IMG/VR virus record: IMGVR_UViG_2534681835_000037
Location: 1 to 23,837 of that record
From: a virus
Lineage: Duplodnaviria; Heunggongvirae; Uroviricota; Caudoviricetes
DNA length: 23,837 nucleotides
Reading direction: 5' to 3' (one strand)
Part shown: positions 1-23,837 of the stretch, in pieces
Layout: the number at the start of each line of letters is the position of its first letter
How positions within the stretch are numbered: the stretch's first letter is position 1
The notes under the pieces: model-generated
What the model was told of the DNA's origin: nothing
Databases searched by the model: none
What the model saw: the letters and a program-made list of their open reading frames with translations, nothing else
Program-made: the position numbers and the translations under genes

Positions 1-8503: not shown

Positions 8504-9193
8504 ATGAGTTTGATTGATTTAAGAGATGAATACGAAGAAAGAGCAAGAGATATTATGGAATTGCTTTCTCTTGCGTCATCTTTAGAGGCTCAGACTCAGC
8601 AGTTAGATCAGCAAACGCATAAAGATGAAATAGAATCAAATACCCTTAGGGTTAACATTTTAAAATCATCCGTGCACATGATGCTGTACAATCAGGTTGA
8701 AAACACTGCCAGAGGATGCATTGAGTCAATTTATGACCATTTGCAAGATAATGAAGTAAATTACGCATCACTCAGGGAGAAATTCCAAGTAAATATCTTG
8801 CACCGTATCATTTCAGATAATGAATCGGGAAAATCTCTTTATCAAAAAATTGGTTCCGATATATCTAAAAGGATCATTTCAGCCTCATTAAACATACGTA
8901 AAGAATTCAATGGTAATGTTTGCAAGTCTGTATTGCACAAAATAACACAAGCTTACGGAATAACTGTTGCAAACTCACCAGAGTGTAGAAATGGTGTTGA
9001 CTTAGATTTACTTAAAGATATCAGAAATGAGCTGGCACATGGAAGTACCAGCTTTTCTAAAAAAGGTCAAATAGACCCTTTAGAAGAAGTCAAATCGAGG
9101 TCAGAAAGAATTGATCTATATTTGCGTTTATTAATCAACTCAACAGAAAATTATATTACCTCTAACGGGTATTTATCCCCTCAACATGTCTGA
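8504..9193 (+). CDS. HEPN-like domain protein (putative RNase), translationally linked to the DUF262 gene
   Basis: 229 aa; start 2 nt after the DUF262 stop; C-terminal R-x4-H motif (DIRNELAHG) typical of HEPN active sites in a largely helical protein. Assignment is from motif and context only. Confidence 0.55.
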   Translation: MSLIDLRDEYEERARDIMELLSLASSLEAQTQQLDQQTHKDEIESNTLRVNILKSSVHMMLYNQVENTARGCIESIYDHLQDNEVNYASLREKFQVNILHRIISDNESGKSLYQKIGSDISKRIISASLNIRKEFNGNVCKSVLHKITQAYGITVANSPECRNGVDLDLLKDIRNELAHGSTSFSKKGQIDPLEEVKSRSERIDLYLRLLINSTENYITSNGYLSPQHV

Positions 9194-10202
9194 TAAATGT
9201 TTCCCCTATTATCTGACCAATTATAGGGGGAACAGCATTTCCAATCATTGTCCCCAATTTTTGGAATGAAAAAGGCGTCTCCTTGTCAAGGAATTTATAA
9301 TCCATTGGAAAGGATTGCAAAATCGCAGCTTCACGCAAAGTTATGGCGCGATTTTGCTCAGGATGGCCAAATCGTCCATTTCCATATCCATAACACTGGG
9401 TAGTTATCGTAGGGCTAGTATCGTCCCAAACCATCCGTCCATAAACGCTTTTATAGGTAGCACCTGAATTCTTTTTATGACAGTCTGCTCTAATTTCTTC
9501 AGGCCAGTCATCCCACGTACCACCAGGTAAAGAATGCATGATTCGTTTAAGATTGATATCCATCAATTTAGGCGAACGATGCAAGGGATCGCTTTCCAGC
9601 TTCTCACCTGCCCCTACTTTTGGCAACCTACCAATAGCATCCTTAACAGTAACTTTACGGCTAACTTTTTTTTGATCAAGGCTGATCGGCCCCAATTGGG
9701 AACCAATTAGAATTAATCTACGTCTATTTTGAGGTAAGCCATACTCAGAACATCTTACAACGTCGTACCACAAATGATATCCAAGAGTCTTTAATGCACT
9801 AACAAACCCTTCAAAAACCTTATGGTTTCTAAGTTGAGGAACATTCTCCATCGTCACAAGCTCTGGCATGACATCACTTACAAGCCTTTGAAACTCATAT
9901 AACAAACGCCACTTTGTATCGTCTTTACGGCTATTTGGATTACGATACTTGGAAAACGGTTGGCAAGGAGCACATCCAGCAAGCAATCTAATATTTCCTT
10001 CCTTGAACATAGCAGACACATCGCAGGATTGCAGTTCTGTAACTGACTGATTAATGAACTGCGTTAAAGGATTATTGCTCTCAATAGCAAAACGGCAGGA
10101 TTCATCAATATCAATACCATGAGAAACCTCAATCCCGGCTTTTTTTAGCCCAAAAGTTAAGCCCCCCGCACCACAAAAAATGTCTACTGCCTGAATGTTC
10201 AC
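9162..10202 (-). CDS. DNA (cytosine-5)-methyltransferase
   Basis: 346 aa; canonical m5C MTase motifs in order: I FCGAGG, IV GCAPCQPFS, VI TMENV, VIII QNRRR; GTG start at 10202 with GGAG RBS; 3' end overlaps the HEPN gene 3' end by 32 bp (convergent). Confidence 0.85.
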   Translation of the reverse strand: MNIQAVDIFCGAGGLTFGLKKAGIEVSHGIDIDESCRFAIESNNPLTQFINQSVTELQSCDVSAMFKEGNIRLLAGCAPCQPFSKYRNPNSRKDDTKWRLLYEFQRLVSDVMPELVTMENVPQLRNHKVFEGFVSALKTLGYHLWYDVVRCSEYGLPQNRRRLILIGSQLGPISLDQKKVSRKVTVKDAIGRLPKVGAGEKLESDPLHRSPKLMDINLKRIMHSLPGGTWDDWPEEIRADCHKKNSGATYKSVYGRMVWDDTSPTITTQCYGYGNGRFGHPEQNRAITLREAAILQSFPMDYKFLDKETPFSFQKLGTMIGNAVPPIIGQIIGETFIRHVEGINTR

Positions 10203-10265
10203 AAGATTCTCCGTTACTTTATCCTGGTATTATATACACATAAAAGTTGGGAAAGTAGAACGATT

Positions 10266-10634
10266 TTACATAGAACTTAAGTCATTGTAGTAAATGAAAA
10301 ATGACAAGCAGCCATCAATAAACCCCATTGCTGTTTGCATCTCTTTCCGTATTGTTCCATCTGAACATTTCCGTTTTTTAGCAATAGCGCGTAATGAGAT
10401 ACCAATAACAAAGTGAGCAATGATCAACTCATACTCTTCGGGTTTATACTTTCGCAACCGAGCCACACAACCGTCTATCATGATACCTTCGTCATCATCA
10501 CACTGGAGACGTGACTTTTTACCGTGTGGTAAAAGCCCCTTGAAGCCTGCTGCTATCGGCTGCCAGTCCACACCACTGTTATCTGCTGCAGCCCAGGCCC
10601 CCCAACGATCTAAAACTTCGTACATATCACGCAT
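10266..10634 (-). CDS. Late-gene antiterminator Q (QuuD-type)
   Basis: 122 aa; MRDMYEVLDRWGAWAA...IAAGFKGLL...Q.C.DD...C.ARL resembles my recollection of E. coli prophage Q proteins such as QuuD; lies between the replication genes and the late region. Confidence 0.7.
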   Translation of the reverse strand: MRDMYEVLDRWGAWAAADNSGVDWQPIAAGFKGLLPHGKKSRLQCDDDEGIMIDGCVARLRKYKPEEYELIIAHFVIGISLRAIAKKRKCSDGTIRKEMQTAMGFIDGCLSFFIYYNDLSSM

Positions 10635-10891
10635 CAGCGCAGTACCTCCTGCACCAGTTTTTCAAACTTACCAACTCTGGTTTCCAGCTCTGCCACACAA
10701 TCCACCAGCTCATCCACCGCCTTTTGTGTGCGGTGTTTTGCCAGCAGCAGATCACGCAGCGCCGGAGTAAGCTGCTTGCGGAGCGTATCCTTTGCCACGC
10801 TCGTTTTTTCCATCTGTTCAGCACAACGAAGCATCTCCTGCGCCTGCCGACGAAGTTGTTCCGGTGAAACAGTGATTGCTCTGTTGTTCAA
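10634..10891 (-). CDS. Hypothetical protein, translationally coupled to Q (TGATG overlap)
   Basis: 85 aa predicted helical protein; stop overlaps the Q start, and its start overlaps the DnaB-like stop. Confidence 0.5.
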   Translation of the reverse strand: MNNRAITVSPEQLRRQAQEMLRCAEQMEKTSVAKDTLRKQLTPALRDLLLAKHRTQKAVDELVDCVAELETRVGKFEKLVQEVLR

Positions 10892-12279
10892 AATAAACGC
10901 TCCGTTTTACTGCCCGACATGCGGTTATTGCTGTATCTGCGCGGATTGCCCGGCGTCATGGGTGTGGAAAGAACCCGGGCACTCTCCTGGTCCACAGGCA
11001 GAAAATGTCCGTTATGAAAACGCCGGTAAATGGTCCCGAGCGTGCCATTACGCTGTTTCGTGATGTTGATTTCTGCTATGCCTCTGGCCTGAGTTTCCGG
11101 GTTGTATACCTCATCCCTGTAAAGCATCAGAATGATGTCGGCATCCGCCTCGATTTCCCCGGAGTTTTTCAGGTCCGAGTTCATTGGGCGTTTATTGGGT
11201 CTGGATTCCACGCCGCGGGAGAGCTGGCTCAGAGCAATCAGCGGAAAACCGCCGGATTTTGCCAGGCTTTTAAGTCCCTTTGAGATTTCCCCCACAGCAA
11301 GGTCGTGACGCCCCGTGCTGCGGGTTTTAATCAGGCCGAGGTAATCGACCACAACCAGCGCCGTTTCCGGGTGTTTCATCCGGTGGTGCTTCGTGGTTGC
11401 ACATATCTCATCAATGGTCAGGTTTGCCTGGTCCACCATCCAGATATTGCGACCGGTCATCCGTCCCACCCCTTGTGAGAAACGCGCCCAGTCTTCATCT
11501 TCAAAGTGAGTGACAGATTTCAGGCGTGATACCGGCATTCCTCCAGCCGCAGATACCATGCGTTCACCAATCTGGATGTTCGCCATTTCCATTGTGAACA
11601 GAAGAACACCATGCCCCTGCTCAGTCACCTTGTCGATGATATCCAGCGCCAGTTCGGTTTTGCCCATTGACGGACGAGCCGCAATGAACACCAGGTCGCC
11701 GGGCTCCATGCCACCTGTTTTTGCGTCCAGCTCCTCAATACCGGTCATCAACGTTCTGGATTTCTCCAGTCCCTGATTCCGGCATTCAACACGCTCAACC
11801 ACCTCCGGAAGCACATCATCAATATGTATCGGCTGAATAATGCCCTTTTCCGTCGACAATGAAGCCATCATGTTCTGCGCATCCTTCAGGACATCTTCAG
11901 CTGCTTCACAGGTATGCGCATCACGTAATTTCTGCAGCGCCTCATTCAGTGTTTTTTCTGCATCACGCAATGCAGCATTGCGCCGCAACGCTGCAACATA
12001 GTGCTCCAGTGAAGACTTCACCCAGGTTTTACGCCCGGTATCAGTAATCACCGGAGCAAGTTCCGGCATTTCATTACACAGCAGCACAGGATCAATCACA
12101 CCTGAAACACGAGCCTGTCGGCAGATGCCTGTGTAGATATCCCTATACGCTCGTACAGAAAAAACGTCCGCTGGCAGTGTGGCCAGAATATCCATCACTT
12201 CATGATCTGCCCCACGCAGAAAAAACGCGCCAATGACAGCGCCTTCCAGATCATCGTTACGCCATACTGGAGTGGTCAT
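10888..12279 (-). CDS. Replicative DNA helicase, DnaB family
   Basis: 463 aa; Walker A (ARPSMGKTELAL), RecA-like C-terminal domain and DnaB-like N-terminal domain; ATGA overlap with the upstream DnaC-like gene. Confidence 0.85.
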   Translation of the reverse strand: MTTPVWRNDDLEGAVIGAFFLRGADHEVMDILATLPADVFSVRAYRDIYTGICRQARVSGVIDPVLLCNEMPELAPVITDTGRKTWVKSSLEHYVAALRRNAALRDAEKTLNEALQKLRDAHTCEAAEDVLKDAQNMMASLSTEKGIIQPIHIDDVLPEVVERVECRNQGLEKSRTLMTGIEELDAKTGGMEPGDLVFIAARPSMGKTELALDIIDKVTEQGHGVLLFTMEMANIQIGERMVSAAGGMPVSRLKSVTHFEDEDWARFSQGVGRMTGRNIWMVDQANLTIDEICATTKHHRMKHPETALVVVDYLGLIKTRSTGRHDLAVGEISKGLKSLAKSGGFPLIALSQLSRGVESRPNKRPMNSDLKNSGEIEADADIILMLYRDEVYNPETQARGIAEINITKQRNGTLGTIYRRFHNGHFLPVDQESARVLSTPMTPGNPRRYSNNRMSGSKTERLF

Positions 12280-13163
12280 GCAGCCACACCTCCAATATGC
12301 GCACGATAGCTGGGCCAGTTAAACGACAACCAGTTGCGTCCCCCGTCTGTGATCCTGTCGGCAATGCGGGGGCTGATGAACGCCCACAACTCTTCCGGTG
12401 AAAGGTTGCTGATCAGGATGGTGGGCAGGATGCTTTCGTACCGGGCATTGATAATTTCCTGCAAAATAGCCATTTCAGCCGCGCTACCAAACTGGACACC
12501 CACTTCGTCGATAATCAGCAGATCCAGTGATGCATAATGCTCAATCACCTCATCCGCAGTTTTTTCGCTGTCATTCCGCCAGCAGTTTTTCACAGCCCGG
12601 GTCAGGCGCATCACGTCGGTGATCTCAACACTGGCGAGATAGTTGCGGATGACATATTTTGCCATCGCAACCGCCAGGTGATTTTTACCGGTGCCACAAC
12701 TGCCAGTCAGCACGAGATTTGTGCCATTCTCCAGAACATCCGCCCAGTTTTCGGCATAGCGACGACAGGCAGCAAGATTTCTGGCTGCGTCAGGATTAAT
12801 CTCCTGATAGTTTTCAAACTCACAGTCACGAAAACGCAGTGCAATTCCGGCGTTATCAGTCAGTTCTTCCGCCTTCAGGGACGACAACTCCATAATCACA
12901 TCGTTGATTTCAGCACTCAGGCAGTGAGGACAGTGTGAAATTTTCTCTCTGTCCTCGCCATTACGATCCCCCCACACCAGAATATGCGTGTGATATTCGC
13001 CATGTTTTTCGCAATATCCGCGACCTTCACGCATCCGGCAGGAACGATAAGGCCACGGTTTTTCCCCAGTCTCCGCAAACGCCATCTCAGACCGTAACTC
13101 ATCCATCCGCGCCTGTAGTCTTGTTTGTTGTTCACGCAGGTTAAACGTCATCATCGCTGTCAC
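12276..13163 (-). CDS. DnaC-like helicase loader (IstB-like AAA+ ATPase)
   Basis: 295 aa; Walker A GSCGTGKNHLAVAMA, Walker B LLIIDEVG; N-terminal Cys/His-rich segment. Confidence 0.85.
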   Translation of the reverse strand: MTAMMTFNLREQQTRLQARMDELRSEMAFAETGEKPWPYRSCRMREGRGYCEKHGEYHTHILVWGDRNGEDREKISHCPHCLSAEINDVIMELSSLKAEELTDNAGIALRFRDCEFENYQEINPDAARNLAACRRYAENWADVLENGTNLVLTGSCGTGKNHLAVAMAKYVIRNYLASVEITDVMRLTRAVKNCWRNDSEKTADEVIEHYASLDLLIIDEVGVQFGSAAEMAILQEIINARYESILPTILISNLSPEELWAFISPRIADRITDGGRNWLSFNWPSYRAHIGGVAA

Positions 13164-13164
13164 C

Positions 13165-14157
13165 TCAGAATGTTAAGTTGTCACTGGATTTACCGAATTC
13201 GTCAGACATGGCACCAAGACCAGACAGGATATCTATCTGTCGCTGTCGCCCACCTCCGGGAGCGGCTGGCTGTTGCCAGAAATCTTCGAAGTGACGATCG
13301 GGTCCAAAAAACGTCGCGGTCTGCTTCACGAATTGTGTGCCGGTATTTCCTGTGGCACGTACCCAGGCGGCATAACGCCTCACGCCATCAAGCATGGTTT
13401 CGGGTGTCACACCTTCCCTGATTCGGGCTTTCCAGGCTTTGAAGGCTGCCGACTTGGAATTACCACCAGCACGTTTGGGGTATTCCTGCCAGGCCTGTTC
13501 AAATTCCGGTGAATATTCTTGTCGGGCAGAACGCGCTGGTGCAGACGCGTCAGCGGATGCGCCAATAGTGTTTTTAGTCTCCGTTGTAATCTCTGTAGTA
13601 ATCTCTGTATTTGTATCAACATTCGGCGTATCCCCTGTTCCGTTATGACGTTGGGTGGTGTTCCGTTTTAACGTAATAGCTGTGTCGCTGACTGTGTTAT
13701 TGCTGTTGCTTTCTGACGAAACAGAAGAAGGTGTGGTGATGGCAGCAACTGCCTGTGGGTTGATCCCGACAAACAAAATATTGCTGCATTTCACACCATC
13801 GAGCATTTCCACCGTACGTAAATCCAGAGTAATAAACCCGGCATCGCGAAGACGCTTCAGCGCATCTGCGGTTTCCCTTTTCCCAAAACCAAACTGCTCA
13901 GCAAACGCCTGATAGCTTCTTTGCAGCTTGTCACCCTGAAAACGCTTGCGATATCCCAGTAAAGCCCCGGTATGCTCATCCCGGACTTCTGTCGGGCGGT
14001 ACCAATAAACGATCTCTGAGAGCAGGGCGATAGCGGTCGCATCCGGACGACCACTGGGTAGCCGAATATGTTTCCACCAGTTCGCTGGTGTGACATTGCC
14101 GGAAATATTAATTTGACCAATAGCTATAACTTCCGGTGTGGGGGCGTAACGACTCAT
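13165..14157 (-). CDS. Replication initiation protein (O-like replisome organiser)
   Basis: 330 aa; first gene of the replication module; conserved-looking C-terminal region (EQAWQEYPKRAGGNSKSAAFKAWKARIREG); contains internal tandem DNA repeats (iteron-like) in its middle. Confidence 0.6.
   Translation of the reverse strand: MSRYAPTPEVIAIGQINISGNVTPANWWKHIRLPSGRPDATAIALLSEIVYWYRPTEVRDEHTGALLGYRKRFQGDKLQRSYQAFAEQFGFGKRETADALKRLRDAGFITLDLRTVEMLDGVKCSNILFVGINPQAVAAITTPSSVSSESNSNNTVSDTAITLKRNTTQRHNGTGDTPNVDTNTEITTEITTETKNTIGASADASAPARSARQEYSPEFEQAWQEYPKRAGGNSKSAAFKAWKARIREGVTPETMLDGVRRYAAWVRATGNTGTQFVKQTATFFGPDRHFEDFWQQPAAPGGGRQRQIDILSGLGAMSDEFGKSSDNLTF
13584..13617. repeat. Iteron-like tandem repeats inside the O-like gene (candidate replication origin)
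   Basis: GTAATCTCTGTA at 13586-13597 and 13598-13609 with degenerate flanking copies; encodes TEITTEITTE in the middle of the initiator, analogous to ori-lambda lying within O. Confidence 0.45.
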
Positions 14158-14453
14158 ACAGCCTCCTTACGCGGCATAACAATGGTGTAACCCCGGGCAG
14201 GCTGGAACCGGGCTTTTGCATCAATAGTGAGCGTTGCAATTTTTCGGATATGAAGATAACCAGCTCTTTCCAGTGCCAGGGTTTCCCTGAATATCGCTTG
14301 CTTAGAACAACAGCAGAAATCAGCAAGCACCCGATGATCAATAACTCTCTCGCCTTCACCGTCTGAAGAACCCGACATCAAAACACGCAACATAATCAGG
14401 CGCTGAATCGGGTTATCGAAAGCACATCCGCACACAAACTGAAAACAGTTCAC
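14154..14453 (-). CDS. Hypothetical protein (possible winged-helix DNA-binding)
   Basis: 99 aa; 4-bp overlaps with both neighbours, part of a translationally coupled chain. Confidence 0.45.
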   Translation of the reverse strand: MNCFQFVCGCAFDNPIQRLIMLRVLMSGSSDGEGERVIDHRVLADFCCCSKQAIFRETLALERAGYLHIRKIATLTIDAKARFQPARGYTIVMPRKEAV

Positions 14454-14674
14454 GCCACACCTCCCAGACGCTTAAACATTTTTCCAGACAGAAATACCGC
14501 CAGAGGGTAACTGATGGTGTAGCTACGCCCCTGTAGTTCGCACACGACTTTCTGGCTTTCAGCGTTGACTAGGCAAACCCGCAGAACGTGACCGTTGCTG
14601 GTGGCGAACCACTGCCCCACACGGGGGCAACGGTTGTATCGGTGATACAGGGAATTAACGATGTGGCGGATCAT
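14450..14674 (-). CDS. Hypothetical protein
   Basis: 74 aa; coupled by 4-bp overlaps to neighbours. Confidence 0.4.
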   Translation of the reverse strand: MIRHIVNSLYHRYNRCPRVGQWFATSNGHVLRVCLVNAESQKVVCELQGRSYTISYPLAVFLSGKMFKRLGGVA

Positions 14675-14865
14675 GGACGCACCTCCGCCGTAGTTACGTA
14701 TTTAACCGGGCTACCTTTCATTGAGATGGTTTCACACATCTCTGCCGCTTTCAGTTCCGCTGTTTTTCTGGATTTATAGCGACGGTGCCAGACAGATACA
14801 TCCGTGCGAACTGATACATCGTTTCTGTATTCCGTAGTGGAGATGATGATTTCGTAACTAATCAT
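14671..14865 (-). CDS. Hypothetical protein
   Basis: 64 aa; coupled by 4-bp overlaps to neighbours. Confidence 0.4.
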   Translation of the reverse strand: MISYEIIISTTEYRNDVSVRTDVSVWHRRYKSRKTAELKAAEMCETISMKGSPVKYVTTAEVRP

Positions 14866-15413
14866 GGGCGAACCTCCTTGTCAGAACCATTCAGCCTGGA
14901 ATCAACAAGTGCAGCGCCAAAAACAGCATCACCAACACGGTCGTACAGTTTGCTAGCCAGCGGAGATTCAACGGCCTTAAGCATTGGATAAAGCTGGCTT
15001 GTCCAGATTTGATGGATTTCACGCAAATGCAGGTATACGCCTCTGGCGTTTCGTGCGACAGCTGACATATCAACCGCGTCAGCACCAGATAAATTCTTCT
15101 CCATCTGGTTAAAGGCGTTGATGTATGCCTCTTTGAACCGGGCTGCACGTTTGCCAGTAAAGCCCATAGCAAGGAACGCGAAGCCATCGCGGGTGATTTG
15201 ATAGCAAGGTAGTTTGCGGCCTGTGCAATCGGTGTAATCACTGGGCTGAAAATTCAGCTCAGTGAATTCAACAGAGCACTCAAGCGTCTGGATTTTTTGA
15301 ATAACGTTTTTGTGCTGCTTGCAGAAATATTCGGCAACGGCCAAAGAAGAGGTAACAGCCTTCCCATGGATAACATCAATTTTAGGGTGAGTTTGGGTAG
15401 GGGTGGTTGCCAT
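14862..15413 (-). CDS. Phage regulatory protein, Rha family
   Basis: Rha-like N-terminal motif (KIDVIHGKAVTSSLAVAEYFCKQHKNVIQKIQTLE) begins right after the internal ATG at 15413, which has a GAGGA RBS. The ORF track extends the frame to 15710 (282 aa), but that extension has no family resemblance. Confidence 0.6.
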   Translation of the reverse strand: MATTPTQTHPKIDVIHGKAVTSSLAVAEYFCKQHKNVIQKIQTLECSVEFTELNFQPSDYTDCTGRKLPCYQITRDGFAFLAMGFTGKRAARFKEAYINAFNQMEKNLSGADAVDMSAVARNARGVYLHLREIHQIWTSQLYPMLKAVESPLASKLYDRVGDAVFGAALVDSRLNGSDKEVRP

Positions 15414-15795
15414 AGTGACATCCTCATGTGCGAATTTTGAAAACTCACCACATGGGACGCCAATCACAGAGGTGGTGAGACGTACAGGGTTGGCGTAACC
15501 GGTCGCACATGACCCCGGCGCATCTTTCGATGCCCCTGCACGCCCCACCATAATTTGGATGTGAGGAAACGTGCGCAAAAAAACCGCTGAAGCGCGGTTA
15601 TGCGCATGTGCGAATTTCAGGACGCCAATCCCGGCACCCGCTTTATAAGGTGCGGAGACAGTGTAACGTCCCGAAATTGCAGAATCAATATTTGGTCTTG
15701 AAATGATCATATAGCTGCTGATATCTTTAGAACTGTTCTTGGATGTTTCGGAGCCGTTTTATGCGAAACAGCTCCCCGTTATTGATGTTGAGTGA

Positions 15796-15819
15796 GCCGG
15801 GTTACTCCCGGCTTTTTTT
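15796..15819 (+). terminator. Intrinsic terminator on the plus strand, antisense to the early-right operon
   Basis: gccggg-ttact-cccggc hairpin (15796-15812) followed by TTTTTTT (15813-15819). On the minus strand it is preceded, not followed, by the run. Confidence 0.55.
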
Positions 15820-16526
15820 CATCGCTGCCAACCAATAACCTGAAATAACCCCATTTTCGGGTGATACCAGCGAGTCCCTCGCGGTTCTGCTTCCTCCATA
15901 ACCCGATAAAAAGCAGCCATAAACGGTTCCACAGCAACAATTGCGCGACGTGACAACAATCCGTCCGGCGTCATGAACTCATGTGTGTCTGTAGGAATTT
16001 GATAGGCGTTCACCAGATTGCGGCATTTATCATCTGACAAACCGGTTTTTGCTTTCAGTTGGCGATATCCGGCATAGCCCTCACGAATAGTGCCCTTTTT
16101 AATTTGCTCGACTGTTTCAGCAACGTGGCTGACTTTTTCTTCCACCTGAGTGATCCGTTTCTGTTGGCGAACGGCTTCAAGAGCCATCGCGGCAACCATT
16201 TCGATTTCGCTCATTGGCTTACGGATCTGTTCTTCCAGTTCGCGCCAGCGATCTACCAGGCGAGCTGTGAATTCAGGACAGAGCTGTGCGACGACAATGA
16301 TGCTGTCGCGCTTACCTCGTTCACCTTCGAATACATACGCGCTAGAAAATCGGCGAGGCCCAAGTGATTGTTTATTCTCAATTTCCACAGTCTGTGGAAA
16401 TTGGATGATTCCCTTTTTAGCCAGTGTTTCAATAGTTCTCTTAACACTATCTGGTCGGCTTCCCACCAGCTCTGCGATCTCAACGCTGGTCATGGATGCT
16501 TTGCCGTTAAAAATTGCGGTGTTCAT
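15819..16526 (-). CDS. Rha/ORF6N-type antirepressor-family regulatory protein
   Basis: 235 aa; N-terminal motif (FNGKASMTSVEIAELVGSRPDSVKRTIETLAKKGII) typical of phage Rha/antirepressor N-domains; start overlaps the Cro-like stop (ATGA). Confidence 0.5.
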   Translation of the reverse strand: MNTAIFNGKASMTSVEIAELVGSRPDSVKRTIETLAKKGIIQFPQTVEIENKQSLGPRRFSSAYVFEGERGKRDSIIVVAQLCPEFTARLVDRWRELEEQIRKPMSEIEMVAAMALEAVRQQKRITQVEEKVSHVAETVEQIKKGTIREGYAGYRQLKAKTGLSDDKCRNLVNAYQIPTDTHEFMTPDGLLSRRAIVAVEPFMAAFYRVMEEAEPRGTRWYHPKMGLFQVIGWQR

Positions 16527-16813
16527 TGTTTATCTCCTGCGTGTATTCCATCCGCTCTGTGTGGTGAACTTGGATTTAGGCTTTTGCGTAACAAGTTAGG
16601 AATTCCATCTTCAGGGTGAGGATAAAGATCTGGCCTTAAGCCATGAGGCGTAACCTTCCATGCAACTACTTCACATACTCGTAAAACGAAACGAGCAGGA
16701 ATTGTGCTTTTTGAAAACCACTGATTCACCGCTTGCGGCGTCACACCAAGATTTCGCGCTATGGCATTTTGCGCAATTAATGCACGAAGTTTGTCGTAAT
16801 CATTTCCTTCCAT
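16523..16813 (-). CDS. Cro-like HTH regulator, first gene of the early-right operon
   Basis: 96 aa; HTH segment (IARNLGVTPQAVNQWFSK); divergent from the CI-like repressor across a 130-bp AT-rich operator region. Confidence 0.55.
   Translation of the reverse strand: MEGNDYDKLRALIAQNAIARNLGVTPQAVNQWFSKSTIPARFVLRVCEVVAWKVTPHGLRPDLYPHPEDGIPNLLRKSLNPSSPHRADGIHAGDKQ

Positions 16814-23837: not shown

Follow-up and report, generated by a model that had tools for sequence, protein, structure and literature searches.

The closest described relatives of the locus considered here were recognized by computation. In the computational HEPN survey of Anantharaman, Makarova, Burroughs, Koonin and Aravind (2013, Biol Direct 8:15; PMC3710099), Table 1 lists a MAE_28990-type HEPN operon that also contains genes for a ParB/DUF262 protein and a DNA methylase. 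Two systems from Escherichia coli, both validated in the pangenome screen of Vassallo et al. (2022; PMC9519451), consist of similar parts. PD-T4-2, from strain ECOR65, pairs a DUF262 protein with a HEPN protein and defends the strain in which it is native against T4; HHpred matches its B protein to both PF18735 and PF18737. PD-lambda-5, from strain ECOR7, consists of a ParB/HEPN fusion and a methylase, is described as 'RM+Abi' and protects against phage; its study required a host with mrr deleted.

DUF262 domains are present in other defence proteins as well. NsnA joins a ParB-DUF262 domain to a DNA-binding 'ParBDB' domain, and NsnA-type ParB-DUF262 proteins have been proposed to be DNA sensors that drive RNase effectors (PMC12065111). 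In GmrSD, BrxU and SspE, the DUF262 domain is the NTPase/sensor and the DUF1524 domain does the cleavage (PMC10952713).

The window, i.e. the whole 23,837-nucleotide stretch of Caudoviricetes DNA that was analysed, carries a DUF262 gene, a HEPN gene and a cytosine methylase gene side by side at positions 7344–10202 (Table 1). The reading we favour, with roughly even confidence, is that the three form one mobile module of restriction-modification-like (R-M-like) logic, a methylation-linked anti-phage system with an RNase effector. Its kind is already known from computation; the HEPN protein is named in RefSeq, and the 2013 survey covers the operon type. The present analysis adds the slot in the E. 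coli prophage, the movement on Tn7-like and P2-like elements, the restriction to one methylase subfamily and the numerical estimates of co-evolution.

How does the locus compare with the described systems? With the MAE_28990-type operons of 2013 it shares the family, the R-x4-H motif and the DUF262 and methylase context, and nothing structural differs. These operons are known by computation alone, with no solved structure detectable by sequence; the literature searched holds no MAE_28990 family member with a tested function, and the family is named there only in the 2013 survey. PD-T4-2 and PD-lambda-5 were compared through PADLOC models and the HHpred tables of the paper (PMC9519451). PD-T4-2 is likewise a DUF262 and HEPN pair in E. 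coli, and the DUF262 protein of the window matches PD-T4-2_A. However, PD-T4-2 is smaller (both ORFs about 1.5 kb; a B model of 168 positions versus 229 residues here), and its components list no methylase, whereas the module is linked to one in 70 of 82 related loci and in 107 of 107 E. coli carriers. The PD-T4-2_B model does not match the HEPN protein of the window even at E up to 10; it weakly matches one Collinsella relative (0.0046). With the B component unmatched and a methylase linked, membership of PD-T4-2 fails. PD-lambda-5 has a single ParB-HEPN fusion protein and a Dam-like methylase (PF02086), whereas here the proteins are separate and the methylase is of the C5 type (PF00145); the PD-lambda-5 models are absent among the PADLOC matches listed for the DUF262 and HEPN proteins of the window. 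Having no fusion and another methylase class, the module does not belong to PD-lambda-5, which is analogous but not homologous to it.

Menshen (NsnABC; Millman et al., 2022; PMC12065111) resembles the module in its NsnA-like ParB-DUF262 protein and in the proposed route from a DNA sensor to an RNase effector, but it also has NsnB, an ABC ATPase (AAA_15/DUF3696), and the effector NsnC, neither of which adjoins the module; the flanking genes are those for HEPN, the C5 methylase, Q, a small hypothetical protein and iraM. The locus is thus not a Menshen system, NsnB and NsnC being absent. GmrSD, BrxU and SspE likewise have a DUF262 domain at the N terminus, with a nucleotide pocket of the DG(Q/S)QR type, but they carry a DUF1524 His-Me nuclease where the module has a separate HEPN effector, and the absence of a C-terminal DUF1524 sets the module outside this group. 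The linkage of the module to an m5C methylase implies a polarity opposite to that of modification-dependent restriction. PrrC of EcoprrI also ties a HEPN RNase to modification-based DNA defence; it is, however, an ABC-ATPase-HEPN fusion in a type I R-M operon, whereas the module is without such an ATPase and without hsd genes. Of a classical type II R-M system, the methylase and an R-M-like layout are present, and a known DNase fold is detected in neither partner. Assignment to the type III toxin-antitoxin or AbiF-like systems fails as well, as no tandem RNA repeats or structured RNA lie beside the HEPN gene. The PADLOC models recognize no complete known system at the module, and defence-system surveys may therefore undercount it.

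The HEPN gene and its family

The original prediction described a helical, HEPN-like protein of 229 residues, with the sequence DIRNELAHG near its C terminus and a start codon 2 nt past the DUF262 stop. The open reading frame and its ATG start on the plus strand are as claimed, and so is the spacing, the TAA being followed by CT and then by the ATG at 8504. An AGGA lies 9 nt before this ATG, within the final DUF262 codons. DIRNELAHG occupies residues 172–180.

Table 1. Features of the module and its surroundings, in window coordinates
Feature	Position	Strand	Details and basis
Left boundary of the cargo slot, conserved	7200..7315	.	Sequence and terminator scan
NsnA-like ParB-DUF262 protein	7344..8501	+	385 aa; Pfam, PADLOC, 70 homologues
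Junction DUF262/HEPN	8491..8506	+	AGGA 8491-8494, TAA 8499-8501, 2-nt gap, ATG 8504-8506; apparent translational coupling
MAE_28990-family HEPN protein, predicted RNase effector	8504..9193	+	229 aa; profile, alignment, model
Codons R174-N-E-L-A-H179, R-x4-H motif that marks HEPN active sites	9023..9040	+	Coordinates and invariance
C5 cytosine DNA methyltransferase	9162..10202	-	346 aa, GTG start, PCQ catalytic motif P79-C80-Q81

Is the R-x4-H motif informative in itself? A scan of the whole protein finds R-x4-6-H once, with R174 encoded at 9023–9025 and H179 at 9038–9040. However, shuffled versions of the protein contain R-x4-H in 36% of cases (RNxxxH in 3%), and the motif alone is no better than chance. 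It is meaningful because R174, L177 and H179 are invariant in 122 homologues and because the protein has a Pfam match above the cut-off. That match, to PF18737 (MAE_28990/MAE_18760-like HEPN), scores 60.4 bits against a cut-off of 26.8 (E 3.8e-16) and runs end to end, over profile positions 5–209 of 211; a second match is to PF18735 (RiboL-PSP HEPN). The family alignment comprises 122 homologues at 18–90% identity, 122 of 122 of which match PF18737. Y62, N63, E66 and G137 are invariant in it together with the three motif residues, and conservation is 90% or higher at N138, N175, A178, G180 and F184.

The family is large. Clustered at 50% identity, it comprises at least 1,276 clusters in a profile search over 1.84 billion cluster representatives (E ≤ 1e-3), and the best 150 of these 1,276 are all stand-alone proteins of at most 264 residues, mostly about 200–260. 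In PHROGs the family is phrog_3846, without an assigned function. The RefSeq name for the protein of the window is 'MAE_28990/MAE_18760 family HEPN-like nuclease'.

The helical character claimed for the protein is borne out by an AlphaFold2 model built on the 122-sequence alignment, which is all-helical with a pLDDT of 96.5 and a pTM of 0.91; an earlier model from 16 close sequences had a pLDDT of 71. Structure prediction had been proposed as a check on the HEPN fold, and its outcome is divided: the helices are present, but Foldseek finds nothing significant for the model in the PDB. The sole Foldseek match in BFVD is one phage member of the protein's own family, and sequence searches of the PDB with shallow and deep HEPN family profiles give chance matches only. 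The structural support is consistent with a HEPN fold and is not decisive. The main grounds for calling the protein HEPN are its profile match and the invariance of the motif. These support the HEPN-like reading of 8504–9193, and by profile and alignment the gene is a genuine MAE_28990-family HEPN gene, in which the invariant RN-x3-H motif is intact.

DUF262 partner, methylase and their linkage

The DUF262 protein matches PF03235 (the GmrSD N-terminal domain) at residues 69–206 (1.1e-25) and no other Pfam domain; there is no DUF1524/HNH, PD-(D/E)xK or other recognizable nuclease domain. A PDB sequence search finds it no relative. Its best PADLOC model is NsnA of Menshen (5.6e-46, 155 bits, positions 13–301 of 385), and the next, lower one is PD-T4-2_A (4.3e-27, 93 bits). 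It carries PDYQR at residues 75–79 and EIIDGSQR at 121–128, the latter a variant form of DGQQR, the motif of the nucleotide pocket. Across 70 DUF262 homologues, PDYQR and E-I-x-D-G-x-Q-R are kept, as are many residues of the C-terminal half. The DUF262 proteins of two relatives, plasmid L086 (2328–3389; E 6e-12) and P2-like phage L085 (140–1285; E 9e-7), match PDLC03418, a 'Type II restriction enzyme' model of PADLOC, which suggests that the source of this model already lists a DUF262-type protein as a type II restriction enzyme.

The original prediction overlooked a convergent methylase gene that belongs to the same unit as the DUF262 and HEPN genes. The HEPN and methylase genes overlap by 32 nt at their 3' ends (9162–9193), and the methylase matches PF00145 at 9.5e-54 and PADLOC MTase_II at 1.6e-87. 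RefSeq names the two partners of the HEPN protein 'DUF262 domain-containing protein' and 'DNA cytosine methyltransferase'.

The linkage was followed in 82 related loci, 80 of them from one-genome-per-species contigs (23–37% HEPN identity) and two found by exact look-up, with neighbours classed by iterative profile searches; the 82 are not independent, 11 of them, for example, being near-identical Collinsella loci. In all 82 the DUF262 gene lies directly upstream of the HEPN gene on the same strand. In 77 of 82 the two genes are separated by -45 to +10 nt; most gaps fall between -4 and +6 nt, and the commonest are +2, -4 and +5. The pair has a neighbouring C5 methylase gene in 70 of 82, convergent (as in the window) in 43, downstream on the same strand in 14 and upstream of DUF262 in 13, and loci with a methylase span cyanobacteria, proteobacteria, Collinsella and Bacteroidota. 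Three of the 12 loci without an adjacent methylase are cut by contig ends, and nine have room for one yet carry none. These nine are cyanobacterial (L005, L008, L011, L016, L021, L027, L031, L032 and L040); a methylase of another type was sought beside them, but they are flanked by housekeeping genes (metH, acnB, glyS and one for a T2SS ATPase). Sister loci L023 and L033, from the same genera, do carry the methylase. No DUF262-HEPN fusion occurs among the 150 and 52 family members listed.

Co-evolution was assessed with identity matrices for 56 non-redundant triples. HEPN and DUF262 identities correlate at r = 0.96 (Mantel p = 0.001); the correlation of HEPN with the methylase is weaker, at r = 0.76, with a Spearman value of 0.23 for distant pairs. 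Judged from these alignments and gene orders, the HEPN gene is always translationally linked to, and co-evolving with, an NsnA-like ParB-DUF262 gene. The linked methylases have a mean identity of 55% over the 56 triples, and their target-recognition region, between motifs VIII and IX, is 74–86% conserved; they therefore appear to constitute one subfamily, probably with one specificity.

Some part of the module occurs in 107 of the 5,426 complete E. coli genomes (about 2%), ST131 and O111 strains included, and 107 of 107 carry all three genes at full length. The allele of the window is found in 73 of these genomes and an 87%-identical allele in 34; the second allele also lies in the slot between Q and holin, on a different prophage backbone. 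Between the two alleles, dN/dS is 0.05 for DUF262, 0.06 for HEPN and 0.08 for the methylase, and all three genes are under strong purifying selection. The same triple is a cargo of a Tn7-like transposon in Pseudoalteromonas, sits between Q and holin in a Yersinia lambdoid prophage and lies beside gene A in the P2-like phage P24B2. The three genes move as a block. For IncF plasmids, only a DUF262-HEPN pair is listed. In P24B2, the methylase gene (L085 2021–3035, minus strand) is split over two reading frames near residue 227, with DUF262 and HEPN intact; the cause is a frameshift that made it a pseudogene or else an error in the sequence. If real, the split means that the pair is tolerated without the methylase.

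A proposed methylation-linked mechanism and its rivals

How might the three products work together? The methylase would mark the DNA of the host. The DUF262 protein, with a predicted NTP-binding ParB/Srx fold and a DNA-binding C-terminal half, would bind DNA and read its methylation state and, upon meeting unmarked incoming DNA, would switch on its HEPN partner. The HEPN protein, which probably works as a dimer like known HEPN RNases, would then cut RNA (tRNA, rRNA or mRNA), so that translation stops and the infection is aborted. It is for the module as a whole that we infer RNase function, DNA sensing and a defence role. The more specific proposal, that a ParB/DUF262 NTPase reads a dedicated m5C mark and triggers a HEPN RNase rather than cutting DNA, in a cassette distributed over bacterial phyla at phage, transposon and chromosomal sites, is put forward tentatively and is rather doubtful. 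If true, it would represent R-M in logic and not in chemistry, a DNA mark of self and non-self coupled to an abortive effector that targets RNA; such methylation-based self-recognition, driving an RNase and not a DNase, would be both compact and widespread. Counter-evidence to the methylation-linked mechanism comes from the nine cyanobacterial pairs without an adjacent methylase, the apparent P24B2 frameshift, the weaker co-evolution of the methylase with the pair, the lack of DUF262-HEPN fusions among about 200 listed family members and the lack of a complete known system among the PADLOC matches. As the pair apparently exists without a linked methylase, strict self-toxicity on unmethylated DNA is argued against.

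A different division of labour has been published for HEPN genes in R-M operons, the MAE_28990 family included (PMC3710099). Here the ParB/DUF262 protein would be the restriction DNase that attacks unmethylated DNA, and HEPN a back-up of the PrrC kind, a latent RNase that the DUF262 protein keeps inactive and that is freed only when a phage blocks restriction. The methylase beside convergent partner genes is indeed the classic type II R-M layout, and the DUF262 proteins of some relatives match PADLOC REase_II (E 6e-12). The DUF262 protein of the window, however, has no match to that model (PDLC03418), and of Pfam domains it shows PF03235 only, with no nuclease domain detected; in GmrSD, BrxU and SspE it is DUF1524 that cleaves, DUF262 being the NTPase/sensor (PMC10952713). 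Because no DNase domain is detectable and characterized DUF262 domains are NTPases or sensors, we regard such a back-up role as unlikely.

Could the methylase instead be a passenger? The DUF262 and HEPN proteins might then act as a PD-T4-2-like or type IV-like pair that senses some mark of the phage, for example one of its proteins or modified cytosines, with the accompanying gene an orphan or anti-restriction methylase. There are precedents, as PD-T4-2 acts as DUF262 plus HEPN without a methylase against T-even phages (PMC9519451) and modified cytosine is what the GmrSD/BrxU class of DUF262 enzymes recognizes (PMC10952713). The nine related loci without an adjacent methylase and the IncF plasmids, which list the pair alone, would also fit. 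Nevertheless, the methylase is present in 70 of 82 loci, in three gene orders and always from one conserved subfamily, and inheritance in E. coli is all-or-none. A sensor that attacks m5C would be suicidal beside an m5C methylase, and the HEPN protein of the window is unmatched by the PD-T4-2_B model. These points make a passenger methylase improbable, more so than the back-up role.

Least probable of all is a module that mainly stabilizes the prophage by addiction, with HEPN as the toxin and the DUF262 protein, the methylase or both as the antidote: toxin-antitoxin pairs commonly have HEPN toxins (HepT/MNT is an example), R-M-like modules can serve as addiction elements and the module persists in a defective prophage, but the DUF262 protein (385 residues) exceeds HEPN (229 residues) in size and, unlike typical antitoxins, has conserved enzyme-like motifs, the analogous systems have been validated as phage defence, and neither RNA-antitoxin repeats (only an 18-nt chance repeat in 5800–10700) nor an Rfam match is found near the module.

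The prophage slot and its surroundings

A prophage of E. coli O111:H8 strain 8E matches the window at 100% identity. The prophage is lambdoid, with int/xis, repressor-type regulators, a DnaB-type helicase gene, antiterminator Q and a lysis cassette. The gene for the terminase large subunit is truncated to a pseudogene, and a second integrase gene directly adjoins it (L001 1–1857 left of the window; window 1–536). Beyond this truncated gene there are no structural genes; the prophage is defective, yet the three-gene module is intact, and purifying selection acts on it.

The module lies between Q (10266–10634, minus strand) and the lysis genes, on the strand opposite to the phage late genes, within an island of low GC content (37–40%, about 5500–10500) in DNA of roughly 50% GC. 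At the left boundary of the slot, a GC-rich hairpin (7219–7233) reads as a terminator on both strands and has its T-run on the minus strand. A perfect TATAAT at 7272–7277, upstream of DUF262 and with no good -35, is a candidate -10 element for a DUF262-HEPN operon. Before the GTG of the methylase there is a TATAAT (10234–10229, minus strand) and a GGAG, just past the Q stop codon. Under the mechanism favoured above, DUF262 and HEPN would probably be expressed in the lysogen, from their own promoter upstream of 7344. Late phage transcription en route to the lysis cassette would run antisense through both genes, which could therefore be silenced during the lytic growth of the prophage itself.

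The boundary sequence at 7200–7315 recurs, over 85–116 bp, before different opposite-strand cargo in mEp460, SfII and Stx2a phages. Judging by these sequences, the slot after antiterminator Q looks like a cargo hotspot, and the module occupies the site where Stx phages carry their toxin cargo. In Stx2a_1447 (L088), the boundary at 3001–3084 is followed by genes at 3133–4696 for a pair of proteins of 343 and 179 residues; in mEp460 (L084), the boundary at 3501–3614 is followed by a gene at 3657–4583 for a 308-residue protein. The slot cargo of these two phages has no significant PADLOC or Pfam match, and its genes may be uncharacterized defence genes. The Stx2a_1447 pair was considered as a PD-T4-2 system and rejected, having neither a PADLOC match nor a significant Pfam match.

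Other features of the window were also recorded. ARAGORN finds no tRNA genes in it, and there are no stx genes in the prophage. A NanS-p-like esterase gene at 3882–5853 (minus strand; DUF1737 and SASA; 'DUF6645' in RefSeq) has the position that such genes have in Stx phages, downstream of stx. In the low-GC island of the module, an IraM-like anti-adapter gene at 6127–6453 (plus strand; NCBIfam PRK09919, E 1.6e-42) encodes a product that would stabilize RpoS; the open reading frames at 6529–6819 and 6850–7047 have no family match. Rfam identifies a C4 antisense RNA (75 bits) and the isrK Hfq-binding sRNA (62 bits) at 15468–15555 and 15577–15653 (minus strand). Both lie within or beside a Rha-family regulator gene (14862–15710), and the element is an antirepressor control element of the P1/P7 type. 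In the early-left region, the gene at 20962–21606 (plus strand) is named in RefSeq as a dATP/dGTP pyrophosphohydrolase domain protein; its product could have a nucleotide-pool or counter-defence function.

Follow-up and report, generated by a model that had tools for sequence, protein, structure and literature searches.

A purely computational account from 2013 (Anantharaman et al. 2013, Biol Direct 8:15, PMC3710099) associated HEPN proteins of the MAE_28990 family with a DNA methylase and a ParB nuclease, and came without a mechanism, a target motif or a phage context. A DUF262 plus HEPN pair is also what constitutes PD-T4-2, an anti-T4 system of E. coli (Vassallo et al. 2022, PMC9519451), while in Menshen (NsnABC) the NsnA protein combines a ParB-DUF262 domain with a ParBDB DNA-binding domain (PMC12065111). 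On the phage side, the late cassette of the Q21/933W type consists of Q followed directly by pR', the Q-binding element (QBE), a pause element and tR' (Yin et al. 2019, bioRxiv 10.1101/651190), and the Q21 family maps to Pfam family PF06530 (PMC9388147).

Here, we analysed a stretch of 23,837 nucleotides, referred to as the window throughout (positions 1 to 23,837 of IMG/VR record IMGVR_UViG_2534681835_000037), in which a three-gene cassette is located between the antiterminator gene Q and a pR'-like late regulatory block of a lambdoid prophage (Table 1). As in the MAE_28990-HEPN/ParB/methylase operons, a PF18737 HEPN protein with an Rx4H motif is encoded next to a DUF262/ParB-like protein and an adjacent methylase. 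The HEPN family, its motif and both conserved neighbours that characterise these operons are all present, and the window cassette is a further member of an operon type already known computationally since 2013. Unlike in the description of that year, the operon resides in a lambdoid prophage at a Q-pR' site, and its methylase gene is convergent on, and overlaps, the HEPN gene. The reading that we favour, with a probability of about 0.7, is that the methylase is the self-marking half of a restriction-like DUF262/HEPN defence cassette situated between Q and pR', and that its gene is an ordinary early or lysogenic gene outside the control of Q.

Table 1 Features of the Q-pR' region of the window (positions are those of the window)
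Feature	Position	Strand	Length or sequence	Basis or remark
pR'-like late regulatory block	7210..7296	-		homology to 933W pR'/qut/terminator
Hairpin, then T7, in pR'-like block	7231-7220, then 7219-7213	-		terminator-like site from scan
Segment in pR'-like block	7268-7260	-	TGTTAAGAG	
-10 candidates of pR'-like block	7278-7273; 7273-7268	-	TATTAT; TATCGT	
Candidate QBE	7296-7281	-	TAACGCGTACGCAAAA	homology to 933W annotation, covariation
Candidate DUF262-HEPN operon promoter	7283..7311	+	TTGCGT, 17-nt spacer, TACAAT	ends 32 nt 5' of ATG
Three-gene cassette	7297..10311		about 3 kb, low GC (about 35-41%)	composition profile, BLAST breakpoints
DUF262 / ParB-like (GmrSD_N) protein	7344..8501	+	385 aa	PF03235
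HEPN protein, MAE_28990 family	8504..9193	+	229 aa	PF18737, PF18735; convergent with methylase
Methylase-HEPN convergent 3' overlap	9162..9193		32 bp	ORF coordinates
m5C DNA methyltransferase gene	9162..10202	-	346 aa, GTG start	PF00145, TIGR00675, motifs, RefSeq identity
Q-methylase gap	10203..10265	-	63 nt	TATAAT 10234-10229, GGAG 10212-10209
Antiterminator Q, Q21/933W family	10266..10634	-	122 aa	PF06530

Judged by profiles and motifs, the methylase gene encodes an intact cytosine DNA methylase. Its product scores 183.4 bits against PF00145 (cut-off 22, E=9.5e-54, residues 4-336) and 121.4 bits against the NCBIfam profile TIGR00675 (cut-off 100.65), and the translation contains motifs I (FCGAGG), IV (APCQPFS, i.e. 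PCQ with the catalytic Cys), VI (MENVP, i.e. ENV), VIII (QNRRR) and X (GNAVPP, i.e. GNAVP), which are invariant across 22 homologues. The GTG at 10202 is the first start codon past the in-frame stop and agrees with the start in RefSeq, where WP_001025378.1 is identical to the window protein. In a search of PDB sequences the best matches, DNMT1 and M.HaeIII, were distant (1e-22 to 1e-16), M.HhaI being found as well; the target-recognition domain could be aligned with that of no characterised methyltransferase in this search, which returned no close solved or characterised relative. We found no paper that names accession WP_001025378. The gene is carried by 107 of 5426 complete E. coli genomes, many of them ST131; the published ST131 methylome is that of strain EC958, and m5C was predicted there for Dcm and M2.EcoMI only. 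Among full-length PADLOC profiles, those of DrmMII of class 2 DISARM (4e-85) and DruM of Druantia (4.9e-73) both match the methylase, but the partner genes of these two systems are absent from the window.

The two effector genes were characterised in the same manner. The HEPN protein matches PF18737 with 60.4 bits (cut-off 26.8) and PF18735 with 33.1 bits; its Rx4H motif spans R174 to H179, and R174, N175, A178 and H179 are kept in at least 93% of 34 homologues. The DUF262 protein matches PF03235 (E=1.1e-25) with motifs QRxxxW, DGxQR and FxxxN kept in 33 homologues, and a DUF1524 nuclease domain is absent from it. NCBIfam holds no model for either protein. DUF262 proteins of GmrSD and SspE sense modified DNA, so logics other than that of a shield are possible for proteins of this type. 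Profile searches, including PADLOC, detected no REase-fold or HNH domain in the cassette proteins. Members of the HEPN superfamily are mostly RNases, and no DNA endonuclease domain can be recognised in the DUF262 protein; therefore, a classical DNA-cutting restriction arm is not evident. The cassette is like type II restriction-modification in having a methylase gene beside convergent effector genes, in being mobile and low in GC, and in its expected self-marking, and is unlike it in that no endonuclease fold can be recognised, the effectors being a ParB-like NTPase and a HEPN protein.

Comparison with named defence systems places the DUF262 protein closer to NsnA (5.6e-46, residues 16-313) than to PD-T4-2_A (4.3e-27). 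For the HEPN protein, RTasHEPN (0.0078) is the sole PADLOC match at E<=0.01, with no match to PD-T4-2_B or to another named system at that threshold. The window pair combines a DUF262 with a HEPN protein, as PD-T4-2 does, but of the A and B profiles of that system matches A only; the cassette lacks both the ABC ATPase NsnB and the effector NsnC and does not belong to Menshen. In licensing as known from SspABCD-SspE, the DUF262 protein would sense the self m5C in order to arm or position the HEPN protein, the methylase being an activating component. This would be in keeping with the window DUF262 protein resembling the sensor NsnA most, with the SspE DUF262 domain sensing the host's own phosphorothioate mark, and with GmrSD sensing modified cytosines (PMC12065111, PMC10952713). 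We nevertheless consider licensing quite unlikely here, since type II restriction-modification genes classically converge in the way that the methylase and effector genes do here, and since a nuclease activated by m5C could harm its own cell when encoded beside an m5C methylase.

BLAST breakpoints against mEp460 at 7296 and 10312 delimit the cassette, which takes the place of whatever relatives carry in the Q-pR' interval. Prophages of the ST131 and EcPF16 types and those of Enterobacter and S. bongori have this cassette too, and a convergent methylase/HEPN/DUF262 trio was seen in 5 genera. It also occurs outside the Q context: in Providencia, on an island adjoining an integrase and without Q (methylase 63% identical); in Halomonas, on the chromosome (57%); and in Pseudomonas, at a prophage end (56%). 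We then surveyed 80 loci from many phyla with methylases 49-56% identical to that of the window. Complete adjacent DUF262 and HEPN genes are present at 28 of them, in three gene orders and never with a Q gene beside them. Because the three genes are immediately adjacent, and often overlap, across phyla and in three gene orders, we take the trio to be a functional unit and not a chance co-location.

This bears directly on the alternative that the methylase is an orphan phage enzyme, either shielding phage or host DNA from unrelated restriction systems of the host or acting epigenetically, that merely lies beside an independent type IV-like DUF262/HEPN pair, as in a defence island. Phage-borne orphan methylases are common, and the clade of this methylase extends beyond the trio system: some 60% of its relatives are accompanied by different genes (GHKL ATPase, SNF2 helicase, Vsr), a SNF2-like helicase being a neighbour at 15 of the 80 related loci. 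Moreover, PD-T4-2 works as a DUF262 plus HEPN pair with no methylase listed in the accessible parts of its descriptions (PMC9519451, PMC10952713). The conserved adjacency of the trio, its independent record in PMC3710099 and the lack of any PADLOC match between the window HEPN protein and a PD-T4-2 model all argue the other way, and we regard an orphan methylase as rather improbable.

The methylase and HEPN genes converge, as had been noted, and their 3' overlap has counterparts of 32-65 bp in Enterobacter, S. bongori, Providencia and Pseudomonas; it is absent in Halomonas. The antisense interplay that had been proposed on this basis is possible in the window, but does not hold as a conserved feature, given that 19 of the 28 complete trios from other loci are co-directional. 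A 12-bp inverted repeat just 3' of the HEPN stop was considered as a conserved bidirectional terminator and rejected, as only the enteric copies keep it and a U-tract is missing. At the other end of the effector genes, every prophage copy of the cassette shares an ATTGTA/TACAAT element. It belongs to a putative promoter of the DUF262-HEPN operon that agrees with the consensus at 8 of 12 positions and falls under the scan threshold, for which reason we treat this promoter as a candidate; its -35 (7283-7288) lies inside the QBE-like segment.

We next consider the gap between Q and the methylase, on which the original prediction of a late gene was founded. That prediction is partly supported: what it observed is confirmed, and how it interpreted the observation mostly fails. 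A phage-borne m5C methylase gene is indeed the first gene after Q and on the same strand, as seen from PF00145/TIGR00675, PF06530 and the ORF coordinates. Its GTG start is preceded at a distance of 6 nt by the GGAG ribosome-binding site, and the 63 nt of the gap (10265-10203) begin right after the Q stop TAA (10268-10266). The TATAAT in the gap has no acceptable -35, the hexamers 16-18 nt upstream of it (ACTTTC, TACTTT, CTACTT) agreeing with TTGACA in one or two positions at most; a TGn extension is absent too, and a consensus scan reported no minus-strand promoter in the gap. Neither a terminator nor a stable hairpin was found in it, its RNA fold being not more stable than that of shuffled sequence (z = +1.18), and motif searches of the window found no QBE/SDPE-like or conserved pR' elements there, the pR'-type elements being confined to 7253-7296.

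An exact TATAAT ending 26 nt 5' of the start codon is shared by the window, Enterobacter, S. bongori and Providencia copies, and the ribosome-binding site at the methylase start is kept in the latter three; in Halomonas and Pseudomonas, weaker -10-like hexamers (TAGAAT and TACCAT, respectively) lie about 27-29 nt upstream of the methylase. Going by these alignments, the TATAAT is part of the cassette and not of Q, since the Providencia copy, which is without Q, keeps it at the same position. The S. bongori copy, which had first looked Q-free, is a decayed prophage that retains a Q remnant, and was therefore discounted as independent evidence.

Q itself is assigned to PF06530 with 159.7 bits (cut-off 26), a direct comparison with the Q21 structures 6P18/6JNX giving a weak match (E=0.0012, residues 8-86). 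Its last 15 or so codons (10266-10311) are junction sequence not common to other Q genes: DNA homology to mEp460 stops at 10312, homology to Stx1 phages stops at the same point (BLAST), and alignment of C-termini shows that the window Q, unlike other Q genes of the Q21/933W type, is without the ...LGVRLEMD tail. With the cI/cro layout of the region, Q and the methylase gene come last in the early right operon, whose genes are tightly packed from cro to Q.

The block at 7210-7296 aligns with features annotated in 933W as promoter pR', qut and terminator, the pR'/qut features carrying the label "putative" in that record. According to motif searches it is present in a single copy in the window, 1.9 kb beyond the methylase stop and downstream of the whole cassette. 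In 933W, H-19B and Stx2_112808 it immediately adjoins the Q stop. Related phages with the same Q have other cassettes at this site, and the block is conserved 3' of each of them in Stx1_EH1995 (about 400 bp upstream of stx1A), 569R4, mEp460 and P7641. A 16-nt segment 5' of the -10 varies with Q type while the remainder of the block is conserved; together with the homology to the 933W annotation, this covariation is the basis on which the QBE is put forward as a candidate. Neither the -35 nor the precise -10 of the block could be pinned down, which leaves the two hexamers of Table 1 as candidates. The window resembles the Q21/933W late cassette in its Q family and in a block homologous to pR'/qut/tR', and differs from it in the 3-kb insert, methylase included, that separates Q from the promoter. 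The Q-pR' junction seems to have received insertions repeatedly; in the other cassettes at this site, searches for known defence families gave 0 PADLOC matches and one in Pfam, NA37.

The position of the block argues against a late methylase. It had been proposed that the methylase gene is first in the Q-dependent late operon, or has a pR'-like promoter in the gap, and that the enzyme modifies progeny DNA late with leaky expression in the lysogen. The co-directional placement right after Q and the -10 without a -35 would fit this, as would the canonical Q21-family phages, in which pR' follows Q immediately. However, conserved pR' elements are missing from the gap, and the homologous block with its terminator comes past the cassette. 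No QBE-like or pause-like sequence and no promoter-proximal terminator for Q to overcome lies between Q and the methylase, and the TATAAT persists in the Q-less Providencia copy, with weaker hexamers in Halomonas and Pseudomonas. As the methylase gene, up to its stop at 9162, lies entirely upstream of the only pR'-like block in the window, it is not a late gene, and we hold a late operon beginning with it to be highly improbable. Of the two meanings given to the gap, a Q late promoter falls with the block at 7210-7296, while read-through from Q stays plausible, there being no terminator. That the phage would rely on leaky lysogenic expression is unlikely, because the methylase is a conserved partner of the DUF262/HEPN pair, which implies that the lysogen needs the enzyme.

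The model that we propose for the self-marking cassette is as follows. A mobile restriction-modification-like cassette would bring together an m5C methylase, a DUF262/ParB-like NTPase predicted to sense DNA and a MAE_28990 HEPN nuclease. In the lysogen, the methylase is probably expressed from a weak cassette-borne promoter with a perfect -10 and no -35, and would mark a cytosine motif on host and prophage DNA; the DUF262/HEPN pair would spare self DNA so marked and act on unmarked invaders. Upon induction, RNA polymerase transcribing the early right operon (cro, replication genes, Q) should continue into the methylase gene, because no terminator lies in between. Such read-through would lift the level of methylase and read antisense across both effector genes. 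Q-dependent late transcription would start only at 7210-7296, leaving the methylase out. Several points count against our model: the putative methylase promoter lacks a -35 and a TGn, a DNA-cutting arm is not evident among the effectors, DUF262 proteins elsewhere sense modified DNA, many related methylases have other neighbours, and the 933W features used for comparison are labelled "putative".

A more elaborate version, in which the trio, instead of cutting DNA as a restriction system, is an epigenetically gated abortive infection system wired into the prophage switch, joins several propositions and appears unlikely when these are taken together. The DUF262 NTPase may read the m5C state and switch on the HEPN RNase; read-through past Q may raise the methylase and send antisense RNA through the effector genes; Q bound at the QBE may overlap the divergent effector -35 (7283-7288) and silence the effectors as the late genes start; and the Q-pR' junction of the Q21 family may be a dedicated cargo site for several uncharacterised cassettes on the opposite strand.

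Being the first gene after Q is thus not the same as being a late gene where cargo sits between Q and pR'. When methylomes of carrier E. coli are interpreted, the methylase is to be read as lysogen- and early-expressed. To our knowledge, the methylase/DUF262/HEPN trio, although widespread across phyla, has never been tested experimentally, and the E. coli prophage copy is a convenient place to study it. The Q-pR' junction could be a source of new defence genes, and its natural covariation could reveal the specificity of Q-binding elements.

The DNA analysed here is a lambdoid prophage that matches one in E. coli O111:H8 strain 8E at 99.8% identity across the 5.5 kb tested; its late and early-right genes are on the minus strand. 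Directly downstream of the late antiterminator gene Q lies a methylase gene, for which the original prediction had proposed transcription either from a Q-dependent late promoter in the gap between the two genes or by read-through from Q. The predicted gene structure was borne out: the 346-aa ORF begins at a GTG that is the first start codon past an in-frame stop, with a GGAG RBS 6 nt upstream, and is separated by 63 nt from the Q stop codon (10268-10266), the gap containing a TATAAT (10234-10229) and no usable -35. The product scores far above curated m5C methyltransferase cut-offs and has the full set of catalytic motifs. The upstream gene belongs, by its PF06530 match, to the Q21/933W antiterminator family, which maps to that Pfam entry (PMC9388147). 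Motif searches and folding revealed no pR'-type elements, terminator or stable fold in the 63-bp gap.

The late promoter appears to lie elsewhere. In Stx1_EH1995, vB_EcoS-569R4, mEp460 and Klebsiella P7641, whose Q proteins are 83-90% identical to that of the window, two to three opposite-strand genes come directly after the Q stop, with a conserved ~90-bp block behind them. Motif searches place this block in the window in a single copy, at 7296-7210 on the minus strand (TAACGCGTACGCAAAAAGTATTATATCGTGTTAAGAGTGGTTACTTCGCCACACAACTTAAACCCGCCGCTGAGCGGTTTTTTT). BLAST aligns it in 933W exactly with the features annotated as promoter pR', qut and rho-independent terminator, which there overlap the Q stop codon; in H-19B and Stx2_112808 it also adjoins the Q stop. 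In Stx1_EH1995 it is found about 400 bp upstream of stx1A, the expected place, since the late promoter of Stx phages drives toxin expression. TGnTAAGAGTGGTTAC and a hairpin with a T-run are kept in every phage compared, base changes in the hairpin preserving its pairing. The 16 nt directly upstream vary with Q type, reading TAACGCGTACGCAAAA in the window, TTAGTGCGGTCCGCAAAA next to a Q of 61% identity and TTTACGATCGTAAAAA next to a Q of 45-47% identity, behaviour that would be expected of a putative Q binding element (QBE). We conclude that the methylase is upstream of pR', outside the Q-dependent late operon; the gap lacks these elements and their sole copy lies past the cassette, and the proposed late promoter in the gap is abandoned. 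The block sits 3 kb from its Q gene, and its 16-nt segment, changing while the rest stays constant, provides a covariation series for Q21-family binding elements. Another hairpin that resembles a terminator and has a T-run follows some 40 nt further downstream, an arrangement that mirrors the 933W annotation, in which two terminators come after pR'.

The methylase is part of an inserted cassette. In the composition profile, GC falls from 50-56% to 35-42% across about 5500-10400. DNA homology to mEp460 breaks off within the 3' end of Q, at 10312, and restarts at 7296; homology to Stx1a phages likewise ends at 10312. Between these breakpoints lie exactly three genes: the methylase (-), a HEPN gene of the MAE_28990 family (+) and a DUF262/GmrSD_N gene (+). 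ST131-type prophages, a second E. coli variant (~91% identical), Enterobacter ludwigii and a decayed S. bongori prophage also have this cassette after Q; among complete E. coli genomes, 107 of 5426 carry it. Q itself ends in ~15 codons (…FFIYYNDLSSM) of junction sequence that other Q genes do not share; the window Q and those closely related to it, 113-122 aa long, are without the C-terminal ...LGVRLEMD segment present in the Q proteins of 933W, H-19B, Stx2_112808 and mEp390.

Beyond the late terminator, a low-GC patch (5854-6935) holds an opposite-strand ORF annotated by RefSeq (NZ_CP077465) as anti-adaptor IraM and without a Pfam match; flanked on its other side by the nanS-p-like gene, it occupies the place of stx in Stx phages. 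A query including this patch (5400-10900) was at least 80% covered in only one complete E. coli genome. The neighbouring nanS-p/DUF6645-type esterase, a single 648-aa CDS in NZ_CP077465, reads as several separate ORFs in the window, pointing to frameshifts or sequencing errors.

Features of the window and of comparison loci (L-numbers, each with its own coordinates)
Feature	Coordinates	Strand	Remark
cI-like repressor	16941-17636	+	
cro-like	16523-16813	-	
Two Rha-family genes		-	between cro-like and replication genes
DnaC-like replication gene	12276-13163	-	
DnaB	10888-12279	-	
Small ORF		-	between DnaB and Q
Q	10266-10634	-	PF06530
Q junction codons	10266-10311	-	
Methylase	9162-10202	-	
Inverted repeat	9198-9234	+	12-bp stem
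HEPN	8504-9193	+	
DUF262/GmrSD_N	7344-8501	+	
Candidate DUF262-HEPN promoter	7283-7311	+	TTGCGT, 17-nt spacer, TACAAT
pR'/QBE/pause/terminator-like block	7210-7296	-	L003 ~6040-6140; L004 ~5370-5470; L005 ~6240-6340; L006 1180-1262
Terminator-like hairpins	7213-7231; 7158-7179	-	
IraM ORF	6127-6453	+	
Esterase ORFs	3882-5853	-	3882-4310, 4238-4645, 4431-4811, 4618-5853
nanS-p/DUF6645-like, DUF826, lysozyme, Rz, DUF1441		-	further down minus strand; in the 8E prophage, RefSeq lists a holin as well
Junction cassettes, related phages			L003 3879-5986; L004 3855-5250; L005 3845-6206; L001 3359-4765; L103 928-1339
Alternative methylase pairings			L018/L019 5001-8016; L023-L096

Related phages carry differing opposite-strand cassettes of two to three genes at the same junction. 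Six of seven proteins tested from these had no Pfam or PADLOC match, the remaining one being NA37/NdpA-like. The Q-pR' junction thus looks like a hot spot for cargo, possibly defensive.

The trio itself is not confined to phages with Q. Methylase homologues 55-63% identical, in the same convergent layout with HEPN and DUF262, were found next to an integrase on a Providencia island, in a Halomonas chromosome and at a Pseudomonas prophage end. Scanning a single genome for each species gave 80 loci whose methylase is 49-56% identical (Proteobacteria, Cyanobacteria, Actinobacteria, Acidobacteria, Firmicutes, Planctomycetota and others), 28 of them with complete, directly adjoining DUF262 and HEPN genes. 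Nine of these trios are convergent as in the window, 15 are ordered DUF262-HEPN-methylase and four methylase-DUF262-HEPN; none of the 28 loci has a Q gene. Linkage that persists through such rearrangements across phyla points to a functional unit. The homologues retain both the HEPN Rx4H motif (R174...H179) and, in DUF262, the motifs QRxxxW, DGxQR and FxxxN. The association of MAE_28990 HEPN, ParB nuclease and DNA methylase was described computationally in 2013 by Anantharaman et al. (PMC3710099). The methylase is a standard m5C enzyme of a known operon type, present here as prophage cargo.

The methylase lineage is defence-associated. Clade members ~50-55% identical are paired instead with a GHKL-ATPase protein of 560-750 aa (16 loci), a ~1050-1150 aa SNF2-like helicase (15 loci) or Vsr (16 loci); the helicase pairing is DISARM-like, in agreement with the methylase's DrmMII match. 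Two named systems were considered and rejected. The DUF262 protein is closest to the Menshen sensor NsnA (5.6e-46), but NsnB and NsnC are absent; it matches PD-T4-2_A less well (4.3e-27), and for the HEPN protein PADLOC gave no PD-T4-2 match.

For the overall picture, a methylase that serves a defence cassette placed between Q and pR' and is not a late gene, we put the probability at about 0.7. Held less firmly, the most economical reading of the trio is a restriction-modification logic, in which the m5C mark on self DNA would stop the DUF262 sensor from activating the HEPN effector. RNase activity is usual for HEPN domains, and profile searches detected no restriction-endonuclease or HNH domain in the cassette proteins. 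Alternatively, the mark might license the pair as in SspE, or the methylase may be an independent orphan beside a type IV-like pair, a reading to be weighed against the linkage of the three genes.

As to expression, the copies from E. coli, Enterobacter, S. bongori and Providencia share both the GGAG RBS and an exact TATAAT that ends 26 nt upstream of the start codon; in those of Halomonas and Pseudomonas, weaker TAnnAT hexamers lie ~27-29 nt upstream. Thus, the -10 travels with the cassette, independently of Q. Such a promoter, its -10 perfect and its -35 lacking, should have weak yet constitutive activity, which would suit a modification enzyme needed in the lysogen. Read-through, the other half of the expression proposal, is retained: because genes are tightly packed from cro to Q and no terminator follows Q, induced early-right transcription should enter the methylase, and would then run antisense through HEPN and DUF262. 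The antisense interplay also predicted stands in part. The HEPN ORF shares 32 bp with the methylase 3' end, and this convergent overlap could permit transcriptional interference. The system does not generally preserve the overlap: of the 28 trios, 19 are co-directional, and in the Halomonas copy a gap takes its place. An inverted repeat without a U-tract begins 5 nt past the HEPN stop and falls in the methylase codons VPPIIGQIIGE, toward the 3' end of that gene; it is retained in enteric copies and absent from Providencia, Pseudomonas and Halomonas.

The candidate DUF262-HEPN promoter is back-to-back with the pR'-like block, its -35 inside the putative QBE. More speculatively, Q and pR' may be separable by kilobases of cargo throughout a Q21-family lineage, with several uncharacterised cassettes occupying the junction, and Q binding might affect effector expression, since the candidate effector promoter overlaps the putative QBE.

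What the first reader, a model, noticed from the sequence alone, without database searches (positions are those of the whole stretch)
13584..13617. Iteron-like tandem repeats inside the O-like replication gene
Two perfect 12-bp copies of GTAATCTCTGTA (with degenerate flanking copies) lie in the middle of the initiator gene and encode a repeated TEITTEITTE linker. Lambda places its origin iterons inside O in the same way, so this is the probable replication origin of the prophage.
Basis: partly seen in the sequence, partly recalled or inferred. Interest (0 to 1): 0.45.

Follow-up and report, generated by a model that had tools for sequence, protein, structure and literature searches.

The report
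Prophage replication origin inside initiator gene
The 12-base repeat is real and belongs to the prophage's replication origin, but it is not the initiator's binding site: it is an AT-rich element, conserved almost base for base in phage origins across several bacterial phyla, that lies just after the true binding repeats and is probably where the DNA strands first open.

Summary
TACAGAGATTAC (gene strand) occurs twice in perfect tandem at 13586-13609, inside a 330-aa replication initiator gene (13165-14157, minus strand) of a lambdoid prophage of E. coli O111:H8.

This is very probably the origin, but the 12-mers are not iterons. The better iteron candidates are four dyad repeats spaced 22-23 bp apart at 13636-13719. 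Two are strong and two are weak. They are read in different frames, and their core (ACGTYnnAACGK) is shared by phages whose N-terminal winged-helix domain is at least 59% identical.

The 12-mers follow these repeats directly. The same 12-mer array follows unrelated iteron sets in more than 119 viral contigs, 123 GenBank phages and 69 bacterial species from about six phyla (locus GC 0.29-0.61). Its synonymous sites are frozen. In one phage it is read in another frame, and in one plasmid-like contig it is non-coding. It is the least stable duplex of the replication region.

The best reading is a lambda/SPP1-type intragenic origin in which the 12-mers form the unwinding and helicase-loading part. 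I found no description of this conserved 12-mer in the searchable literature. Function is inferred; nothing was tested experimentally.

The parts
13165..14157 (-). Replication initiator gene (330 aa): N-terminal winged-helix domain, disordered linker, C-terminal helical domain
   Evidence: ORF. PHROG 270 'replication initiation protein', E 4e-77. No Pfam or NCBIfam family above threshold. AlphaFold2 domain layout. Identical to WP_000092414.1 in E. coli O111:H8 strain 8E.
13732..14157 (-). Codes for the N-terminal domain (aa 1-142), a winged helix-turn-helix; presumed iteron-binding domain
   Evidence: pLDDT 60-85, with helices at 82-89 and 93-105 followed by a beta hairpin. Weak HTH_36 hit at aa 81-109. 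Only generic winged-helix fold matches. 41-56% identical to initiators of Geobacillus, Acinetobacter and Bacillus phages.
13522..13731 (-). Codes for the predicted disordered linker (aa 143-212); holds all the origin repeats
   Evidence: pLDDT below 30. Third-codon-position diversity among 50 distinct relatives is 0.000 over 13588-13677 and stays low to about 13468.
13704..13719 (-). Iteron candidate a (weak): TCGTCAGAAAGCAACA on the gene strand
   Evidence: Member of repeat family D1, 75% identity. 3 mismatches to ACGTYANAACGGAACA. Varies among close relatives.
13681..13695 (-). Iteron candidate b (very weak, needs an indel): ACAGTCAGCGACACA on the gene strand
   Evidence: Found by eye at the 22-23 bp phase between copies a and c. 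Not reported by the repeat tools. A relative with 79% N-domain identity (L105) also has four phased positions.
13659..13674 (-). Iteron c (strong): ACGTTAAAACGGAACA, a hyphenated dyad
   Evidence: Invariant in the 8 aligned E. coli relatives. No third-codon-position variation anywhere in 13588-13677 among 50 distinct relatives. Core shared with phages of 59-79% N-domain identity (TTACGTTGAAACGTAA).
13636..13651 (-). Iteron d (strong): ACGTCATAACGGAACA; starts 23 bp from c, so it is read in another frame
   Evidence: Identical in the 8 E. coli relatives aligned and free of third-position variation. A few viral-contig relatives carry single substitutions (for example ACGTCGTAACGG in L041, ACGGCGAAACGG in L043).
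13586..13609 (-). The finding: two perfect tandem 12-mers TACAGAGATTAC. A conserved AT-rich origin element, the proposed unwinding and helicase-loading site
   Evidence: Same array in phages of many phyla. Frozen synonymous sites. Least stable duplex of the region.
13574..13585 (-). Degenerate third 12-mer AACGGAGACTAA
   Evidence: The same edge copy recurs in relatives.
13560..13635 (.). AT-rich, low-stability segment that contains the 12-mers
   Evidence: GC 0.35-0.40, the minimum of the profiled stretch 12500-14800. The least stable 36-bp windows of 12276-14453 start at 13582-13589, dG -39.7 against a mean of -50.1, sd 3.1.
13165..13521 (-). Codes for the C-terminal domain and tail (aa 213-330), presumed partner-recruiting module; exchanged as a unit between prophages
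   Evidence: Helical domain at aa 213-285. 94% DNA identity to Stx1 and Stx2 phages whose N-terminal halves are unrelated, with the homology ending at 13608 inside the 12-mers.
12276..13163 (-). DnaC/IstB-like AAA+ helicase loader gene
   Evidence: Pfam IstB_IS21, E 1.7e-16. The best NCBIfam match is the DnaC model, but at 128.6 bits it is far below that model's cut-off of 357.
10888..12279 (-). DnaB-family replicative helicase gene
   Evidence: Pfam DnaB_C, E 6.5e-74.

Best explanation
The 12-mers are one component of the prophage's replication origin. The origin is embedded in the initiator gene, in the stretch that codes for the flexible linker between the DNA-binding N-domain and the partner-recruiting C-domain.

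The proposed order, in the direction of transcription (high to low coordinates), is:
1. Four dyad-symmetric iterons at 22-23 bp spacing (13719-13636; the two proximal ones are strong). Dimers of the winged-helix N-domain would bind these.
2. A 26-bp spacer.
3. The 12-mer array (13609-13574), the AT-rich and helically weakest spot.

I propose that the initiator assembly on the iterons stresses the adjacent 12-mers until they open. The C-domain then brings in the DnaC-like loader, and the phage DnaB-like helicase is placed on the opened strands.

What is shown: the repeat itself, its position, its low stability, the separate iteron family and its co-variation with the N-domain, and DNA-level conservation of the 12-mer across phyla.

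What is inferred: origin activity, initiator binding, strand opening at the 12-mers, and the roles of loader and helicase.

The near-invariant sequence suggests the 12-mers are read sequence-specifically and are not merely AT-rich. What reads them is unknown.
For: **Position.** The repeats lie in the coding region for the pLDDT<30 linker, as the annotated iterons do in lambda O and as oriL does in SPP1 gene 38 (PMC6316719).

**Iterons are distinct from the 12-mers.**
- Family D1 at 13636/13659/13704 has spacings of 23 and 45 bp, which are not multiples of 3.
- The motif occurs 6 times at up to 3 mismatches against 1.11 expected, 0 of 100 shuffles reach that number, and three of the hits are clustered here.
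- Relatives with at least 59% N-domain identity share the core TTACGTTnnAACGTAA, while 39 of 40 other N-domain types lack it.

**Universal architecture.** 98 of 102 non-redundant arrays have a 21-24 bp periodic repeat in the 110 nt just upstream; control regions give scattered periods.

**The 12-mer is independent of the iteron type.** The same array follows different iterons in the Stx1 phage L001 (GGGAAAC repeats) and in Geobacillus, Acinetobacter and Bacillus phages. It was found in more than 119 IMG/VR contigs, 123 GenBank phage records and 69 species genomes (about 0.02 expected by chance, my arithmetic).

**DNA-level constraint.**
- In copies that were not used to find the arrays, the four-fold degenerate Thr third position is A in 104 of 115, and the Glu third position is G in 83 against A in 4. 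The same genes use ACA for 32% of Thr codons and GAG for 37% of Glu codons. Non-synonymous positions 5 and 9 vary the most.
- Third-position diversity is 0.000 over 13588-13677 in 50 distinct relatives, against 0.05-0.3 in the flanks.
- L172 reads the same DNA as YRDYYRDY within an intact 417-aa ORF.
- In L187 the array lies in non-coding DNA downstream of a plasmid RepA_C gene.

**Unwinding element.** The least stable 36-bp windows of 12276-14453 start at 13582-13589, 3.3 sd above the mean. In 49% of 95 loci the least stable window within 450 bp either side coincides with the array, with a mean z of 2.1.

**Precedent.** In lambda, in-frame 12-15 bp deletions in the AT-rich region just after iteron 4 were isolated as origin mutations (ori95, ori96), while the O protein they encode still complements (PMC6022878).
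Against: - There is no experimental origin mapping for this phage or for any close relative.
- In this window only two of the four proposed iterons are convincing. Self-similarity at period 23 is weak (0.39).
- The array's GC (about 0.33) is only moderately low, and 1.5% of 36-bp windows elsewhere in the 23.8-kb window are less stable.
- 185 of 188 arrays are in the same T-E-I/N-T frame, so a role for the peptide cannot be excluded. The alternative-frame and non-coding cases are single examples, one of them from a MAG.
- A passive unwinding element would not need an invariant sequence, so the simple unwinding-element model does not explain the main observation.
- The arrays were collected by exact match to two copies, which biases the census toward perfect arrays.
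Confidence: 0.65

Rival explanations
1. The 12-mers are the iterons: the initiator's N-domain binds them directly.
For: They are tandem direct repeats in the middle of the initiator gene. Nearly all arrays sit next to one N-domain superfamily: 151 of 153 proteins are linked by BLAST at 25% identity or more. A conserved part of that domain could therefore recognise them.
Against: Iterons are specific to their initiator, yet the same 12-mer accompanies dozens of different 22-23 bp repeat families and N-domains that are only 25-50% identical. A better iteron set lies next to them and tracks N-domain similarity. Copy number is unstable even among near-identical prophages, ranging from 1 to 4. The 12-mers are head-to-tail with a 12-bp period and lack the dyad symmetry seen in all the neighbouring iterons.
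Confidence: 0.07
2. The repeat matters only as protein: a T-E-I-T low-complexity linker that grows and shrinks by replication slippage, with no function as DNA.
For: The unit is 12 bp, which is 4 codons. 185 of 188 arrays are in the same frame. It lies in a predicted disordered linker. Copy number varies.
Against: Synonymous sites are more conserved than amino-acid-changing sites and depart strongly from the genes' own codon usage. The bases are nearly identical in hosts with GC from 0.29 to 0.61 and across phyla, while the flanking protein domains are only 40-56% identical. L172 translates the same DNA in another frame, and L187 has it outside any long ORF. In lambda the equivalent stretch is dispensable for O protein function, while in-frame deletions within it were isolated as origin mutations (PMC6022878).
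Confidence: 0.08
3. The 12-mers are conserved mainly as a recombination joint, a shared 'linker' sequence that lets phages swap the N-domain-plus-iteron module against C-terminal, loader and helicase modules.
For: DNA homology to Stx1 and Stx2 phages with an unrelated N-terminal half begins exactly inside the 12-mers, at window 13608. 25 different C-domain clusters are joined to the array. L172 and L145 share a C-domain that is 79% identical behind different upstream halves.
Against: Selection for exchangeability cannot explain base-for-base identity between phages of E. coli, Bacillus, cyanobacteria and CPR bacteria, which have no opportunity to recombine with one another. It also does not explain the low duplex stability or the fixed position next to iterons. 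Recombination at the array is more simply a consequence of its conservation.
Confidence: 0.08

Closest known systems
Phage lambda ori-lambda inside gene O
   Same: The origin lies inside the initiator gene, in the part coding for the linker between the DNA-binding N-domain and the partner-binding C-domain. There are four hyphenated-dyad iterons about two helical turns apart, followed in the direction of transcription by an AT-rich region that unwinds (PMC6022878; PMC5043065). Iterons co-vary with the N-terminal half, and the C-terminal half is exchangeable.
   Different: The protein is not a Pfam Phage_rep_O member. The partners are a DnaC-like loader and the phage's own DnaB-like helicase, not P with host DnaB. 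Lambda's AT-rich region (ACAAAAGACACTATTACAAAAGAAAAAAGAAAAGATTAT) is not built of TACAGAGAWTAC units and resembles them only loosely.
Bacillus phage SPP1 oriL inside gene 38 (replisome organizer G38P)
   Same: Short direct repeats bound by the organizer are followed by an AT-rich unwinding element, all within the organizer gene (PMC6316719). The AT-rich part is itself an in-frame tandem repeat, AACAATGAW three to four times. A phage with a window-type N-domain (0105phi7-2) carries the G38P-type C-domain Phg_2220_C.
   Different: SPP1 has 9-mers of a different sequence and no TACAGAGAWTAC. Its N-domain did not come up as a relative. The window protein lacks Phg_2220_C.
Repeated 13-mers in the unwinding elements of E. 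coli oriC and plasmid RK2 oriV
   Same: Short AT-rich tandem repeats lie next to the initiator-binding array. Their exact sequence, number and arrangement matter for opening (PMC5043065).
   Different: Those 13-mers work with DnaA (and TrfA for RK2) and are conserved only within narrow host groups. The 12-mer here accompanies winged-helix phage initiators and is conserved across phyla. Nothing is known about what binds it.
'Replisome organizer' genes of phages of Gram-positive bacteria, whose low-complexity middle reflects origin repeats (TIGR01714 / Pfam Phage_rep_org_N; lactococcal phages such as Tuc2009 and TP901-1). Recalled from memory, not verified here.
   Same: The idea that direct DNA repeats acting as an origin show up as a low-complexity segment in the middle of the initiator protein.
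   Different: The window protein gave no hit to these models. I could not check whether those descriptions mention the conserved 12-mer. No paper in the searchable library contains the 12-mer strings in a phage context.

Membership tests
Lambda/SPP1-type intragenic phage origin (iterons plus AT-rich region inside the initiator gene) | Lies inside the initiator gene, in the linker-coding segment | tested here: met
   The repeats at 13574-13719 fall within aa 143-212, which has pLDDT below 30.
Lambda/SPP1-type intragenic phage origin (iterons plus AT-rich region inside the initiator gene) | Three or more direct repeats about two helical turns apart that co-vary with the initiator's DNA-binding domain | tested here: met
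   13636, 13659, (13681) and 13704 have start spacings of 23, 22 and 23 bp; two copies are strong and two weak. The core is shared only with N-domain relatives. 98 of 102 related loci show a 21-24 bp period.
Lambda/SPP1-type intragenic phage origin (iterons plus AT-rich region inside the initiator gene) | AT-rich, easily melted region next to the iterons on the downstream side | tested here: met
   GC minimum of 0.35 at 13560-13619. The least stable 36-bp windows start at 13582-13589.
Lambda/SPP1-type intragenic phage origin (iterons plus AT-rich region inside the initiator gene) | Supports initiator-dependent replication; initiator binds the repeats | not testable with these tools
   Needs a plasmid replication assay and footprinting.
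Iterons (initiator-binding repeats), applied to the 12-mers themselves | Sequence is specific to the cognate initiator and changes with its DNA-binding domain | tested here: not met
   The same TACAGAGAWTAC accompanies unrelated iteron families and divergent N-domains.
Iterons (initiator-binding repeats), applied to the 12-mers themselves | Stable number and helical phasing of sites | tested here: not met
   1 to 4 perfect copies among near-identical prophages and 2 to 6 copies across loci. The repeat is head-to-tail with a 12-bp period.
Unwinding element made of short repeats (as the 13-mers of oriC and RK2) | AT-rich, low-stability tandem repeats flanking the initiator-binding array | tested here: met
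Unwinding element made of short repeats (as the 13-mers of oriC and RK2) | Site of initiator-dependent strand opening and single-strand capture | not testable with these tools
   Needs KMnO4 or P1-nuclease probing and single-stranded DNA binding assays.
Lambda O protein family (Pfam PF04492 Phage_rep_O) | Sequence match to the family model | tested here: not met
   No hit at E up to 1 for the window protein. A relative (BtCS33) reaches only E 0.12.
SPP1 G38P-type replisome organizer | C-terminal Phg_2220_C domain | tested here: not met
   Absent in the window protein. Present in SPP1 G38P and in phage 0105phi7-2, which has a window-type N-domain.
PHROG 270 replication initiation proteins | Full-length profile match | tested here: met
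   E 4.2e-77 over residues 2-329.

The most novel reading that the evidence does not exclude
The 12-mer TACAGAGAWTAC is a sequence-specific origin signal, not merely weak DNA. It would be read, as double- or single-stranded DNA, by something common to all these replicons: a conserved face of the winged-helix initiator superfamily, or the DnaB-family helicase or primase that must enter there. It would then be the phage counterpart of the oriC 13-mers or DnaA-trios, but conserved almost base for base across about six bacterial phyla and portable between initiators, loaders and even a plasmid replicon.
Probability: 0.35. Interest if true: 0.8.

Novelty: new variant of a known kind. Interest (0 to 1): 0.6.

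Why it matters
Origins of replication are usually among the least conserved DNA elements, and each initiator has its own sites. Here a 12-bp unit stays nearly invariant next to ever-changing iterons. It is found in phages of E. coli, Acinetobacter, Bacillus, Staphylococcus, clostridia, cyanobacteria and candidate-phyla bacteria.

If this holds up, it has three uses:
- It gives a one-line sequence signature that pinpoints the origin in a large class of phages and prophages.
- It marks the exact joint at which replication modules are swapped.
- It offers a defined substrate for asking how winged-helix initiators that are not AAA+ proteins open DNA and hand it to a helicase.

For this window alone, the result is a well-supported origin assignment for an O111:H8 lambdoid prophage.

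Tried and rejected
- **Domain searches on the initiator.** Pfam and NCBIfam gave no family. A PDB sequence search found nothing. Foldseek against PDB gave only generic winged-helix matches, none at E 0.001 or better, so no specific structural relative can be named.
It is absent; that DNA is GC-rich.
- **Literature.** Full-text search for the 12-mer strings found only unrelated primers. Searches for replisome-organizer origins and 12-bp repeats gave background papers only.
- **An unbiased distant sample of N-domain relatives.** The search for related loci with the N-domain alignment returned only near-identical E. coli prophages. These were useful for copy number and diversity but not as a distant sample. 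The unbiased sample is therefore only the 6 GenBank phages picked by protein similarity, all 6 of which carry the array.
- **Single-linkage clustering of N-domains.** It chained almost everything into one group, so it cannot count independent N-domain families. Stricter cut-offs give 4 to 50 groups.
- **SPP1.** I checked whether SPP1, the experimentally studied replisome-organizer phage, carries the 12-mer. It does not.
- **Other readings of the array.** A promoter-like or hairpin-forming reading was considered by eye and dropped: there is no good -10 element and no self-complementarity.

Full report
**Context.** The window is 100% identical over the queried initiator gene to a lambdoid prophage of E. 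coli O111:H8 strain 8E, integrated beside mlrA. The finding lies in a minus-strand ORF, 13165-14157 (330 aa). Directly downstream are a DnaC/IstB-like AAA+ loader gene (12276-13163) and a DnaB-family helicase gene (10888-12279). The 330-aa protein matches PHROG 270 'replication initiation protein' over its full length (E 4e-77). It matches no Pfam or NCBIfam family, including lambda's Phage_rep_O.

**The observation.** It is correct. TACAGAGATTAC (gene strand) occurs twice in perfect tandem at 13586-13609, with one degenerate copy at 13574-13585. It encodes TEITTEITTE.

**What else is in the gene middle.** A second repeat family lies just upstream in the direction of transcription:
- ACGTCATAACGGAACA at 13636-13651
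- ACGTTAAAACGGAACA at 13659-13674
- a weaker TCGTCAGAAAGCAACA at 13704-13719
- a very weak copy near 13681

Start-to-start spacing is 23, 22 and 23 bp. Because 23 is not a multiple of 3, successive copies are read in different frames, so this is a repeat of the DNA and not of the protein. The GC minimum of the profiled stretch (0.35) and the least stable 36-bp duplex windows of the whole replication cluster coincide with the 12-mers: dG -39.7 against a mean of -50.1, sd 3.1. DNA further downstream is GC-rich.

An AlphaFold2 model built on 17 homologues gives three parts: a winged-helix N-domain (aa 1-142), a linker with pLDDT below 30 (aa 143-212, window 13522-13731), and a helical C-domain (aa 213-285). 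Both repeat families therefore lie in the linker-coding DNA.

**Close relatives.** Among 85 genes (50 distinct sequences) from E. coli genomes and viral contigs, perfect 12-mer copy number is 1, 2, 3 or 4 in 1, 42, 6 and 1 distinct genes. Third-codon-position diversity is 0.000 across 13588-13677, which covers iterons c and d, the spacer and the 12-mers. It is 0.05-0.3 in the flanks.

DNA homology to Stx1 and Stx2 phages whose N-terminal halves are unrelated starts exactly inside the 12-mers, at window 13608. Those phages carry four slightly degenerate 12-mers preceded by a different repeat, GGGAAAC five times.

**Distant relatives.** The N-domain is 41-56% identical to initiators of Geobacillus, Acinetobacter and Bacillus phages. 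All six that I fetched have, in the gene middle, 3-4 repeats at a 22-23 bp period. Examples are GGGGTGTGACGTTAGAACGTCA four times in Geobacillus, TCCTACGTTAGAAAGTACCACCC in IME-AB2, and CCTCCTACATTAGAACGTAAGA in Athena. In each, 2-4 tandem TACAGAGAWTAC units follow immediately. Their C-terminal domains differ: DnaB_2/DnaD-like, Phg_2220_C as in SPP1 G38P, or the window type.

**Census.** Exact search for two tandem units found:
- 69 of the species-representative genomes, where I estimate about 0.02 by chance from 596 Gb, both strands and 22 fixed plus 2 two-fold positions
- 123 GenBank phage records by BLAST

Hosts named in the records include Gamma- and Alphaproteobacteria, Bacillus, Staphylococcus, clostridia, Thermoanaerobacter, Halanaerobiales, a cyanobacterium and a Synechococcus phage. 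MAGs are labelled Chloroflexota, Nitrospinota, Gracilibacteria and Saccharibacteria; MAG binning is a caveat for those. Locus GC ranges from 0.29 to 0.61.

In 98 of 102 non-redundant loci the 110 nt just upstream of the array has its best self-similarity at a 21-24 bp period; control segments scatter. The upstream repeats are hyphenated dyads with an A/T-rich centre, like lambda's TCCCTCAAAACGAGGGA, but their arms differ from phage to phage. The window's core ACGTYnnAACGK recurs in relatives with at least 59% N-domain identity and in only 1 of 40 loci with other N-domain types. The 22-23 bp repeats therefore behave as iterons should. The 12-mers do not.

**DNA or protein?** 185 of 188 arrays are in the frame T-E-I/N-T, so frame alone does not separate the two. 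Three things point to the DNA.
- In array copies that were not part of the search pattern, the four-fold degenerate Thr third position is A in 104 of 115, the Ile/Asn third position is T in 97 of 115, and the Glu third position is G in 83 against A in 4. The rest of the same genes use ACA for 32% of Thr and GAG for 37% of Glu. The most variable positions are amino-acid-changing ones.
- In Thermoanaerobacter thermocopriae (L172) an intact 417-aa initiator reads the same bases as YRDYYRDY. Its C-domain is 79% identical to that of L145, where the frame is the usual one.
- In an alphaproteobacterial MAG contig (L187) three short repeats plus two 12-mers lie in non-coding DNA about 300 bp downstream of a plasmid RepA_C gene. 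No N-domain homologue is found within 8 kb.

The last two are single cases.

**Mechanism.** The layout is iterons, then an AT-rich element, inside the linker-coding part of the initiator gene and in the direction of transcription. This is the layout of ori-lambda and of SPP1 oriL, where the AT-rich part is described as the unwinding element (PMC6316719). In SPP1 that part is itself an in-frame tandem repeat. In lambda, in-frame 12-15 bp deletions just after iteron 4 were isolated as origin mutations, and the shortened O protein still complements (PMC6022878). Reviews note that in oriC and RK2 the unwinding element consists of 13-mer repeats whose exact sequence matters (PMC5043065).

I therefore read the 12-mers as the unwinding and helicase-entry part of this origin and 13636-13719 as the initiator-binding part. 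The near-invariant sequence is not explained by low stability alone. It suggests specific recognition by a shared component, but the data do not identify that component. The only protein part common to nearly all arrays is the N-domain superfamily, whereas C-domains fall into 25 clusters.

**Novelty.** An intragenic phage origin with iterons and an AT-rich region is a known kind. A 12-bp origin repeat conserved across phyla is a feature I could not find described. Older subscription literature could not be searched, so this is a cautious 'new variant'. None of the functional claims has been tested experimentally.

Noticed in passing
window 13608; also 13567-13569, 13273-13276 and 13247: Recurrent mosaic breakpoints of the initiator gene among 407 E. 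coli genomes. The C-terminal module (13165-13608) is joined to unrelated N-terminal halves exactly inside the 12-mers, and the extreme C-terminal tail is also swapped.
   Followed up: partly
L187 (MKUL01000018.1, alphaproteobacterial MAG), locus 1870-2290 minus strand: Downstream of a plasmid RepA_C gene lie three 35-bp direct repeats (ACGCATAATTTGTCTTGCCCAAAGAGATTTTTT) and an AT-rich stretch. Then come three short repeats about 22 bp apart, two TACAGAGAWTAC units and a hairpin with a T-run, all outside any long ORF. This looks like a phage-type origin fragment in a plasmid-like replicon.
   Followed up: partly
L172 (Thermoanaerobacter thermocopriae NZ_BAZY01000001.1), 2063-3316 plus strand: An intact 417-aa initiator reads the conserved 12-mers in another frame (YRDYYRDY). 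Its iterons are 24-bp in-frame repeats coding SEGQND units.
   Followed up: partly
L139 (Gracilibacteria MAG JALUWO010000501.1), around 1570-1862: The initiator ORF containing the 12-mers is continuous only if TGA is read as an amino acid, consistent with the alternative genetic code of Gracilibacteria. The phage or prophage appears to share its host's code.
   Followed up: no
window 14154-14453 (-): A 99-aa ORF overlaps the initiator start by ATGA. It matches only the N-terminal part of PHROG 4617 'replication initiation protein' (E 1.5e-28). It is absent at this position in at least one close relative (L003). Its role is unknown.
   Followed up: no
window 7344-10202: Defence-like cargo lies between the Q antiterminator gene and the late region: a DUF262 protein, a HEPN-like nuclease (MAE_28990 family) and an oppositely oriented C5 cytosine methyltransferase.
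   Followed up: no
window 14862-16526 (-): Two Rha-family regulator genes sit in tandem upstream of the replication genes. The first carries an N-terminal Ash domain fused to the Rha domain.
   Followed up: no
window about 6127-6453, and 22552 to the end: The prophage carries iraM (an anti-adaptor for RpoS degradation). It is integrated beside mlrA (yehV), which I recall is a site used by Stx phages in O157:H7. No stx gene is present in the window.
   Followed up: no
L135 (lambda) 520-560 and L136 (SPP1) 11579-12349: Lambda's AT-rich origin region (ACAAAAGACACT ATTACAAAAGAA ...) loosely resembles the 12-mer family and codes T-K-D-T-I-T-K-E. SPP1 oriL has in-frame 9-mers, AACAATGAW three to four times. 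In-frame tandem AT-rich repeats after the iterons may be a general design.
   Followed up: partly
window 13541-13554: A GC-rich imperfect palindrome (GCAGACGCGTCAGC) lies just downstream of the AT-rich element, within the stretch of reduced synonymous diversity (13468-13587). From memory, lambda also has a palindrome to the right of its AT-rich region.
   Followed up: no

What the first reader, a model, noticed from the sequence alone, without database searches (positions are those of the whole stretch)
15414..15819. Plus-strand intrinsic terminator antisense to the early-right operon, next to a 300-bp stretch that may be non-coding (oop-like arrangement)
A GC hairpin plus T7 at 15796-15819 is oriented to terminate a plus-strand transcript, yet every gene here is on the minus strand. 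The terminator sits exactly at the 3' end of the 235-aa Rha-like gene. The downstream Rha-family gene has its recognisable domain and a strong RBS at 15413, leaving 15414-15710 as an ORF-track extension without family features. This resembles lambda oop RNA, an antisense RNA ending at a terminator at the cII/O junction.
Basis: partly seen in the sequence, partly recalled or inferred. Interest (0 to 1): 0.5.

Follow-up and report, generated by a model that had tools for sequence, protein, structure and literature searches.

The report
Phage RNA immunity switch, plus reverse terminator
The stretch thought to be empty holds a well-known phage RNA switch (IsrK/c4) that keeps an antirepressor gene silent, on the same strand as the genes, while the reverse-facing terminator beside it is real and conserved but has not been shown to end any RNA.

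Summary
The sequence observations hold. A canonical plus-strand intrinsic terminator lies at 15794-15819. It is one of only two strict terminators in the 23.8-kb window, and its T-run ends on the stop codon of the 235-aa Roi/Rha-like gene.

The interpretation of 15414-15710 is wrong. This stretch is not an empty spacer read by an antisense RNA. On the minus (gene) strand it holds two Rfam families above threshold: isrK (15653-15577) and C4 antisense RNA (15555-15468). Repeated targets a1/b1 and a2/b2 go with them, and b2 abuts the antirepressor Shine-Dalgarno. This is the P1/P7 immI, P4 CI/seqA, Gifsy-1 IsrK-AnrP type of immunity module.

Across 44 distinct leaders the 282-aa frame has no stop codon and only 3-nt indels, as in the P4 eta/kil nested-gene arrangement.

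A short plus-strand RNA (about 15733-15819) remains possible, at roughly 45%. A TTGAAA-18-TGnTATCTT promoter-like site and the terminator are kept in three diverged sequence types. Expression is untested, and the evidence for which strand the central hairpin serves is mixed.

Overall this is a new member of a known kind and of modest interest.

The parts
15794..15819 (+). Intrinsic terminator: stem GAGCCGGG/CCCGGCTT, loop TTACT, T7. The last T is part of the complement of the roi stop codon.
   Evidence: one of two strict terminators in the window, against 0.01 expected; stem and T6-8 are kept in 21-27 distinct versions while the loop varies. There is one T-A to C-G double change, and one C to U change that pairs only on the plus strand.
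15698..15727 (+). Promoter-like site TTGAAA - 18 nt - TG-a-TATCTT (extended -10). It would start a transcript at about 15733.
   Evidence: The -35 and TGnTAT(C/T)TT are kept in sequence types A, B and C although the spacer and flanks diverge. Activity not shown.
15733..15819 (+). Candidate RNA of about 87 nt: conserved 5' GUUCUUGGAU, a central hairpin, then the terminator. It is complementary to the roi-ash intergenic part of the early-right transcript.
   Evidence: z = -3.1. The central hairpin is replaced by different hairpins in types B and C. Unverified, and the minus strand folds at least as well (z = -5.55).
15660..15688 (-). P_isrK promoter, by eye: -35 TTGATT (15688..15683), 17 nt, -10 TACACT (15665..15660). 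The start would be at about 15653.
   Evidence: Read from the sequence. It scores 8 of 12, below the scan threshold. It is invariant in all 53 aligned leaders (44 unique). The Rfam isrK model starts at 15653. It is the analogue of the Gifsy-1 isrK promoter (PMC4825925).
15577..15653 (-). isrK / P4 seqA-like RNA. It holds c4 targets a1 (15630..15620) and b1 (15617..15605) and its own intrinsic terminator (15599..15577).
   Evidence: RF01394, 62.3 bits (gathering score 50); c4-a1b1 RF03163 below threshold; minus-strand terminator; compensatory A-U to C-G change in its first hairpin in PhiR49_2.
15468..15555 (-). c4 / P4 CI-type antisense RNA. Loops b' (CAUGUGCGA, 15511..15503) and a' (ACGCCAA, within 15498..15489). 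The conserved AUG at 15551..15549 is in frame with ant.
   Evidence: RF01695, 75.1 bits (gathering score 45), full length; a'/b' co-vary with their targets.
15421..15465 (-). Targets a2 (15465..15455) and b2 (15437..15425). b2 runs into the SD GAGGA (15425..15421) of the short antirepressor start.
   Evidence: cognate complementarity of 7 nt (a) and 9 nt (b), against 3.4 and 3.9 for non-cognate pairs.
14862..15710 (-). 282-aa Ash + Rha ('Bro network', P4 Eta-like) ORF. Its ATG at 15710 lies upstream of the internal promoter P_isrK. In-frame internal starts lie at 15551 (orf45/Kil-like) and 15413 (short Rha antirepressor).
   Evidence: Pfam; no stops in 44 leaders, against 14 and 11 variable-site stops in the other two frames, and all indels are 3 nt. 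(P4 comparison). PMC10111431.
15819..16526 (-). 235-aa Roi/Rha-like DNA-binding gene, the upstream neighbour in the early-right operon.
   Evidence: Phage_pRha 25.6 bits, below cut-off, plus HTH hits. Annotated 'Roi' in PhiR49_2 and 'Rha family transcriptional regulator' in RefSeq.

Best explanation
Two different things lie in the flagged interval.

(1) The P4/P1-type RNA immunity module, 15414-15710, minus strand.
- It controls a Rha-type antirepressor.
- A constitutive promoter (TTGATT-17-TACACT, start about 15653) makes a short IsrK/seqA-like RNA. That RNA ends at its own terminator (15599-15577).
- Read-through transcripts give the c4/CI RNA (15555-15468).
- The two c4 loops pair with the repeats a2/b2 just ahead of the antirepressor. 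b2 abuts the SD GAGGA, so translation from ATG 15413 is blocked.
- The same loops also pair with a1/b1 inside IsrK. Free IsrK can therefore act as a decoy or activator, as shown for Gifsy-1.
- The whole module sits inside a conserved 282-aa reading frame whose ATG (15710) is upstream of the internal promoter. By analogy with P4 eta/kil, only transcripts coming from PR through cro and roi can translate the long frame. Ribosomes crossing the IsrK terminator and the c4 targets would make those transcripts insensitive to the immunity RNA.

(2) The plus-strand terminator, 15794-15819.
- It is a genuine, conserved plus-strand intrinsic terminator in the 108-nt roi-ash spacer.
- It most likely ends a transcript of about 87 nt from the divergent promoter-like site at 15698-15727.
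- That RNA would be complementary to the spacer of the early-right mRNA, and the terminator would keep plus-strand transcription out of roi, cro and cI.

Shown: family membership, target complementarity and co-variation, frame conservation, existence and conservation of the terminator.
Inferred: promoter activities, the override by translation, and the existence and role of the plus-strand RNA.
For: Family matches:
- Rfam gathering-level hits for C4 (75.1 bits) and isrK (62.3 bits) on the minus strand.
- The same pair of hits, in the same order, in phage P4 at its CI RNA and seqA.

Pairing and co-variation:
- a1/a'/a2 and b1/b'/b2 co-vary through 6 a' and 9 b' types in 15 combinations among 44 distinct leaders. 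Cognate pairing is 7 and 9 nt, against about 3.4 and 3.9 for non-cognate pairs.
- b2 is adjacent to the SD and the ATG at 15413.

Reading frame:
- The ant frame has 0 stops. The other two frames have 14 and 11 distinct variable-site stops. All three indels are 3 nt.
- Pfam Phage_ASH matches both this stretch and the P4 ORF that contains the CI RNA.

Literature:
- The IsrK - orf45/STnc1160 - AnrP mechanism, and the IsrK-seqA homology (PMC4825925).
- The P4 eta/kil summary (PMC10111431).

Plus-strand terminator:
- Strict census of 2 observed against 0.01 expected.
- Stem and T-run are conserved in 92 IMG/VR loci and in 211 of 5426 E. coli genomes.
- The promoter-like elements and the 5' GTTCTTGGAT are kept in three diverged types.
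- phiP27 has an unrelated plus-strand terminator after its Roi-like gene, with a similar TTGATT-18-TGaTATTGT site read by eye.
Against: - No expression data of any kind were available.
- The ATG at 15710 has no recognisable SD.
- Frame conservation could be maintained in related phages, where the long ORF is coupled to an upstream gene, and be carried here by recombination.

For the plus-strand RNA:
- The promoter is a 9-of-12 match with an 18-nt spacer. The region scan found no excess of promoter-like sites (7 against 7.9 expected).
- Conservation of TTGAAA may partly reflect codons 3-5 of the long ORF, or upstream elements of P_isrK.
- In this window's sequence type the central hairpin is better on the minus strand: a continuous 10-bp stem, z = -5.55 against -3.1.
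- Two type-A variants keep pairing only on the minus strand, while type-B and L172 variants keep it only on the plus strand.
- No trans target stands out in the window.
- Distant Roi homologues lack any such terminator.
Confidence: 0.8

Rival explanations
1. 15414-15710 is non-coding spacer, and a lambda oop-like antisense RNA runs on the plus strand across it (or from within 15414-15790) and ends at 15819.
For: The plus-strand terminator is real. A strong SD and ATG at 15413 could make the upstream part of the ORF dispensable.
Against: - The stretch holds two sense-strand Rfam families with co-varying targets, and its frame is conserved.
- The only plus-strand promoter-like site between 13000 and 15819 is at 15698-15727. 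A plus-strand RNA would therefore not cover 15414-15697.
- Overlap with the upstream gene is 1 nt, unlike oop, which overlaps the 3' end of cII (own knowledge of lambda).
- No Rfam family reaches threshold on the plus strand.
Confidence: 0.05
2. The plus-strand terminator is an insulator with no dedicated RNA product. It stops stray or pervasive antisense transcription from the AT-rich, constitutively active P_isrK region. Such transcription would otherwise run antisense through roi and cro and sense into cI.
For: - The terminator sits at the boundary between the immI-like module and the cro/cI switch, with cI on the plus strand further right.
- The T-run is conserved.
- No target was found for a trans-acting RNA.
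- phiP27 has a terminator in the same place and orientation with a different neighbour.
Against: - The promoter-like hexamers with extended -10 and the 5' block GTTCTTGGAT are conserved across three diverged types. That would not be expected for mere noise suppression.
- Any terminated transcript is still an RNA, so this rival differs from the best explanation mainly in whether the RNA has a function.
Confidence: 0.25
3. The hairpins of the roi-ash spacer work in the minus-strand early-right mRNA. They could act as a 3' stabiliser or processing site for the roi message, or as a structure tuning initiation at ATG 15710. On this reading the T-run on the other strand is incidental.
For: - The minus strand of 15733-15819 folds with z = -5.55.
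- In type A the central hairpin is a continuous 10-bp stem with a U.G pair only on the minus strand.
- Two type-A variants (L001/L010, L016) keep pairing only on the minus strand.
Against: - The run of 6-8 T (A on the minus strand) lies outside any coding sequence, is invariant, and is what makes the hairpin a canonical plus-strand terminator.
- The 3' flank on the minus strand is not U-rich, so it cannot terminate minus-strand transcription.
- Type-B variants and L172 keep pairing only on the plus strand.
- Types B and C fold 7 kcal/mol better on the plus strand.
Confidence: 0.15
4. The 'Ash' part of the 282-aa ORF is a spurious open frame over conserved RNA genes. Only the short Rha protein from ATG 15413 (and perhaps a product from AUG 15551) is ever made.
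For: - P_isrK starts transcription downstream of ATG 15710.
- There is no SD before 15710.
- Pfam Phage_ASH also matches the old P4 'cI protein' ORF, whose nucleotides encode the CI RNA. From my own knowledge of the P4 literature, that immunity factor is an RNA.
- NCBIfam has no Ash model hit.
Against: - There are zero stops and only 3-nt indels across 44 leaders, despite heavy turnover of the a/b segments. Stops are frequent in the other two frames.
- In P4 the equivalent long frame (eta) and its nested kil are reported to be translated and to control termination (Forti 1999 as summarised in PMC10111431).
- orf45 inside the c4 homologue is translated in Gifsy-1 (PMC4825925).
- In cdtI, Stx2a_1447, Ayreon and SfV the long ORF overlaps the upstream gene by 4 nt.
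Confidence: 0.3

Closest known systems
Phage-plasmid P4 immunity region (PLE - seqA - CI RNA - seqC inside the nested genes eta/kil)
   Same: - Same order of Rfam isrK (seqA) and C4 (CI) hits, with similar scores.
- The same Pfam Phage_ASH frame runs over the RNA.
- The ORF start lies upstream of the internal constitutive promoter, with an in-frame internal start at the conserved AUG at the 5' end of the RNA.
   Different: - Here the frame continues into a Rha-type antirepressor domain, not P4 eta and the downstream epsilon/alpha genes.
- The long ORF is not coupled to an upstream gene. It is preceded by a 108-nt spacer carrying a reverse terminator.
- The host element is a lambdoid prophage at mlrA, not a satellite.
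Salmonella Gifsy-1 isrK - orf45/STnc1160 - anrP locus (PMC4825925)
   Same: - An IsrK RNA with its own terminator, and read-through into a c4-like RNA (STnc1160).
- A conserved AUG opens a short frame, followed by an antirepressor.
- IsrK carries sequences complementary to the downstream RNA.
   Different: - In Gifsy-1, orf45 is a separate 45-codon ORF coupled to anrP. Here the equivalent frame has 46 codons and runs into ant without a stop.
- The Gifsy-1 upstream neighbour is antQ, not a Roi-like gene.
- DNA identity is only about 71% over 200 nt.
P1/P7 immI (c4 - icd - ant1/ant2)
   Same: - c4 RNA with two loops a'/b' that pair with repeated targets upstream and downstream.
- The downstream target covers a ribosome-binding site.
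- Specificity types differ between phages.
- Two in-frame antirepressor starts.
(P1/P7 details are from my own knowledge of that literature; the co-variation here is.)
   Different: - There is no separate icd gene here.
- The antirepressor is Rha-type.
- The module lies inside the early-right operon of a lambdoid prophage, upstream of the replication genes.
Lambda oop RNA
   Same: A short plus-strand (antisense) unit in the early-right operon. A promoter-like site sits in front of the downstream gene and an intrinsic terminator sits at the end of the upstream gene.
   Different: - The overlap with the upstream gene is a single base of its stop codon, not about 50 nt of coding sequence.
- There is no sequence or Rfam similarity.
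- Expression is unproven.
- The neighbours are roi and ash-rha, not cII and O.

Membership tests
Rfam RF01695 C4 antisense RNA (P1/P7 c4, P4 CI) | Full-length covariance-model match at or above the gathering score | tested here: met
   15555..15468, minus strand, 75.1 bits (gathering 45), model positions 1-87 of 87, E = 2.8e-13.
Rfam RF01695 C4 antisense RNA (P1/P7 c4, P4 CI) | Two loop sequences complementary to target repeats both upstream and downstream, co-varying with them | tested here: met
   In this window b' is CAUGUGCGA, and b1 = b2 contain UCGCACAUG (9 nt). a' is ACGCCAA, and a1 = a2 contain UUGGCGU (7 nt). There are 15 co-varying combinations in 44 leaders.
Rfam RF01695 C4 antisense RNA (P1/P7 c4, P4 CI) | The downstream target overlaps the ribosome-binding site of the controlled gene, which is an antirepressor or its leader ORF | tested here: met
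   b2 (15437..15425) runs into GAGGA (15425..15421), 7 nt before ATG 15413; the gene has a Phage_pRha domain (E = 2.4e-32).
Rfam RF01695 C4 antisense RNA (P1/P7 c4, P4 CI) | The mature RNA is released from a longer transcript by processing (RNase P), and it represses in vivo | not testable with these tools
   Needs Northern blot or 5'/3' end mapping, and genetics.
Rfam RF01394 isrK (P4 seqA homologue) | Full-length model match at or above the gathering score, ending in an intrinsic terminator | tested here: met
   15653..15577, 62.3 bits (gathering 50); minus-strand terminator AACCGCG-CTTCA-GCGGTT plus T7.
Rfam RF01394 isrK (P4 seqA homologue) | Its own promoter directly upstream | tested here: inconclusive
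   TTGATT-17-TACACT is placed correctly and is invariant in all aligned leaders. It scores 8 of 12, was missed by the scan, and its activity is untested.
P4 eta/kil-type nested gene over an immunity RNA | A long ORF that starts upstream of the internal constitutive promoter and runs through seqA, CI and seqC in one frame, with an in-frame internal start | tested here: met
   ATG 15710 lies upstream of the -35 at 15688. AUG 15551 and ATG 15413 are in frame; the frame is conserved; the same frame relation holds in P4.
P4 eta/kil-type nested gene over an immunity RNA | Translation of the long frame from an upstream promoter prevents termination and makes expression immunity-insensitive | not testable with these tools
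   Known for P4 only through the summary in PMC10111431. The primary paper, PMC94026, is not held.
P4 eta/kil-type nested gene over an immunity RNA | Translational coupling of the long ORF to the upstream gene | tested here: not met
   Here 108 nt separate the roi stop from ATG 15710, and no SD is present. Relatives cdtI, Stx2a_1447, Ayreon and SfV do show a 4-nt overlap.
Lambda oop-type antisense RNA | A short RNA ended by an intrinsic terminator, on the strand opposite to the early-right operon | tested here: inconclusive
   The terminator criterion is met. The promoter is only a consensus match that is conserved in relatives. No transcript data exist.
Lambda oop-type antisense RNA | Substantial overlap with the 3' coding end of the upstream gene (cII in lambda), giving an RNase III substrate | tested here: not met
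   The T-run ends at 15819, so only 1 nt of the stop codon is overlapped.
Pfam PF10554 Phage_ASH | Score above the curated cut-off | tested here: met
   53.8 bits (cut-off 26), residues 16-110; 42.8 bits for the 99-aa extension alone.
Pfam PF10554 Phage_ASH | The matched frame is a translated protein domain, not a translation of an RNA gene | tested here: inconclusive
   The frame is conserved. However, the family's P4 member is the ORF over the CI RNA, and no structure or proteomic evidence was examined.

The most novel reading that the evidence does not exclude
The roi-ash spacer encodes a previously undescribed plus-strand small RNA of about 87 nt.
- It would be transcribed back-to-back with the IsrK promoter and end at the terminator that abuts the roi stop codon.
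- It is present in about 4% of complete E. coli genomes.
- It would pair with the early-right mRNA just upstream of the start of the long Ash-Rha frame.
- It would thereby close the one route to antirepressor expression that the c4 RNA cannot control, namely transcripts arriving from PR.
- A functional analogue would sit after the Roi-like gene of phage phiP27, antisense to the ribosome-binding site of the next gene.
Probability: 0.3. Interest if true: 0.55.

Novelty: new member of a known kind. Interest (0 to 1): 0.3.

Why it matters
**Immunity layer.** The window is a lambdoid prophage at mlrA in E. coli O55:H7 RM12579 (100% identity over the 431-nt query). Similar modules sit in many Stx-converting phages. 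Recognising that its Rha antirepressor is gated by a c4/IsrK RNA switch, with exchangeable specificity loops, identifies a second immunity layer beside CI/Cro. That layer could influence prophage induction and cross-talk between co-resident prophages.

**Annotation.** Genome annotation calls this stretch "ash family protein" or an N-terminally extended Rha protein and omits the RNA genes. The Pfam Ash family sits on nucleotides that encode RNAs.

**The reverse terminator.** If the plus-strand RNA exists, it would be one more regulator at this switch. If it does not, the finding is an ordinary member of a described system.

Tried and rejected
- **Rfam, permissive thresholds, plus strand.** Only terminator-driven sub-threshold matches appeared: sroD 24.5 bits (gathering 50), PrrF, SorX and SorY. 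Rejected as family members.
- **Trans targets.** I looked for targets of the conserved 5' block of the candidate RNA inside the window. A pattern search gave 9 matches against 8.95 expected. The best non-self duplex was -21 kcal/mol, within the shuffled range (mean -17.6, minimum -23.2). No target can be proposed.
- **Strand test by wobble pairs.** Two events favour each strand. Inconclusive.
- **Generality among Roi-like genes.**
  - Close relatives mostly carry this same element, and a few abut the next gene.
  - Thirteen distant homologues in other genera have none. It is therefore not a general property of the gene family.
  - More copies of the phiP27 junction were invariant and uninformative.
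- **Literature.**
  - No paper holds the hairpin sequence.
  - The Pas sRNAs of EPEC/EHEC lie in late regions.
  - The Salmonella prophage transcriptome paper mentions IsrK and STnc1160 but nothing divergent from them.
  - The primary P4 eta/kil paper could not be read.
- **Read-through of the roi stop into the long ORF.** The two are in the same frame, but an in-frame UAA follows after 19 codons (sequence). Rejected.
- **A nut/put-like antitermination RNA on the minus strand.** No boxA-like sequence and no Rfam hit. Not pursued.
Full report
**Where the window comes from**

The interval 15400-15830 is 100% identical to the chromosome of E. coli O55:H7 RM12579. There it lies in a lambdoid prophage next to mlrA. 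From cro (16813..16523) leftwards, every annotated gene is on the minus strand: the 235-aa Roi/Rha-like gene, the 282-aa ORF, two small ORFs, and the O-like, DnaC-like and helicase genes. The CI-like repressor (16941-17636) is on the plus strand.

**Checking the observation**

The plus-strand hairpin and T-run are there. The stem is GAGCCGGG/CCCGGCTT (15794-15814), the loop is TTACT, and the T7 run is 15813-15819.

The loose scan of 13000-18500 found no real excess of terminator-like sites (10 against 6.2 ± 2.2). I therefore applied strict rules to the whole window: a perfect stem of at least 7 bp, at least 5 GC pairs, and at least 6 T in the 8-nt tail.
- Only two sites pass: this one, and the terminator just after cI (17648-17672).
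- One hundred dinucleotide-preserving shuffles gave a mean of 0.01.

The last T (15819) is the first base of the complement of the roi TGA. On the minus strand the hairpin is followed by CUCACUCAAC, so it cannot be a canonical minus-strand or bidirectional terminator.

A good SD (GAGGA) and an ATG at 15413 sit in front of the Rha domain, which spans residues 120-205 of the 282-aa ORF (E = 2.4e-32).

**What 15414-15710 really is**

Rfam gives two hits above their gathering scores, both on the minus strand:
- C4 antisense RNA at 15555..15468 (75.1 bits, gathering 45, full length).
- isrK at 15653..15577 (62.3 bits, gathering 50). It ends in its own intrinsic terminator, which the scan also found.
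- The 'a1, b1 targets of C4' model matches 15666..15614 below threshold.

Read directly from the sequence:
- GAUUGGCGUCC and AAAUUCGCACAUG each occur twice: a1/b1 inside isrK and a2/b2 after c4.
- The c4 loops contain ACGCCAA and CAUGUGCGA, which are complementary to them.
- b2 runs straight into the SD of ATG 15413.
- A promoter TTGATT-17-TACACT (15688..15660) is placed to start transcription at 15653, where the isrK model begins. It scores 8 of 12, so the scan missed it, but it is invariant in every aligned relative.

The same pair of Rfam hits, in the same order, falls on the seqA and CI RNA region of phage P4.

The published Gifsy-1 locus has the same layout (PMC4825925):
- It consists of the isrK promoter, IsrK, read-through into orf45/STnc1160, and then the antirepressor AnrP.
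- IsrK is described there as a structural homologue of P4 seqA.
- STnc1160 is described as the likely CI equivalent.

**Evidence that the RNA system is under selection**

I collected 92 IMG/VR loci through the terminator pattern and added the annotated relatives. This gave 44 distinct leaders between P_isrK and ant.
- The a and b segments fall into 6 a' and 9 b' types, in 15 combinations.
- In every combination the loop and both of its targets change together.
- Cognate complementarity is about 7 nt (a) and 9 nt (b). Non-cognate pairs give 3.4 and 3.9 nt.
- PhiR49_2 also shows an A-U to C-G compensatory change in the first IsrK hairpin.

This is the behaviour expected of c4-type immunity specificities.

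**Is the stretch non-coding?**

That test goes against "non-coding".
- In the 44 leaders the frame of ant has no stop codon.
- The other two frames have 14 and 11 distinct stops at variable sites.
- All three indels are exactly 3 nt.
- The extension also scores on Pfam Phage_ASH.

That family needs care. In P4 it matches the old 'cI protein' ORF, which contains the CI RNA. It does not match epsilon, which is PF25738.

The arrangement fits what is reported for P4 eta/kil (Forti et al. 1999, as summarised in PMC10111431):
- A long 'Bro network' ORF starts upstream of the internal constitutive promoter.
- A truncated in-frame form starts inside it.
- Full-length translation is possible only on transcripts from an upstream promoter.
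- That translation prevents termination.

The corresponding features here are:
- ATG 15710 lies 20 nt upstream of the P_isrK -35.
- The AUG at 15551 is conserved in all 44 leaders as AUUAUGGUGGG. It is part of the Rfam C4 consensus, and it is in frame, 46 codons before ATG 15413. It corresponds to Gifsy-1 orf45.
- The IsrK terminator lies inside the frame.

I therefore read the 282-aa ORF as Eta-like, and the stretch as carrying RNA genes and a reading frame at once.

Caveats:
- ATG 15710 has no SD.
- In cdtI, Stx2a_1447, Ayreon and SfV the long ORF is about 100 codons longer and overlaps the upstream gene by 4 nt.
- The frame may therefore be kept open by selection acting mainly in those contexts.

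**The plus-strand terminator and a possible plus-strand RNA**

The only plus-strand promoter-like site between 13000 and the terminator is TTGAAA (15698) - 18 nt - TATCTT (15727), preceded by TG. It would give an RNA of about 87 nt (about 15733-15819). The site lies back-to-back with P_isrK.

The spacer exists in three diverged sequence types (A is this window; B and C are, for example, L008 and L012). Together these give 21-27 distinct versions. The following are kept in all of them:
- the -35;
- TGnTAT(C/T)TT;
- a block GTTCTTGGAT at the predicted 5' end;
- GTTGAG(Y)GAGCCGGG-loop-CCCGGC;
- 6-8 T.

The sequence between these elements is replaced, but it still forms a hairpin.

The element is found in 211 of 5426 complete E. 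coli genomes, mostly at 99% identity or more.

phiP27 carries an unrelated plus-strand terminator directly after its Roi-like gene. By eye, a TTGATT-18-TGaTATTGT site lies 35 nt upstream of it, antisense to the SD and start of the next gene.

Against a plus-strand RNA:
- The promoter is a modest consensus match, and part of its conservation could come from the long ORF or from upstream elements of P_isrK.
- The minus strand of the same 87 nt folds better (z = -5.55 against -3.1).
- Wobble-pair evidence is split. Two type-A variants pair only on the minus strand. The type-B GAGGU variants and the L172 stem variant pair only on the plus strand.
- I found no trans target in the window.
- No paper contains the sequence.
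- No Rfam family matches.
- More distant Roi homologues in Yersinia, Providencia, Proteus and others have no such terminator.

I put the chance that a discrete plus-strand RNA is made at about 45%. I put the chance that it is a functional regulator at about 30%.

**Comparison with oop**

The geometry is loosely similar: an antisense unit in the early-right operon, with its terminator at the end of the upstream gene.

The differences matter:
- The candidate RNA would overlap the upstream gene by one base, not by tens of coding nucleotides.
- It would not touch 15414-15697.
- It has no sequence relationship to oop.

**Verdict**

The main content of the interval is a new member of a known kind. 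It is a P4/P1/Gifsy-1-type c4-IsrK immunity module inside an Ash-Rha antirepressor gene of a lambdoid E. coli prophage. It differs from its relatives in two ways: the long frame is uncoupled from the upstream gene, and it is preceded by a spacer with a conserved reverse terminator.

Interest is modest. The open item worth an experiment is whether the reverse terminator ends a real small RNA.

Noticed in passing
window 15414-15710 (minus); L105 (phage P4) 8168-8584 and 7888-8175: Pfam PF10554 'Phage_ASH' matches the P4 ORF historically called 'cI protein', which contains the CI RNA (Rfam C4 at 8507..8420). P4 epsilon matches PF25738 instead. One paper (PMC8628076) used PF10554 as its epsilon profile. 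RefSeq labels many such stretches 'ash family protein' without annotating the RNA genes.
   Followed up: partly
window 15420-15640 and the 44 aligned leaders (L001-L102): The c4 specificity segments are shuffled combinatorially among E. coli prophages: 6 a' types and 9 b' types in 15 combinations. This suggests many distinct RNA immunity groups that recombine independently at a and b.
   Followed up: partly
window 15577-15599 (minus): The IsrK intrinsic terminator lies inside the early-right operon, between cro/roi and the replication genes. Lytic transcription from PR must read through it. I saw no N/nut-like element in the stretch I examined (15200-16000). Translation of the long frame is one possible way through.
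   Followed up: no
L003 (phiP27) 1436-1530: An unrelated plus-strand terminator (GGCCGG-ttttctctg-CCGGCC TTTCTTATTT) directly follows the Roi-like gene L14. A TTGATT-18-TGaTATTGT site lies 35 nt upstream. An RNA from it would be antisense to the SD and GTG start of gene L15.
   Followed up: partly
L107, L108, L110, L111 (cdtI, Stx2a_1447, Ayreon, SfV): In these phages the ORF that contains the isrK/c4 region is about 100 codons longer at its 5' end. It overlaps the upstream gene (annotated 'CII' in Stx2a_1447, hypothetical or unknown in the others) by 4 nt, as P4 eta is reported to be coupled to its upstream gene. They have no spacer and no reverse terminator.
   Followed up: partly
window 17648-17672 (plus): This is the only other strict intrinsic terminator in the window. 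It lies 12 nt after the stop of the CI-like repressor gene.
   Followed up: no
window 15819-15710 (minus): The Roi-like gene and the 282-aa ORF are in the same reading frame (108 nt apart). An in-frame UAA 19 codons after the roi stop rules out simple read-through.
   Followed up: yes
window about 6712-6961 (from L007 3313-3562): RefSeq annotates three tRNA genes (Arg, Arg, Ile) on the minus strand in the late-regulatory region of this prophage. I did not examine them.
   Followed up: no
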